Shown here piece after piece: positions 1 to 64,000 of a stretch of DNA of 64,000 nt. Source of the DNA: Acidobacteriota bacterium (lineage in GTDB: Bacteria > Acidobacteriota > Terriglobia > 20CM-2-55-15). The notes below the pieces were generated by a model, which saw nothing but the letters and a program-made list of their open reading frames with translations, was not told the origin of the DNA and did not search any database. Numbering within the stretch: position 1 is the first letter of the stretch; every line of letters begins with the position of its first letter. The stretch lies in contig QHWY01000105.1 in assembly GCA_003223875.1 (NCBI GenBank), forward strand, positions 9,441 to 73,440. Reading direction: 5' to 3'. The position numbers and the translations under genes were made by a program.

Positions 1-1
1 G

Positions 2-988
2 CTCGCGAAGTGGCTGGAAAAAGGAGGCCATCGCCCGATTCTGGTCTCTGTCGACGTGTACCGTCCCGCGGCCCGCGATCAATTGAAGGTAATCGCGAAA
101 GATATCGGCGTGAAGCTGTGGGAAGGAAACCCTAACGATACGCCTCTTCAACTCTGTCAGGACGCAGTGCGAGAGGCTCGCAACAGCGCGCACGACGTGG
201 TGATCGTCGATACCGCCGGACGGCTCCATATCGATGAAGCGCTGATGAAGGAGCTCCGCGAACTCAAAGACGCCGTTCGCCCGAACGAAATCCTTTTCGT
301 GGCGGACGCAATGCTCGGTCAGGACGCTGTTAAAAGCGCGCAGCAGTTCTACGATCAGCTCGGTTTCCATGGATTCATTTTGACGAAGATGGACGGCGAT
401 GCGCGCGGCGGCGCGGCGCTATCGATCAAGCAGGTCACGGGTCAGCCGGTCAAATTTGTCGGCACCGGTGAGAAGTACGATGCTCTGGAGCTTTTCCATC
501 CGGATCGCCTGGTGTCGCGAATCATGGGCATGGGCGACATCCTGTCGCTTATCGAGAAAGCAGAAGAAGTTGTCGACAAGAAAAAAGCAGTCGAGCTTCA
601 GGAAAAAATGCTTTCCGACAGCTTCACCCTTGAAGACTTTCGGGACCAACTCAAACAGATCCGCAAGATGGGAACGCTCGATCAAATTCTTGGGATGCTG
701 CCCAGCATCGGCCCTTTTAAAGACATGCAAAAGGTCAAAGTGGATGAGAAAGAACTGGTCCGAGTTGAAGCCATCATCAATTCAATGACTCCGAAAGAGC
801 GGCGGAATCACCAGCTCATCAATGGCAGCCGGCGGAAGCGCATCGCCAAGGGCAGCGGCACGAGCGTGCAGCAGGTCAACCAACTTTTGAAACAGTACGC
901 CCAGACGCGCAGGATGATGAAGGGCATGAAAAATTCCTTCTTCGGGCGCCGTCTCAAGGGAATGAAGCTGCCCGAAATGCCGTTTTAG
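2..988 (+). CDS. ffh: Signal recognition particle protein Ffh (5' truncated by window edge)
   Basis: DVYRPAA, DTAGR, TKMDGDARGG GTPase motifs; Met-rich M domain with SRRKRIAKGSG; the frame is open back to base 2. Confidence 0.97.
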   Translation, partial: LAKWLEKGGHRPILVSVDVYRPAARDQLKVIAKDIGVKLWEGNPNDTPLQLCQDAVREARNSAHDVVIVDTAGRLHIDEALMKELRELKDAVRPNEILFVADAMLGQDAVKSAQQFYDQLGFHGFILTKMDGDARGGAALSIKQVTGQPVKFVGTGEKYDALELFHPDRLVSRIMGMGDILSLIEKAEEVVDKKKAVELQEKMLSDSFTLEDFRDQLKQIRKMGTLDQILGMLPSIGPFKDMQKVKVDEKELVRVEAIINSMTPKERRNHQLINGSRRKRIAKGSGTSVQQVNQLLKQYAQTRRMMKGMKNSFFGRRLKGMKLPEMPF

Positions 989-1032
989 GCTATAATTTTG
1001 GAGTTCTCCCCAACAACGAGGAGGTAAACCAT

Positions 1033-1281
1033 TTGGTAGCAATGCGTTTGAGCCGGATTGGGTCGACTAAACGTCCCTATTACCGGATTGTCGTCATCGA
1101 CAAGCGCCGCGCACGCAACGGACGTTTTTTGGAAGTACTGGGAAAGTACAACCCAATCGCGAATCCTGCGCAGGTCGAAATTAATGCCGAACGCGCGCAA
1201 TATTGGCTCGCGAAAGGTGCGGCTCCGTCGGAGACGGTGCGTAGCATTCTTCGGCAAAAAGAACTTATTCACTCCCGCTAA
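1033..1281 (+). CDS. rpsP: 30S ribosomal protein S16
   Basis: MRLSRIG..KRPYYRIVV.DKR..RNGRFLEVLG.YNP signature; TTG start after GAGGAGG SD; canonical operon position. Confidence 0.97.
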   Translation: MVAMRLSRIGSTKRPYYRIVVIDKRRARNGRFLEVLGKYNPIANPAQVEINAERAQYWLAKGAAPSETVRSILRQKELIHSR

Positions 1282-1329
1282 GGATGATGTCGAATCCACG
1301 GGGCCGTTTCCGTGGAGTCGGCACTATCC
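1282..1329 (+). other. Long imperfect stem-loop between rpsP and khpA (candidate structured RNA element)
   Basis: ggatgatgtcgaatccacgg...ccgtggagtcggcactatcc pairs with G-U wobbles; no U-tract. Confidence 0.45.
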
Positions 1330-1418
1330 AGTGCGGGACTCAAAGAGTAGTGTAAAAGCCCTTTTCGGCTGTCCTCGACGCGGATTCATACTACGTGTAG
1401 CTCGTATTGGAGGTGGCT

Positions 1419-1649
1419 ATGAAGGAGCTCATCGAGCAAATAGCGAAAGCTCTCGTGGATAATCCCGACCAGGTTACCGTCCGCCCGATCGAAGGCGAGC
1501 AAACAACGGTTCTTGAATTAAGAGTTGCTCAAAGCGACCTCGGCAAAGTCATCGGGAAACAAGGCAGAACGGCACGGTCGATCCGGACCATTTTGAGTGC
1601 CGCGGGAATGAAGCTGAAAAAGCGGTTCACGCTCGAGATTTTGGAGTAG
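1419..1649 (+). CDS. khpA: KH-domain RNA-binding protein KhpA (YlqC/UPF0109)
   Basis: [18 protein letters not shown] GxxG loop; ATG at 1419 after GGAGG; rpsP-khpA-rimM synteny. Confidence 0.95.
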
Positions 1650-1655
1650 CGCTTC

Positions 1656-2186
1656 ATCAGTCAATCGGAAGCCTCCTTCATATCCATCGCTCGGATCACA
1701 AAAACACAAGGTCTGAAAGGCGAGGTCAGAATCGAGCAATTGCTCGAAGATGATGCAATATTCGGCGCCGGAAGGCGCATCGTGCTATCGGGCGCCAAAA
1801 TCGCGGAGCGTGAGGCGGAAATCAATTATTTTCGCAGGCAACATGGGCACTGTGTGGTCAAGTTTCACGGAATCGATTCGATCGCGGAGGCCGAAAAATA
1901 CATCGGCGCGGAGATCAAAATTCCCGCAGGCGACTTGCCGGCACCGAATGCAGGTTGGTATTACACCTTTCAGTTGAAAGGCTGCGAGGTATTCACGGAG
2001 GACGGACAGTACATAGGAACACTCAGCGACATCCTCGATTGGGGCGGCACGCAGATTTTGAAAGTCGATCGCGAGAACGAAGAAACGCTGATCCCGTTCG
2101 CGCGGTCGTTTCTGAAACGCATCGATCTGGATCAGCGGCGAATTGAAGTGGATTTGCCGGAAGACCTCCGAAATTTGAATAAGTGA
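1656..2186 (+). CDS. rimM: 16S rRNA processing protein RimM (probable non-canonical ATC start)
   Basis: In-frame sequence upstream of the tracked ORF reads FISIARITKTQGLKGEVRI (RimM N-terminal motif); C-terminal PRC barrel LIPF..FLKRIDL; operon position. Confidence 0.9.
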   Translation: MSQSEASFISIARITKTQGLKGEVRIEQLLEDDAIFGAGRRIVLSGAKIAEREAEINYFRRQHGHCVVKFHGIDSIAEAEKYIGAEIKIPAGDLPAPNAGWYYTFQLKGCEVFTEDGQYIGTLSDILDWGGTQILKVDRENEETLIPFARSFLKRIDLDQRRIEVDLPEDLRNLNK

Positions 2187-2872
2187 TCTTTGACGTCATC
2201 ACGATCTTCCCGGAGTTCTTTAATGGCCCATTCGATTTTGGTGTAATCCGGCGAGGCCGCGCGAAGGGACTCGTTGAAGTTCGAGTTCATGATCTAAGGG
2301 ACTTCACCTCAGATCGCCATCGTACCGTCGACGATCGGCCGTTTGGAGGTGGTGAAGGAATGGTTTTCAAGCCTGAGCCGATGTTCAAAGCGGTCGAGAC
2401 GGTTCGGAAAAACGATGAGGCCGAAGTGGTCGTCCTCAGTGCTGCGGGACGACCGTTTACACAGGCCGCGGCATTGCGGCTCTCCAAGGCCGCGCAGATT
2501 ATTGTGATTTGCGGCCGCTACGAAGGTGTCGACGAACGCGTCGTCGAGCATCTGGCGACAGCGGAGATTTCGATCGGGGATTTCATCCTTTCGGGGGGTG
2601 AGATTGCGGCTGTCGTTGTCGTTGACGCTGTGACACGATATGTCCCCGGGGTGGTGGGAAAAGAGGAATCGATCTTGCGAGATTCTTTTTCGGATCCCGC
2701 AGCCGAGAGACAACTGGTCGAACACCCGCACTACACGCGGCCTGCGGATTTCCGAGGCTGGAAGGTACCTGAAGTTCTCATATCGGGTGATCATGAAGCC
2801 GTCCGCGAATGGCGGCGTCAAGCCGCGCTGAAGAAAACAGAAAAGAACAGACCGGATCTGTTGCAAAAATAA
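2183..2872 (+). CDS. trmD: tRNA (guanine37-N1)-methyltransferase
   Basis: VDDRPFGGGEGM, CGRYEGVDER, SIGDFILSGGE, HYTRP motifs. Confidence 0.97.
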   Translation: MIFDVITIFPEFFNGPFDFGVIRRGRAKGLVEVRVHDLRDFTSDRHRTVDDRPFGGGEGMVFKPEPMFKAVETVRKNDEAEVVVLSAAGRPFTQAAALRLSKAAQIIVICGRYEGVDERVVEHLATAEISIGDFILSGGEIAAVVVVDAVTRYVPGVVGKEESILRDSFSDPAAERQLVEHPHYTRPADFRGWKVPEVLISGDHEAVREWRRQAALKKTEKNRPDLLQK

Positions 2873-2888
2873 TTTGGAGTAGCAAGTC

Positions 2889-3239
2889 ATGAACGCATTA
2901 GACCTCGTCGAAAAACAACAATTGCGGACGGATATCCCGGAATTCAGACCCGGCGATACCATAAAGGTTCACGTCAAGATCAAGGAAGGCGATAAAGAGC
3001 GCATCCAGGTATTCGAAGGAATTTGTATCGCACAAAAACATGGCGGCGCCCGCGAAACATTTACGGTCCGCAAGATGTCCTTTGGGCACGGAGTGGAACG
3101 CATCTTCCCACTTCACTCGAAGGTCATCGATAAGATCGAAATCGTCCGTTCCGGGCGAGTTCGTCGGGCAAAGCTCTATTACATGCGTGCACTCCGCGGC
3201 AAGGCTGCCCGTATCAAAGAAGTGAAGGCTGCGCAATAA
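2889..3239 (+). CDS. rplS: 50S ribosomal protein L19
   Basis: [33 protein letters not shown]. Confidence 0.97.
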
Positions 3240-3257
3240 CAATGAGTTGTAATGGGG

Positions 3258-3487
3258 AGCCATTCCCCTCCTTCGAGAGGAGGGCGCGAAGCGCGAGCCC
3301 GCTAGGGCGAAGCCTCAATAGAAGCCGCGCCGAGCGAAGCACAGGGTCAGGCGGCGTGGCCCGAAGCGCGAGCCGGATAGGGCGAAGCCTCAATAGAAGA
3401 CCGGCCGGAACGTTGTGCCAAACTGACCCCCCCGGCGCTTCTATTAAGCTGTCGCGCCACCCCTCCTCTCGAAGGAGGGGAATGGCT
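3258..3487. repeat. REP/REPIN-like palindromic element (CCCCTCC family) carrying two ~37-nt inserts
   Basis: Perfect 27-bp terminal inverted repeat agccattcccctccttcgagaggaggg (3258-3284 / 3461-3487); internal direct repeat gaagcgcgagcc.g.tagggcgaagcctcaatagaag twice; related copies at 19396 and 48128. Confidence 0.85.
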
Positions 3488-3501
3488 TCCCATCCATTTT
3501 C

Positions 3502-3768
3502 ATGAATCGCCTTCTCGCGGTCGCCTTCATTCTTTTTTGCTTCGAGATCGGTCTTTTCCTCATGTTCGTCCCGTGGTCCGCTCTGTGGGAAAACAACGTC
3601 TTGCTCGCTTATTCATTCACGCTGCGTGAACTGCTCTTGAACAATTTCATTCGAGGAGCAATCTCAGGACTCGGCGCCATCGATGTTCTACTCGGGTTTT
3701 CAGAGCTTGGCCGTTTTTGGAAGTCTCTCAAGGTCATCAATCGTCCCCGGACCACAACTACCGAATGA
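3502..3768 (+). CDS. Small membrane protein, hypothetical
   Basis: Two hydrophobic segments; stop overlaps thiE start (ATGA). Confidence 0.7.
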   Translation: MNRLLAVAFILFCFEIGLFLMFVPWSALWENNVLLAYSFTLRELLLNNFIRGAISGLGAIDVLLGFSELGRFWKSLKVINRPRTTTTE

Positions 3769-4307
3769 TTCGTTATTACGTGACGGACCGGCGCCAAGGC
3801 GACGTTCTGGCCTGCGCCTCACGCGCGATTCGTAAGGGTGTCGATATGATCCAGGTCCGCGAAAAGGATCTGGCGGCGCGGGATCTCTTCGACCTGGTGT
3901 GCAAAATTCGAGACATCGCCGCAGGATCAAAAACACGCATCCTCGTCAACGATCGCTTAGATATTGCGATAGCAGCCGGTATCGACGGTGTCCACCTTCC
4001 AAGCAATGGCCTGCCGGCGGAGAGGGTTCGTCCTCTGGTCAAGTTGCTCGGCATTTCCACTCACACACTGGATGAAGCCATCCATGCTGAGCGGACCGGA
4101 GCGGACTTCATTGTCTTTGGTCCGATTTTCGATACGCCCGGCAAGCGTCCCGTCGGGCTTGAACCATTACGCACCGTTGCTTCTCAACTGAAGATTCCCG
4201 TCCTCGCGATCGGCGGTATTAAAGAGGAAAACTCCAAAGATGTCCTCGATGCAGGTGCCGCCGGAATTGCGGGTATCCGGTTATTCCAGTCGGGCCAATC
4301 TTATTAA
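3765..4307 (+). CDS. thiE: Thiamine phosphate synthase (ThiE/TenI family)
   Basis: QVREKD, VNDRLDIA, GVHL, STH, FGPIFDT, AIGGI motifs. Confidence 0.85.
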   Translation: MIRYYVTDRRQGDVLACASRAIRKGVDMIQVREKDLAARDLFDLVCKIRDIAAGSKTRILVNDRLDIAIAAGIDGVHLPSNGLPAERVRPLVKLLGISTHTLDEAIHAERTGADFIVFGPIFDTPGKRPVGLEPLRTVASQLKIPVLAIGGIKEENSKDVLDAGAAGIAGIRLFQSGQSY

Positions 4308-4308
4308 T

Positions 4309-5001
4309 TTATAACGTATCAAGCAGACGCTGAAGCGCAGTGCGCGGATCGCGTTCACCGGTCACGGCGCGGCCGAGGACAATGTAATCGGCGCCCGATG
4401 AGAGCGCTTCGCGTGGCGTCGCAACACGCTGCTGATCGTTGTGAGATTGATCGGGGAGGCGGATTCCGGGAGTGACGATTTTGAACTGCGGATTGACGAC
4501 CTTTCGAACCAGTTGGATCTCACGCGGAGAGCAAACAACACCGTCGATGCCGGAATCCTGGGCGAGCAGCGCGAGTCTTTCGACTTGTTGGTCCACCGGT
4601 TGTTCCCATCCCATTTCGAATAAGGCCCGAGTGTCGAGGCTGGTCAGAACGGTTACGGCAACGACTCGTGGCTTCCGGTCACCAAACTTCTCACCGAGTT
4701 CTCTTGCGATAGCTTCCATCATCGCGCGCCCTCCCGCAGCGTGGACAGTCATCATCGAGACGCCGAGCTTGGCAGCTTCGACAGCGGCTTGCGTAACGGT
4801 GTTCGGAATATCGTGAAATTTCAAGTCAAGAAAAACATTGCCGCCGTTCCCGATGGTCTCCTGAACGATGGATGGACCGGCGGTCATGAATAGTTGGCTT
4901 CCGACCTTGAACATTCCCACAAGGTCGCGCAGTTGTTTTAAGAGATGAAGCGCCTCTTCACGTGAACTGACGTCCAAGGCGATGATGACTCTTCGGTTCA
5001 T
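4309..5001 (-). CDS. pyrF: Orotidine-5'-phosphate decarboxylase
   Basis: IALD, FKVG, FLDLKFHDIPNTV, TPGIR; start overlaps pyrD stop. Confidence 0.96.
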   Translation of the reverse strand: MNRRVIIALDVSSREEALHLLKQLRDLVGMFKVGSQLFMTAGPSIVQETIGNGGNVFLDLKFHDIPNTVTQAAVEAAKLGVSMMTVHAAGGRAMMEAIARELGEKFGDRKPRVVAVTVLTSLDTRALFEMGWEQPVDQQVERLALLAQDSGIDGVVCSPREIQLVRKVVNPQFKIVTPGIRLPDQSHNDQQRVATPREALSSGADYIVLGRAVTGERDPRTALQRLLDTL

Positions 5002-5915
5002 TGCTTCATCTGCCCGATCAGGTCGCGTACCGATCGCAATCCCTTTGCCTTTAAAAATTTTCCCAGCCCGATCAGGATATGCAGTGGAGCTTTCGGATCG
5101 TAAAAGTTCGCGGTGCCCACTTGTACGGCGGCGGCGCCGGCGAGAAAATACTCGACGGCGTCCTCCGTCTTTGTGATCCCGCCTAGACCGATGACGGGAA
5201 TCTTCACGGCATGGGAACATTGGTAAACCATCCGTAGGGTGATCGGCCGGATTGCAGGTCCCGAAAGGCCGCCGGTGATGGTATGGATCCGCGGCCTGAA
5301 AGTGTCCGGATCAATGGCCATGCCCAGGAATGTATTAGCGACAGTCAAGGCATCCGCGCCGCCGGCTTCCGCGCCTCGCGCAAGTTCTGTGATGTCGGTG
5401 ACATTGGGTGATAGCTTCACAATAATCGGCCGTCGCGACCGCGCCTTGAGCGTTCGGGTCAGCGCCTCGGTCAACCGGGGACTCTGCCCGAAGACCATGC
5501 CGCCGTGTTTCGTATTCGGACAAGAGATATTCAATTCGTAAGCCGCGATTCCCTCGCATGCATTGAGCTTGTCGATGACTTCCAGGTATTCGTCTTCGTT
5601 AAAACCAAATACATTGACGAACACGGCGCAACCCGCTTTTCGCAGGAACGGCATCTTGTCTTGGATGAGCGCATCAACGCCGACATTTTCCAAGCCGATG
5701 GAGTTCAGCATACCCGACGCGGTAGGAAACAAGCGCGGAGGAAGATTGCCGTCGATCGGCCGCGCCGATGTTCCTTTCACGCAAATGGCGCCAATGCGGC
5801 GGAGTTCCGCGAATCGCTCGAATTCCTCGCCGTATCCGAATGTTCCGCTTGCCGCAATGATTGGATTATCAAGAAGGATTCCCGCCAAGTCGATACTGAG
5901 ATCGACGTCACTCAT
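4998..5915 (-). CDS. pyrD: Dihydroorotate dehydrogenase, family 1 catalytic subunit
   Basis: ASGTFGYG, NSIGLEN, ELNISCPN, VKLSPNVTDI, GGLSGPAI. Confidence 0.95.
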   Translation of the reverse strand: MSDVDLSIDLAGILLDNPIIAASGTFGYGEEFERFAELRRIGAICVKGTSARPIDGNLPPRLFPTASGMLNSIGLENVGVDALIQDKMPFLRKAGCAVFVNVFGFNEDEYLEVIDKLNACEGIAAYELNISCPNTKHGGMVFGQSPRLTEALTRTLKARSRRPIIVKLSPNVTDITELARGAEAGGADALTVANTFLGMAIDPDTFRPRIHTITGGLSGPAIRPITLRMVYQCSHAVKIPVIGLGGITKTEDAVEYFLAGAAAVQVGTANFYDPKAPLHILIGLGKFLKAKGLRSVRDLIGQMKQ

Positions 5916-5949
5916 ATCGATTCAATCTAGCATATAATTTCCGTCCGCC
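5916..5949. promoter_or_regulatory. Compact divergent promoter region pyrD/pyrR
   Basis: 34-bp gap; TGcTAGATT on minus strand 8 nt before the pyrD ATG; TATAAT (5933-5938) on plus strand 11 nt before the pyrR ATG. Confidence 0.6.
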
Positions 5950-6492
5950 ATGTCTTTGAAGCTGAACTACCAACTGATGAAGGCTAGCGAAGTGAATGCC
6001 ACGTTGGACCGAATGGCTAGCGAGATCCTGGAGGCAAACAACGGCAGACCGGTCGTGCTCATCGGTATTCAGCGGCGGGGCGTGCCCATGGCGCGGCGAA
6101 TGGCCCTGCGCATGGCAAAAAAGACGCAGCGGGAACCGCAAATCGGCACACTCGATATCAACCTGTATCGCGATGATCTAACTCGCGTGGCGTCACAACC
6201 TGTCGTGCAAAAAACGGAAGTGCCGCCGAATATCGACGATCGCGACATCGTGCTCGTCGACGATGTTCTTTATACCGGTCGGACTGTCCGAGCAGCGCTG
6301 GACGCTCTTTGCGACTTTGGCCGCATGCGAACGATTCAGCTCGCCGTGTTCATCGATCGAGGACACCGCGAATTGCCGATCGAAGCCAATTTCATCGGCA
6401 AGAAGATCACCACCAAGGACAGCGAGGTGGTTGAAGTAAAGCTGACCGAAATCGACGGTGAAGACGCGATCTACGTGATGGAGAAAATCTAG
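5950..6492 (+). CDS. pyrR: PyrR (pyr regulator / uracil phosphoribosyltransferase)
   Basis: [39 protein letters not shown]. Confidence 0.96.
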
Positions 6493-6496
6493 CGGC

Positions 6497-7429
6497 GTGC
6501 TAAAGCGAAAAGATCTGCTGGGAACACAAGACCTCAGCCGCGACGAGATTCTGGAAATTCTCGATACCGCCGAATCTTTTCAAGAAGTCTCCACAAGACC
6601 GATCAAGAAAGTCCCGACACTGCGCGGCAAGACAATCATCAATCTCTTCTTCGAAGCGTCTACACGCACCCGGACTTCATTCGAAATCGCAGGAAAGCGC
6701 CTGTCCGCCGACGTTGTAAATATTTCGGCATCCACGAGCAGCCTCTCGAAGGGCGAAACCTTGATCGACACGGCGCGCACGCTTGATGCAATGGCCGCCG
6801 ATTGCGTGGTCATCCGCCACTCGGCAGCCGGCGCGCCACATACCTTATCCAGGCTCACCAAGGCATCGATCATCAATGGCGGCGACGGAGCACACGAGCA
6901 TCCCACGCAAGCCCTGCTTGACGCTTACATCATTCGGCAACGAAAAGGCCGGCTGAACGATCTGAAAATCGCCGTCATCGGCGATATTGCACACAGCCGT
7001 GTGGCTCGTTCCAACGTTCATCTGCTGACGAAATTCGGCACTCAGGTATGGCTTTGCTCGGCGCCGACTTTAATGCCGCCTGGCATCGAGAAGATTGTTT
7101 GCGATCACGGCGAGTTCCTTCACGTAACACATGCGATGGATGAAGCGGTCGCACAAGCGGACGTCATTATGATGCTGCGCGTACAGTTTGAAAGAATGAA
7201 CGAATCGTTCTTCCCATCGATCCGTGAGTACTTTCGTTATTACGGCCTGACTCGGGAGCGCGCGGAGTACGCCAAATCAGACGTCATCATCATGCATCCG
7301 GGTCCGATCAATCGCGGTGTGGAAATCGCCACCGACGTTGCGGATGGACCATACTCCGTCATTCTCGATCAGGTGTCGGCCGGCGTAGCGGTGCGAATGG
7401 CTGTTCTGTTTCTGCTGTTGGGAGGCTGA
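6497..7429 (+). CDS. pyrB: Aspartate carbamoyltransferase catalytic subunit
   Basis: [39 protein letters not shown]. Confidence 0.97.
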
Positions 7430-8706
7430 TGGATCTCGTCGTGAGAAATGGGCGGCTCGTCGATCCGGCACGGAAAATCGACACCGTTGCCAACATCGTC
7501 ATTCGCGGCGGCAAGATTCAATCCATTGGCGTTGGAGCGGGCAGTGCTTTGCCCTCGAACATCCCGGTCTTCGATGCAACCGGGCTCATCGTCGCTCCCG
7601 GATTCTTCGATATTCATGTGCATTTGCGCGAGCCCGGCACTGAGGAAGCAGAAACGATTGCAACAGGCGGCAGCGCGGCGGTAGCTGGCGGATTCACGGC
7701 CGTGGCGGCAATGCCGAATACCAAGCCTCCAAACGACAATCCATCGATCACGTACTACATCATCTCTGAAGCGCGGCGATCCTCTCCGGCGCGCGTGTTC
7801 CCGATTGGCGCAATCACGAAAGAACAGAAAGGTGAGACGCTCGCGGAAATCGGCGAAATGTTCGAAGCGGGTATTGTCGGCATTTCCGATGACGGAAAAC
7901 CCGTCATGGACGCCCAACTGTTTCGGCGCGCACTCGAGTACGCGCGCATGTTCGACATGCCGGTGATCCAACACTGCGAGGATCTCCACCTTTCCAAGGA
8001 CGGCGTGATGCACGAGGGGATATACTCGACCCGGCTGGGCCTGAAAGGGATCCCTGGCGCAGCGGAAGAGACAATGGTAAGCCGCGATTTGATCCTCGCC
8101 GAGATCACGGGCAGTAAATATCACGTCGCTCACCTTAGCACCCGCCGGTCCCTCGAGAACCTTCGAAAAGCCAAGAGTCGTGACTTACGCGTCACAGCCG
8201 AAGTCACTCCGCATCACTTCGCGCTGACGGATTCGGCTGTCGCCGATTACGACACCAACGCTAAAATGAATCCACCTCTCCGATCAGCCGATGACGTTGC
8301 GGCCATCGTTGAAGGAATCTCCGACGGCACAATTGACGCGATCGCCAGCGATCACGCGCCGCATCACATCAACCTGAAAATGCTCGAATTCGACCGTGCA
8401 CCGTTCGGTATTACGGGTATGGAAACCGCGGTTGGTCTGGCCCTAACGAAGCTTCAGCTTTCGATTACCCGGCTGATCGAATTATTCTCTATAAATCCGC
8501 AGAAGATCATGAAGGTTGCGCCATGGGGCCTGTTCGAAGGGAGTGATGCGGATTTGACCGTCCTGGATCTGAATAGAACCTGGACGTTTGATGTGAACCA
8601 GTCGCGGTCCCGCAGCCGAAATTCTCCTTTTCATGGTTGGCCGATGAAAGGAAAAGCAGTTGGAACCATTGTAGGGGGCAAACTTGTCTTCCAAGATCGC
8701 GCGTAG
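7429..8706 (+). CDS. pyrC: Dihydroorotase (multifunctional-complex type)
   Basis: DIHVHLREPG, MPNT, EVTPHH, KMNPPLR, SDHAPH. Confidence 0.96.
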   Translation: MDLVVRNGRLVDPARKIDTVANIVIRGGKIQSIGVGAGSALPSNIPVFDATGLIVAPGFFDIHVHLREPGTEEAETIATGGSAAVAGGFTAVAAMPNTKPPNDNPSITYYIISEARRSSPARVFPIGAITKEQKGETLAEIGEMFEAGIVGISDDGKPVMDAQLFRRALEYARMFDMPVIQHCEDLHLSKDGVMHEGIYSTRLGLKGIPGAAEETMVSRDLILAEITGSKYHVAHLSTRRSLENLRKAKSRDLRVTAEVTPHHFALTDSAVADYDTNAKMNPPLRSADDVAAIVEGISDGTIDAIASDHAPHHINLKMLEFDRAPFGITGMETAVGLALTKLQLSITRLIELFSINPQKIMKVAPWGLFEGSDADLTVLDLNRTWTFDVNQSRSRSRNSPFHGWPMKGKAVGTIVGGKLVFQDRA

Positions 8707-9967
8707 GATCGCGACGCTTGCGCTGCTGTCGACTATGGTCGCAGCAACGGCTCTCACCCAAACCGCGAATGTTCAACGCGTCCTCATGGATGCCAAAGTT
8801 CAGGCCGCTCAGGAGTTTGTCGCAAAGGACCACGACCGTTTCGTGCGGGAGATTATCCAAATCACGGAGGTCGAAGCCCCGCCCTTCAAAGAAGCAAAGC
8901 GCGCCAAGCTATTCGCGGAAATGCTACGCCAGAGCGGGGTGAGCAATGTCGAAATCGATGCCGAAGGCAATGTCGTCGGCCTTCGCAAAGGGATCGGCGC
9001 CGGCCCGTTGATTGCTATCGCCGCTCATCTCGACACTGTATTTCCCGAAGGAATAAACGTCAAAGTTCGGCGCGAAGGAACCAAGCTCTACGCGCCCGGA
9101 GTTGGTGACGACTCGCGCGCGCTGGCCGTACTGCTGCAAATTGTCCGGGCAATGGATGCGGCGAAGATACAGACCGCAAGCGACATTCTCTTCATCGCGG
9201 ATGTGGGTGAAGAGGGCCCCGGAGATCTTCGAGGAATGAAGTACCTTTTCCAAAAAGGATCCTATAAAGACAAGATCAAAATGTTCATCTCTCTTGATCC
9301 CTTCGGATGGGGGAACGACATTACGACGGCGGGAATGGGCAGCAAACGGTTCAAAGTCATTTTCAAGGGACCCGGCGGGCACAGTTTTGGATCATTTGGT
9401 CTCGTCAGCCCGGCATACGCCCTCGGCAATGCGATAGCGAAACTCTCGAGGATGCAGGTACCGCAGAGGCCGAAAACCACCTTTAACGTGGGAGTGGTAG
9501 GCGGCGGGACTTCGGTGAACTCGATTCCTTTTGAATCTTGGATGGAAGTCGATATCCGTTCCGAAACGAAGGAAGAACTCAACAGGGCCGTTGAAAATTT
9601 CACGCACCTGATGCAAGAGGCCGCCGAAGAGGAAAATCGCGCGCGGTCGACATCGCAGGGAAAAATCGAAATCGACGTGAAGTTGATCGGAGACCGGCCG
9701 TTTGGCGAGGTATCCGAGAACGCTGCCATCGTCCAGACAGCCGAGGCGGTCATCCGGGCATTCGGAATGACTCCCACACTTGGCGTAAGTAGCACGGATG
9801 CCAACATACCCCTGAGCATGGGCATCCCGGCGATTACCCTGGAGTCCGGAGGCACGGGCTTACGAAATCACACGCTTGATGAATGGATCGATGTTGAAAA
9901 GACCCCGAGCGTGAGGGGAATTCACATCGATATGGGGGTCTTGCTGTCGCTCGCGGGAATAAATTAG
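8684..9967 (+). CDS. Secreted M20-family metallopeptidase/hydrolase
   Basis: Signal peptide; AHLDTVF, GVGDD, GEEG, GGHS, HT.DEW zinc-ligand motifs. Confidence 0.85.
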   Translation: MSSKIARRIATLALLSTMVAATALTQTANVQRVLMDAKVQAAQEFVAKDHDRFVREIIQITEVEAPPFKEAKRAKLFAEMLRQSGVSNVEIDAEGNVVGLRKGIGAGPLIAIAAHLDTVFPEGINVKVRREGTKLYAPGVGDDSRALAVLLQIVRAMDAAKIQTASDILFIADVGEEGPGDLRGMKYLFQKGSYKDKIKMFISLDPFGWGNDITTAGMGSKRFKVIFKGPGGHSFGSFGLVSPAYALGNAIAKLSRMQVPQRPKTTFNVGVVGGGTSVNSIPFESWMEVDIRSETKEELNRAVENFTHLMQEAAEEENRARSTSQGKIEIDVKLIGDRPFGEVSENAAIVQTAEAVIRAFGMTPTLGVSSTDANIPLSMGIPAITLESGGTGLRNHTLDEWIDVEKTPSVRGIHIDMGVLLSLAGIN

Positions 9968-10030
9968 CCACAAAAAGGCACAAAATTCACAAACACAAAT
10001 TTTTGTGATTTTTCTGCTTTTTCGTGGCCA
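9966..10030. repeat. Palindromic intergenic repeat (GCCACAAA family), possible bidirectional terminator
   Basis: gccacaaaaaggcacaaaa...tttttcgtggc between convergent genes; related copies at 35341-35525, 40750-40797, 54474-54562. Confidence 0.7.
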
Positions 10031-10031
10031 A

Positions 10032-12467
10032 TCATCCTACGACCAGATTCAGAATCCGGTTCTTCACGTATACCTTTTTCCGGATCTGCTTTCCGTCCAG
10101 GTATCGCGTGATGGCCGGATCGTTTTTCGCCGCTTCCAGCACGGATTCCTCCGGAGCTTCAGCTTTTACCAGAATCGTACCGCGGAGTTTTCCGTTGATC
10201 TGGACGGCCACCGTGACGGTATCCGCCCTCGTATAGCGCCCATCCCACTTCGGCCACTTCTGAAAGAAAATCGACGGTTGATGTCCTGTTCTCTGCCACA
10301 ACTCTTCGGCGAAATGAGGAGCGAATGGTGCAATCGCAACCAAGAACGCTTCGATCGTTTCTTTATCTGGCGGTTGGCTCATCGACGTCACTTCGTTTAC
10401 AAATTCCATAAATGAACTGACGATTGTATTCATACGGAAGGTTTCCAACCGCTCGGTCACGTTCTTGATGAGCAAGTGCCGCTGAGTCAGCATTTCTGTT
10501 GAAGGCGTCGCAGTCCAAGCGCCGTTGTGCATCAACACCCAATGCCAGGCTCGCTTCAGAAAACGGTGCACGCCTTCGATTCCGTTATTTCTCCATTCGG
10601 CATCCAATTCAGGCGGCCCCACGAAGAGCTCATACATGCGCAGCGCGTCGCAGCCGAAGTCGCGGACAAGATCATCCGGATTGACGACATTCCCCTTCGA
10701 CTTCGACATCTTTTCGGCCTTCCCGCTTTTGCCGACATAGGTGATCATCCCCTGGTTAAACAAGCGTAGGAATGGCTCATCAAAATCCACGACGCCGGCA
10801 TCGTGCAGAAACATCGTGAAGAACCGCGCGTACAGCAAATGTAAGATCGCGTGTTCGACACCGCCGACATAGAGATCCACCGGCAGCCATTTTTTGCCTT
10901 CTTTCGTGATGAGCGCGTCTTCGGCATGCGGTGACGCATAACGCAGGAAGTACCACGAAGAGCCGGCCCACTGCGGCATCGTATCGGTTTCCCGCTCGGC
11001 GGGGCCTCCGCAGTTTGGACATCGTGTGTTTACCCACTCCTTGATGGCCGCAAGCGGCGACTCGCCCGTGCCGGTCGGCTGATACTGCTCAACGTCGGGC
11101 AACCGCACCGGAAGATCTTCTTCAGGTACAGGAACCAGACCGCAGTTGATCGAGCAGTGGACAACCGGAATCGGTTCGCCCCAATATCGCTGTCGCGAAA
11201 AAACCCAATCGCGAAGTTTGTAGTTCACCGTAGCGCGGCCGAGCCCTTTCTCTTCCAGCCAGCGCACAATCGCCTTACGGCCTGGATTGGAGGGCATTCC
11301 GGTGAACTCGCCGGAATTCACCATTGTGCCTTCACCGATGTACGCCTCTTGCTCGATGCCTTCTTTGGACGAGACGACTTCGCGAATTTCCAATCCCAAC
11401 TTCTTTGCGAATTCGTAATCGCGCTCATCGTGCGCGGGGACGGCCATGATCGCGCCGGTACCATAAGCCATCAGGACGTAGTCCGCGATCCAGATCGGGA
11501 TTTTTTCGTTGTTGACCGGATTGATGGCGTATGCGCCGGTGAACACTCCCGTCTTCTCCGTCTTTGCGGCCCGATCCACATCGCGTTCGCTCTTCACCTT
11601 CTCGACGTATGCCTCGACCTCTGCCGCTTGCTGCTTAGACGTCACCTCGCTTACCAACGGATGTTCGGGGGCCATGACCATGTATGTCGCGCCGAACAGC
11701 GTGTCAGGACGAGTTGTGAAAATATTCAGCGGATGCTTGGCGCCATTCGCTGCGATGGCAGTAAAGGTCACCTCGGCGCCTTCGGACCGGCCGATCCAGT
11801 TGGTCTGCATGGTTTTGACTTTTTCGGGCCAGTGGAGTTTCTCAAGTCCGTTGAGCAAGCGATCGGCATATCGTGTGATGCGAAGCATCCATTGATTCAG
11901 TTCTTTCTTCGTAACCTCTGTACCGCAACGCTCACAGCGCCCATTGACGACATCTTCATTAGCGATGCCCGTCTTGCAGCTCGGACACCAGTTCACCGGC
12001 ATAAAGGTCTTGTAGGCGAGGCCCGCCTTGAACATTTTTACGAAAATCCATTGCGTCCACTTGTAGTATTCGGGATCGGTTGTATTGATCTCTCGCGACC
12101 AGTCGTACATGGCGCCGATTTCATGGAGCTGCCGCTTGAAATTTTCCACATTCCGCTTCGTGCCGAGTGCGGGGTGGATACCCTTCTGAATGGCATCGTT
12201 CTCGGCAGGAGACCCAAAGGCGTCCCAGCCCATCGGATGGAGAACCTTGTAGCCTTGCAGCCATTTGTATCGCGACCAGCAGTCTGGAAGGACGTAACTG
12301 CGCCAATGGCCCACGTGGAGTCCGGATCCGGACGGGTATGGAAACATGTCCAGACAGTAATACTTCGGCCTCGGATCCTCATCCCGTGCTTCGTGCAGTC
12401 TGTTGGAAATCCAGTATTCACGCCACTTTGGCTCAATCTCTCTATGTTTATAACTTTCGTCCGACAT
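10032..12467 (-). CDS. leuS: Leucine--tRNA ligase
   Basis: MFPYPSG.GLHVGH (HIGH), FTTRPDT editing domain, SRQRYWG, KMSKS. Confidence 0.97.
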   Translation of the reverse strand: MSDESYKHREIEPKWREYWISNRLHEARDEDPRPKYYCLDMFPYPSGSGLHVGHWRSYVLPDCWSRYKWLQGYKVLHPMGWDAFGSPAENDAIQKGIHPALGTKRNVENFKRQLHEIGAMYDWSREINTTDPEYYKWTQWIFVKMFKAGLAYKTFMPVNWCPSCKTGIANEDVVNGRCERCGTEVTKKELNQWMLRITRYADRLLNGLEKLHWPEKVKTMQTNWIGRSEGAEVTFTAIAANGAKHPLNIFTTRPDTLFGATYMVMAPEHPLVSEVTSKQQAAEVEAYVEKVKSERDVDRAAKTEKTGVFTGAYAINPVNNEKIPIWIADYVLMAYGTGAIMAVPAHDERDYEFAKKLGLEIREVVSSKEGIEQEAYIGEGTMVNSGEFTGMPSNPGRKAIVRWLEEKGLGRATVNYKLRDWVFSRQRYWGEPIPVVHCSINCGLVPVPEEDLPVRLPDVEQYQPTGTGESPLAAIKEWVNTRCPNCGGPAERETDTMPQWAGSSWYFLRYASPHAEDALITKEGKKWLPVDLYVGGVEHAILHLLYARFFTMFLHDAGVVDFDEPFLRLFNQGMITYVGKSGKAEKMSKSKGNVVNPDDLVRDFGCDALRMYELFVGPPELDAEWRNNGIEGVHRFLKRAWHWVLMHNGAWTATPSTEMLTQRHLLIKNVTERLETFRMNTIVSSFMEFVNEVTSMSQPPDKETIEAFLVAIAPFAPHFAEELWQRTGHQPSIFFQKWPKWDGRYTRADTVTVAVQINGKLRGTILVKAEAPEESVLEAAKNDPAITRYLDGKQIRKKVYVKNRILNLVVG

Positions 12468-12529
12468 GATCCGAGATTATAGCGTATCGGTTGGCCGTGC
12501 TTCTTCAGGCGGGGTTACAATACGGACCG

Positions 12530-12676
12530 ATGATTTTCATTGCTCGATTTACCAACAAGCCCGAAGCGGCGGCACTTCTCAGGCAGCACTATCCTGCGCA
12601 TGTTGAATGGCTGAAGCAGCACGATTCCGCCATTATCGTCGCGGGGACTATGGACCTTAGGAAATTTTCAAATTAG
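12530..12676 (+). pseudogene. Truncated YciI-family protein
   Basis: MIFIARFTNKP...LRQHYPAHVEWL...IIVAG resembles the YciI N-terminal half; stops at 48 aa. Confidence 0.55.
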
Positions 12677-12710
12677 GTTTACAATAGATGGGGTGTGAAA
12701 GGAGTCGTTT

Positions 12711-14075
12711 ATGACGAGACGAGTTCCTGCGTTGGTATTGGCTGCGGTGGTGGTGCCATTCGTAATGACGGCGAGCGCGGCTGCGGCCGAAGTGACTTTT
12801 TCTAAGGATATTGCCCCGATCTTTCAGGCGAAATGCCAGGAATGCCATCAGCCGAATTCGATCGCGCCAATGTCGCTGATCACCTATCAAGAAGCGCGGC
12901 CATGGGCGAAAGCGATTCGCGAGCGCGTGATCACGCGGCAGATGCCTCCTTGGCATATCGATCGCAGCGTTGGCGTGCAGAAGTTCAAGAATGATATGTC
13001 GCTGACCGACGAGCAGGTAGACAAGATCATAGGTTGGGTCGATGCCGGCGCGCCCGAAGGCAATCCGAAAGATCTGCCGCCGCCGAAGCCGCTTGTCACT
13101 GACAATGAGTGGAAAGGCGTCCGGGATGGTTACGGGCCGCCAGACCTCATCATCCGGTCCCCCGAATATGTCATGTCTGCCCAACACCAGGACGTGTGGT
13201 TCCGGACGATGTCCGACATTCCTCTCGCAGAGCCGCGCTGGGCAAAGATGGTTGAGATTCGTCCGACGAGTCTAAAGGGGCGGCGAACGCTTCATCATTC
13301 CGTTGCCTATCTGGTGCTGAACAACGATCCCGACGCCATCAACAAAGGCACCGCGAACGGGCCGGACCGTTTCCGCGACGGTGACGATCTTGTCAACCGC
13401 CGGCCGCAGTTGATGGAATGGGCCATCGGCAAAGGCTACGATCTGTTCCGGCCGGATACGGGCAGATTGTTGTTGCCGGGCGAAAAGATTGCCTGGGATC
13501 AGCACATTCATGCCGTTGGTGAGGAGATCGCCACAGGTTCGGAGATCGGTATTTGGCTCTACAAGAAAGGCGAGGAGCCGAAGAAGCGAAGCTATCTGAT
13601 TGCTTTCACGGGAATCCGAAACGGCCGATCTCTCGACATCCCACCGAACACGCTCGCGATGACGGAAGGCTTCACCGTGCTGAAGGAGAACGCGGTACTC
13701 GAGAACTTCCAGCCCCATTTCCACCTGCGCGGCAAATCGATGCAGGTCGAAGCGATTTTGCCCGACGGCAGCTCGCAAATCGTCAGCTACGTCGGCAACT
13801 TTAACTTCAACTGGATGACAAACTACATCTACGCTGACGATGCGGCTCCCGTGTTCCCGAAAGGAACCGTCATCCATGTGAGTGCCTGGTACGACAACAC
13901 GCGAGCGAACAAGAACAACCCCGATCCGGATCAGTGGGTCGGTTACGGCGACCGCACTGTCGATGAAATGGCTCACGCCTGGATCAATGTTGTCTATCTC
14001 AACGACCAGGAGTACAACGCACTACTCGCGGAACGTAAGACGAAAAACGCTAAAGAGACCGACGCGGGTAATTAG
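12711..14075 (+). CDS. Secreted c-type cytochrome fused to a copper type II (PHM/DBH-like) monooxygenase domain
   Basis: Signal peptide; CQECH and MPPW; LHH, HIH, PHFH, DEM copper-ligand pattern; AAGGAG SD. Confidence 0.8.
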   Translation: MTRRVPALVLAAVVVPFVMTASAAAAEVTFSKDIAPIFQAKCQECHQPNSIAPMSLITYQEARPWAKAIRERVITRQMPPWHIDRSVGVQKFKNDMSLTDEQVDKIIGWVDAGAPEGNPKDLPPPKPLVTDNEWKGVRDGYGPPDLIIRSPEYVMSAQHQDVWFRTMSDIPLAEPRWAKMVEIRPTSLKGRRTLHHSVAYLVLNNDPDAINKGTANGPDRFRDGDDLVNRRPQLMEWAIGKGYDLFRPDTGRLLLPGEKIAWDQHIHAVGEEIATGSEIGIWLYKKGEEPKKRSYLIAFTGIRNGRSLDIPPNTLAMTEGFTVLKENAVLENFQPHFHLRGKSMQVEAILPDGSSQIVSYVGNFNFNWMTNYIYADDAAPVFPKGTVIHVSAWYDNTRANKNNPDPDQWVGYGDRTVDEMAHAWINVVYLNDQEYNALLAERKTKNAKETDAGN

Positions 14076-14077
14076 CA

Positions 14078-14944
14078 GTGAGAAGGCTCGTTAGTCTGAG
14101 CGCCGCCGGCGTGATTGCCGGCGGCGTGCTGCTTTTAGGGCAACAGATTCCCGAGCCGCGGAAGCAGTTCGGCGCCGGCGTCACGGGTGCTTTCGAGGGC
14201 TGGTTCGACAACAAAGACAGCAGCCGCGGTTTCCTTGTCGGGTATTTCAATCGCAACACGCAACAAGAACTCGACATCCCGGTCGGGCCAAACAATCGAA
14301 TTGAACCCGGCGGGCCCGACATGGGGCAACCGACACATTTCCTTCCCGGCCGCCAATGGGGAATGTTCGCCATTCCCGTCCCGAAGGTTTTCACTCCACA
14401 AGACAAGTTCACATGGACGCTCTTCGTGAACGGCCAGACCACGGTCATTCCTCTTCGCCTGAATCCGGATTACGTCATCAGCCCGTTCAGTGAGATCGGG
14501 GCCGGCAACACGCCGCCTGTGATTGGCTTCGAGGAGAAAGCGCCAACGATTCAGGGTCCGATTGCCATGCTGGCTACGGCACCGCCGCGCACGGCGTCTT
14601 TGTCCACGCCTCTCGCATTGACGCTCTGGGTGACCGACGACATGAAGTACATCTCGGGCACCGGCACGCCGTCGCCATCGTCGCGGCCTCCGGTAACGCT
14701 CACCTGGTCGAAATATCGCGGGCCCGGCGCCGTGACGTTCGACAAAGCCACACCGACTGTTGAGAAGTTGCCGGCCGGAACCGACAACGCGGCCTTCACC
14801 GGGAAGGCAACCACGAATGTCAAGTTCAGCGAAGCCGGCGACTACGTGCTCCACGTCACCGTGAATGATTATTCAGGCGACGGAGGAGGAGGATTTCAGT
14901 GCTGCTGGACGACCGGACTCGTGAAAGTCTCGGTCAAGCCCTGA
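14078..14944 (+). CDS. Secreted uncharacterised protein with C-terminal Ig/PKD-like domain (partner of upstream gene)
   Basis: Signal peptide; 2-nt gap to upstream gene; paralog of 32842-33702 (GW..N.D, GY.NRN, QPTHF.P, WTL, YRG.G.V.F). Confidence 0.8.
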   Translation: MRRLVSLSAAGVIAGGVLLLGQQIPEPRKQFGAGVTGAFEGWFDNKDSSRGFLVGYFNRNTQQELDIPVGPNNRIEPGGPDMGQPTHFLPGRQWGMFAIPVPKVFTPQDKFTWTLFVNGQTTVIPLRLNPDYVISPFSEIGAGNTPPVIGFEEKAPTIQGPIAMLATAPPRTASLSTPLALTLWVTDDMKYISGTGTPSPSSRPPVTLTWSKYRGPGAVTFDKATPTVEKLPAGTDNAAFTGKATTNVKFSEAGDYVLHVTVNDYSGDGGGGFQCCWTTGLVKVSVKP

Positions 14945-15123
14945 GCAGGTCTCACTGCTCCCGGATTCGGCCGGACCGACCTTTAGATTGCCGTTGGTGG
15001 CAGCGGATGCGGTGCTTACTGTTTGAGATCGAACGCCAAAATGCAATGGCCCGGCGATCGCGACATACGGTGAAGATTTTTCAGGAACTTTCACCACCTT
15101 CCAGCTTCTTGTAACATATCCAT

Positions 15124-15375
15124 ATGTTGTCCGGCTTCAGGGAGGCCCTTCTCAAACGATGTCGTCAATGGCAGGCCTTTCACGACTGGGAACGGAATCG
15201 GGCTGATACTGTTCTGACCATGGATGAGCGGGTAGCCTGGTACGTGGCTGCCTTCAATTTCGTGAGAAACTTGCCGCAGAAAGTGGTCATTGAAGACAAG
15301 AGCGAAAAAATCAAACAAGTCCGGAATTTACAGGCACGCCTGAGACATTTGAAGCTAAGCGATCGCGATGCCTGA
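15124..15375 (+). CDS. Small hypothetical protein, candidate antitoxin
   Basis: 83 aa; overlaps downstream nucleotidyltransferase start; TAACAT 6 nt upstream of ATG. Confidence 0.6.
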   Translation: MLSGFREALLKRCRQWQAFHDWERNRADTVLTMDERVAWYVAAFNFVRNLPQKVVIEDKSEKIKQVRNLQARLRHLKLSDRDA

Positions 15376-15931
15376 GCTGGATGATGCGCTCGTCGAGCTA
15401 AGCTCCTGGCTGACCGAAAACGAAATCCGCCATATGGTAATCGGCGGTTTTGCCGTGACTGTGTGGGGTGAACCGCGCTTTACGCGCGATTTGGATGTGA
15501 CAGTTTCCGTGCCCGCCGACAAATTCGGTCAGATAATTGATCGCATCTGTGCGCGATTCCCTTCTCTTTCGGGTGATCCTCTCAAATTCGTTACGGAAAC
15601 CCGAGTGCTACCGATCATGGTTGAAGCCGTCCCGGTCGATCTCATCTTTGCTGCCCTACCCTATGAAGAAGACGCGATTGCCCGAGCGCGTCCGATCCAT
15701 TTGAAGGATGCCAGTGTCCCGGTTTGTTCTCCTGAAGACCTGATCCTGCATAAGATCGTCTCGCCACGTCCCCGAGATCATGAAGACATCGAAGGTGTGT
15801 TTCGCTATCGGCATGCGGAACTGGATTATGGCTATTTGGACCCTCGAGTTGAGGAGCTTGCGGACGCGCTCAGTGACCGGAATATGCTCGATTGGTACCG
15901 GCGTCTACGCGAACGCTGGCGCAATCGATGA
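15368..15931 (+). CDS. Polymerase-beta-like nucleotidyltransferase (AbiEii/DUF6036-like)
   Basis: IGGFAV...PRFTRDLD, VDL, SPEDLILHK...RPRD.EDI. Confidence 0.8.
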   Translation: MPELDDALVELSSWLTENEIRHMVIGGFAVTVWGEPRFTRDLDVTVSVPADKFGQIIDRICARFPSLSGDPLKFVTETRVLPIMVEAVPVDLIFAALPYEEDAIARARPIHLKDASVPVCSPEDLILHKIVSPRPRDHEDIEGVFRYRHAELDYGYLDPRVEELADALSDRNMLDWYRRLRERWRNR

Positions 15932-15981
15932 TGCATTCGATCTGGCCGACCGCCCTTGCGGAGAAGGCGATTCTGCTGTGA

Positions 15982-16428
15982 TTATTTTTGTGGAGTTCTT
16001 TGGAGCGCGCGCTGCCGGCGCTCTTCCTCGATGGATTTGAGACGCTGAGGTCCTGCGGGTAGAAGCTCGGCGCCGTCTGCCCGAACGAGCTTGCGAAAGA
16101 ACATGCGTTGGGAACCCGTATGGGTGGGATTACCGGTTACCGTGATTCGCTCACCGGCTTTGACGGAGTCGGCGGTCCAGCCGACTTCGGAGAGATTCAG
16201 CCTGCCGGCGAACTCCACCGTCCACTTCGCGACCTTGCCGGCGTCATCGGTCACGTTCACAAACATCATGGCGTGCGGATTGACGAATCGGAACTCCGTC
16301 ACGACGCCCACGACCGTAATCAGCCGTTTCTCGTCATAGACCGGTGAAAAGGCATGGTGGGAACTCGCCGCCGCTGCTGACAGCATCAGCACAGGCATAA
16401 CGAATATGCACGCGCGCAGTAATCTCAC
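15982..16428 (-). CDS. DUF6152-like secreted protein
   Basis: Signal peptide followed by HHAF..YD, G.VTEF.F.NPH, W.VE, G..ITV.G.P. Confidence 0.75.
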   Translation of the reverse strand: MRLLRACIFVMPVLMLSAAAASSHHAFSPVYDEKRLITVVGVVTEFRFVNPHAMMFVNVTDDAGKVAKWTVEFAGRLNLSEVGWTADSVKAGERITVTGNPTHTGSQRMFFRKLVRADGAELLPAGPQRLKSIEEERRQRALQRTPQK

Positions 16429-17234
16429 GGCCTCACCCCCTTTTTGAATTCGGTCGGAGCCTGGCAGTTTTCATACGGCGTGATCTTACTTTCTGGGGCC
16501 CAGCGCCAGATCTTTTTGAGGACCACCGGTTCCCGGAAAGTCGGAGGATCCTCCATAGTCACCGTGAGCTGCAACGTGTTCCCCTCCTTCGAGCGCGTAT
16601 AGCGTTCCACGATGCGCAGTTGGTCGCTGTGGCGGGCCGTGGTGGCCAAGTCAGGCAAACCGGCTATATTCGCCGCGATACCGGAAGTCTCAACAATCAA
16701 AGTATCGCCGTCCCAGTGTCCTAGGGAATGCCCCATTGCGCTCGGCGGCTGGTTGACCGGGCGCTTGCGGCCGTCCAGATAGATGGTCCGCCGCGCATCC
16801 CATTCTCCATACCGGAATTCGAGCCGGTCACGGCCTACTTGCCGTATCTCGAACTGATGAGGCGCAATCATCTGCCGCGCAACGCCCCACGGCTCACAAC
16901 GAAGAAATCCCGGGTCATCTGCCGGATCAAGGGGAAAAGTCCTCAGCGCGGTCCCCGTTAGCCGCGAACGAAGGTATTCTCGCTCGTATTTCTTGGCTTC
17001 TGCTGCAAGTTCCTCGTACGGACGAGCGTCGTTGGCCGGATTGTCGAGCAAGGCATTCAGACGGTCGATTCCGGCGTCGGTGCAGGAGAACGAGCAAAAC
17101 GAACCTACGATGCTGGCAGGCGGGTCGCTCCACATGCCTTCCAACTTAGAGCGAGATTGGGATTGACCCGGTAAGGGAATGAACAGCAGTACAGGTAGGA
17201 CCATTAACAATTGAAGGAGATGGTCTCGCCTCAT
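16425..17234 (-). CDS. Secreted uncharacterised protein (DP..C.P.G / G.S.GHW.GDTL.VET family)
   Basis: ATG at 17234 after AAGGAG; signal peptide; stop overlaps the DUF6152-like start. Confidence 0.75.
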   Translation of the reverse strand: MRRDHLLQLLMVLPVLLFIPLPGQSQSRSKLEGMWSDPPASIVGSFCSFSCTDAGIDRLNALLDNPANDARPYEELAAEAKKYEREYLRSRLTGTALRTFPLDPADDPGFLRCEPWGVARQMIAPHQFEIRQVGRDRLEFRYGEWDARRTIYLDGRKRPVNQPPSAMGHSLGHWDGDTLIVETSGIAANIAGLPDLATTARHSDQLRIVERYTRSKEGNTLQLTVTMEDPPTFREPVVLKKIWRWAPESKITPYENCQAPTEFKKGVRP

Positions 17235-17260
17235 CGCACACTCCTTTCGGATGAATTGCA

Positions 17261-19309
17261 TTACCAAACCTTACAGATCTGATCTGCGAGCTTCACCATC
17301 GGCTGTCCCGGTTTGCACGAGAATGCCTTGGCGAACTCCGGCATGTTCACCACCACGCCGTTGATGCGGTATTTTGCCGGCGAATGCGGATCCGTGATGG
17401 CGCGAAGACGGAGGTCCTCCGGACGCTCGTTCGTGCATGCCCACTGGGCAAAGCCGACGAAGAATCGCTGATCGGGAATGAGGCCATCGATGGGATTAAG
17501 CTGCTTCTCTTTCGTCGCATCTTTCCATGCAACATAAGCAAGGATCTCGCCACCCAGATCCGCCACATCTTCACCTAACGTGAGCTTACTGTTAATGTGC
17601 ACGTCGTCAACGACAACATACTTAGCGTACTGATCTTCAACACATTGCGTTCTTGCCTCGAACTTCTCCCGATCGGTTTTCGTCCACCAGTTTTTCAGGT
17701 TGCCTTTCGCGTCGAACTGGCTGCCCTCATCATCGAAACCGTGCGTGAGTTCGTGGCCGATGGTTCCGCCGGTGTCGCCATAGTTGGGCGCGTCGTCGAG
17801 TTTCGCGTCGAACAGCGGTGGCTGAAGCACGCCGGCAGGAAAGTTGATGTCGTTCATTTGAGGGTCATAATAGGCATTCACCGTCGGCGGTGTCATGTGC
17901 CATTCCCCTCGATCGACCGGCTTGCCGACTTTATTGATCTGCCGGCGCCGTTCGAATTCCGAAGCGCGCGCGATGTTTCCTCGAAAATCATCGCGCGTGA
18001 TGCGAATTGAACTGTAATCGCGCCACTTCTCCGGATGACCGATTTTGTTTCGGATGCCGGCCAACTTTTCAAGAGCCTGTTGTTTCGTTTCCGGGCTCAT
18101 CCAGTCGAGATCCCGGATGCGTTTGCTCATTGCATCTTCAATGCGCCGCACCATATCGAGCGTGCGCGCCTCTGCCTCGGGGCCGAATGTTTTTCGGACG
18201 TAGATCTGCCCCAAGGCTTCGCCAAGATTGCCGTCCGTGTATTGCACACACCGTTTCCAGCGAGGCTGCATGTCTTCGACTCCCCGGAGGTACTTGCGGT
18301 AGAAGTCGAAATTCTCCTGTACGAATTTGGACGACAGGTGCGATGACGCCGAATCCACGACGTGATATCGAAGGTATGTCTTCCAGTTTGCGAGCGAGCT
18401 GCGTTCCAATTGCGCATTCATCTCGCGGAAGAAATCCGGAGGCGCCACATTGACGATTTCGAAACTGGGATATCGCAGTTCTTTGTAGTAAAGCGGCCAG
18501 TCAAAGTTCGGCGCCAGCTTCGACAATTCCGCTATCTTTATCTTATGTTTCAACTTGTATGGATCGCGCCGATCGACTCGAGTCATGGAAGCCTTTGCCA
18601 GCAGCGTTTCCAGACTCATGACGACTTCCGCGTTCTTTTTCGCCGTTTCGGCACCGTCTCCCATCAACTCGAAGAGGCGCTGCACATGCTGCAGGTAGCG
18701 CGTACGGATCTCTTTGGATTTATCGTCGTCTTTGGCGTAGTAGTCGCGGTCCGGCAGACCTAGGCCGCCTTGATCGAGCTCCGCAATCTGCTGCTCAGAG
18801 TCATCCGGATCCTGAGTTGAGCCCTGGCGGAAGAGAATCGCGCTTCCATAGGTCAGTTGGAGACGGCCGATAAACCGCGCTAATTGCCGGACTGATCGGA
18901 GCCTGCTGATCGCGTTCAGGTCTGCTTCCAGAGGAATCAGACCGCGTTTTTCGACCGTCAGCTCATCCATGCACGCACTATAGAAGTCACCGATCTCTCG
19001 CGTCACTTCATCGCGGGTCGTCTGGGACGAAGCCGCCGCCTGTTCCAAGATGCTGCGCAGATATTTCAAATTGTCTTCATAGAGTTTTCCATACACGTCC
19101 CACCTCGTTTGATCCGGCGGAATCGGATTGTTCTTTTGCCATCCACCGCAGGCGTACTTATAGAAGTCCACACAAGCATCGACGGACTTATCCATCGCGC
19201 TGAGGTCCAGGCTTGGGGTATATGGGAACGCGGGATCTTGGCTCTCGGCAAAGGAGCAGAGGAGCAGGATGAACAAACAAGCGAATAGGGCGGTTCGTTT
19301 GGTCACCAC
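17261..19309 (-). CDS. M13-family zinc metalloendopeptidase (neprilysin/PepO-like)
   Basis: Signal peptide; C.DFY.YACGGW, VNAYY, GHELTHGFD, GEDVADLGG, DPHSP. Confidence 0.95.
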   Translation of the reverse strand: MVTKRTALFACLFILLLCSFAESQDPAFPYTPSLDLSAMDKSVDACVDFYKYACGGWQKNNPIPPDQTRWDVYGKLYEDNLKYLRSILEQAAASSQTTRDEVTREIGDFYSACMDELTVEKRGLIPLEADLNAISRLRSVRQLARFIGRLQLTYGSAILFRQGSTQDPDDSEQQIAELDQGGLGLPDRDYYAKDDDKSKEIRTRYLQHVQRLFELMGDGAETAKKNAEVVMSLETLLAKASMTRVDRRDPYKLKHKIKIAELSKLAPNFDWPLYYKELRYPSFEIVNVAPPDFFREMNAQLERSSLANWKTYLRYHVVDSASSHLSSKFVQENFDFYRKYLRGVEDMQPRWKRCVQYTDGNLGEALGQIYVRKTFGPEAEARTLDMVRRIEDAMSKRIRDLDWMSPETKQQALEKLAGIRNKIGHPEKWRDYSSIRITRDDFRGNIARASEFERRRQINKVGKPVDRGEWHMTPPTVNAYYDPQMNDINFPAGVLQPPLFDAKLDDAPNYGDTGGTIGHELTHGFDDEGSQFDAKGNLKNWWTKTDREKFEARTQCVEDQYAKYVVVDDVHINSKLTLGEDVADLGGEILAYVAWKDATKEKQLNPIDGLIPDQRFFVGFAQWACTNERPEDLRLRAITDPHSPAKYRINGVVVNMPEFAKAFSCKPGQPMVKLADQICKVW

Positions 19310-19395
19310 GCTATCGTAGCATGCGGATTACAAGGCGGCGCGCCATAGCGTGGTAAGAGAGGAAATTGCAATCAGTGGGCCAGGGGCGAGAGAAA

Positions 19396-19595
19396 AACTC
19401 CCCTCCTAAGTTAGGAGGGGTGGCTTCGCGAACCGCGAAGCGCGAGCCCGCGCGAAGCGCAAGCGCGATAGCGCGCAGCCTCAAGAAACAGGGCGAAGCC
19501 TCAAAAGAAGTGAGCGAAGACGGGGTGGTTCTAATGGGAACCACCCCGCCTCGCCCTTGCGGGCTCGGCACCCCTCCTAACTTCGGAGGGGAGTT
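19396..19595. repeat. REP/REPIN-like palindromic element (CCCCTCC family) with nested 37-nt inserts; supplies the rnhA 3' end
   Basis: Terminal IR aactcccctcctaagttaggaggggtg / cacccctcctaacttcggaggggagtt; internal hairpin ggggtggtt...aaccacccc. Confidence 0.85.
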
Positions 19596-19995
19596 CCCAC
19601 TTCATTGAATTGCGGCGGGTGTCCATTGCGAGGTTGGCCAACTTGTCGGCTTCGGCGTTGGCTTCGCGGCGGACGTGTTCGATCGAGAACTGAGGAATCA
19701 GTTCAATCCAACGCAACGCGCTGTTGTGAAGAACACGGATGCCTTCATTCTTTACCTGATATTCGCCCTTGATCTGCTTGACGACCAACTCGGAGTCCGC
19801 GAAAACCCGAAGCTCTTCACATCGGGTGAAAACGGCGAAGCGGAGTGCGGCAAGAAGAGCCGAATATTCGGCATAGTTGTTTGTCCCGACACCCAGATAT
19901 TCGGCGATCCGTACCACACCGGGAAAGTACACTCCAATGCCCGCCTCGCCCGGATTGCCGCGTGAGCCTCCGTCGATATAGGCGGACAATTTCAT
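19531..19995 (-). CDS. rnhA: Ribonuclease HI
   Basis: YIDGGSRGNPG, TNNYAEY, DSELVVKQ, HVRREAN.EADKLAN. Confidence 0.92.
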   Translation of the reverse strand: MKLSAYIDGGSRGNPGEAGIGVYFPGVVRIAEYLGVGTNNYAEYSALLAALRFAVFTRCEELRVFADSELVVKQIKGEYQVKNEGIRVLHNSALRWIELIPQFSIEHVRREANAEADKLANLAMDTRRNSMKWELPSEVRRGAEPARARRGGSH

Positions 19996-20727
19996 TTATG
20001 CGACTTCGAAAGGATGGTCGAGATTTTCCGGATCATAGAGGATGCGCTGGCACGCATCGCACGCGATGATCTGATCGTTGCGGTGGATTTCTTGATAAAC
20101 CTGAGGCCGGATTCGGACCTGACAAATTTCGCAGACTTCATTTCTAGCCGCGGCGACAGCGATTCCGCCGCGAGCCTTGCGGACGCGCTCGTATCGAGGA
20201 AGCAAGTCGGAGGAAATCGAGGTTTCGATCTCTTTGCGCTCCTTTAAGTACGATTCCAGACCGCTGAGATCGTGCTGGTTTTGTTCGGTGAGTTGCCTTC
20301 GCTCTTGATCGACTTTCTGCTGATCTTCTTTCAACCGCGCCTCGGCGACTTTGATATCTCCCTGAGATGACTCGGCATCCACCATCAGATTCAGGATGTC
20401 GTCCTCGATCTTCCGGATGGCATTCTGCGCGTGTTCAATTTCATGTTGAAGCGCCCGGTATTCGTCATTCGTCTTCACAGCCATCATCTGATCGCGGTAT
20501 TTCGAAATCTTGCTTTCGATCGAGCTGATCTCACTTTCAAGTTTCTTCCGATTTCCTTGGTTGCTCTTCGCCCGCTCCTTGATGGATTCCAGAGCGGCCT
20601 GGGCGGATCTCAGCTTCTCGTCGAGAGCTTTCGAAATTCCGGGGAACTTATCAATTCTAGTGCGGAGTTGTTGAATGGCGAGGTCAATGGTTTGGAGTCT
20701 TATAAGTTGCTTTAGATCCTGATTCAT
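19996..20727 (-). CDS. Coiled-coil protein with C-terminal C4 zinc ribbon (DUF164/CT398-like)
   Basis: LQ.ID N-terminus, long coiled coil, CEIC...CDAC.RIL. Confidence 0.9.
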   Translation of the reverse strand: MNQDLKQLIRLQTIDLAIQQLRTRIDKFPGISKALDEKLRSAQAALESIKERAKSNQGNRKKLESEISSIESKISKYRDQMMAVKTNDEYRALQHEIEHAQNAIRKIEDDILNLMVDAESSQGDIKVAEARLKEDQQKVDQERRQLTEQNQHDLSGLESYLKERKEIETSISSDLLPRYERVRKARGGIAVAAARNEVCEICQVRIRPQVYQEIHRNDQIIACDACQRILYDPENLDHPFEVA

Positions 20728-20738
20728 CGTTCAACGAG

Positions 20739-20812
20739 TGGGCCCAGTAGGACTTGAACCTACGACTCCCCGGTTATGAGCCGGGAGCTCTAACCGACTG
20801 AGCTATGGGCCC
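20739..20812 (-). tRNA. tRNA with CAT anticodon, most likely tRNA-Ile2 (lysidine-modified); CCA not encoded
   Basis: GGGCCCATAGCTCAGTCGGTTAGAGC..cccggctCATaaccggg..GGTTCAAGTCC..TGGGCCCA cloverleaf; GGGCCC acceptor stem and position downstream of rpoD resemble ileX. Confidence 0.92.
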
Positions 20813-20823
20813 AAAAATAACAA

Positions 20824-20887
20824 ATGACAGTTGATCATTGAACAATGACATTAAATGCTTTGTCATTGTTCAATGATCAACTGTCAT
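20824..20887. repeat. Perfect 27-bp inverted repeat of heptamer-like units between rpoD and the tRNA
   Basis: atgacagttgatcattgaacaatgaca-N10-tgtcattgttcaatgatcaactgtcat; related to 27676-27761. Confidence 0.85.
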
Positions 20888-20893
20888 CTTACC

Positions 20894-22726
20894 TCAGTCT
20901 CGCCCGGTCCCATCTAGGAATGCGCGGAGCCGGCGGCTGCGGCTGGGGTGCCGCAATTTCCGTAGAGCCTTGGCTTCGATTTGACGGATGCGTTCGCGGG
21001 TGACGGCAAAGTTTTGACCCACTTCTTCCAAAGTGTGCTCGGTTCCATCTTCCAGACCGAAACGCATCTTGATGACGCGCTCTTCGCGCGGCGTGAGCGT
21101 GTTCAACACCTGCTCGGTCATCTCTTTTAAGTTGATGTTGATTACGGCATCGGCCGGTGACACCACGCCACGGTCTTCGATGAAATCGCCCAGATGCGAA
21201 TCTTCCTCTTCGCCAATCGGCGTCTCCAACGAGATCGGTTCCTGTGCGATCTTTAGAACCTTCCGGACCTTAGATACCGGAATGTCCATACGCTTTGCGA
21301 TTTCTTCGCTCGTAGGTTCACGCCCGAGTTCCTGCACAAGAGCACGAGAGGTCCGGATCAATTTGTTGATCGTCTCGATCATGTGCACCGGAATTCGGAT
21401 GGTGCGTGCCTGATCGGCGATCGCGCGGGTGATGGCCTGCCGGATCCACCATGTGGCGTAAGTTGAAAACTTGTAACCGCGGCGGTATTCGAATTTATCC
21501 ACAGCCTTCATCAATCCGATGTTGCCTTCCTGGATCAGATCGAGGAATTGCAGTCCGCGATTCGTGTATTTCTTGGCGATCGACACGACCAGACGGAGAT
21601 TGGCTTCGACCAACTCGCGCTTCGCGACTTCGGCCTGTACCTGGCCTTGCATGATCGTTTGCAATGTGCGCTTCAGTTCGAGAGCCGTGGATTTTGTGTC
21701 ATCTTCGACGGCAGCAATCTTCGCTTTGACATGCCGGATGTCCTTCTGGATTGCCTTGCGATACTCCTTCTTCGTGTGATCCGCTTTGCGTTCGAGCCGG
21801 CTGAGCTCCTGCTCCAGGGGCCGCATCTTCTCGACGGTGCCTTTCATCAAACCGACGAGCCGCAATTTTTCGGAAATGGAAAATTCCAGGGAGCGGACAA
21901 GCTGCGAAAGATTGACTCGGGTTCGGGCTAGATTCCAGTAAGCCCGGCGGTAAGGCCCTTTCTTTGCCTTCGGGACCGTGTCGAGTTTTGCGCGGAGTTG
22001 GTTGACCTTTTTATACGTTTTGTTGATCTGCTCGATGATCTCGAGGGTTTCCTGATGTTTCTCTTCGATCTTTTCGTCAGTCAGTTCCTCGTCGCTGAAC
22101 TGCAGGATGTCCTTGATGATGCTCGGATCCCTCTTCAGTTGGTCTCCAAGCGCGATGATCTCACGTACGATGACCGCGGAACGGGAGAGCGATTTCAAAA
22201 CGGTCATCTGGCCCCGCTCGATGCGTTTTGCGATCTCGACTTCGCCGTCGCGTGTAAGCAACGGCACGGTTCCCATCTCGCGCAAGTACATGCGCACAGG
22301 GTCGTTGGTTTTTTCGAGAGCTCCCGGCGTCAGGTCCAGTTCGATATCTTCGGGCTGTTCCTCGAATTTCTTTTCGCCGGCTACTTTGTCGAGCCCGGCA
22401 AAGCTTTGGTCGTCGGTATCGATGACTTCGATGCCGGCGGTTCCAAATGCGGAAAACAGATCGTCGAGATCCTCGGCCGAAGAGCTGATTTCCGGAGGGA
22501 GCAGGTCGCTGACTTCATCGTAAAGGAGATATCCTTTCTCCTTTCCGATATCGATGAGTTTCTGGACTTCGTCGTACTTTTCCTCGAGCCCGCCCAGCGA
22601 CTCTTCCACAGCAACCGCGGCGGAGCGCTTTTGGTTCGCCTCCGCGCCTGCAGGGTGTTGTTGCTTCTTATGATTGCCTTTATTCATGCCTTTATTCACT
22701 AATAAGCGGCTCCTTCGTCTTTTCAA
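20894..22726 (-). CDS. rpoD: Primary sigma factor RpoD (true start may be 22699 or 22687)
   Basis: [51 protein letters not shown]. Confidence 0.97.
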
Positions 22727-22729
22727 GCT

Positions 22730-24460
22730 TTAAACGCCTCCCACACGGCTTTTTTCAGCGATTATTTTCATATGCCTTTCCATCGTTTCGACCAACTCGG
22801 GAGGGGCGCCATCGGATCCGTTGTACTGTTTGAGCCGTTCACGGATCTCCCCTATCTTTTTGACGTGATAGGCATCATTGAGTCGCTTGACAGAAGCCAG
22901 TGCCTCATCGGCGGAAACACGTCCAAATGGCTCTAGAAGTGCTGCGCGGACTTGCTTCCGAAGCTCTTCATCGGAAATGTCTTCGAGGGCATTTTCGACG
23001 TTTCCGCCTGGGTTATTGGTAATGTTTCGGAGCACCGGTGCAGACCAAACTTCCGACAGAAAGTCGCCTTGTAGAGAGGCCTGCAAGTGCTTTGCAATCT
23101 CGGGTTCCTGGATTAAGGCATGTATTAACTGCTTTTCCGCGAGTGTCAGTTTGCGCTCAGGCTCGATCATGCCCTTGCTCGGGACGGCCGGACGGATATC
23201 CGGCGGACGCGGTGTCAAACGAAGCCGCTCCAGAATCGCGCTTTCCGGAACCTTGAACCCTTCAGCCACAGCCCGTGCGACCTCAAGTTGTTCGATACGG
23301 TCTTGGATTTTCGCGACATGCTGAACGACGTCCTGTACAGCAGTCGCCTTCATCGCCGGTTCATTCAGATCGTAGTGGCGAGCGGCCTCGGCCATTAGGT
23401 ATTGCCAGAAATAAGGGGCATTTGCCAGTAACCGCTTGTAAACTTCAGCGCCTTCTTTCCGAACGAAGTCATCCGGATCCAACCCCCCGCTCAGCTTGAG
23501 GATTCGAATCCGTAAACCCTTCCCAAGCAACAGGTCGATTGAACGGCGCATTGCGTTTTGACCGGCAGCATCCGGATCGTAGTTCATCACGACCTCGGGT
23601 ACATACCGGGACATGATCGCCACCTGCTGCTGGGTCAAACTCGTGCCGCACGACGCCACGACGTTTTCGATTCCTGCCTGGTGCAAGCTCAAGCAGTCAA
23701 AATAACCCTCGACGACAACGAGCCGGCCCGCTTTCTGAGCCACATCCCGCGCGAAGTGCAGCGCGTAAAGTACATGCGACTTGGAGTACAGCGGCGACTC
23801 GGGCGAGTTGAGATACTTTGGCTGAGCGTCAACAAGTGCGCGGCCTCCGAACCCGATCGTCTTACCTCGCTCGTTCCAGATTGGAAACATCAGGCGGCGG
23901 CGAAATCTGTCGTAAACTTCGCCCCCGTCATTCTTTACAAACAGGCCGCTACCCACCGGATCGCTGAGCCGCAAATAGTTGGACAAGCCGGCTGCCGGGG
24001 CATAGCCGAGGCGAAATCGCTCGAGGTATTGGGGTTGGATCTGCCGCTTCTCCAAAACCTGCCTTGCCGGAGCTGCCTCGTCCGCCGAGAGCTTCTGATG
24101 AAAATACGATGCAGCACGTTCGTAAATTTCAAAAAGGTGCTGGCGCTCGTCGAATTTTTTATCGTCCAAACCCGACGCCGCCGGGATCGGAACGCCACAT
24201 TTCTCGGCGACGGTCCGCACGGCTTCAGGGAAAGAGACTTTCTCAGCCAGCATTACGAATGAGAAAACGTCCCCTCCTGCGCCGCAACCAAAACAGTGAA
24301 AAATTTGCTTCTCTCGGTGGACTGAAAACGAAGGTGTCTTTTCGGAATGGAACGGACACAGCCCCTTGAATGCACTTCCTGCGCCCTTCAGACTCACATA
24401 ATCCGAAACCACTCGGACGATATCGGCAGAATTACGAACGGTTTCGGTAAATTGGTTCAT
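22730..24460 (-). CDS. dnaG: DNA primase
   Basis: CPFH.EKTPSF, HCFGC, KYLNSPE, VEGYFD, YDPDAAG Toprim motifs. Confidence 0.97.
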   Translation of the reverse strand: MNQFTETVRNSADIVRVVSDYVSLKGAGSAFKGLCPFHSEKTPSFSVHREKQIFHCFGCGAGGDVFSFVMLAEKVSFPEAVRTVAEKCGVPIPAASGLDDKKFDERQHLFEIYERAASYFHQKLSADEAAPARQVLEKRQIQPQYLERFRLGYAPAAGLSNYLRLSDPVGSGLFVKNDGGEVYDRFRRRLMFPIWNERGKTIGFGGRALVDAQPKYLNSPESPLYSKSHVLYALHFARDVAQKAGRLVVVEGYFDCLSLHQAGIENVVASCGTSLTQQQVAIMSRYVPEVVMNYDPDAAGQNAMRRSIDLLLGKGLRIRILKLSGGLDPDDFVRKEGAEVYKRLLANAPYFWQYLMAEAARHYDLNEPAMKATAVQDVVQHVAKIQDRIEQLEVARAVAEGFKVPESAILERLRLTPRPPDIRPAVPSKGMIEPERKLTLAEKQLIHALIQEPEIAKHLQASLQGDFLSEVWSAPVLRNITNNPGGNVENALEDISDEELRKQVRAALLEPFGRVSADEALASVKRLNDAYHVKKIGEIRERLKQYNGSDGAPPELVETMERHMKIIAEKSRVGGV

Positions 24461-24499
24461 TAGGCTGCCGTGGGGTCCAAAAAAAACTAAATCAAATAA

Positions 24500-24534
24500 C
24501 TTATACGTTTGGACATGAAAATTTCAAGTCCAAA
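24500..24534 (-). promoter_or_regulatory. Putative dnaG-rpoD promoter overlapped by a 27-bp palindrome
   Basis: Minus strand TTGAAA-N16-TATAAG; tttggacatgaaaatttcaagtccaaa (24508-24534) is a near-perfect dyad. Confidence 0.45.
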
Positions 24535-26898
24535 TTAGTCCCTTAACGTGACAATGGTTACGCCACGGCCGCCTTCCGATTGGGGTGCGGACTCAAAACG
24601 GCTGACGTGGGGGTGCTTCCGGAGCTGCTCCGAAATCGCCTGGCGCAAAGCGCCCGTACCCATCCCATGCACAATGCGGACTGGATTGACTTGGGCAAGG
24701 AACGCATCGTCGAGGAACTTGTCGGTCATATCAAGGGCTTCATCCACATTTCGTCCGATGACGTTGATCTCGGTTTTTTCGAGGTGCTTCGGTGAGATGC
24801 TCAAGTGAACGCGGTCCGGCAGCTTGGGCCCAACATCCTCGATTACCTCTAAATCATTCAGAGGCCTACGCAGTCTGATGTTTCCCATGAGCACTTCGGC
24901 TTCTCCATCCTTTATTGACGCTATTGTGCCGGTAACCGCCAACGACAGCACTCGCACTCTCTGCCCCTCTCCCCCTGGGAGAGGGCGCCGCGCCTGCGGC
25001 GCGGCGGGTGAGGGTCCCAATTTCGACGTCGGCTCGATTCTCTCCTTTTCTTTACTCAGCTCCCTGGCCGCCTCCGCCTTGGCATCCGCCAACTTCTTCT
25101 GATACTTCTTAACCGATTCCTCGCCCGCCGATTCCAGCTCCCGCAAAGCCTTCCCCGACATTTCCTGAACGATGCGTTCGAGTTTCTTCTCGACCCTCGC
25201 GATTTCCTGTCTCTGCTGCCCTGTGAGCTGCTCGAATTCTCTTCGCTTCCACTCTTCGAACTCTTGACGTTCTTTTTCCAGCCGCGACTTTTCGTGCTCG
25301 AGGTTGGCCACGCGACGCCTCAACTCTTCGACATAATGGGCAGCTTCAAGGTCTGCCGTATCAAGGTAACCGACCGCGGACTCGAGCACCGGCCGGGGCA
25401 ACTGAAGTCGCTCCGCAATTTTCAAGCCGCTCGACGCACCCGCCAAACCGTGAATCAACCGATAGGTCGGTTCGAGTGTGATTTCATTGAATTCCATCGC
25501 CGCGTTCGCAACGCCCGGTGTCGTTTCTGCATAGACCTTCAACCGGTTGTAATGGGTTGTAGCAATCGCCAAGGCGCCGATTTCTCGGAATTTGTCCAGA
25601 ACGGCACGGGCAAGGGCGGCGCCTTCGCCGGGCTCGGTGCTGCTTCCGATTTCATCGAGTAAAACGAGCGACCGGACCGTCGCCGACTCGATCATCGACT
25701 TGATAGCCAGAACATGGGCCGAAAATGTGCTGAGGTGATCGGTAATCGACTGCTGATCGCCAATGTCGGCGAGGACTCGATCAAACACCGGCAACGTCGC
25801 TTCCTCAGCCGGAACAGGAATCCCGGACTGAGCCATAAGAGCAAAGAGGCCCACAGTCTTGAGAACCACTGTTTTGCCTCCGGCATTTGGACCGCTGATC
25901 ACCAGAACTCGTCGATTGGAATCCATATCCAGGGAAACAGGTGCAACCGATCCGTTTTCACGCCGGAGGTTATCTTCCAAAAGCGGATGACGTGCCTTGA
26001 TCAGGCTGAGCAGTAAGCCCCGGGAAAAGCTGGGGCCCACACAATTGAAATCGCGCGCAAAGCGGGCTTTCGCGAAAACCAACTCGATATAAGCCGACAG
26101 CGAGCGCGCGAACTCCAGAGACGCCGTACTGGCCTGAATCAAATCCGTCAGCTCGGCGAGTATTCGAGCGATTTCGGCCCTCTCTTCATCCTGTAGCCGG
26201 ACCAACTCATTGTTCATCTCGAGAACCGCAAGCGGTTCCATAAACACAGTCGCTCCACTGGAGGAACTGCCATGGATGATGCCTTCAACGCTGCGCTTCT
26301 GCTCGGTTCGGATGGGGATCACGAATCGTCCATTGCGAATCGTGACGATTTGTTCCTGCAGTTGCGGTGAGTACGCGGGACTTCGGACGATCGATTCCAG
26401 CTTCTCGGTCAAACGCGAGCGTGTCGTCGAAAGGGCCTTCCGGATTCGCGCCAGTTCAGGACTGTATTTGTCGTCCACTTCACCGTTTTGAATCGCGCGG
26501 CCAAGATGCTTCCCGAGTTCGCGAAGATCCGGAAATCGATGGGCAGTTTGCGCCAGCTTCGGAAATTTTTCGCGATCCTCTTTCCACTGAATACGCAATC
26601 CTTCTACTTGCGTCAGGAACAACTGGATTGCTTCAATCTCGGGGATTTCCAGCATTACGCCGGAAACGGTGAGCTTGTCGAGTACCTGGCCAAGCATGGG
26701 AACATCGTGGAAAGGCAAACGATGTTCTCTCAAATAGGACATCGCTTCGGCTGTGATCGCGTGCTCCGACTCGAGCTTCTGCTCATCGGCTGTCGGGGCA
26801 AGATCGTCCAGCGCAAACTTCCCAGCCTCGGTCGAAACATAGCGGCCAAGCAGATCCTTCAACCGGTAATATTCAAGGGCGTCGAGCGAGAAATCCAT
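24535..26898 (-). CDS. mutS2: Endonuclease MutS2 (ATPase + Smr domain)
   Basis: SSSGATVFMEP, GPNAGGKT, STFSAH, LLDEIG, C-terminal IVHGMGTG Smr domain. Confidence 0.95.
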   Translation of the reverse strand: MDFSLDALEYYRLKDLLGRYVSTEAGKFALDDLAPTADEQKLESEHAITAEAMSYLREHRLPFHDVPMLGQVLDKLTVSGVMLEIPEIEAIQLFLTQVEGLRIQWKEDREKFPKLAQTAHRFPDLRELGKHLGRAIQNGEVDDKYSPELARIRKALSTTRSRLTEKLESIVRSPAYSPQLQEQIVTIRNGRFVIPIRTEQKRSVEGIIHGSSSSGATVFMEPLAVLEMNNELVRLQDEERAEIARILAELTDLIQASTASLEFARSLSAYIELVFAKARFARDFNCVGPSFSRGLLLSLIKARHPLLEDNLRRENGSVAPVSLDMDSNRRVLVISGPNAGGKTVVLKTVGLFALMAQSGIPVPAEEATLPVFDRVLADIGDQQSITDHLSTFSAHVLAIKSMIESATVRSLVLLDEIGSSTEPGEGAALARAVLDKFREIGALAIATTHYNRLKVYAETTPGVANAAMEFNEITLEPTYRLIHGLAGASSGLKIAERLQLPRPVLESAVGYLDTADLEAAHYVEELRRRVANLEHEKSRLEKERQEFEEWKRREFEQLTGQQRQEIARVEKKLERIVQEMSGKALRELESAGEESVKKYQKKLADAKAEAARELSKEKERIEPTSKLGPSPAAPQARRPLPGGEGQRVRVLSLAVTGTIASIKDGEAEVLMGNIRLRRPLNDLEVIEDVGPKLPDRVHLSISPKHLEKTEINVIGRNVDEALDMTDKFLDDAFLAQVNPVRIVHGMGTGALRQAISEQLRKHPHVSRFESAPQSEGGRGVTIVTLRD
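24964..25016 (-). repeat. CCCTCACCC..CCCTCTCCC..GGGAGAGGG palindromic repeat inserted in frame in mutS2
   Basis: Minus strand ccctcacccgccgcgccgcaggcgcggcgccctctcccagggggagaggg, translated as PSPAAPQARRPLPGGEG. Confidence 0.7.
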
Positions 26899-26908
26899 AA
26901 AGCGGATG

Positions 26909-27655
26909 CTATAGGCGGTTGATCAAACTGGCGACAACAGCTGCTCCATAACCGTTGTCAATATTGACGACCGTAACGTTTGAAGCGCAGCTATTCAGCA
27001 TACCCAGCAATGCGGCCACGCCATTAAAGCTGGCACCATAGCCAACGCTGGTAGGAACTGCAATAACAGGCACAGACACGAGTCCTCCCACGACACTGGG
27101 TAATGCTCCCTCCATACCTGCAACGACGATGATGACACGCGACCTCACAAGACGCTCGCGCCGGTCGAGCAACCGATGGAGGCCCGCGACGCCGACATCG
27201 TACAGTGAGTCGACTTCGTTACCCATCACTTTCAATGTGACGGCCGCTTCCTCGGCAACGGGCATGTCGGACGTACCGGCCGAAACAACCATGACTGTGC
27301 CTTTGCCCAAAACTTCGTTGGTCTTTTTGATGACGATCGCCCGCGCACTGTCAAAAAACTCGGCTTCCGGCACGATTTGCTTCACGCGTTCAAAATGAGC
27401 CGGAGTCGTTCGAGTAACCAGAATGTTGTGATTATTCTTGTACATGGACTCGACAATTTTTCCGACTTGATCGACAGTCTTGCCCATGCCGAATACCACT
27501 TCCGGAAAACCTTGGCGAATCGTGCGATGATGATCGACGTTCGCGAATCCCAAATCCTCGAAAGGAAGGGCCCTCAAACGGTTCAAAACGTCGGCGCTGG
27601 AGATTATTCCTGCCTTGTATTGTTCTAGGATGGTGCGAATCTCTTGTTCGGTCAT
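26909..27655 (-). CDS. larB: Nickel-pincer cofactor biosynthesis protein LarB (PurE-like)
   Basis: [60 protein letters not shown]. Confidence 0.9.
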
Positions 27656-27675
27656 CACTTGAATAGAATTTAAAA

Positions 27676-27761
27676 AATTGAACAATGACAATTGAACAGT
27701 GAACAATGAACATTTCTGAAAAAATTGCCAATGTTCAAGGTTCAATTGTCATTGTTCAATT
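27676..27761. repeat. Heptamer-based AT-rich palindrome
   Basis: aattgaacaatgacaattgaac...gttcaattgtcattgttcaatt. Confidence 0.8.
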
Positions 27762-29220
27762 ACAGGAGATGAAGCTCCCTATAACATTCTAACGGACGCA
27801 GCGGTGTATTGAGAGGATCATGAAAGATGGCGTGAATATCTTTCCGGGAAATGCGTGATTGCATGTATGCAATATAAAGCCGTCGTCCTAGAGCGTAGCC
27901 GAGCAACTGGGCAAGCATTCGCTTGGTTTTCTGCTTACCGGCTCTGGCTTCAATGGCGGAACGCAGCGCCGCAAAATGCTGAGCGCCCGGCCGTTTTCCC
28001 GGGTCAATTAGAAGTTCGATTGCGCGCGTGAGTTGCTCGTTTCGGCCAATCTGGCTGAGCACGCGCCCCGCAAGAGATTCGATGCCGTCTCTGGACGAGT
28101 CCAGGACCTTCGAGCAAAAGTATCCTAAGCCGTGTTCGATCACATTCACAAAAAATTGATCGCGAGCCGCTCGTTCAATGGGCTTGTCGAGTTCGCCGCG
28201 GCACGCCTGATGGATGAATCGTGCGAATTCCTCGGCTGCATTGCCGATTTCGAATTGACCGGCCCAAAGCGAATCGAACTCGGGCAAGGACATCAGTCTC
28301 TCGGCCTGTTTGTCCATCGCCAGGAAATTGATCATCGTTTCCATGAGTGTCTGCGCGAGAAGCGTCCAATCACCGCACGAATCTTCCTCGATGCATTTGT
28401 GAAGGTACTGCCGGAACGATTCGTATTTCTCGATCGGCGTCGCATTGAAGACGCAGTAGCAACCCTCGCGCACGCGCACCGCGCGGGCCTGATCGAAACC
28501 GGTCTCCTGGAGTTTCCAATACAGTGCATCGATATTCTGAAGGACGAGCAATTGTCTCGATTCGATTCCTTTCCTTTCGAGGATCGCGCGGACGCGCTGC
28601 GGCAAATGATTGTTGGCCAGATGCGATTCCCCAAAGACGACAACCAGGGTTCGTTGCGGATCGTTTGCTAGAAGCCGGGCTACCCGGCGAGCAACACCAA
28701 GGTCGCGGCGGCTGATGCTGCGCATGTCATTTCGGGGATGACAGTCCGCTCCGTATATCGGGATATCTAGTTCGCGGGCAGCGGCGAAAATGGTTTTGTA
28801 CCCTTCCCAATCGCAGCCCCATTCCTCGCGGTAGTGGATTCGCTCTAGGAAGTCTTGTTCCGAAATTTTGCCCGCCATCCAACAGTCGAGGATCTCTTGG
28901 TTTCGAGCAAAGACAGGCTCAACAGCAACGGCAATATCCCTTTTATGCGCTTTCAGCTCTCTTAGGAATTCGGATGCATAGGTTTGGCTTTGGATAAGCG
29001 CGTGATAATCCCCGATCCAGATTAAGTTCGCCTGCCGGGCTTGCTCTAAGATCTCGGCGGGATCGTTGACAGATTCGAAGTTCTGGAATTCGCGATTAAA
29101 CTCCTGGGTGTATTTGCGGCTAAGTGACGCACCCATCTCGCCAATATCGTTTTGAATGCGGCGGACGGCTTCTCTTTTGAGAGCCGTTACTTCCTTAAGC
29201 CGCTGTCTGGAATACGTCAT
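27760..29220 (-). CDS. ChaN-like (haem-uptake/TIKI fold) domain protein with C-terminal extension
   Basis: LIWIGDYH, AVE, Q..LD.W..G.ISE, W...W..Y, RD, VVFGESHL pattern; no signal peptide. Confidence 0.65.
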   Translation of the reverse strand: MTYSRQRLKEVTALKREAVRRIQNDIGEMGASLSRKYTQEFNREFQNFESVNDPAEILEQARQANLIWIGDYHALIQSQTYASEFLRELKAHKRDIAVAVEPVFARNQEILDCWMAGKISEQDFLERIHYREEWGCDWEGYKTIFAAARELDIPIYGADCHPRNDMRSISRRDLGVARRVARLLANDPQRTLVVVFGESHLANNHLPQRVRAILERKGIESRQLLVLQNIDALYWKLQETGFDQARAVRVREGCYCVFNATPIEKYESFRQYLHKCIEEDSCGDWTLLAQTLMETMINFLAMDKQAERLMSLPEFDSLWAGQFEIGNAAEEFARFIHQACRGELDKPIERAARDQFFVNVIEHGLGYFCSKVLDSSRDGIESLAGRVLSQIGRNEQLTRAIELLIDPGKRPGAQHFAALRSAIEARAGKQKTKRMLAQLLGYALGRRLYIAYMQSRISRKDIHAIFHDPLNTPLRPLECYRELHLL

Positions 29221-29234
29221 AGTAAGTTAGACTA

Positions 29235-30119
29235 ATGACAGTCCCTATCGGGAGCCAACTGTTGATTCTGCGAAAGTTACAGATAACCCTCGACATGATT
29301 ACGTTCGAGCACACCATATTCGCCCTTCCCTTTGCATTTATAGGGGCATTGTTGGCGCGAAAGGGGTTGCCGACCGGCTGGCAATTGACCTGGATCATTG
29401 GTGCCATGGTCGGAGCACGAAGTGCCGCAATGACTTTCAACCGGATTGCGGATCTCCGTTATGACAAATCGAATCCACGCACCAGCGAACGCGCTTTGCC
29501 GCGTGGCGCGTTGTCGATGGAGTTCGCTGTCGTTTTTACGATTGCCATGTCCCTCTTGTTCGTTTTTTCGGCGTGGCAACTGAATTCATTGTGCTTTTAT
29601 CTATCGTTTCCGACGCTGGCAATCCTGCTTCTATATTCGTACACTAAGAGATTCACATCGCTGAGCCACGTCGTGTTGGGTTTCGCCGTCGGCTGTGCCC
29701 CTCTCGCCGCATGGTTGGCGGTAGGTGGCGAGTTTGCATGGCCTCCGGTTCTTCTGAGTGGCGCTGTCATGTTCTGGGTCGCTGGGTTCGACTTGATCTA
29801 CGCGCTGCAAGATGTCGAATTTGATCGAAAGGCGAAGCTGTTTTCCCTGCCTTCGAGGTTCGGTATCGCGCCGGCGCTGCGCATATCGAGCGTTTTTCAT
29901 GCAGCAACGATCATTCTGTTGGCGGCAACTGCGGTGATTACGAATCTTGGTTGGGTTGCCTACGCAGGCATCGCGATTGTGGCGAGTATCTTGTATTGGG
30001 AGCATCGGCTTGTGACGCCGAATGACCTAAGCCGGATCAACGTTGCGTTTTTTAATCTGAACGGCTACGTCAGCATTCTCTTACTTCTCACGTTTGCAGG
30101 GGATATCCTAATAAGGTGA
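29235..30119 (+). CDS. UbiA-family polyprenyltransferase (MqnP-like)
   Basis: FEHTIFALPFA, ARSAAMTFNRIAD..YD..NPRT..R, YSYTKRF, FDLIYALQD..FD. Confidence 0.9.
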   Translation: MTVPIGSQLLILRKLQITLDMITFEHTIFALPFAFIGALLARKGLPTGWQLTWIIGAMVGARSAAMTFNRIADLRYDKSNPRTSERALPRGALSMEFAVVFTIAMSLLFVFSAWQLNSLCFYLSFPTLAILLLYSYTKRFTSLSHVVLGFAVGCAPLAAWLAVGGEFAWPPVLLSGAVMFWVAGFDLIYALQDVEFDRKAKLFSLPSRFGIAPALRISSVFHAATIILLAATAVITNLGWVAYAGIAIVASILYWEHRLVTPNDLSRINVAFFNLNGYVSILLLLTFAGDILIR

Positions 30120-31690
30120 GTAATTTCTATTTAGCGATGGCCCTCATTCTTCCGCCCGAGCGTAAACATTTCTACCAGTTTCCTGCGATCGATCACTGGA
30201 ACAGCCTTTACAAGCTAACCGCTTTTGATATTTTCATCCTGATCCCATATCTCACGATCCTGACCATTCTCGCCATTTATGGTATTCACCGATATCATCT
30301 GGTGTTTCTTTACTTGAAACACAAGGATAAGACTGCGCACCCCCATGCAAAGCTGGAAATAAAACCGCGAGTCACGATACAGCTTCCGATTTACAACGAA
30401 ATGTACGTTGTGGAACGGCTTGTCGAGGCAGCTTGCAATGTGGGTTATCCGCGCGAGCTTCTGGAGATCCAGGTTTTGGACGACTCTACCGATCGCACCG
30501 TCGAAATTGCTGCTGCCTGCGTGGAGAAATATCGCGAGAGTGGGTTCAATATTCAGTACGTTCACCGGGCCAATCGCAAAGGTTTCAAAGCCGGCGCTCT
30601 CGAAAATGGTTTGAACCTAGCGACAGGTGAATTGGTCGCCATCTTCGATGCGGATTTCATTCCTGCGCCGAACTTCCTGGAAGACGTTGTCGATTATTTC
30701 AGCGATCCGCAGGTCGGAATGGTTCAGGTGCGTTGGGGCCATATCAATCGCGAATATTCTTTGCTGACGCAAGTGGAGTCTGTAATTCTCGATGGCCACT
30801 TCATCATCGAACACGGCGGACGGCATTTCTCCGGGCGGTTCTTCAATTTCAACGGCACGGCAGGCATTTGGCGGCGCACCGCAATTGAAAGCGCTGGAGG
30901 ATGGCAACACGATACGCTGACTGAAGACACCGATCTCAGCTATCGCGCCCAAATGGCCGGATGGCAGTTCCTTTACCTGCCTCACATCGTTTGTCCAGCC
31001 GAGCTTCCGGTTGAGATGAATTCGTTCAAGAGCCAGCAGGCTCGATGGGCGAAAGGACTGATTCAGACCGCCATCAAATTGCTTCCGCGAATTCTCCGAA
31101 GCGAGCTGCCGTGGAAAATCAAGATCGAGGCCTTCTTCCATCTCACGGCCAACATTGCGTACCCCCTGATGATTGCGCTCTCTTTTTTGCTACTGCCCGC
31201 GATGATCGTGAGGTTCAATCAGGGTTGGTTCCAGATGCTTTATATCGATCTACCTCTATGGCTGGCTTCGACGGCTTCGGTTTCGACCTTTTATTTGATT
31301 TCGCAAAAGGAACTCTATCCGGATTGGAGAGTCCGTCTGCGCTACCTGCCGTTCCTGATGACGGTCGGAATTGGACTGTCGGTCAGTAACTCGAAGGCCG
31401 TAATGGAAGCGCTCTTAGGCATCAAGAGCAGTTTCAAGCGCACACCCAAATACCGAATCGAGAGTAGGAAAGACCGGTGGGCCACGAAGAAATATCTCCG
31501 GCGAACCGGTGTCATGCCTCTATTCGAATTGAGTCTCGGCGCGTATTTCGCGCTCGTGGTTTTCTACGCGTTCGTGAATCAGAACTATCCCACCATCCCC
31601 TTCTTGATGTTGTTTGTTGTCGGTTTTACCTACATGGGGCTCATGTCAATCGTGCACATGACGCTGCACCGATGGTTAAAAAACATATAG
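30116..31690 (+). CDS. GT2 membrane glycosyltransferase (cellulose-synthase-like)
   Basis: QLPIYNE, LDDSTD, GFKAGAL, FDADF, TEDTD, QQARW (QxxRW); C-terminal TM helices. Confidence 0.9.
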   Translation: MSNFYLAMALILPPERKHFYQFPAIDHWNSLYKLTAFDIFILIPYLTILTILAIYGIHRYHLVFLYLKHKDKTAHPHAKLEIKPRVTIQLPIYNEMYVVERLVEAACNVGYPRELLEIQVLDDSTDRTVEIAAACVEKYRESGFNIQYVHRANRKGFKAGALENGLNLATGELVAIFDADFIPAPNFLEDVVDYFSDPQVGMVQVRWGHINREYSLLTQVESVILDGHFIIEHGGRHFSGRFFNFNGTAGIWRRTAIESAGGWQHDTLTEDTDLSYRAQMAGWQFLYLPHIVCPAELPVEMNSFKSQQARWAKGLIQTAIKLLPRILRSELPWKIKIEAFFHLTANIAYPLMIALSFLLLPAMIVRFNQGWFQMLYIDLPLWLASTASVSTFYLISQKELYPDWRVRLRYLPFLMTVGIGLSVSNSKAVMEALLGIKSSFKRTPKYRIESRKDRWATKKYLRRTGVMPLFELSLGAYFALVVFYAFVNQNYPTIPFLMLFVVGFTYMGLMSIVHMTLHRWLKNI

Positions 31691-32838
31691 CCGCGGTTTG
31701 CTTATTTCTCGCCCTCACGCCACTCCTTGCAACTGAAAAGGAACCGCTGGGAGAATACAAATCCCGCCGGGAGCGGCTGGCGGCGCGGATCAAGGGCAAT
31801 GCGCTCGTCCTTCGCGCGGCTCCGGAACAAGAGCTGGTGAAGTACCAACAAGAACGAAATTTTTACTATCTCACCGGATTCGATCAGCCCGGAGCGATTT
31901 TGCTGCTGGATGCGAGCTCGGATCCGCCGCAGGAATTTTTCTTTTTGCCCGAACGGAACTCCGCCGCGGAACGTTGGACGGGACCCAAACTTGGTCCCGG
32001 TGCAGACGTGGAAAAGATAACCGGCTTTGCGAGAGTTCTCTCGACATCCGATTTTGACACGACGCTCAAGCGAGCTTCAGAAGGAGCGAAAGCCGTATAT
32101 GGTTTGAAGGACGTTGAGAGCGATATCGCTTATCTGCGGCAAACCAAATCGCCCACAGAAATCGCCCTGTTGGAAAAAGCCGTTCAGATAACATTGAAGG
32201 CACATCAAGCTGCGGCCCGTACAATTGCCCCGGGCGCGATGGAATACGAGGTCCAGGCCGCGCTGGAATACGAATTCACGCGCAATGGTGCGGAGCGACC
32301 CGGTTATCCCTCCATCGTGGGCTCCGGACTGTTTTCGACAATCCTTCACTACAACGTCAACACGCGACGCATGCAAGCAGGCGACGTGGTTGTGGTTGAT
32401 GTCGGTGCCGAATATAGCGGGTACAGTGCGGATGTGACGCGTACGTACCCGGTCTCCGGAAAGTACTCCCCACGCCAACGCGAGATCTACCAAATCGTGC
32501 TCGATGCCCAAAAGGCGGCAATCGCAAAAGTCAAACCCGGCGCGCGGATCAGCGACCTGCACAATGCCGCCATGTCGCACATTCGATCAAAGGGCTACGA
32601 AAAGTATTTCATTCACGGAACCAGTCACCACATTGGACTCGAAGTCCACGACGTTGGCGATACATCTCGTCCTTTCGAACCGAACATGGTGATCACCGTC
32701 GAGCCCGGCATTTATATCCCCGAAGAACAACTCGGCATCCGAATCGAAGACGACGTGGTCGTCACAACGAACGGTCATCGAGTTCTCTCTGACTTTCCGA
32801 AGGAAATATCTGAAATCGAGAGCCTGTTTAAGAGATAG
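31672..32838 (+). CDS. Secreted Xaa-Pro aminopeptidase (M24B)
   Basis: Signal peptide; ILHY, DVGAE, ADVTRT, HGTSHHIGLEVHD, TVEPGIY, RIEDD. Confidence 0.9.
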   Translation: MVKKHIAAVCLFLALTPLLATEKEPLGEYKSRRERLAARIKGNALVLRAAPEQELVKYQQERNFYYLTGFDQPGAILLLDASSDPPQEFFFLPERNSAAERWTGPKLGPGADVEKITGFARVLSTSDFDTTLKRASEGAKAVYGLKDVESDIAYLRQTKSPTEIALLEKAVQITLKAHQAAARTIAPGAMEYEVQAALEYEFTRNGAERPGYPSIVGSGLFSTILHYNVNTRRMQAGDVVVVDVGAEYSGYSADVTRTYPVSGKYSPRQREIYQIVLDAQKAAIAKVKPGARISDLHNAAMSHIRSKGYEKYFIHGTSHHIGLEVHDVGDTSRPFEPNMVITVEPGIYIPEEQLGIRIEDDVVVTTNGHRVLSDFPKEISEIESLFKR

Positions 32839-32841
32839 GGC

Positions 32842-33702
32842 TTAGTTCCGAGGATTGACCGTGACGTCGACGTCGAAGGGACCAGCCAACTGGCCGTCAC
32901 TGGCAAGAGCTCGAAGACGGTAATTGCCCGGCGCGCCGAACGTTACTTTGGTTTGCATGGTCACGGGTTTTCCGTAACTGCGCTCGCTCATGATATCAGG
33001 CTCAAAGCGAACTCTGCCTGAACCGCGGTAAACGATCCATCGGATGCGCACACCTTGTTGGCGGCCCGGGGCGGTGATCGGCTTCGGCCGGCCGTCATCG
33101 GTGGCGGTGACGGTCAATGTCAGGGGATCACCCAGCTTGATTGTCTGGGCTGGGCTTCCTGTCATCGTGGGAGCCACGTTGTCGAAGTCAACGTCACCAA
33201 GTCCGGTGGTCATCAACATCGCATCGCGCGGAGAATTTTTGGAAATGATTCCTTGATCGACTTCCCATTCCGGCTCGAGCCAGGCTTTGGCTTGATTCGT
33301 ATGGCCACGGTTCGTCAGCGTCCAGACGAGCCTTTTATCTTTCGGCCAATCTTTGGGTACGACGACACCCAACACCCACCATCGCGGCGACGGGTAAAAA
33401 TGTGTAGGCTGGCCCTGATCGATGTTATCCGTATCGAACTTGTTATCCGGACCAATCGGGATGTCGACCTCTTCTTCCGAATTCCTGTTGTAATACCCGA
33501 AGTAAAACGTGTAGGTCCCATCCGGATTCATTTTCCAGCCGTCGAATGTCGGACTCACATCCTGCCCACGCGCGTATTTGATCTGATATTGTCCAAACAG
33601 GCTGGAGACCAAGAGGATAAAAAAACAGAACGACACGATCCCGATAAGGACACTTCTTTTGGTGTAGCGGCGGTCGTAGAAGCTGTGAACGAATTGACCC
33701 AT
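32842..33702 (-). CDS. Secreted uncharacterised protein with Ig/PKD-like C-terminus (paralog of 14078-14944)
   Basis: Hydrophobic N-terminus; FDGW..NPDG, FGYYNRN, GQPTHFYP, VWTL, TDDG, YRGSG.VRF. Confidence 0.8.
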   Translation of the reverse strand: MGQFVHSFYDRRYTKRSVLIGIVSFCFFILLVSSLFGQYQIKYARGQDVSPTFDGWKMNPDGTYTFYFGYYNRNSEEEVDIPIGPDNKFDTDNIDQGQPTHFYPSPRWWVLGVVVPKDWPKDKRLVWTLTNRGHTNQAKAWLEPEWEVDQGIISKNSPRDAMLMTTGLGDVDFDNVAPTMTGSPAQTIKLGDPLTLTVTATDDGRPKPITAPGRQQGVRIRWIVYRGSGRVRFEPDIMSERSYGKPVTMQTKVTFGAPGNYRLRALASDGQLAGPFDVDVTVNPRN

Positions 33703-33710
33703 CTGCCAAT

Positions 33711-33900
33711 CTAGCCGCGGAAGCGGCGTCAGCACATTAGCCCCGAGCGTAAACCCTGGGTCAGAGTTGATCGCAGCCAAAAGCCCAGACAGGGCGACAT
33801 ATTCTGCCGCCCCTTCTGGGGACTATTCGATCCACTGTACGTCTTCCCAGGGCTGACGCCCTGGGGTAGTTTCTGTCGCCGCTTCGCGGCGAAACAATTC
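33711..33900. repeat. Composite REP-like element (CCCAGGG..CCCTGGG family); empty-site homolog of 56711-57015
   Basis: gaagcggcg...cgccgcttc outer IR; shares agggcgacatattctgccgccccttc with the 56.8-kb copy. Confidence 0.8.
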
Positions 33901-33912
33901 ATTCACCCCTGT

Positions 33913-35235
33913 TCATTCCCGCGAACTGGTCAGGATCCGCTGTGCTGCTTTTCTCTCTTCAACCTCTTTTTTGTAATCCGGTTCGGGCATGTAGTACCAA
34001 CTGATCCAGGCGGAACCCATTTCGTCCACCGTTCGTTGTCCCCATGTGATCTGCGCATCAGGATCCGGGTTGAACTTGTTCGCGGCTGTGTTGTCATGCC
34101 ACGAGATCGAATGCAGAACAGTCCCTTGCGGCAGCAGAGGCGCGGCGTCATCGCGGTAGACGTAGTTGATATGCCAATTGAAGTAGAACTTCGCGCAGGA
34201 CAGCATTTCTACTTTGCCGTTCGGATAGATTGCTTCCAGGCACTCTGCTTTTCCGCGGTTGTGCATATGAGGTTGGAACGATAGGAGCCGCGCGGGTTTC
34301 ACGAGTGTGAGATAGCCGTCGGAGCGCACGTTGTCCGTATTGGGGCGAAGGTCGATCTCTGCCACGCTCACGGTTGTGGAGGAGATCACGTGTTTCGGGA
34401 CATAACCCTTCGGATAAAACTTCAGACCGAGAGCAACATTGGTTGGTGTCTCCGTACCGACCGCATGGAGGTGCAATTGGAAGTTAATTTTCGTTCCTGC
34501 CTTGATCAACCGGCCCGATCCTTCTGGAAAGATGTCGCCTTTCTTGCCAATCGCGTACTCGTTGAGGAAGATTCCCTGCTCGCCCACCTCAAGGGTTCCA
34601 TCGGTATCGTCGAGTTTGCCGCTGTTGCGGGTCTCAGATGCGGGCTCAACAACTGAGGTTCTGATATGGTGGATCACCGGGAATCCCTTGACGGGAATGA
34701 TCTGGACACCTTTTATGTAGCGGTCTTCTGTCAAACCGGGGTCGACCAGGATATCTGGCCATTGATCGGGCGCCTTCGCCTTTACAATGACGTCCTTCGG
34801 AAGCGTGATGACGCGATCCGGTTCTCCGATCTGCCACGTTTCGTTGTCATTGAACTTAGGCGCCGGGGGCATATCACCCGGATTGCCTCGAACTGCTCCG
34901 CCGTCGACCCACTTCACGATCGTCGCGATTTGATCATCAGTTAAAGAAATGTCGTTGCTGAAGTACTGCACGCCAACGTTCTTGTCGAGGTGCCAGGGCG
35001 GCATCTCTCGCATGAGAACTTTTTCCTTGATCGATCTGGCCCATGGCCTGGCTTCCTCATATGTCATCAATGACATCGGTGCAAACGTGCCGGGGTGGTG
35101 GCATATCTGACAGCGCGCCTGAAAGATCGGCGCCACGTCCTTTGTAAAGGTAACCTGGCTCTGCGCCGATTGCGCGCTCGCAGACACCGCGATCAACAAC
35201 GTCACAAGCAGAACGGATATAGAAATCGTTCTCAT
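33913..35235 (-). CDS. Secreted c-type cytochrome fused to a copper type II (PHM/DBH-like) monooxygenase domain (paralog of 12711-14075)
   Basis: Signal peptide; CQICH and MPPW; IHH, HLH, PHMH, DEM; GGAGGT SD. Confidence 0.8.
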   Translation of the reverse strand: MRTISISVLLVTLLIAVSASAQSAQSQVTFTKDVAPIFQARCQICHHPGTFAPMSLMTYEEARPWARSIKEKVLMREMPPWHLDKNVGVQYFSNDISLTDDQIATIVKWVDGGAVRGNPGDMPPAPKFNDNETWQIGEPDRVITLPKDVIVKAKAPDQWPDILVDPGLTEDRYIKGVQIIPVKGFPVIHHIRTSVVEPASETRNSGKLDDTDGTLEVGEQGIFLNEYAIGKKGDIFPEGSGRLIKAGTKINFQLHLHAVGTETPTNVALGLKFYPKGYVPKHVISSTTVSVAEIDLRPNTDNVRSDGYLTLVKPARLLSFQPHMHNRGKAECLEAIYPNGKVEMLSCAKFYFNWHINYVYRDDAAPLLPQGTVLHSISWHDNTAANKFNPDPDAQITWGQRTVDEMGSAWISWYYMPEPDYKKEVEERKAAQRILTSSRE

Positions 35236-35340
35236 GCCTACCTCCGAGAGAGGTCCTTGGGTATTTTGTCAGTCTTCCTCCTGTTCTTATATCCAACGTT
35301 CCTGTTATATGCAAATTGTTTCGGAACCGGCAAAAAGGAA

Positions 35341-35525
35341 TAGCCACAAAGAGGGCTTTGCACAAAAAATCCTGGGCGGTAATAGACCGCCCCTACAGCT
35401 TGGGGTGCGCAACTGTAGGGGCGCTCTATGAGCGCCCGCGATGTATTTTTTGTGCAAAGCCCACAAAGAGGCACAAAAATCACAAGGTATTCCCATTCTT
35501 GTGTTTTTTGTGCCTTTTTGTGGCC
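35341..35525. repeat. GCCACAAA-family palindrome interrupted by a MITE
   Basis: gccacaaagag[insert]gcacaaaaatcacaag...cttgtgttttttgtgcctttttgtggc. Confidence 0.75.
35354..35461. mobile_element. 108-bp MITE, copy 1
   Basis: 16-bp TIR ggctttgcacaaaaaa; 9-bp target duplication cacaaagag (35345-35353 / 35462-35470); second copy at 56815. Confidence 0.9.
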
Positions 35526-35579
35526 AATAATTCTTTCGTTGATGTAAATTGCTTTTCACCACTTCTCGAGGACAGAAAC

Positions 35580-37238
35580 ATGGCCAAGAAAAACGACTCT
35601 TTCAATCCAAGCCGAAGAAAATTCATTAAGGGCGCCGCCCTCACTGTCGGCACGACCGGTCTGGCCGGCGCTGGCCAGGAAGTCAATGCCGCGCCGCAGG
35701 CCCGAGTCCAATGGGACAGAACAGCGGATGTGGTCGTTATCGGAGCGGGAGCCTCGGGTCTGCCCGCAGCGATCATGGCGCGCGATCGGAGCGCCACCGT
35801 AATCCTCATCGATGCCAATCATGATATTGGCGGACACGCGATGTTGAGCGGCGGAAGAGTCCCACTGGGCGGCGGGACAAGTCTCCAAAAAAAATACGGG
35901 ATCGTCGATTCGGCGGATCAGGTTTATCTGGACCACACGAATCACAAGAACCGCGAGGTCCGGTATGGTGATAGGGATCTTGTCCGGATGTGGGCCGACG
36001 AGAACGTCGCCACGTTCGAATTCCTCATCGAAAATGGCGTCAAGTTCGTCGATGAAAAACCCGAAGTGGTGAATGGAGGAGAAGTCCCTCGTCTTTTCGT
36101 GGCGAAGGTATATTCGGACGATCTTAGTGAAACCATCAACGGGAGACCGGGGTCGGGTCTGGTGCGTCCCTTGGAAAAAAGCGCACGAGCCAAGGGAGTG
36201 GAAATTCTCCTGAAGCACCGCATGACCAAAATCATCAGAGAAAATCCGACTTCGGGAAGAGTGCTTGGAATCACAGCCGTCTTCGAAAACAAGAACGTGA
36301 ACATCCGCGCGCGGAAGGGTGTGATCATCGCGACCGGCGGCCATACGAGCAATGTCGCTTTTCGCAGGATGTTTGATCCGCGGCTGACCGAAGAATACCA
36401 GGTTGCAGGTGAACCTTGGACGAAACAGAACGCCGACGGAGAAATGCTAGCGATGGACATCGGCGCCTCACTTTGGGCGACATCCAATCAGAGTAACGAG
36501 GGCGGCCGTGGCGTGACCAAGACACGTCATATTGGAGTCCGTTATGGTTACGAGAATCTCAGATGGGAACCCCAGAGCCCGATGTTTGCGCAGGCCGGCG
36601 GTTCCGGACTCACGGTTCGCAGTTTTCAGAATCTGATCCTGGTGAACCAGATGGGGCAGCGATTCTGGGACGAGATGGACAATTCATACGCGTTTCTTTC
36701 CGCTTGTCTCGGAACCAACGGCAATCTCGGACGCGACGGAAAGGCAAACGGCGGCGGGCCAATCTGGGCGATCTTCGACTCCGACGCTGTAGCACGCGAG
36801 AAGTGGGATCCCAAACCTCCAAATGTGGATCTGAACGGATGGTTCTTCAGTGCGGACACTATCGGGGAATTAGCCGGCAAAATCAAAAATCCTTATCAAA
36901 GGCACCCTGTTTCACCCAGCGTGCTGGAGCAAACGGTCAATAAGTACAACGGCTATGTGGATGCAGGAAAAGACTCGCAGTTCGGAAAGCCAGGTCCAAT
37001 GTACAAGATTCAAAGACCACCGTTCTACGCGGCATGGTCCACGCCTATCCTTCACGACACGCTGACCGGCCTCAAGATCAATACGAAATGCCAGATCATC
37101 GATCGCAATAACCAGGTCATCCCTGGCCTGTACGCCTGCGGGGAATCGGCCGGTGGATTTGCTTTGCACGGGCTGCCGAGAGTTACCGTCTTTGGCCGTG
37201 TCGCCGGCCGTGAAGCCGCAAGCGCCAATGCCTCCTGA
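35580..37238 (+). CDS. Tat-exported FAD-dependent oxidoreductase (flavocytochrome c/fumarate reductase/KstD superfamily)
   Basis: SRRKFIKG twin-arginine motif; VVVIGAGASG, IIATGG, LVNQ.G.RF.DE, IPGLYACGE. Confidence 0.88.
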   Translation: MAKKNDSFNPSRRKFIKGAALTVGTTGLAGAGQEVNAAPQARVQWDRTADVVVIGAGASGLPAAIMARDRSATVILIDANHDIGGHAMLSGGRVPLGGGTSLQKKYGIVDSADQVYLDHTNHKNREVRYGDRDLVRMWADENVATFEFLIENGVKFVDEKPEVVNGGEVPRLFVAKVYSDDLSETINGRPGSGLVRPLEKSARAKGVEILLKHRMTKIIRENPTSGRVLGITAVFENKNVNIRARKGVIIATGGHTSNVAFRRMFDPRLTEEYQVAGEPWTKQNADGEMLAMDIGASLWATSNQSNEGGRGVTKTRHIGVRYGYENLRWEPQSPMFAQAGGSGLTVRSFQNLILVNQMGQRFWDEMDNSYAFLSACLGTNGNLGRDGKANGGGPIWAIFDSDAVAREKWDPKPPNVDLNGWFFSADTIGELAGKIKNPYQRHPVSPSVLEQTVNKYNGYVDAGKDSQFGKPGPMYKIQRPPFYAAWSTPILHDTLTGLKINTKCQIIDRNNQVIPGLYACGESAGGFALHGLPRVTVFGRVAGREAASANAS

Positions 37239-37830
37239 AGATGTAGAAGCCGGAGAACACAAGGCGAGCATTGCGGTCTGGGAGCTCGTCTCTCCTCTGG
37301 TGATCGGCCGCACAACGAAAATTAAAGTGGGAGCGAAGTGCTCGGCCGGCTGTCAACTCACGGATCATGAAATCTCGATCCACGACGCTGCCGGCCAAGT
37401 GATCGCCCGCGCCGGTTTTGGTGCTACAGCTTGGCCGGGCACGAGCGGTCTCTATTGGGTGGACATCGAATTCCGCGCTCCCACGGAAGCCGGCACTCAT
37501 ACGTTTTCGGTCGAGTGCGAACACGGCGAGGCTTACTCCGAATTTAGCTTCATCACCGTCGAACCGCCCGAACACAGCCTGACAATCCAGATCTACGACA
37601 AGGCCACAAAAGAACCCATCCCTGAAGTGGAAATCCGGCTCGGTGTCTATCGAAGCATCAGCAATGAACGAGGCCTTGCGAGAATAGATGCGCCGAAAGG
37701 CAGCTACACCCTCACTGCTTGGAAGCTTGGATACGACCTCTTTTCAACCGAGCTCAATATCACCAGTACAGTCGCGATTGAGGTTGAAATCGCCGTTGAG
37801 CCTGAGCCCGCGCAGCCCTACTGGATGTAA
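37228..37830 (+). CDS. Hypothetical beta-rich protein with carboxypeptidase-regulatory-like C-terminal domain
   Basis: Start overlaps the flavoprotein stop; D..T.EPI...S.ERG....PKGSYTLTAWKLGY pattern; CSAGC. Confidence 0.65.
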   Translation: MPPEDVEAGEHKASIAVWELVSPLVIGRTTKIKVGAKCSAGCQLTDHEISIHDAAGQVIARAGFGATAWPGTSGLYWVDIEFRAPTEAGTHTFSVECEHGEAYSEFSFITVEPPEHSLTIQIYDKATKEPIPEVEIRLGVYRSISNERGLARIDAPKGSYTLTAWKLGYDLFSTELNITSTVAIEVEIAVEPEPAQPYWM

Positions 37831-38639
37831 ACCGCGTTCGGCCGTTCGTTCAGCTCGATGTAAGTTCCCCACGGATCGTAAATGAACGCGAGCGCGCCGC
37901 CGGTCTGCGGATTCCTCGTCAACGGACGATCGAGCTTGATGCCCGCTGCTTCGAGCTTTTTGCAGAACGCCTCGAGGTTCTGAACATCGAAGCCGATGTG
38001 ATCGAGAATGCGGCCCCTGGTCGTGACAGCCGGGCCGTCGGCTTTGGAAAACGTCAGGTTCACGCCGGGAAGATCGGCAGCCTGATTCTGTCCCCGCGTC
38101 CCGGGTTTCGCGCCAAACGTCTTTGCGTACCACGCCTGGATTTGCGGTATGACCGACTCGGGCACGTTGAAGTGGACGTGATGATGCTGGATCGGGAACT
38201 TCTGGTCCTTGTTTTCCAAGATCTCAATGCGCAATTCGTCGCCTGTCACTACAAACGCCTGATCGGTTCTGCCGTTGCCGCCGGGAAGGACCGGCACGCC
38301 CGCAGCTTTCCAAGCTTTGACGGATTCCTGGACGTTTTTCACAGTGAATCCGACATGGTTCACAATTGAACCCACGGTGCCGCCTTTCGGCGGTGGCGTC
38401 CCCGCTGCCTGGTGCAAAATCACGAGCACGCCGGGGAACCGCACGGTTTCAAAGTTTCCGCCTTTGACTTCGGTGCCGCCCATCGCAAGAAAGATCTTCT
38501 TATTTGCGGCGACATCCCGGCTATTGAGATGCCAATGGCCCATAGTCACACCGGCTTCATTTGGCGGGAATGCCTGTGCCCACGCGGTGCCGGCGGAAAA
38601 ACTCAAAATGAGACACAAAACTAGGATCAGTCTTTTCAT
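37818..38639 (-). CDS. Secreted tandem VOC/glyoxalase-family protein
   Basis: Signal peptide; GHWHL, NHVGF, HHVHF, DHIGF, DPWGTYIELNE. Confidence 0.85.
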   Translation of the reverse strand: MKRLILVLCLILSFSAGTAWAQAFPPNEAGVTMGHWHLNSRDVAANKKIFLAMGGTEVKGGNFETVRFPGVLVILHQAAGTPPPKGGTVGSIVNHVGFTVKNVQESVKAWKAAGVPVLPGGNGRTDQAFVVTGDELRIEILENKDQKFPIQHHHVHFNVPESVIPQIQAWYAKTFGAKPGTRGQNQAADLPGVNLTFSKADGPAVTTRGRILDHIGFDVQNLEAFCKKLEAAGIKLDRPLTRNPQTGGALAFIYDPWGTYIELNERPNAVYIQ

Positions 38640-38666
38640 CGTTTGCTCCTTGTCGGTAGCTCCAAC

Positions 38667-38770
38667 TGAGAATTGAAAATTGATTGATGAGTAATGATTA
38701 ATCGACTTGGTAAATCGCAGATTTTTAGAAGTGCGTTAATCATTCGTCACTAATCAATTCTCAATTCTCA
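38667..38770. repeat. AT-rich heptamer-based imperfect palindrome
   Basis: tgagaattgaaaattgatt...aatcaattctcaattctca. Confidence 0.7.
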
Positions 38771-38786
38771 TTTTGAGAAAGTCTCC

Positions 38787-40028
38787 TCAGATCTTCCAAT
38801 CGGGTGTTGCGATGTACGAGCGGTTGATATCCGCTACCGTGCGCGTTCCGCAATTGCCCATGACTAGCTTCAGCTCGCCCTGCAGAATCTCGATGACACG
38901 ATCGACACCTGCCTGACCGAAAGCACCGAGTCCCCATAGGAATGGCCGGCCTACGCCAACCGCCTTCGCGCCAAGCGCGAGCGCTTTGAATATGTCTGTT
39001 CCGCGGCGGAATCCGCCGTCCACGAAGACCGGAACGCGATTGCCGACTTCACCGACCACTTCGGGCAGCGCCTCGAGTGTAGAACGCAGCGTTTCGGTAG
39101 CGCGTCCGCCGTGGTTGGATACGAGAATGCCGTCGAAGCCATGCTCGATCGCCAGGCGCGCATCTTCATGCGTGTCGATGCCTTTGATGACGAGTTTTCC
39201 GCGCCAGAATTTTCTGAGCTGATCGACGAATTCCCAATCCATAGCAGGATTCGGAGCGCGCACGCCAGTCATATCGATACCTTTGAACATCGCGCGCTCG
39301 CCGACCGGCCCTGGAGGCTGACCCGAGCCGTGGTGGCATGAAGCGCATTGGGTCAGATCCTTCGGACGCGTGCGCATATAGGTTTCACTGTTGCGGCCGG
39401 TAATGTTATCAACTGTTAGCAACACGACTGTCGAACCGGCCGCCTGAACGCGCCGAAGCAATTGTTCGCACGCTTCCCACTTGCTCGGTGCATAGAGCTG
39501 ATACCAGACCGGACGCCCCAAAGCTTTGTTCACGTCTTCGATCGGCGTTGAAGTCATCGTCGAGAGGCACTGCAGTGTGCCGCGGCCGCGGGCTGCGCGG
39601 GCGACAGATACCTCGCCGTCCATGTAAAAGCCCCGCTCGCCGCCCGTAGGACACAAGAAAATCGGGCTGTCGTAAACGGTGCCGAACAATTCCACGCGCG
39701 TATCGACGAGAGTTGCATTGTGCAAGCGGCGCGGCCGTAGCTGGACGTGCTTGAAGATCTCACGATTCGCCCGGAGCGTCGCGTCATCGTCGACGCCACT
39801 GGCCATGTATGCCCAATGACCTGGGTGTACCTTCCGGTGCGCCGCTTCTTCGAAGTCCAACACGTTGAGCGCACTTGCCGGATCGTTGATGACCTCAGGA
39901 GTCTGCGCCGACGCTCCTGGGAGGCGCACGAAAGCACCTATTCCGCCGGCGGCTGCGACATAGGGACTCGCAGCCAAGAATTTGAGAAATTCGCGACGCG
40001 CTAATAGAGTAGAAGGATGGTTCTTCAT
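38787..40028 (-). CDS. Tat-exported FMN-dependent alpha-hydroxy-acid oxidase/dehydrogenase with CxxCH motif
   Basis: ARREFLKF; WYQLY, LTVD, IKGI, VSNHGGR, DGGFRRGTDIFKALALGA; CASCH at 39333-39347. Confidence 0.9.
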   Translation of the reverse strand: MKNHPSTLLARREFLKFLAASPYVAAAGGIGAFVRLPGASAQTPEVINDPASALNVLDFEEAAHRKVHPGHWAYMASGVDDDATLRANREIFKHVQLRPRRLHNATLVDTRVELFGTVYDSPIFLCPTGGERGFYMDGEVSVARAARGRGTLQCLSTMTSTPIEDVNKALGRPVWYQLYAPSKWEACEQLLRRVQAAGSTVVLLTVDNITGRNSETYMRTRPKDLTQCASCHHGSGQPPGPVGERAMFKGIDMTGVRAPNPAMDWEFVDQLRKFWRGKLVIKGIDTHEDARLAIEHGFDGILVSNHGGRATETLRSTLEALPEVVGEVGNRVPVFVDGGFRRGTDIFKALALGAKAVGVGRPFLWGLGAFGQAGVDRVIEILQGELKLVMGNCGTRTVADINRSYIATPDWKI

Positions 40029-40180
40029 GGGGGCTGATTCTAACTCCGATTGCCGTATTTGCGAAAGAATCGGCGCGATGGAATAATCGCCGCATGCGAT
40101 ATCTAACAATCTGTCTTCTGATAAGCGGTAATGTGTTGCTACAATAGCCGTTTTCACTAAACAAGGGGAGCCTGTCTGTA

Positions 40181-40744
40181 ATGATTCAAGCAACACAACT
40201 GCGCCGTGGAAACACAATTCTAATGAACGGCGAACTTTACCAGGTGGTGGATTATCAGCACATCACGCCCGGAAACTGGCGAGGAATGGTGCAAACCAAA
40301 CTACGCAAGCTGAGCACGGGAGCGATTATCGATCACCGGTTCCGCTCGGAAGACCGTGTCGAGCGGGCCGTGCTGGACGAACGCGAGATGGAATATCTCT
40401 ACAAGGATGGAACCGATCACTATTTCATGGATACCGAGAATTACGAACAAATCCATCTCAGCGAGGAAGTCCTCGGCGACGCAGTCAACTATCTGGTCGC
40501 AAATTCGAAAATCAAAGTCGATTTCTATGAAGGCAGCCCCCTAGGCGTGGAGCTTCCCATGACAATGGATCTTCGCGTTGTGGAGACTGATCCGGGAATG
40601 CCTTCTGCCACCGTCAGCAATGTTCTAAAGCCAGCCAAACTGGAAACTGGATTGGTCGTCGGCGTACCGCACTTCGTTCAACAGGGCGAGGTAATCCGCG
40701 TGGACACCGCTGAAGGAAAATACGTCGAGCGCGTCCGGGGTTAA
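40181..40744 (+). CDS. efp: Elongation factor P
   Basis: A..LR.G, H.TPG loop, YLY.DG..YFMD.ENYEQ, KPAKLETG, VDT..GKYVERV. Confidence 0.95.
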   Translation: MIQATQLRRGNTILMNGELYQVVDYQHITPGNWRGMVQTKLRKLSTGAIIDHRFRSEDRVERAVLDEREMEYLYKDGTDHYFMDTENYEQIHLSEEVLGDAVNYLVANSKIKVDFYEGSPLGVELPMTMDLRVVETDPGMPSATVSNVLKPAKLETGLVVGVPHFVQQGEVIRVDTAEGKYVERVRG

Positions 40745-40749
40745 GAATT

Positions 40750-40797
40750 AGCCATAAAGAGGCAAAGTCACCCAAAATGTTTCTGCCTTTTTGTGGA
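40750..40797. repeat. Degenerate GCCACAAA-family palindrome between convergent efp and selA
   Basis: gccataaagaggcaaa...tctgcctttttgtgg. Confidence 0.55.
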
Positions 40798-40802
40798 TTT
40801 TC

Positions 40803-42170
40803 TTATCCTGTAATCTTACGAATATTGGCGAGGAGATCGTCTTCGTCGGTCGTGAATATGGTTCGGAAATCCAGAACTACGCGGCCTTCTTCGAGTCTCA
40901 CAATAACGGGGGGATTGGAATTACGAAGGCGGCGTTCCAGTTCCGCATCCGAGAATCCGGGAAAATCCAGCGCGACCCCCCAGGACGGCACATAGGTTTC
41001 GGGAGCGGAGCCACCGCCAACGACCGACTTGAGCTCGACCGGCTTTGCGTTTCCTCCTACGCGCCGGGCAAAGGATTCGGCACGATTTTTGAGGTCGGCG
41101 GCGCTCGCCTGCAACATCCGCAAGACCGGAATCTCCTCCGTTTTGCCGCGTAAGTAAGCGCGGAGAACAAACTCCAGAACCGAGATCGTCAGCTTATCCA
41201 CACGCAGGGCGCGGAACAGCGGATTCTGCCGAATCTTTTCGACATAGAGTTTTTTCCCCGCGATGATGCCGGCCTGCGGTCCACCCAGAAGTTTGTCTCC
41301 ACTAAACGAAATCACGTCAATACCCGCATGGATGCTGCCGGCGGCAACGGGCTCATCAGCGATGCCGAGCGATCTGGGGTCGGCGACGCACCCGCTTCCC
41401 AAGTCTTCAAACGTCGGAATGTTGTGCCGCTTACCCAATTCAACAAACTCTTCCAGCGACGGCCGCTCCGTGAAACCCATCATCCGGAAATTGCTGGGGT
41501 GCACACGGAGCAACAGACGCGTATTGTCATTGATGGCCTTTTCGTAATCTTTGATGCGGGTGCGGTTCGTCGTGCCGACTTCGCGCAAGCGGGCGCCACT
41601 ACGCGCCATGATTTCAGGAATGCGGAATGAATCCCCAATCTCGATCTGTTCTCCGCGAGAAACGATCACTTCCCCACCTTCGCCCAGCGTGTTCAATACA
41701 AGAAGAACCGCGGCGGCATTGTTATTCACCACGATGGCCGCTTCGCACCCGACCAACTGGCGGAGGATTCTGTCGATGTGAACATCACGCTTTCCGCGCT
41801 TGCCCTGTTGCACGTCGAATTCAAGATTCGAATAGCCGGCGGACACAAGATGTAAGTGTTCAATGGCTCCCTCCGGCAGTGGCGCACGGCCAAGATTGGT
41901 GTGCAGAACAACGCCGGACGCATTGATGACACGCCGCAGAGAAGGCTCCAGCGACTCGCGTATGCGGTGCGCAACCTTACCGGCAATCGCGGAAGTCAAT
42001 TCGGCTCGAGACGCCGGAGATTTGGATTGCGCGAGGTCACGGCGCGTCTCACTAAGCACGTTATCGAGAATCTCCGTGACGAAAGGCTGGTCCACGATGT
42101 CGCGGAACGCCGCGAGTTCCTCCGCCCGAAGCACGTCGTTCACTGGTGGGATTTGGCGCAGCGCTTCCAT
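40803..42170 (-). CDS. selA: L-seryl-tRNA(Sec) selenium transferase
   Basis: [63 protein letters not shown]. Confidence 0.95.
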
Positions 42171-42224
42171 AAATTTGGAGCCGCTATTTCAGCACACGAA
42201 GACTTGATTTACAATTGCCACTCA

Positions 42225-42827
42225 ATGTCGATGTTGATCACGCGCGCCGCGTTACTGTTTCTGTTTTCTTTACTCATTTTTCCGTTCGAAGCGGCCGCGT
42301 GGCCGCGATCGACACTGCCCAAAATTCTCCGCGACGCGGCGTTGCCCCTGCCAAAAAGTCTCAGCATGCTCTTAAAAGATTTTGAACCAATTATGTTGGA
42401 GCCGTGTCGAGACATGCCGGTGGAAGAAGCGGTAAACATCGCCGTTGCGGAATTGAAGAAGAAACGAGGCAATCTGGCCGCCTCGGTCGCCGCCATACGG
42501 GACGCCGGATGCGCGGTGGCGACATTAAATGATCCTCAGCTCGATTCGCTTGTTGCGGCTGAAGCCGCAAAGTTTGCGGTCGTTTTTTATGGGTATCATC
42601 AACTCATTACGGATGGTGACCTTGCAGGTTTCCTGAACGCCCGCCGGGAAGAGCGCGAGCGCCTGTTTACGCGGCTTCGGCGTTCTTCGGAACTGCCGGA
42701 CCGCAACAACGTGATCGAAACATCATCTCAATTTGGGATTGCCTCCATCGCGTATTCACACGCCGTCACCGATGTGGCAAATGTCTGGTATCTGATCTGG
42801 AAGACAGTGAACGGCGACCTGAAATAA
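42225..42827 (+). CDS. Secreted all-helical hypothetical protein (possible degenerate PLC/S1-P1 fold)
   Basis: Signal peptide ending AAA-W; C-terminal YSHAV.DVANVW..IW. Confidence 0.6.
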
Positions 42828-42912
42828 TTCGGGGTCAGACGGGTGAATTCCCTATTTTCCTTATGGAATCTTTGATTGGAAAATAGGGAATTCACCCGTC
42901 TGACCCCGAATT
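42826..42912. repeat. Perfect 35-bp inverted repeat upstream of purH (GGGGTCAG REP-like)
   Basis: aattcggggtcagacgggtgaattccctattttcc-N17-exact reverse complement; a related half-site ctgtccccgaatt lies near 55969. Confidence 0.85.
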
Positions 42913-42922
42913 TGGAGATTTC

Positions 42923-44467
42923 ATGCGACGAATTGAACGCGCGCTGATCAGCGTGTATGACAAAACCGGAATCGTCGAATTTGCGAAGATGTTGGCCAGC
43001 CTCAAAGTCGAAATCATTTCTACCGGAGGTACATCGCGGTTGCTGCGTTCCAACGGTATTGCGGTGCGCGAGGTATCCGACCTGACGGGATTTCCCGAGA
43101 TCTTGGATGGGCGGGTGAAAACCCTGAGTCCGCGAATTGCAGGAGGCCTGCTTGCCATCCGCAACAACTCGGAACACATGAAGCAGGTAGCGGCACATGA
43201 AATCCCGCTGATCGATCTCGTATGTGTAAACCTTTACCCGTTTGTAGAGACCATCCACAAGCCCGGTGTGCAGTTTGACGAGGTCATTGAGAATATCGAC
43301 ATCGGCGGGCCATCCATGATTCGAGCGGCCGCGAAAAATTTTCAGGACGTGGCAGTTGTTACATCACCGGCGGACTACAAAATGGTTGCGGCGGCACTCG
43401 CCGAAGGAGGCGGCTTGTTCAGGCACGAAACGCTTTTTGATCTGGCGCGCAAAGCGTTTCTTTGCACTGCCAGGTACGATGCGCAGGTCGCGCAATACCT
43501 GTCTCATAGCGGACACGACAGCGCTTTTCCGCCAAACATCTTCATGGACTTCGAAAAAATTTCCGACTTGCGCTACGGTGAGAACCCGCATCAACGCGCC
43601 GGGTTTTACAAGTGGGGCGGCCGGCCGGCTTACGGGCTGGCTGCTGCAAAGCAGATCCAGGGAAAAGAACTCTCCTACAACAATCTGATCGATGCCGAAG
43701 CGGCCTGGAATCTCGTGTGCGAATTTGATTCCGCAGCCTGCTGCATCATCAAACACACGAATCCTTGCGGTACGGCGATCGCCGATTCACTGCGCGATGC
43801 GTATTTGAAAGCTTACGCAGCGGATCCCGTGTCCGCATTTGGTTCGATTATTGCTCTGAACAGAACGGCTGATGACGAGACTGCTACCGAACTGGCCAAG
43901 CTGTTCGTCGAAGCGGTGATTGCGCCGGATTATCGGCCGGAGGCGCTATCGATTCTCGCTGCGAAGAAGAATCTTCGGGTCTTGTCGATCGATCGCGCCG
44001 CCCTCTCTCAAGGGGAGACGGAAATGAGGAGGGTGTCCGGCGGCATTCTTTTACAAGATGTGGATAACGCTTTGTTTGGTCCGGAATCCAGAATCGTCAC
44101 GAAACGCCGGCCGACGGAAAATGAGCATCGGGATCTACATTTTGCCTGGCGTGTGGTCAAGCATGTGAAGTCCAATGCCATTGTTCTCGCTGAGAGCGGC
44201 CGCACAGTGGGCGTGGGAGCTGGGCAAATGAGCCGGGTGGACTCGGTCAAACTCAGTATTCAGAAGGCACAACCTACTGCCAAAGGATCCGTATTGGCTT
44301 CGGACGCTTTCTTTCCTTTTCGCGACGGAATCGATGAAGCCGGAAGAGCCGGCGTGACGGCAATAGTCCAACCCGGGGGCTCGGTCCGCGATGCTGAGGT
44401 TATCGAAGCAGCCGACGAGCATGGCATCGCGATGATTTTTACGGGTTTAAGACATTTCAAACACTAG
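42923..44467 (+). CDS. purH: Bifunctional AICAR transformylase/IMP cyclohydrolase
   Basis: [59 protein letters not shown]. Confidence 0.97.
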
Positions 44468-44472
44468 CTCAT

Positions 44473-46476
44473 ATGCGTATAATGGGTCTGAATGTTATGA
44501 ATAAATATCTGCTCGTGTTCGTGCTGGCGGTTGGTTTCTTGACCACCGGTTTGGCAAACAGCGGATTTGCTCAGACGAAAGCGAATTCGCGCACCGAAGC
44601 TTATTACCACTTTTCGAAGGCGCGAATGCTCGATGATCAAGGGCAGTCAGCCCAGGCAATCGACGAATACAAGAAGGCGCTTGAACTGGATCCGAACAAT
44701 TCGTTGATTTTTTCCGAAATGGCCGAAAGTTATTTGCGAAACAACCGGCTGCGGGAAGCCGTCGATGTGGCGCAAAAGGCCATCCAGGCGGATCGCGACA
44801 ATATCGAGGCCCACAAGCTTTTGACCACGGTCTACCTACAGGTGATTGGAAGGGCCAGCGCGCAGCAACCGCCGAGCACGGAAACGATCAACAACGCCAT
44901 CCATGAATTTGAGGAGATCGTCCGGATCGATCCCACGGAACGCCAATCGTTCTTGATGCTCGGCCGGCTCTATCAAATCAAAGGCGAACGAGACAAGGCC
45001 GCCGATATCTATAAGAAATTCCTCGGAGTTGAACCGGGTTCTGAAGAAGGTGTGACGGCTCTTGCGAAGCTGCACATGGATGCGGGCAACTACAAGGAAG
45101 CGGTCGAATTGCTCGAAAGTTTTGTGAAGCAAAGGCCCGATTCCGACAGTGCTCTTCAGACGCTGGGTGAGGCGTACTCCGACATGCAAGAGTACGCTAA
45201 GGCGGCGGAGGCCTACAAGCGAGCCAGTGAACTCGATCCCGACAACGTCGAGCTTAAAAAGGCCGAGGCGCAGGCCTTGTTTCTCGCCGACGACATCGAT
45301 AGTGCCGGAAAAAGGTACGAAGATTTGATCAAGGTCGAGCCCGAGGACGGAGTCGCGCGGCTAAGACTCGGCCAAATCTATCGGCGTCAAATGAAATATG
45401 ATTTGGCGCGGCAGAACCTGGAGAAGGCGAGCCAGGCTTTCCCGGACAGCATCGAAATTCAATTCAATCTTGTCCTGCTCGATCGGGATCAAGGCCGGCT
45501 CGACGAGGCGCTGAAACTCGCGAACGATCTTCTCAAGAAGACCGAAAAAGCGAACGGCCGCTATACAGAAGCCGAGAAGCAAAATCGGCGGATTTTCCTC
45601 ATTAATCAGGCGATTTTGAATCAGACGCTTGGGAATTATAACGAGGCGGTGCGCACATTCACGGAAGTGAAGGGGCTCACCAATGAAAAAGACGGCCGCG
45701 TCGATGCCTTGATCATTGAGACCTATCGCCTCGCAAAGAATCTCGACAAGGCTCTGCAGCATACCGAGCAGGCGCTTTCAGAAACTCCGGGCAGCCGGCA
45801 GCTTCAAATGGTTCGTGCCGACCTCGTCGCAGAAAAAGGCAAGGTGGACGAAGGTATTAAAGCTCTTCAGCAATTACAAAGAGGAAACGAGGAAGATCTC
45901 GATGTGCTTTCGGCAATGGTGAGCGTGTATCAGCGCGCAAAGCGCTTTGATGATGCTCAGAATGTCCTCAATCGAGCGACTCAGCGTTTTCCCAACCAAG
46001 AGCAGGTACACTTCCTCCAAGGCTCGCTATACGAAAAGCAAAAGAAGTACAACGACGCTGAAAAGGCGTTTCGCAAGGCACTCGAAATCCAGAAAGACGA
46101 CCCGGCTGTCCTTAACTATTTGGGGTTCATGTTTGCCGACCGTGGAATCCGCCTGGACGAAGCGGAGGCTATGGTCCAAAAGGCCGTGCAGGCCGATCCG
46201 ACCAACGGTGCTTACCTCGACAGCTTGGGTTGGGTTTACTTCAAGCAGAACCGGTTCGATCGTGCTGAGGAATATTTGAAGAAGGCCATTGTTTTCCTGA
46301 GCACGGATTCCAACATCCATGACCATTTGGGCGATGTTTACTTCAAAACCAAACGGTATGACGAAGCCCGGGCCGAATGGAACAAGACGCTACAGCTATC
46401 GACGGAACCAGAAGAAATTGATAGGGTTAAGAAAAAACTGGACGAACTGAAAACAACGAAGGCAGCCAAAAAATAA
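44473..46476 (+). CDS. Secreted tetratricopeptide-repeat protein (start may be 44497)
   Basis: Signal peptide; many TPR units; C-terminal LNYLGF, AYLDSLGWVYF, DHLGD pattern. Confidence 0.9.
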   Translation: MRIMGLNVMNKYLLVFVLAVGFLTTGLANSGFAQTKANSRTEAYYHFSKARMLDDQGQSAQAIDEYKKALELDPNNSLIFSEMAESYLRNNRLREAVDVAQKAIQADRDNIEAHKLLTTVYLQVIGRASAQQPPSTETINNAIHEFEEIVRIDPTERQSFLMLGRLYQIKGERDKAADIYKKFLGVEPGSEEGVTALAKLHMDAGNYKEAVELLESFVKQRPDSDSALQTLGEAYSDMQEYAKAAEAYKRASELDPDNVELKKAEAQALFLADDIDSAGKRYEDLIKVEPEDGVARLRLGQIYRRQMKYDLARQNLEKASQAFPDSIEIQFNLVLLDRDQGRLDEALKLANDLLKKTEKANGRYTEAEKQNRRIFLINQAILNQTLGNYNEAVRTFTEVKGLTNEKDGRVDALIIETYRLAKNLDKALQHTEQALSETPGSRQLQMVRADLVAEKGKVDEGIKALQQLQRGNEEDLDVLSAMVSVYQRAKRFDDAQNVLNRATQRFPNQEQVHFLQGSLYEKQKKYNDAEKAFRKALEIQKDDPAVLNYLGFMFADRGIRLDEAEAMVQKAVQADPTNGAYLDSLGWVYFKQNRFDRAEEYLKKAIVFLSTDSNIHDHLGDVYFKTKRYDEARAEWNKTLQLSTEPEEIDRVKKKLDELKTTKAAKK

Positions 46477-46479
46477 TTC

Positions 46480-46504
46480 GAACCTACCTTTCCTCGTGGC
46501 TGTC
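46480..46504 (+). promoter_or_regulatory. Putative ECF sigma autoregulatory promoter
   Basis: GAAC-N17-TGTC about 20 nt upstream of the sigma ATG. Confidence 0.35.
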
Positions 46505-46524
46505 ATTATTTCAGACATCGACGG

Positions 46525-47073
46525 ATGAAGACGGTCGCTGTTCGAGCAGAAGACATTGATTTTGACGCTGCTGCTCGGGAGCATCGCCCGTTCTTGCTTC
46601 AAATAGCGGTCGCTTCAACGCGTAACCCGACAGACGCGGAAGACATTGTGCAAGAAGCTCTTATGCGCGGTTATCGAGGGATTAAGCGATTTCGAGGCGA
46701 CTGTCCGCTGCGGATCTGGTTGTCCCGTATCGTCGTTCGCGTGGCGATCAATCATCATCGGAGTCTCGCCCGCCGTGTGAAGCGGTGGGTCTTCTTTGGA
46801 GACCTGCAGTCGGTTTACGAAGATGGCTCGGTGCAGGAATTCGAACCGGCGGACCCGCGAGGCCTGTTCGATCGCGAGGCGGTGTTGGACATACGCAAAC
46901 ATGTGAACCGTCTTCCCGATGAGGTTCGGATGCCGCTGGTGATGCTGGCCGTGGATGGATTGACTATTCCGGAAATCGCCGGCATTCTCGAAATCCCGGA
47001 AGGAACGGTAAAGTCCAGAATCTTCTATGCGCGCAAGCGGCTGAAGCAGGCGTTGCAAGCTAGGAAAAGGTAA
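46525..47073 (+). CDS. ECF RNA polymerase sigma factor
   Basis: DAEDIVQE, WLSRI (region 2); EIAGILEIPEGTVKSRIFYAR (region 4). Confidence 0.92.
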   Translation: MKTVAVRAEDIDFDAAAREHRPFLLQIAVASTRNPTDAEDIVQEALMRGYRGIKRFRGDCPLRIWLSRIVVRVAINHHRSLARRVKRWVFFGDLQSVYEDGSVQEFEPADPRGLFDREAVLDIRKHVNRLPDEVRMPLVMLAVDGLTIPEIAGILEIPEGTVKSRIFYARKRLKQALQARKR

Positions 47074-47081
47074 GAATCAAG

Positions 47082-47921
47082 ATGACTGTTGATTGCCAAT
47101 GGATCGAGAAAAACTTGGAAGCCCTGTTCTGCGACACGCTGAGCCCGGAACAGAATCGGATTGCCCGGGCACATATCGAGAGCTGTGACTCTTGCGGAAA
47201 GGAAGTCGCGACCCTGAAAGCGATCGATCCACTGGTCAAAAGATACTTCCAAAGCGAACTCGATCGAGCGCTGAGGGTCCGTGTGGCTGGACGCCGCTTG
47301 CCGGCAAGTCGATTCCTCGGCCTCGGTTCGGCAGCACTGGTCGCAGCATCCGTGCTGCTCGTTTTTGCGTTGCGTACACCACCCCAGCGACCTGCCACCG
47401 CTGCAAGTTCCTCGGTGCAAGGAACGACCGAGTCTCAATCGTCAGAGGCAACACCTGTAGTGAAAAGTACGGATGCGGTAAATGTCGAACGCGCTAAGCC
47501 AGATGCAAGTGCGTCGGTTGAGCCCCCGCAAACCGCTCGTGCTGCCGCTGCGACTAACGAGAACGCTCCTCAATTCCTTGTGACCGACCCGGCAGGATAT
47601 TCGCGCACTCTTAGCGATTACCGCGGTTATGTCTTGGTTATCGGCGTTCTAAACGTCCGTCAGGCCGATTCGGCATCAAATCTCGAGCGCCTGTATAAAG
47701 CTTTCGGCTCGAATCCAAAATTCCGGTTCGTTGCCGTCTCCCTCGACCGCCAGCCCAGACCTGCGGAAACAACGTTCCCCGTAACTTACAATGAGGGTTC
47801 TACGCTGTTTGGTGCCAAACCGGGAGACTTTGTGCTGCTGGATCAAACTGGATCGATTCAGTTGCGCGGCTCGCTCGTCAAGGATTACGACAGCCTTTTC
47901 AAGCGGTTACAGGAAAACTAG
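47082..47921 (+). CDS. Zinc-binding (ZAS/zf-HC2) anti-sigma factor with TM helix and periplasmic thioredoxin-like domain
   Basis: HIESCDSC (HxxxCxxC); TM segment; APQFLVTD..G..RTLSDYRG redoxin-like start. Confidence 0.8.
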   Translation: MTVDCQWIEKNLEALFCDTLSPEQNRIARAHIESCDSCGKEVATLKAIDPLVKRYFQSELDRALRVRVAGRRLPASRFLGLGSAALVAASVLLVFALRTPPQRPATAASSSVQGTTESQSSEATPVVKSTDAVNVERAKPDASASVEPPQTARAAAATNENAPQFLVTDPAGYSRTLSDYRGYVLVIGVLNVRQADSASNLERLYKAFGSNPKFRFVAVSLDRQPRPAETTFPVTYNEGSTLFGAKPGDFVLLDQTGSIQLRGSLVKDYDSLFKRLQEN

Positions 47922-47940
47922 TTAGACAGGTTGGTTTCAA

Positions 47941-48070
47941 GTCTTTGCAGCCTTGTATTTCCCAAAACAACACTGCTGCCGCGTTTGCAACGTTGCTTTT
48001 CCAATAGCAACACTGCCGGCCCGTTTGTAGCGCTGCTTTTGCAAAAACAACACTGCTGCCGCGTTTCCAA
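47941..48070. repeat. Tandem array, 40-bp period (alternating 20-bp units), about 3.3 copies
   Basis: caacactgc at 47968, 48008, 48048; tttg.a.c..tg..ttt blocks at 40-bp spacing in between. Confidence 0.75.
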
Positions 48071-48080
48071 CAGAGACCTT

Positions 48081-48392
48081 CTAGTGTGGTGTCCCACTTC
48101 GTGTTTGACACCGATTTGGGGTGGGTGCATTCCCCTCCTTGCAAAGGAGGGGTGGACGCGCCATTAGCAAAATGGATCCGTTCCGAAAAAAGGCGCGGAC
48201 GGGGTGGTCGCTCACAAGCGATGCTTCGGAATGCGTTTGTGCAACGTGGCGCGTGAGCGACCACCCCGTCTGCGGCTCTTCGGTGGCTTCGCGACTTTTG
48301 ATTGATGCCGCAGCCACCCCTTTGTAAGGAGGGGAATGTACCCAAACTGAAACATGTCTGCTTCTCAAAATTTATTTGGGACACCACACTAG
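48081..48392. mobile_element. 312-bp MITE-like element with CTAG ends enclosing a CCCCTCC-family REPIN
   Basis: 16-bp IR ctagtgtggtgtccca / tgggacaccacactag; inner IR cattcccctcctt...aaggaggggaatg (48128-48338); right CTAG contains the TBDR stop. Confidence 0.75.
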
Positions 48393-51355
48393 AAAACAAT
48401 CTTCGCAGCCAGTTGAAGGATGCGCGGATCGTAGACCGACTGCGGCCAGCCGAAGGCGGTCGACGGCATTGCCGGGTTGGCCAGAGGCCGGAAGAAACCT
48501 CCGCTGAAGGTATAACGCGTCGTTAACATGCCGCTGATATTCGCGCGATTGGTTACGTTGAACAGCTCAGCAATCAACTGAAGACGCACGCGTTCGCTTT
48601 GGAGCGGAACGTCCTTGCTGAGGCGCAGGTCGACGGCAACGAATTCAGGGCCGCGGATCGTATTCCGGCCGATTCCCGGTGTGCGGTCATTGGCAGTATT
48701 GCTATCGTTGCCGGGATCACCCGTGGTGACGTCGTTGAATGCACGGCCCGACTGGGCCTGTGTGATCAGGCCAAAGTGCCAATCATTCAGGAATCCCTTG
48801 AGCACTGGATTTGAGACGGAATTGGCGTAGTTGATGTCCCAAACTCCTGATAGCACGAAACGGTGACGGATATCGGAAGCCCCTGGCCCGCGGTCAAAAT
48901 TGGGAGCTAAGGTGTCCTGAGCCACCTTGGCATCGTCGCCGGCATTGCCGGGTACGACGGAAGTGGCATCGGGCGTGGTATCCAGTACTTTGGAAAACGT
49001 ATAGGACACTTGCGCCTCGAAACGATCGGCAAACCGGCGCTGAAAATGGACGAATCCACCGTGATAAATCGCGTTACCTCCGCTGTCGAACAGCGAGATG
49101 CGGCCGAAGGCTGGATTTGGACGTGCCGGTCCAGTTGTCCCGGGATGGCGGAAATACGTGACAGGTGTTCCCTCTGCCGCTGTGCACACCGCGAAAGTCG
49201 GACAGATATATCCAGTGGTGGGCTGTGAAGGAAGCAAGTTGATGTCCCGCGTTCGAGTCAGGTGCGTACCGTTAACCCCAAGATAGCCGACCGTCACGCT
49301 AGAGCCGCGGCCCGCCGCGATTTCAGTTTGCACGCTGAACTGCTGTGTTCTGGGGGTCTTGAAGTTCCGGTCGGTGACATAAATATCCGGCGGAGAACCG
49401 GCTCCCGGTGGCGCGGCTAAAATGTTGGGGTACGTCGGGAGATTCGTTATAACCAGAAACTGCTGAGTCGCGAAACCGTTATTGAGTATCGCCGTACTCA
49501 GCAGCAATCCGGGTGTCCGAGCGTAATAAATGCCATATCCGCCGCGCACAACTATTTTCTCGGTATTGGTAACGCGATATGCAAATCCAACTCGCGGTCC
49601 CAAATTAATGGAATCTGTGGGAATTCGGTCGGTACGGAGATCGGCTGCCGCGAGCTGCGCGTTGGGATTCTGATAGTCCGGTTGACGATATTTGAAATAG
49701 TCGTACCGGAGTCCATAGTTCAACGTCAACCGCTCAGTCGTGCGCCAGGAATCTTGCGCAAAGAACGCCCACTCATTGACGTCGGGATGGCTTATCGGGG
49801 CTCCGTTACCCCTACCGGCAAAGGACTGCCGAAAATTAGAAGGCGTTCCATTGAGGAAGTCGTTCCAACTATTGTATGTATAACCACCGGCGAAGAATCC
49901 CGGGAAATAGTTTTCCGCGCGCAGGAAGTTGAAATCGAAGCCCATTTTGTACGAATGGCGTCCACGCAAATAAGACAATGAGCCCGTTGGCTGGTACGCA
50001 TAGGTGTTCGTGAACCGTGGACTGAAATTGTTGGCGCCGAAAAGTACTCCATTAATGATGTTGACCTCCGGCCCCGCCGTGTTGGCAAATCCCGGTTGTT
50101 TATCCTGTACAAAGTTGAAGTGCATCTCCGCGACCATTCGAGAGCTCAGAGTCCGGTTGTAGACGAGCGCGATATTGTCGGTGTTGACTTCGTTGTTGCC
50201 GGAGTGCTCCTCAGCGACACTTGAACCGAAAGATTCCTGATTAAGACCTGTATAGCGGCTCAGGTTGTATCGGATACTGAGCCGGTCTCTATCGGAGATG
50301 TTCCAATCGCCCTTCACGAGTCCCAAGTTATTTTCCAAACCTATCAGGTAGGGCTTCAGATATTTCCCGAACGGACCTGCCACACCGCCTGGCGGCGTGA
50401 CGTTCGGCACCACGATATTTGTCACTTTGTTCCGCTGCGCGTCGTAGCTCAGGAAGAAGAACAGCTTGTCGCGCTGGATCGGTCCACCGAAAGTTCCACC
50501 GAACTGGTTGAAATGATATGGACTCTTCGGCATCCTGTTACGGTTATTGATGAAGGTATTGGCGTTGATTCCTTTGTCTCGATAAAACTCAAATGCTGAT
50601 CCATGGAAGTCATTGGTTCCGCTGCGCGTGATGACGTTGATCACGCCTCCGCCGGCGCGTCCGATTTCAGCCGCGAAAGCGTTGGAATTCACCTGAAATT
50701 CCTGTATCGCACCCTGGCTGAATGCAGGAGGTCGAAAACCGGTTCGGCCTGTCGCCTGACCAAAGAACAGATTGTTCGAATCCGCGCCGTCCACCAGCAT
50801 CGCATTGCTTGGACCGCGCTGGCCACCAAAAGCCAGATCGCCACTCCGAGTCGGATCCCTAACGACACCTGGAGTCAGAACGGCCAGATCGAGAAAACTT
50901 CTGCCGTTGAGCGGCAGATCGGCAACGGAGCGCATATCGATTGTAGTTGCCACATTCGAACGCGTCGTTTCGATCACCGGGATTACATCCGCGACAGACA
51001 CGCTCTCCGTGATCCCGCCAACTTCCAATTTGGCGTCCACAGTTACGACGGCACCGACGGTTAAAGGGACATTCTTTTGAATGACCATCTTGAAACCCGG
51101 GGCCTCTATAGTTAAGTCGTAATTCCCGGAAGGCAGACCACCGAATCTGTAAAGGCCGGCATTCGTGGTTTCCATGGCTCTCGTAAGACCAATCTCCGTG
51201 CTGTGAACCGCGACCTTTGCGCCTGCGACAACAGCGTTCGATGGATCGGTCACCACACCATTGAGAGTAGCGCTGGCGATCTCCGACTGTGCGAACAGGA
51301 ATCCACCGCAGAGCAGAACAATAGTGATGGCTATCGAAACGAGTTTCTTGGACAT
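48389..51355 (-). CDS. TonB-dependent receptor (Oar-like, N-terminal carboxypeptidase-regulatory domain)
   Basis: Signal peptide; G.V.DPS.AVV.GA.V; LPLNGR; IQEFQV...F.AE.GR..GG; C-terminal PR.LQL..K..F. Confidence 0.92.
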   Translation of the reverse strand: MSKKLVSIAITIVLLCGGFLFAQSEIASATLNGVVTDPSNAVVAGAKVAVHSTEIGLTRAMETTNAGLYRFGGLPSGNYDLTIEAPGFKMVIQKNVPLTVGAVVTVDAKLEVGGITESVSVADVIPVIETTRSNVATTIDMRSVADLPLNGRSFLDLAVLTPGVVRDPTRSGDLAFGGQRGPSNAMLVDGADSNNLFFGQATGRTGFRPPAFSQGAIQEFQVNSNAFAAEIGRAGGGVINVITRSGTNDFHGSAFEFYRDKGINANTFINNRNRMPKSPYHFNQFGGTFGGPIQRDKLFFFLSYDAQRNKVTNIVVPNVTPPGGVAGPFGKYLKPYLIGLENNLGLVKGDWNISDRDRLSIRYNLSRYTGLNQESFGSSVAEEHSGNNEVNTDNIALVYNRTLSSRMVAEMHFNFVQDKQPGFANTAGPEVNIINGVLFGANNFSPRFTNTYAYQPTGSLSYLRGRHSYKMGFDFNFLRAENYFPGFFAGGYTYNSWNDFLNGTPSNFRQSFAGRGNGAPISHPDVNEWAFFAQDSWRTTERLTLNYGLRYDYFKYRQPDYQNPNAQLAAADLRTDRIPTDSINLGPRVGFAYRVTNTEKIVVRGGYGIYYARTPGLLLSTAILNNGFATQQFLVITNLPTYPNILAAPPGAGSPPDIYVTDRNFKTPRTQQFSVQTEIAAGRGSSVTVGYLGVNGTHLTRTRDINLLPSQPTTGYICPTFAVCTAAEGTPVTYFRHPGTTGPARPNPAFGRISLFDSGGNAIYHGGFVHFQRRFADRFEAQVSYTFSKVLDTTPDATSVVPGNAGDDAKVAQDTLAPNFDRGPGASDIRHRFVLSGVWDINYANSVSNPVLKGFLNDWHFGLITQAQSGRAFNDVTTGDPGNDSNTANDRTPGIGRNTIRGPEFVAVDLRLSKDVPLQSERVRLQLIAELFNVTNRANISGMLTTRYTFSGGFFRPLANPAMPSTAFGWPQSVYDPRILQLAAKIVF

Positions 51356-51380
51356 GACAGGCACTGTTTCCTTTCTCTTA

Positions 51381-54300
51381 TTAGAACACCGCACGCAACG
51401 ACACCTGAGCGCGACGAGCATTGGTGCCATCCGGACTGCTCGCTGTCGAACTGCCGGTCCCGTAGGATGGAATGTAGCTCAGCGTCGACCCAGTCAGACT
51501 GTATTCGTCCGTACGGCGGCTCGTGTTGTACTGCCTATTGAATACGTTGAAAGCTTCAAAAGTGAGATAACCTGTAACGCGATCTGTGATTGGAATCCTC
51601 TTGGAGAGGCGCGCATCGAAGCGATAGATGCGATCCAAATCCAGATTGCTGACCGGCTGAAATGGCACGCGGAAACTGCAGCCGCAGCCATTGAGTGAGC
51701 CGGCAACCAGGGCACCGGTGAAGGCATTCCCGGAGACCGCTGTCGTAGAGTTAACAGGTCGCGACGACTGGAGCGTTGTTATTTCGCTCAACTGCCAATT
51801 GTTGATGAGATGACGGGCCAAGGCGCTGCTACTCGTGCTGAATGTCGGACTCCAAACAAAGCTAATTGCTGCGCGATGGCGGATGTCATTTGCTGCTGAA
51901 CCTTTTTCAGCGGCAAAGTTGCCGTTGTCGTAGCTCGTGGGGCCTGAGTCATAGAAGACATTGGGATCTCCGGTCGGTTGGTTGAAGTCGATCGCGTGCG
52001 ACCAGGTATAGGACACCGACGCCTGAAATCCGCGGCTGTACCGCTTATTCACCTGAATGGCCAACCCATCGAAATAGCTCAGTCCGGGATTTTCGAGCTC
52101 GTTGACTCGGCGGTATCTGGGATCGACTCTTGTACGATAAGTGGGCGTTGTGTAAGTTCCGGCTACATTCCCAGTGCGGTCCAGAATCGTATACGTGACC
52201 GGCGGCCCCAGAGCTCCAACGTTCAAGTCTCTGACGCCATACAACCGCACGCCCCGGCTCCACAAATAAGAGATACTGAGATCGATATTCGTCGTGAGCT
52301 GCCGCTCGATAGCAAGGTTGGCTTGATGCGTGTACGGGTTTCGCAGGCTCTTGTCCGCAAATGTGATGTCGACCGTTCCAGGAAGCGGATTGAACGCCGT
52401 GGAAGGAAGATAATTCGGATAGACTGGGCCCGCAGCGAGCTGCTCGGATGTGGCGCTATTGTATGTGATGGCTTTGCGATAGACGTTGTTATTAGTGAAG
52501 AGCCTGTTGATCAGCCCTGACTGATATCGGGCGAAAAACATGCCATATCCGGCGCGAATCACCGAATTCGAGTTGATCCTATAGGAAACACCGGCCCGCG
52601 GAGCAATGTTGTCCGTTGCAGAGTGGATGGTACCGGTCTGCGGGTAGTCCGGATTGACGACGGTAGGACGAGGGATTGAGGTGTAGTCATACCGCAGGCC
52701 GAAATTCAGCACCACGTCGGGATTGATGCGAAACTGATCCTGCGCATACAAACCGTACGTCTTCAGGTTGATATCGACGACCGGGTTTCCGAACGCTTGC
52801 GAGTACGTGGTCCAGTTCTTCAAACCCGCCGTGTTTCCGCTAAAGTCCAACGCAAAATTGTTTAGCGTGAGATAACTGTAACTGCCATACCGATTGATAA
52901 GCTGCTCCTGATAATCTTCGGTGTGCATGATATCAACGCCGAATTTCATCGTATGCGCACCAGTATTCCAGCTCACATTGTCGGCGTACTCGAAGCGGGT
53001 CTCGCTCGGATTCAATCGTGGATAGGCGTTGGCAAGACCCAAATTACTTGTGCTGTTGATTGTCAGGCTGGCCAGACCGAGGCCTGGATAAAGGAAGTCC
53101 GGGCTTGCAGGGTCGTACAACCGATCCTTGAACCATCCGAAGCGGGCTTCGTTGACGACGCGTGGACTTACGATGGTCGTTAACTGTGCGCGCCCGTATG
53201 CGTCCCGGACCGTGGAGTCGGCATTGTTACCTATGGCATTTCCGTTGGAAAAAACGATTCCGGTTGCCTGTATGCCGTGCGGAGAAATCCAGCGCAAGCC
53301 GCTCAGACTGAAGCTCAGACTATTCCGGTCGTTTAACCGGTAATCCATCTTGCCAAAACCGAGATCCTGCTGCACGGTTCGCGAGACGGTTCCGAAATTA
53401 CGCGTTGTCAGCACCTGGATCGCTGTTTGACACTGCGCTGCCGTCGCTTGGATGGTTGCGGTCGGGTTGGGACAGGGGTTCCTCGCCGCATCCAATGTAC
53501 CGGCCGCGGTGAAAAGGTTTGCGCTCGTGACTGTGGCGATCGCCGGAAAGTTCCGCCGCGTGGCTTCGTAATTGAAGAAGTAGAACAGCTTGTCTTTGAT
53601 CAATGAACCGCCCAAGCTCGCGCCGGCCTGATGTCGAATGTCCTGAGGATTGAAACTGGCATAACGGTCACGCGCGTTCAAACTTCGATTGCGAAAGAAC
53701 CAGTAGGCGGTTCCGTGAACGTCGTTGCTTCCGCTCTTGGTGATCGTGTTCACCACGCCGCCCATCGCTTGGCCATATTCAGCAGCATAATTATTGGAGA
53801 TGACCTGGAATTCCTGCACGGCCTCTTGAGAAATCGGGCTGGTGATCCGCGTCCGTCCGGCGTTCTCGTTGTAAAACGTGTTGGTCGTGTCATTCCCGTC
53901 GGTCAGAAAGGCATTGTGGCCGCCAATGCCGCGAAAACTCAGCAGACCGAACGCACCGTCGGGGACAACAGCCGGTGTCAGCAGAACGAAAGAATCGACC
54001 CGCCGGCCATTGATTGGCAGTTCGATAATCTGCCTTGAATTCACCAGTTGGGAGACGTCGGTCTTCGTGTCTTCGAGCAGTACTGCTTCGGCCGTGACTT
54101 CGACGCTCGTCTCCGTGCCCGCCACGGCCAGCTCCACATGAAGATCGATATTCTGGCCAACCGCCAATGTGATTCCTGTCGCTTGGTAAGTTGCGAAGGC
54201 ACTCTTATTGACGGTTACGCTGTACCCTTCCGCAGGAATGAGAGCGGGGGCGGTAAATACGCCCTGTCCGTTTGTATCCAGATTACGCCGGATTCCCTTG

Positions 54301-54458
54301 GCCTCATTCGAGATCACAACGGAAGCACCGGGAACTGCGGCTTTCGAGGCGTCCTGCACCACTCCGGAAATGCTTCCGAGACCGGCACCCGACTGGCCAA
54401 GCGCATGCGCTGCAAAAGCAAAAATTAAAACAACTAAAATCGCACTCTTTCGCTTCAT
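51381..54458 (-). CDS. TonB-dependent receptor (Oar-like)
   Basis: Signal peptide; LPINGRR; AVQEFQV..NNY.AEYG...GGVVNTITKSG; terminal Phe. Confidence 0.92.
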   Translation of the reverse strand: MKRKSAILVVLIFAFAAHALGQSGAGLGSISGVVQDASKAAVPGASVVISNEAKGIRRNLDTNGQGVFTAPALIPAEGYSVTVNKSAFATYQATGITLAVGQNIDLHVELAVAGTETSVEVTAEAVLLEDTKTDVSQLVNSRQIIELPINGRRVDSFVLLTPAVVPDGAFGLLSFRGIGGHNAFLTDGNDTTNTFYNENAGRTRITSPISQEAVQEFQVISNNYAAEYGQAMGGVVNTITKSGSNDVHGTAYWFFRNRSLNARDRYASFNPQDIRHQAGASLGGSLIKDKLFYFFNYEATRRNFPAIATVTSANLFTAAGTLDAARNPCPNPTATIQATAAQCQTAIQVLTTRNFGTVSRTVQQDLGFGKMDYRLNDRNSLSFSLSGLRWISPHGIQATGIVFSNGNAIGNNADSTVRDAYGRAQLTTIVSPRVVNEARFGWFKDRLYDPASPDFLYPGLGLASLTINSTSNLGLANAYPRLNPSETRFEYADNVSWNTGAHTMKFGVDIMHTEDYQEQLINRYGSYSYLTLNNFALDFSGNTAGLKNWTTYSQAFGNPVVDINLKTYGLYAQDQFRINPDVVLNFGLRYDYTSIPRPTVVNPDYPQTGTIHSATDNIAPRAGVSYRINSNSVIRAGYGMFFARYQSGLINRLFTNNNVYRKAITYNSATSEQLAAGPVYPNYLPSTAFNPLPGTVDITFADKSLRNPYTHQANLAIERQLTTNIDLSISYLWSRGVRLYGVRDLNVGALGPPVTYTILDRTGNVAGTYTTPTYRTRVDPRYRRVNELENPGLSYFDGLAIQVNKRYSRGFQASVSYTWSHAIDFNQPTGDPNVFYDSGPTSYDNGNFAAEKGSAANDIRHRAAISFVWSPTFSTSSSALARHLINNWQLSEITTLQSSRPVNSTTAVSGNAFTGALVAGSLNGCGCSFRVPFQPVSNLDLDRIYRFDARLSKRIPITDRVTGYLTFEAFNVFNRQYNTSRRTDEYSLTGSTLSYIPSYGTGSSTASSPDGTNARRAQVSLRAVF

Positions 54459-54473
54459 AGGTTTCCCCCCCCA

Positions 54474-54562
54474 AAACCGCAGCCGAAAAAGCACACAAAG
54501 AACAGTCTTCCCTAGTGCGGTTTCTTGTGCCTTTTTGTGATCTTCATTGTGCCTTTTGTGGT
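54474..54562. repeat. Degenerate CCACAAA-family palindrome upstream of the TBDR
   Basis: cttgtgcctttttgtgatcttcattgtgccttttgtggtt arm with a degenerate partner. Confidence 0.55.
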
Positions 54563-54679
54563 TCGTTCCCTTTTTGCGGTGCAAAGCACCCACGCAAACT
54601 CAAAAACGACGGGGAAAGATAATACACGTTTCGCGCCAGCGAGAAAGTAAATTGCTCGTTACGATTAAACTGCAGACGT

Positions 54680-55930
54680 TTAGTTTTGGGATTCTTCCAA
54701 GCGGACCAGATCCTCGTACGTTTCACGCCTGCGGATGACTTGATAAGTCTTGCCCGTCACCAGGACCTCTGCCACGCGAGGCCGCGAATTGTAATTGGAT
54801 GAAAGGCTGAAGCCGTACGCTCCGGCGCTCATGATGGCAAGGAGTTCGCCAGGCTCGAGTAAAGCGACCTCCCTGTCCTTCGCGATGAAATCGGCGGATT
54901 CGCAGACAGGCCCCACCACATCGACTGTTTCCAGTTGTTTGCCTGCCTGCTCGCGAACCGGCCACAGTTGATGATGAGATCCGTATAAGGCGGGACGGAT
55001 CAGATCATTCATTCCTGAATCGACGATAAGAAACTTTTTCGTGCCCTGGTTCTTTTTCAAAAGAACCCGCGCGAGCAAAATACCCGCGTTGCCGGCAATG
55101 ACGCGTCCTGGTTCGAGCACGATCGTTAGTCCCAGATCCTTTGTTGCCCTCGCCACGGTCTCGCCATAAACGGCTGGTGATGGTGGTTCTTCGGTACTGT
55201 ATGAGATGCCAAGGCCACCACCGAAATCGAGATACTTTAAAGCGACATCATCCGATTTCAATTCGAGAATGAATTGCCGGAGACTCGCAAGGGCTTCCTC
55301 GAACGGCCCCATTTCTGTAATCTGCGATCCCAAATGACATTGTACGCCCACGACCTCGACATTCGAGAGCCCACGCGTGTTTCGATAGAGCGCTCTGGCT
55401 TCGGGAAGACTCACGCCGAATTTGTGTTTCTGCATTCCAGTCGAAATGTACGGATGCGTGCGCGGATCAACGTCGGGATTGGCGCGAATAGAAATCCGTG
55501 CTTTCTTTCCGCCGTCGCGCGCAATACTGTGAATCAATTCCAACTCTGCACTGGACTCCACATTGAAGAAGAGAATATTCGTATCGAGCGCATATCGAAT
55601 TTCGTCCGAGGTCTTACCAACGCCCGCAAAGATTACTTTTTCAGCAGAGCCGCCGGCACGTAAGACTCGGAACAATTCGCCGCCCGAGACGATGTCGAAA
55701 CCTGTTCCCCACGCGACAAATCGCCGAAGGATATTGATGTTCGAATTGGCTTTGACCGCGTAACAAATCAGGTGGGGTACGGATTGTAAAGCCTCGTCAA
55801 AGACGCGAACATGCCGTTCGAGTGTCCGCTCGCTATAGACATATACCGGGGTGCCCACCTCTTGGGCAATCCGCGCGAGCGGAACCTCTTCGCAATACAG
55901 CTCGCCGGCTTGGTACTGAAAGTAGTGCAT
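54680..55930 (-). CDS. lysA: Diaminopimelate decarboxylase
   Basis: YAVKANSN, DIVSGGEL, HPYISTG..KHKFG, HLGSQI, EPGR, GPVCESAD, GAYG..LSSNYNSRP. Confidence 0.96.
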   Translation of the reverse strand: MHYFQYQAGELYCEEVPLARIAQEVGTPVYVYSERTLERHVRVFDEALQSVPHLICYAVKANSNINILRRFVAWGTGFDIVSGGELFRVLRAGGSAEKVIFAGVGKTSDEIRYALDTNILFFNVESSAELELIHSIARDGGKKARISIRANPDVDPRTHPYISTGMQKHKFGVSLPEARALYRNTRGLSNVEVVGVQCHLGSQITEMGPFEEALASLRQFILELKSDDVALKYLDFGGGLGISYSTEEPPSPAVYGETVARATKDLGLTIVLEPGRVIAGNAGILLARVLLKKNQGTKKFLIVDSGMNDLIRPALYGSHHQLWPVREQAGKQLETVDVVGPVCESADFIAKDREVALLEPGELLAIMSAGAYGFSLSSNYNSRPRVAEVLVTGKTYQVIRRRETYEDLVRLEESQN

Positions 55931-55982
55931 GCCGCATTATAGAAGGTTTGAAAATGACAAATTGGTCACTGTCCCCGAATTG

Positions 55983-56696
55983 TCATTGCTGTTTGGTGCG
56001 GGAACCGAGTAACGCTTTCCGCTGAGCGGGGGTGAGAAGTCGCGCCACCTTAGCCATCGTGGCTTTTTCCAGATCGGCGAGCTTGCCAGGGTCGGGACGA
56101 CCTTGAGCCTCGCGGAAGAGTTGAGCGCGCAGCTTGGCGTCTTCTGTATACAGTCCCTGGATCTGCGGCTCCTGCTCGGCAGTCAGCGGCGCGCCGGCTT
56201 CTTCCATAACGACCTTCAGAGCCGCAAATCCTCCGCCTTTTTTGATCTCGTCGTTCTGGAATTTCTTGAAGGCGGTCTGTTGATCCGGCTTCAGGACAGC
56301 GTTGATCTTCGACATGAGATCATCATTCATGCGTTTCAGTTCTTGCGCCGCCGCACCATCCGCTAGCGCGGCAATACCACTCGCATCACCACGGCCGCGA
56401 CGTTCACCGCCGCCACGACGTTCTCCGCGCCCAACAAAACGGTCGCTGATGTCCTGGAGTTGCTTGATAGCGGCTTCAACCGCCGGCCTCAACGTCCTTT
56501 CTTGATCGGAACTGAGCATGATGCTTGCTTTAGCAAGGAAGGCTTTGACTTGTTCCATCGGATTGACGGAATCGACTCTAGTGAACACCTGGGCTCCGCC
56601 GCCACCGCCGGCGAAGGGACCGGAAGGGGCATCGTCCTGAGCGAGCAGAGGCATCGCAGCAAGCAGAAGAGTGGCGATTGTCCAAAAAATTCTCAT
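55983..56696 (-). CDS. Secreted helical protein with LTxxQ-like motifs (Spy/CpxP-like)
   Basis: Signal peptide; LSSDQ, LKPDQ, LTAEQ, LTPAQ. Confidence 0.65.
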   Translation of the reverse strand: MRIFWTIATLLLAAMPLLAQDDAPSGPFAGGGGGAQVFTRVDSVNPMEQVKAFLAKASIMLSSDQERTLRPAVEAAIKQLQDISDRFVGRGERRGGGERRGRGDASGIAALADGAAAQELKRMNDDLMSKINAVLKPDQQTAFKKFQNDEIKKGGGFAALKVVMEEAGAPLTAEQEPQIQGLYTEDAKLRAQLFREAQGRPDPGKLADLEKATMAKVARLLTPAQRKALLGSRTKQQ

Positions 56697-56710
56697 AATG
56701 TCAGCCAATT

Positions 56711-57015
56711 TCGCCACGAAGCGGCGTCAATACAATAGCCCAGGGCGTAAGCCCTGGGCTATTTGCTCGCAGCGGAAAGACCTCAAAGGGCGACATATTC
56801 TGCCGCCCCTTCCAGGCTTTGCACAAAAAATACATCGTGGGCGCTCATAGAACGCCCCCACAGTTGCACACCCCACGCTGTAGGGGCGGTCTATGACCGC
56901 CCAGGATTTTTTGTGCAAAGCCGCCCCTTCCAGGGGCTTTTCCATCAACTCTACAGCTTCCCAGGGCTAACGCCCTGGGCTATATTCTGTCGCCGCTTCG
57001 CGGCGAAACAAATTC
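56711..57015. repeat. Composite REP-like element (CCCAGGG family) interrupted by a MITE
   Basis: tagcccagggcgtaagccctgggcta and cccagggctaacgccctggg hairpins; colinear with 33711-33900. Confidence 0.8.
56815..56922. mobile_element. 108-bp MITE, copy 2 (inverted relative to copy 1)
   Basis: TIR ggctttgcacaaaaaa; 10-bp duplication gccccttcca (56805-56814 / 56923-56932). Confidence 0.9.
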
Positions 57016-57019
57016 GTCG

Positions 57020-59788
57020 TTAGAAGTTGAACCTCAGGCCAAGTTCAATCTGCCGCGCCGAACGCGCGGTACTGATAGCGCGTCCGAAGAAAGGCGACGT
57101 CATCGTGCCGATATAGTTCCCATACTGCACGTTGTTCAGTAAATTCTGGAACTGGGCTCGAAACGTCATCGTCGGCCCGATGTTCTGTTGATTGAATCCT
57201 CCATTGGGTCCGCGATTCCCGCCCGGACCTCCGCGCTGCCCTCCCAATGGGCCACCACCGCGCTGCCCACCCGGCAAACCACCGCCAGGTAAACCGCCAC
57301 GCTGCGGGTCAGCGAAATTATTGCCGCCGGTAGCGCCGCCGTTACCCGCCCTGGTGCCCGGAGGTGATTGCTCTGTTCTTTTCAGCTTTACCGTCTTCTG
57401 TACGTTCAAATTGATGTTGAAGAGTCCCGATCCGACGCCACTATTGCGTGGAATCATCTTACCCGTAAGCGGGTCAATCGGACGCTCGTTGATCACACCG
57501 TCATTGTAATAGGACGTCCCTGTCGTGATGTTGTAGGGCCGGCTCGAAGCCCAGTTCACCTGTGTCGTCAAGTTCAAACCTAAGGGCATAATCCAATTCG
57601 CTCCCGTAAAAACACGATGCCGGGTATCGAATCCGGAACGGCCCCACTCGGAGTGCATGTCATAGCTGTCGACAGGTAGACTCTGCCAACCATCAGTGTC
57701 GCTCTTGGTATAACCCAACGTGTAGTTACCGAAGACTCGCAGATTCCATTTATTCTGAAGCTGCTCCTGCCAACCGATGCTGTAGTTATTCGATCTCGAA
57801 TTACCGGTGGACTCCAGACGAAAGATAGGTCCTTGAGACGGATCGAGGACGTCACTCCCGGGAACCAGCGGGGCATTGATATTCCTGCTGCGATACAAGT
57901 GCATCCCGCGATTGCCATACCACGAAAATGTCAGAGCCAAGCCCTTTGGGAGACTTTTTTCCAAAGAAATCGATGCGTCTGTGGTGTACGGCAGGACCAA
58001 CTCCAAAGCGCGCGTCCGCCGCGAGATCGGTATTGAGGAAACATCGAAGTTCAGAAATGGGTCCGGAAACGATGGATGCGCGATCACAATTTGCTGCTGC
58101 CGCGCGCCATCCAGCCGCATCAAACCTTCGACGATTCCGATGTCCAGTCGCTGATGAAAAACGCCTAAACCGCCGCGCAGCGCCATTGTTTTTGTCAGTT
58201 GATAGGCGAAGCCCATCCGAGGGTCGAGGTTGTGATGAGCGCTGGTGTTGGTCTGGGCTTCGTACCTGGCTCCGAAGGACAGATTCAATTTCTTTGTCAT
58301 TTTCCAGTCGTTCTGGATAAACGACGCCATCTCGAACTGGTTCACGACGAGCAGCGGATTGCCGAGCGTCTGTGTAAACTGCAGGGGCCTTCCAGCGAGA
58401 TAAAGGTCAAGACTCGAAAACGTATACGTTCCGAGAAAATTATTCTCCTGTTTAGAATGGTTCATTCGGTAGAGACCTTGGAAACCGGTCTTTACCGTCC
58501 ACTTCGCCCCTGAATACATCAATAAGTTGCTGAACTCGGAATTCCGGTTGTTGCTCAGATTGTTGTTCTGCCCGCCTCCGCCATTAAACGAATCAAGAAC
58601 GTTGATCGCTTGAGTAGCCAGACGGGGCGTGGTTTGCGAAAAATCTTTCCGGTATTCGAACCGGACCTCGTGCACGAGCGCCTTCGTTAGAACAGCGGTC
58701 TCTCGCACTTGAAATTCGGAATTGCGGACGACATTGTCGGACGCGCGATCTGCTAGCGTCGTCGGCCCGCCAAAAAGCTGATTGAGTCTTTGTTGATGCT
58801 GATTCTGGTAATTGACGTATAGCGTGTTGTTCTTGTCGATCGCAAACTGGCTGCGGGCATTCAGGTTTTTGTTCCTGTTCGGCGTCACAATGGGCGCCGA
58901 AAAGTTCTGAGTGGTCCCATCCGAACCCAGAATGATGGCCCGAATGGTATTCGTATTTTCGTTTAAGAAATGGCGTGCGTTCAGGTTCAGCGAAAGCTTG
59001 TTCCGAATGATGGGACCGCTGAAATTGGTTTGATAATTATGAGTTTCGGAAGGCGGCTTGACCGCTGGGGATCCATCCTTAGTCGTCAGGAAGGGATCAC
59101 GGGCGTTGAGCGCTTGATTCCTGAACTCCAGGTTCAGCAGGCCATGATAGTCGCCCGTTCCCGCTTTGGTGATTATTTCCGTCCGGCCGTACCCGATGCC
59201 GCTGAACTCCGAACTGAATGGATTATTGCTGATGCGGATTTCCTGAATCTGGTCCTTTGGAGGGACGCGGCCACCGGTGAACCCATCGATTACAAAAGTG
59301 GCGTTGCCGCCGGCGCCGCCACGCGAGCCCGCAATTTCCTGCAGATACTGCGTGAGTTCGTCTTCGTTATCCGGCAGCGTATCGATGAACTCTTTGCCAA
59401 GAACCGTTGCTTGAAGACTCGAATCCGGATCGATGCTGATCTCGTTGCGCGTTTCGGTAACTTCGACGTTCTGCGTGATCTGCGCGAGCGACATGGTGAT
59501 GGAAAGAGGCCCCATATCGGGGGTGACCTTCACCATTTCCGTATAGGTATCGAAATCCGTGGCCGCAATTTCCAGCTTGTAGTCACCCGGCTCAGCAGGT
59601 AAGTCGAATTCGCCCGTGCCGGTGCTGGTTGCTTCTCTAACGACTCGATCGCCCTGATAAAGCTTGATCTGAACTCCGGGCATTACCGATCCCGTAGAGT
59701 CCATCACCCGGCCTTTTATTTTTCCGGATTGTCCAAAGAGTGTCGTGACGGTGAGGAGCGTCAGCAACAGCGCGAACCGACTCCGCAT
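57020..59788 (-). CDS. TonB-dependent receptor-like outer-membrane protein
   Basis: Signal peptide; carboxypeptidase-regulatory domain; IQEIRI..NPFSSEF; C-terminal RQIELGLRFNF. Confidence 0.88.
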   Translation of the reverse strand: MRSRFALLLTLLTVTTLFGQSGKIKGRVMDSTGSVMPGVQIKLYQGDRVVREATSTGTGEFDLPAEPGDYKLEIAATDFDTYTEMVKVTPDMGPLSITMSLAQITQNVEVTETRNEISIDPDSSLQATVLGKEFIDTLPDNEDELTQYLQEIAGSRGGAGGNATFVIDGFTGGRVPPKDQIQEIRISNNPFSSEFSGIGYGRTEIITKAGTGDYHGLLNLEFRNQALNARDPFLTTKDGSPAVKPPSETHNYQTNFSGPIIRNKLSLNLNARHFLNENTNTIRAIILGSDGTTQNFSAPIVTPNRNKNLNARSQFAIDKNNTLYVNYQNQHQQRLNQLFGGPTTLADRASDNVVRNSEFQVRETAVLTKALVHEVRFEYRKDFSQTTPRLATQAINVLDSFNGGGGQNNNLSNNRNSEFSNLLMYSGAKWTVKTGFQGLYRMNHSKQENNFLGTYTFSSLDLYLAGRPLQFTQTLGNPLLVVNQFEMASFIQNDWKMTKKLNLSFGARYEAQTNTSAHHNLDPRMGFAYQLTKTMALRGGLGVFHQRLDIGIVEGLMRLDGARQQQIVIAHPSFPDPFLNFDVSSIPISRRTRALELVLPYTTDASISLEKSLPKGLALTFSWYGNRGMHLYRSRNINAPLVPGSDVLDPSQGPIFRLESTGNSRSNNYSIGWQEQLQNKWNLRVFGNYTLGYTKSDTDGWQSLPVDSYDMHSEWGRSGFDTRHRVFTGANWIMPLGLNLTTQVNWASSRPYNITTGTSYYNDGVINERPIDPLTGKMIPRNSGVGSGLFNINLNVQKTVKLKRTEQSPPGTRAGNGGATGGNNFADPQRGGLPGGGLPGGQRGGGPLGGQRGGPGGNRGPNGGFNQQNIGPTMTFRAQFQNLLNNVQYGNYIGTMTSPFFGRAISTARSARQIELGLRFNF

Positions 59789-59808
59789 CGAGTGCTCTCC
59801 GATCCTGT

Positions 59809-60252
59809 CTAATCCAGCCGCGGCCCACCGCCATCTCGATAGAAGTCAGGGACTTTAAGGTCGCCACCCTGATTTTTCCTGCGCTCATCCATTTTCCGGC
59901 GGAACTCTTCGTATTTTTTCAACTGCTCGTTATTGAGAAGCGCGCGAATCTTTATCCGCGATGCCTCTCGGATGGCATCGAATTTGGGCTGGGCTTCATC
60001 GCGCAGCTCTCTAAATTCCCGGCGCGTCTCTTCGCCGATTTTGCGCATCTGCTCCCGCTGAGCCAGATTCAGACCCAAATAGTCGTAAAACTTGTTGATG
60101 TCGCGCTGCGCGCGTTCCGCACGCGAAGTGGAGGTATCGGGGGCACTGGCCACGCGAGTCGTATAGAAATTTGCGATCACTATCCCGGTGGCGATACCGA
60201 TGAAGAATACGCTGAACACCAAAAACTTTGCTTTCAAGGAACGGACAATCAT
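59809..60252 (-). CDS. Membrane-anchored periplasmic helical protein (Spy/CpxP/heavy-metal-sensor-like)
   Basis: N-terminal TM; LGLNLAQ and LLNNEQ motifs. Confidence 0.7.
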   Translation of the reverse strand: MIVRSLKAKFLVFSVFFIGIATGIVIANFYTTRVASAPDTSTSRAERAQRDINKFYDYLGLNLAQREQMRKIGEETRREFRELRDEAQPKFDAIREASRIKIRALLNNEQLKKYEEFRRKMDERRKNQGGDLKVPDFYRDGGGPRLD

Positions 60253-60599
60253 TGTTGCTCCTCCGGTGCGATCATTTGCTGCATCACAACTTCCCTGGCC
60301 GGAACACCTGTGTCGTTATAAACGAAGCTCTCCGCCACACTTTGTTCGGCCTCCAGAAACGATTCGACGACTCCGCTTTGCGGCATCTGCGGAATCCAGA
60401 GTTCAGCAAGGACAAAGCACAAAATCAGCGCCAACGCCATGGCCAGCACCGGGCGCGCAGAGCTCGGGATGATTTCCCAGATTCCGTACTCCCATGCCGA
60501 ACCTTCCGTCAGCCGCGCCATGACGCGTTCGCTAAAGAACGCATCCGGCTCGAAGATTCTTTTTTTCTCTGACTCGAAAAATTTTCTAAGTTGATTCAT
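60249..60599 (-). CDS. Putative single-pass anti-sigma factor
   Basis: P.AFF.ERVMARL motif plus TM helix; overlaps the sigma gene end. Confidence 0.65.
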   Translation of the reverse strand: MNQLRKFFESEKKRIFEPDAFFSERVMARLTEGSAWEYGIWEIIPSSARPVLAMALALILCFVLAELWIPQMPQSGVVESFLEAEQSVAESFVYNDTGVPAREVVMQQMIAPEEQQ

Positions 60600-61287
60600 T
60601 TTCCCTTCTCTTCGGCTCACGCTGCTTGTCTTCATCAGCGTCGGGCCCACCATTCATTGATGGCTGCGCCCTACCGGGCTTGCATTCGCTACCGCTCATG
60701 CCGGATTGGCTTCGGTACACCGTTCGGCGGCCTTTTTCCTTCCGGACGGTCCCCGCACGCCCAGGCTCGTCCAACATGCTCGCCAGCTTCTTGCGGGCTC
60801 TGAACAAGCGGACCTTTACATTAGTCTGTGTGAGGCCCATTGTTCGAGCAATTTCTTCTACCGACATCTCTTCCACTTCTTTCAGGAGCAGCGGAATCCT
60901 CAATTTTGGATCCAAACGTTCAACCGCCAACTTCGCTTTGCCGAGCGAATCGGGCTCGTGGGGCGCAACGGAGGCTGCTCCCGCCGCTTCCGGTCCGTAA
61001 GTTTCCATCGCCACTTTGCGGCGTCGCGTCTTTCGGAGCTCGTCATAACAAGTATTCACGGTCACCCGAGCAAGCCAGCCCGGAAAATTTTCGTCCGGAC
61101 GGACTTGATCGATCCGGGCGAAGAGCTTCAAGAAAACATCTTGAGCGAGGTCTTCCACATCTTCGCGTGTGCGAAAAAAGCGGCTGATAAGCCGGAATAC
61201 CATCGGAGCGAATTGGTCAACGATGGTCTCGCAAGCCGATCGATCGCCCGCCTTCGCGCGAGCAATAAGCTCGCGATCAAATTCCAT
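60586..61287 (-). CDS. ECF RNA polymerase sigma factor with C-terminal tail
   Basis: D.ELIARA.AGD, DVEDLAQDVF, WLARV..N.C.D, EEIA..MG....NVKVRLFRAR. Confidence 0.92.
   Translation of the reverse strand: MEFDRELIARAKAGDRSACETIVDQFAPMVFRLISRFFRTREDVEDLAQDVFLKLFARIDQVRPDENFPGWLARVTVNTCYDELRKTRRRKVAMETYGPEAAGAASVAPHEPDSLGKAKLAVERLDPKLRIPLLLKEVEEMSVEEIARTMGLTQTNVKVRLFRARKKLASMLDEPGRAGTVRKEKGRRTVYRSQSGMSGSECKPGRAQPSMNGGPDADEDKQREPKRRENEST
60656..60689 (-). repeat. ~37-nt mini-hairpin element inside the sigma coding tail
   Basis: Minus strand gcgaatgcaagcccggtagggcgcagccatcaat matches the family at 3285, 3361, 19434, 19451. Confidence 0.7.
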
Positions 61288-61295
61288 AAAGCCAA

Positions 61296-61322
61296 TACGT
61301 CATGTAGATACTTGGGGTTACA
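61296..61322 (-). promoter_or_regulatory. Putative ECF autoregulatory promoter
   Basis: TGTAAC-N17-CGTA ending 8 nt before the sigma ATG (AAC/CGT ECF consensus). Confidence 0.55.
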
Positions 61323-61616
61323 CCCGCATTTCGAATATAAAGAATGTGGAAAACCCAAACCGGCGCGCCGAAAGACTAACGTGTCCAGCCATCAACAGCA
61401 AGTCTAGTAGTGTAAAACACCACGACCTACGCCCAAGCCTAAGTTACATATAGGTTTAACCAATGATACTCTTAGCGCGATGGAGGAGACAGATGGAAGA
61501 CACATATGTTTAAGGCAGGTCTATGGATTGCGCCGCGAGATTGCGCCGTGAAAATGCTCGTATTCTCGGCCGCTGAGAGTTCGAGAGCGAACTACTGATT
61601 ATACCTGCCGCCCGTC

Positions 61617-63998
61617 TCAGAACGTGTACCGCAGTGCCGCAATCACGCGGCGGTTTCCCCCATCGGTTCCCCACTGATTCAGGAAATTGGAGGAATTCAC
61701 GCGACCTTCGGGAATACCGAAATTGCGGGAGTTCGTCGCATCATACATCTCGACGCGGAACTGGACGTTGTGGCCTTCCCTGATCCGCGTATTCTTGATA
61801 TACCCAAACCCGATATCTGCGATCCTATCGGCACGAATCGTGTTACGCCCAACGTTTCCCACGCGGACCCCGGCGGGCAACTGGCTGAACAGGGAAGCCC
61901 CTCCGGCCTTGATTAGTTCGGGAACGCTCATCCTCGATGTGTCGAGCGTGGTATTGAGATTGGGTCGGATAGCATTCCCGACCAGGCTGGCGATCCCGCT
62001 GAGCGCACCCGTCGGATCAGATCCATTTAAGATGGTGAATGGCGCCCCGCTTTGGAATGTAAAGAACGAATTCAGTTGCCAGCCGCCGATCGCGTGGCCA
62101 AGCACGCCAGGTTGACTGCGGAGAAATGGCAGCTCATAGACGAAATTTCCCGTGAAACGGTGCGGCCGGTCATAGGTCGAACGCGCGCGGTCCGCGCGCC
62201 GGTTGAAGGAATCTTGTGAGACTGCCACTTCACCGCTGGACGGATTAAAGATCTCCGACGCATCGTCGATGAATGCGCTCCAAGTGTAATGCAAGCCGGC
62301 ACTGAGATTGCGGCTCAAGCGCTTTTCGCCGCTGACCTGCAGGGAATGGTAAATCGATGACGCGGCATTCGCCCGCCTCCGGATCACTCCGCGCGTCGGG
62401 TCCAGCCGCTGCGTTGAGAACGGCAGCCGGGGATTCCCGTCAAGCGTTTGGAAGAGAGACGTACCCTTTGTTCCTACGTAACCGAGACGGAATACGAGAT
62501 TGGAAGTCAGCTCGCGCTGAACCTCCAAACTGTATTGGTCGGCGGCAGGCGATCGGAAGTCGCCAGCGACAACAGTCCGTGTAAGCATCAATGGGTCGAG
62601 GCCTGCGGGTTGAGCCGCAGCCAACAGGGTGAACGCCCCGGCAACACCGGTTCCGCCTCCGGGCTGCGCCGTTGCGACGGGCGTGATTGTGGCTACAAAG
62701 GGGAACGAACTCGCGATATTCAAACCAATATTGAGGAAACCATAATCGTTGGTCCTCGAATAGCCGCCGCGCAGCACGAATTTGTTTCCGCCCGTGAACC
62801 AACCAATCGGACCCCTGGTTGTGGTGCGCGGGTTCCAATTGAAACCGAGCCGCGGTTGCAAATTGTTGATGTCGCGCTCGGGCACAGGGGCCAGCGCATA
62901 ACGCTGATCGCCGCCCGCCTGAACGATCTTACGGTTCAAAGGCACGAGACTCGCGACAGAGTTACCGGGGAGTTCATATCTTAGACCATACGTCAATGTA
63001 AGACTGTTCTTGACCTTCCATTCGTCCTGTCCATAAAAGAACAGGTCGTACCAATTGTAATAATTAATGGCTTCACCGCCGGGCAGCGGCTTGTTGATCG
63101 TCGCCGCGAGATCTGCGACATCGTCTACAAAGCGTTGCAGGGTTGAGTAACTGAGCAGGCCTCGAATTGAGGGGAAGAAGAAGCTCTTCAGCTCGATTTT
63201 TCGGACGTCGCCGCCGAACTTCAGCGCATGATTTCCTTTGAGGTAAGAAAAGTTGTCTTGCAACTGGTATGTATTGTTGAACCGGTATTGAGGAAGGTTC
63301 GCCGCAAGTCCTATCGCTGTTCGCGAGGTCCCGGAGTTGAAGCCGGTCAAACCCAGTTCGGAAATTTCAATTGAAGGTATTTCCTCGGAGCGGGGATCCG
63401 AAGCGGTGGTTGTGGATCCAAGCCGCTGGTATGCGGCGCGAACCTCATTCACCATGCGGCTCGACAATGCGCTGGTGAGCCAGATGTTTGCGGCCTGCTG
63501 CCGCTGCGGCTGAATTGTTGATAGTCCCGGAGGCGTGACTTGCGCGTCCCCCTCTTTTATACGATCGGTGAAAAGATAGCGCCCGCTCAGTATATGCCGA
63601 TCGGTCAGCTTTTGGTCGATGCGTCCAGTGAACTGATCGTCCCTGACCTTGACTGTGGTTGAACCGGTGAGCGAACCCAGTGGAACGGCGAAAGTTTGGC
63701 CGCCCAGTGTAAAGGGTGCAGACCTGTTGATCGGTGTCTGCGCAGCGGGCAGGAATTTCAATAGCGCAGCGACTTGCGGCCGGGTTCCGGCCACGGATTG
63801 TAAAATCTGGCGTCCCGGCTCGGTCGGAGCGCCGTTCAACGTACTTCCAGATCCAAGCTGTCTGTCGGTCCAGTGCTGATAAGATCCAAAAAAGAAAGTG
63901 CGATCCTTGATAATCGGGCCACCCACGGTCCCGCCGATCTGGTTTTCGATACGCCATGGAGACGTCGGTCTCGCCTTCTTGTCCAAATTGCTTCGTGC
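61617..63998 (-). CDS. TonB-dependent receptor (Oar-like), 5' truncated by window edge
   Basis: NQ.GGTVGGPIIKDRTFFF, QDEWKV, LTYGLRYE, terminal RRVIAALRYTF. Confidence 0.9.
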   Translation of the reverse strand, partial: ARSNLDKKARPTSPWRIENQIGGTVGGPIIKDRTFFFGSYQHWTDRQLGSGSTLNGAPTEPGRQILQSVAGTRPQVAALLKFLPAAQTPINRSAPFTLGGQTFAVPLGSLTGSTTVKVRDDQFTGRIDQKLTDRHILSGRYLFTDRIKEGDAQVTPPGLSTIQPQRQQAANIWLTSALSSRMVNEVRAAYQRLGSTTTASDPRSEEIPSIEISELGLTGFNSGTSRTAIGLAANLPQYRFNNTYQLQDNFSYLKGNHALKFGGDVRKIELKSFFFPSIRGLLSYSTLQRFVDDVADLAATINKPLPGGEAINYYNWYDLFFYGQDEWKVKNSLTLTYGLRYELPGNSVASLVPLNRKIVQAGGDQRYALAPVPERDINNLQPRLGFNWNPRTTTRGPIGWFTGGNKFVLRGGYSRTNDYGFLNIGLNIASSFPFVATITPVATAQPGGGTGVAGAFTLLAAAQPAGLDPLMLTRTVVAGDFRSPAADQYSLEVQRELTSNLVFRLGYVGTKGTSLFQTLDGNPRLPFSTQRLDPTRGVIRRRANAASSIYHSLQVSGEKRLSRNLSAGLHYTWSAFIDDASEIFNPSSGEVAVSQDSFNRRADRARSTYDRPHRFTGNFVYELPFLRSQPGVLGHAIGGWQLNSFFTFQSGAPFTILNGSDPTGALSGIASLVGNAIRPNLNTTLDTSRMSVPELIKAGGASLFSQLPAGVRVGNVGRNTIRADRIADIGFGYIKNTRIREGHNVQFRVEMYDATNSRNFGIPEGRVNSSNFLNQWGTDGGNRRVIAALRYTF

Positions 63999-64000
63999 AT

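Follow-up and report, generated by a model that had tools for sequence, protein, structure and literature searches.

Two old copies of a two-gene unit encoding a predicted haem-copper oxygenase and its small partner in a soil acidobacterium genome

In this study, we analyzed a 64,000-nucleotide stretch of a soil acidobacterium genome (the window) and identified two old copies of a two-gene unit, which consists of an enzyme (A) and a small partner (B). A1-B1 and A2-B2 each probably constitute a periplasmic two-subunit haem-copper oxygenase, with A fed by a haem and B serving as a specificity or presentation subunit. We computed the fold and homology of A, the conservation of its ligands, the co-inheritance of its partner, and the predicted interface of the two proteins. 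The features of the two pairs are listed below.

12711..14075, plus strand: A1, predicted exported fusion of a cytochrome c and a PHM/DBH-like copper monooxygenase, 454 aa (ORF, AF2 model, Foldseek, and profile)
12711..12788, plus strand: A1 export signal, residues 1-26 (hydrophobic N-terminus with low pLDDT; cleavage presumably after the Ala run)
12789..13085, plus strand: putative haem c domain of A1, approximately residues 27-125, with CxxCH (C42, C45, H46) and MPPW (M78)
13128..14003, plus strand: two-domain copper core of A1 with candidate sites, approximately residues 140-431 (CuH: H195, H196, H265; CuM: H336, H338, M420)
14078..14944, plus strand: B1, exported partner, 288 aa (ORF; beta-sandwich and PKD-like domain)
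33913..35235, minus strand: A2, 440 aa, paralogue of A1 that shares its motif set (ORF, motif reading, and tree)
32842..33702, minus strand: B2, paralogue of B1 that lacks the CC insert (likely ATG at 33702; longest ORF to 33780)

The B1 gene starts 2 nt downstream of the A1 stop codon, and the gap between A2 and B2 is 132-210 nt, depending on whether B2 starts at 33780 or 33702. An AGGAG-type ribosome-binding site is located 7 nt upstream of the A1 ATG; scans for terminators and promoters returned sites no commoner than in shuffled sequence. Both A and B appear to carry a hydrophobic export signal at the N-terminus, with presumed cleavage sites. All motifs that the original prediction had named in a secreted A1 (CQECH, MPPW, HH, HxH, HxH, and EM) were located, at residues 42 (CQECH), 78 (MPPW), 195-196 (HH), 265-267 (HIH), 336-338 (HFH), and 418-420 (DEM). 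Its second observation, that the pair recurs in the same order at another locus, also holds: A2 is a paralogue of A1 (43% identity, E 1e-117) and B2 of B1 (32% identity, E 7e-33). The Ig-like end and vicinal CC that it described in the partner are both present in B1; the CC insert is missing from B2.

The AF2 model of A1 (pLDDT 88.4, pTM 0.85) was compared with the PDB using Foldseek, and all 27 top-listed matches were PHM or DBH, with E-values from 1e-12 to 2e-9 and TM scores on the target of 0.5-0.66. The best match of any other fold had an E-value of 6e-6. The predicted structure thus agrees with the PHM fold proposed for the enzyme. The family profile of A leads to the same relatives, reaching DBH (4zel) at E 3.4e-10 and PHM at E 5.5e-9 with the vHH, vHY, and HxHxxGK blocks in register. 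H195, H196, and H265 of A1 correspond to the vHH and vHY blocks in PHM and DBH, and H336, H338, G341, and K342 align with their HtHxxGk block, so that the proposed relationship to PHM is borne out at the profile level as well, with the HH, H, and HxH candidate ligands in register. M420 is likened to the CuM Met of PHM on conservation and position only, because the local profile alignments end before this residue. In Pfam, Cu2_monoox_C (PF03712) was matched by 25 of 46 family members at E<=1 (best 1.2e-6) and Cu2_monooxygen (PF01082) by 11 of the 46, and neither A1 nor A2 searched singly gave a copper-monooxygenase match at E<=1. The homology of A to PHM and DBH is real, but A1 lies outside the range of the curated models, and the relationship is visible only by profile or fold.

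PHM and DBH are textbook examples of non-coupled two-copper monooxygenases, in which the long-range transfer of electrons from CuH to CuM remains a matter of debate. The animal enzymes of this type make noradrenaline and amidated peptide hormones, and to our knowledge, PHM and DBH are known almost only from animals. PHM (the catalytic core of PAM; 1phm, 1opm, 1sdw, and 3mll) aligns with the A1 model over approximately 300 columns and both beta-sandwich domains (E 1e-12, TM on target ~0.6); the HH, H, and HxHxxGK blocks line up, followed by a conserved Met in the second domain. The two share only 9-13% identity, and PHM lacks the N-terminal c-type haem domain of A, which is bacterial, periplasmic, and paired with a separate subunit, with no ascorbate system implied. 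DBH (4zel; relatives tyramine beta-monooxygenase and MOXD1) is the best profile match, with an alignment that extends into the second domain and a Foldseek E-value of 1.3e-11. The single chain of DBH also contains a DOMON domain at the N-terminus and a dimerisation domain at the C-terminus; the additional modules of the A system are instead a cytochrome c fused to the core and a two-sandwich protein encoded separately.

Conservation of the candidate ligands was examined in 46 family members with 28-48% identity to A1. C42, C45, H46, M78, H195, H265, and H336 are invariant in this set, and at least 90% of the members retain H196, H338, and M420. The source genome encodes approximately 21 full-length A paralogues. 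The candidate CuH His set is present in 21 of 21, and the haem and all six candidate copper ligands are complete in 20 of them. For the remaining one, the contig stops before the Met is reached; M420 is found in all 20 paralogues that reach this point.

The N-terminal domain of A1 scores below the Pfam gathering thresholds for both PF13442 (20.4 bits, cut-off 27) and PF00034 (19.6 bits, cut-off 21.3), and Cytochrome_CBB3, Haem_bd, and PccH all give weak scores for this domain of A. Across the family, Cytochrome_CBB3 (PF13442) was matched by 44 of 46 members at E<=1. The CxxCH block also gave profile matches to PccH (4rlr, E 0.0018) and hydrazine synthase alpha (5c2v, E 0.0004). The matches of A1 to PccH/Haem_bd-type mono-haem cytochromes are below the curated cut-offs, and the A domain differs from them in being fused to a copper enzyme. 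At the motif level, the invariant CxxCH and candidate axial Met are consistent with the haem domain originally proposed, and M78 is likely the sixth haem ligand.

B1 is composed of an N-terminal beta-sandwich (approximately residues 33-150) and a C-terminal PKD/Ig-like domain with a GGGGFQCCW insert, which carries the vicinal CC. This insert is confined to one B sub-type and is missing from B2 and its sub-type. Short forms of B with only the N-terminal domain occur in five genomes and still adjoin A. No Pfam family was found for the N-terminal domain in 33 B sequences, no named cluster corresponds to it in the Atlas, where B matches only uncharacterised or PKD clusters, and its PDB matches are generic Ig tandems (TM ~0.25). 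DOMON gave no match for B in either Pfam or the PDB. The likeness of B to PKD and K319L-like PKD resides in the C-terminal domain: B1 matches the PKD model below the cut-off (E 0.048), PKD is matched by 18 of the 33 sequences at E<=1 and K319L-like_PKD by one, with an E-value of 4.4e-7. The B profile also cross-matches PKD repeats of large proteins in the source genome; five large proteins collected as B relatives in an iterative profile search proved, by domain coordinates and Pfam, to be PKD-only matches and were excluded from the B count. As modelled, B is a novel beta-sandwich joined to a PKD-like domain. Two roles suggested for the partner in the original prediction fared poorly. Copper loading is disfavoured because no His, Cys, or Met is found among the invariant or nearly invariant residues of the 33 B sequences, and a PAL-like second catalytic step finds no support, since B is predicted to consist of two Ig-like sandwiches.

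Lack of co-conservation of the partner had been named beforehand among the outcomes that would refute the original prediction, none of which turned up in the computations. All nine B genes in the source genome adjoin an A gene on the same strand, and in other genomes the best B match adjoins an A gene in 29 of 29 cases, 28 of them on the same strand. In the phylogenetic tree, the eight full-length A genes linked to B group together in a single split (support 100/100). The identity matrices of A and B for the nine pairs are correlated (Mantel r 0.90, a value not attained in any of 5000 permutations), and the nearest neighbours of A and B are concordant in eight of nine pairs; judged from these comparisons, A and B diverged in parallel. 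Thirteen full-length A paralogues of the source genome have no B within 3 kb, and B is therefore not needed for the basic chemistry. The partner had been called obligate, which fits the one A clade to which B is linked but not the 13 full-length paralogues without it.

Structure prediction for the A-B pair gave a complex model with a score of 0.81 (0.81, 0.81, and 0.83 in separate runs), and the best of three controls scored 0.00. Of 80 solved complexes, 58 reached that score, as did 2 of 110 mismatched pairs; these counts are only a rough calibration because the A and B alignments were our own. At least 61% of the contacts were common to the runs, the pLDDT of the partner was at least 81, and the interface comprised 90-113 contacts. 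In the model, B docks through folded strands of its N-terminal domain onto loops of the CuM domain of A; the predicted interface on A includes residues 158-164, 306-312, and 404-418, and residues 271-274 of the B1 insert lie within it. Within this interface, R415 occurs in all 8 A paralogues linked to B and in 1 of 12 B-less ones, and the corresponding numbers for Val or Ile at position 417 are 8 of 8 and 0 of 12. The expectation that the conserved motifs of B form the interface was not supported (mean top-residue frequency of 0.50 in the interface vs 0.62 in the rest of the N-terminal domain). The complex model supports, but does not show, the binding of A and B.

We propose a mechanism for the A-B system as follows. 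A would be exported via Sec and carry a c-type haem covalently bound at CxxCH. The animal enzymes draw electrons from ascorbate or cytochrome b561; in place of this supply, the haem of A may collect single electrons from the periplasmic respiratory chain and pass them on to the copper sites. The core would hold two mononuclear copper sites, CuH and CuM, at the residues listed above, with O2 being activated at CuM and a C-H bond of the bound substrate being hydroxylated. The N-terminal sandwich of B is predicted to contact the CuM domain at the loops that immediately precede the Met ligand. B may thus be a non-metal subunit conferring specificity or presenting the substrate, and shaping or gating of the substrate site is its most likely role. 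The metal content, the electron path, and the oxygenase chemistry, like this role of B, are what we infer for the pair.

The gene neighbourhood was surveyed in 22 stretches of approximately 20 kb, 20 from other genomes and two from the window. No family besides A, B, and an antisense shadow ORF was present in more than 4 of the 22 stretches, a count that is rough because the crude ORF filter lost A in seven stretches and B in five to shadow ORFs. The recurring neighbours common to the window and other stretches were the housekeeping genes for MutS2 and DnaG, together with an M24 peptidase. Relatives of a 280-aa gene (16425-17267) and a DUF6152 gene (15982-16428) recur near A genes; both were considered as members of the module and rejected, as their 140 and 72 phmmer matches in the genome are mostly far from any A gene. 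TonB-dependent outer-membrane transporter genes are located directly upstream of three A genes.

A might be a redox protein built on a PHM scaffold rather than a C-H hydroxylase, acting as an oxidase, a peroxide or superoxide handler, or an electron-transfer module that uses haem electrons to reduce O2 or another small molecule. The fused haem offers a route for electrons and no substrate-related gene is kept beside the pair in the surveyed stretches, but the PHM/DBH ligands, CuM Met included, are all conserved throughout the A family, and the presence of approximately 21 diverged paralogues in a single genome is more in keeping with many substrates than with one small-molecule reaction; we regard this alternative as unlikely. 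A true bacterial peptidylglycine alpha-hydroxylating enzyme for peptide amidation seems less plausible still, being very improbable in our view. PHM is the best structural match of the A1 model, A2-B2 has an M24 peptidase next to it, as has the pair in two genomes from another family, and an M13 peptidase is encoded 2.3 kb from B1. These peptidase neighbours are, however, few and stand within a housekeeping block with dnaG, rpoD, and mutS2; DBH scores as well as PHM, and no lyase-like partner is kept beside the pair in the surveyed stretches. Furthermore, the Arg that precedes the CuM HxH of PHM, two residues before the first His, anchors the substrate carboxylate, whereas the profile consensus of the A family has Gln in its place (Q334, invariant in a nine-sequence alignment). 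The substrate is probably not a peptide with a C-terminal glycine bound in the PHM manner.

For B, the strict co-inheritance and parallel divergence would also fit an enzyme-substrate pair, with B as a protein substrate or carrier in which A hydroxylates or cross-links a residue. The Gly-rich insert with vicinal Cys in one B sub-type and its place in the predicted interface point in the same direction. Since this insert is absent from B2 and its sub-type and the C-terminal domain from the five short forms, and since the predicted interface is large and formed by folded N-domain strands rather than a flexible tail, we consider such a role improbable. Many periplasmic copper enzymes have dedicated chaperones, and B, which adjoins A, is co-inherited with it, and is exported, could be imagined as a copper chaperone or assembly factor. 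This is highly unlikely given its lack of conserved metal-binding residue types, its fold of two Ig-like sandwiches without a specific PDB relative, and the retention of all copper ligands in the A paralogues that have no B. The reading of the pair as a haem-copper oxygenase with a specificity or presentation subunit is the one we prefer.

The A family is very large; of 301 genomes sampled in the phylum, 70 contain it, and its records are labelled only as 'hypothetical' or 'cytochrome c'. Clusters at 50% identity that match A1 number 14,495 at E<=0.001 and 1,633 at E<=1e-30. Contigs from one soil metatranscriptome study cover A1, and three of them span the A1/B1 junction, although such libraries can hold DNA; RNA runs X5 and X6, in which only 0.05-0.06 of words were shared, were left out of the A1 coverage. 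A search of full-text literature, to which subscription journals are mostly external, yielded no work on a bacterial protein in which cytochrome c is fused to PHM/DBH.

More tentatively, A and B may represent a new class of C-H hydroxylase, a periplasmic haem-copper enzyme that draws on the respiratory chain instead of ascorbate, in which the separate Ig-like B sets the specificity and the paralogues (approximately 21 A genes and nine pairs) form a substrate-diversified toolkit for soil organics, some of them imported by TonB-dependent transporters; we hold this broader view to be possible but rather doubtful. If the proposed reading is true, the built-in haem donor would provide a self-contained system for studying two-copper chemistry, and the dedicated partner subunit would be an undescribed way of tuning such enzymes. 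It could also mean that soil Acidobacteria, which are abundant, have an oxidative activity that has so far gone unrecognised.

The two-gene feature is real: the original prediction placed two pairs in the window, and four ORFs were found at those positions. Each pair comprises A, an exported protein joining a cytochrome c domain to a copper core resembling peptidylglycine alpha-hydroxylating monooxygenase (PHM) and dopamine beta-hydroxylase (DBH), and its partner B.

12711-14075, + strand: A1, ORF of 454 aa
14078-14944, + strand: B1, ORF of 288 aa, starting 2 nt past the A1 stop
33913-35235, - strand: A2, ORF of 440 aa
32842-33780 (longest form), - strand: B2, ORF with a likely ATG at 33702

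An AGGAG-type ribosome-binding site lies 7 nt 5' of the A1 ATG, and both A and B carry predicted export signals. Identity is 43% between A1 and A2 (E 1e-117) and 32% between B1 and B2 (E 7e-33). The motifs claimed for A1 (CQECH, MPPW, HH, HxH, HxH and EM) were all located: CQECH at 42, MPPW at 78, HH at 195-196, HIH at 265-267, HFH at 336-338 and DEM at 418-420. Four soil metatranscriptome runs contain 32-38% of the sampled words; their contigs span much of A1 at 95-100% identity, and three of them (13913-14112, 13905-14112 and 13936-14280) bridge the A1/B1 junction. This supports co-transcription weakly, because a single study supplied the contigs and DNA can be present in RNA libraries.

Searched alone, A1 gave just sub-threshold cytochrome c matches to Pfam in its N-terminal part and no copper-monooxygenase match, nothing useful in NCBIfam and, with phmmer against the PDB, a sole match, a weak one between PccH and the CxxCH block. 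The family is large, with at least 7,936 matches at E ≤ 0.001 among 8,000 scored candidates, and 14,495, 8,442 and 1,633 matching 50%-identity clusters at E ≤ 0.001, 1e-10 and 1e-30, respectively. Close relatives belong to Acidobacteria and are labeled "hypothetical protein" or "mono/diheme cytochrome c family protein". We aligned A1 and A2 with 44 full-length representatives that are 28-48% identical to A1. C42, C45, H46, M78, H195, H265 and H336 are invariant among these 46 sequences, and H196, H338, G341 and M420 are conserved in at least 90%. Further relatives of 650-1251 aa, listed among the 50%-identity cluster matches, carry the A portion at the C-terminus.

The AlphaFold2 model of A1 built from this alignment has a mean pLDDT of 88.4 and a pTM of 0.85. 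In a Foldseek search of the PDB, the first 27 entries are PHM or DBH (E 1e-12 to 1.9e-9; ~300 aligned columns; TM on target 0.52-0.66), followed by viral double jelly-roll capsids and glycanases at E 6e-6 and weaker. The family profile retrieved DBH (4zel) at 3.4e-10 and PHM at 5.5e-9 from the PDB sequences, with the blocks vHH, vHY and HxHxxGK in register with those of both enzymes; these alignments are local and end before the CuM Met. At E ≤ 1, individual members matched Cu2_monoox_C (25/46), Cu2_monooxygen (11/46) and Cytochrome_CBB3 (44/46). Judged from the Foldseek match, the in-register profile match and the per-member Pfam matches, A is a remote but true homolog of the PHM/DBH catalytic core with a putative N-terminal mono-heme cytochrome c domain. 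The structural and profile searches thus bear out the relationship originally predicted, and the proposed heme electron-entry domain is upheld at the motif level by the invariant C42, C45, H46 and M78.

B has no Pfam family, its C-terminal half giving a weak PKD signal, and no NCBIfam match; its matches (at least 7,163 among 8,000 scored candidates, a size comparable to the A family) are all unnamed, and in the Atlas it falls in uncharacterized or PKD clusters only. The AlphaFold2 model (pLDDT 84.9, pTM 0.82) is all-beta, with two sandwiches, and its Foldseek matches are all generic proteins with tandem Ig domains (best E 1.9e-5, TM ~0.25). Short forms of 163-194 aa, found in five genomes of one genus, consist of the N-domain alone, and so the N-domain is the essential part of B. 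The positions invariant across 33 sequences are G41, D47, G55, Y56, N58, N60, G70, N73, Q84, F88, P102 and W113. His, Cys and Met are absent from the invariant and nearly invariant positions, which speaks against a role in metal binding or as a chaperone. Of the partner roles suggested originally, copper loading is accordingly disfavored and substrate presentation stays a proposal.

The genome to which the window belongs (6.58 Mb, 489 contigs, 93% complete) matched the A profile 26 times in six-frame translation and has 25 A-family ORFs at E ≤ 1e-5, 21 of them of at least 400 aa. All 21 retain CxxCH, M78 and the five His ligands, and 20 retain M420, the remaining paralog ending at a contig edge. 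One paralog (contig C396, stretch L008 5565-7556, + strand; 663 aa) has C-terminal TPR repeats, and another (contig C378, 3-2690; at least 895 aa) is fused to further modules. The strict B family has nine genes; further B-profile matches were PKD-only matches within large PKD proteins and were rejected. Each of the nine B genes directly follows an A gene in the same orientation; measured on the longest ORFs, the gap ranges from -187 to +156 nt. The eight full-length B-linked A genes form a single split in the tree (support 100/100), with A1 and A2 in different sub-clades that are tracked by B sub-types with and without a Gly-rich CC insert. Over the nine pairs, A and B pairwise identities are correlated (Mantel r 0.90; 0/5000 permutations as high) and nearest neighbors agree in eight, which indicates joint duplication and divergence of the two genes.

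For the other 13 full-length A genes, no B lies within 3 kb. The term "obligate partner" in the original prediction therefore holds only for one clade of A. In a phylum sample of 301 genomes, which takes in this genome and one unpublished genome that entered these two counts only, A matched 70 (E ≤ 1e-30) and B 35 (E ≤ 1e-10), some via the PKD part only. The best B locus adjoins an A gene in all 29 other genomes, on the same strand in 28 (A-B in 10, B-A in 18, convergent in one), and co-conservation of the partner is confirmed from the B side.

In three runs, the complex predicted from A1 residues 27-445 and B1 residues 22-288 scored 0.81, 0.81 and 0.83, against 0.00 for the highest of three controls. 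The score mark was reached by 58/80 solved complexes and 2/110 mismatched pairs, counts that are only roughly valid here because our own alignments were used. At least 61% of contacts are common to the runs, and the partner pLDDT is at least 81. The prediction supports, and does not show, binding of B1 by A1. The predicted interface comprises A residues 158-164, 306-312 and 404-418, the last a loop ending at the DEM motif, and B residues 28, 36-39, 57-61, 91-92, 122-135, 141 and 271-274. R415 is present in 8/8 B-linked versus 1/12 B-less paralogs, and V or I at 417 in 8/8 versus 0/12; these clade-specific residues speak in favor of the interface. B interface residues show no extra conservation over the rest of the N-domain (mean top-residue frequency 0.50 vs 0.62), which counts against it.

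Among 22 neighborhood stretches of ~20 kb (20 foreign and two from the window; crude ORF filter), no third co-traveling gene was found: besides A, B and an antisense shadow ORF, no family occurs in more than four. The genes considered were as follows.

C396 (L008 9801-12956), C363 and C181, same strand as A: TonB-dependent receptor genes upstream of A paralogs
15124-15375, + strand: small ORF overlapping the next gene
15368-15931, + strand: nucleotidyltransferase, AbiEii/DUF6036 type
15982-16428, - strand: DUF6152 protein (E 2.4e-23), after the 280-aa gene
16425-17267, - strand: exported 280-aa protein without Pfam family
17261-19309, - strand: M13 (neprilysin-like) metallopeptidase, 682 aa
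31477-32838, + strand: M24 peptidase, convergent with B2
35316-37238, + strand: FAD_binding_2 flavoprotein, 640 aa, Tat-like N-terminus, divergent from A2
37818-38639, - strand: exported glyoxalase/dioxygenase-superfamily protein, beyond the flavoprotein gene

A TonB-dependent receptor or relative (CarboxypepD_reg, Plug and beta-barrel in Pfam) lies 64-409 nt upstream of three A genes, versus ~0.3 expected by chance in a rough hand estimate; the genome has 78 such receptor genes. A CarboxypepD_reg family, assigned from one member, recurs in 4/20 foreign stretches. Association of an outer-membrane transporter with A is a weak lead. The M24 peptidase is a second weak lead: in two genomes of another family, a B-A pair is immediately preceded by a homologous M24 gene (stretch L051 of another genome, 10472-11800, - strand). 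The association may be old, plain synteny around A2-B2, because the block also holds MutS2, DnaG and RpoD; MutS2 and DnaG homologs accompany the foreign M24. Neither the flavoprotein nor the glyoxalase/dioxygenase gene was seen linked to the pair in other genomes. The small ORF and the nucleotidyltransferase, which separate B1 from the convergent DUF6152 gene, are likely a type IV toxin-antitoxin pair. The M13 and 280-aa genes probably form one operon, given their 7-nt overlap. The 280-aa and DUF6152 families, with 140 and 72 phmmer matches in the 6.6-Mb genome, often paired adjacently, are both unstudied and very greatly expanded; with such numbers their proximity to A genes is unspecific, and a link was rejected.

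The computations show the fold, homology, ligand set, heme motif, export signals, co-inheritance and a predicted interface; the mechanism that we propose goes beyond them. Heme c would pick up electrons in the periplasm and hand them to the copper sites; CuM would activate O2, and a C-H bond would then be hydroxylated. B, bound next to the CuM Met loop, would shape or present the substrate. The Arg just before the CuM HxH of PHM, which anchors the substrate carboxylate, is replaced by Gln in A, so PHM-type binding of a C-terminal glycine is unlikely. A full-text literature search, with subscription journals largely outside it, found no published study of a bacterial cytochrome c-PHM/DBH fusion. 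PHM and DBH are the nearest known enzymes to A, which differs from them in its fused cytochrome c, and the A-B system is further distinguished by a separate non-metal subunit, a bacterial periplasmic setting and large paralog sets.
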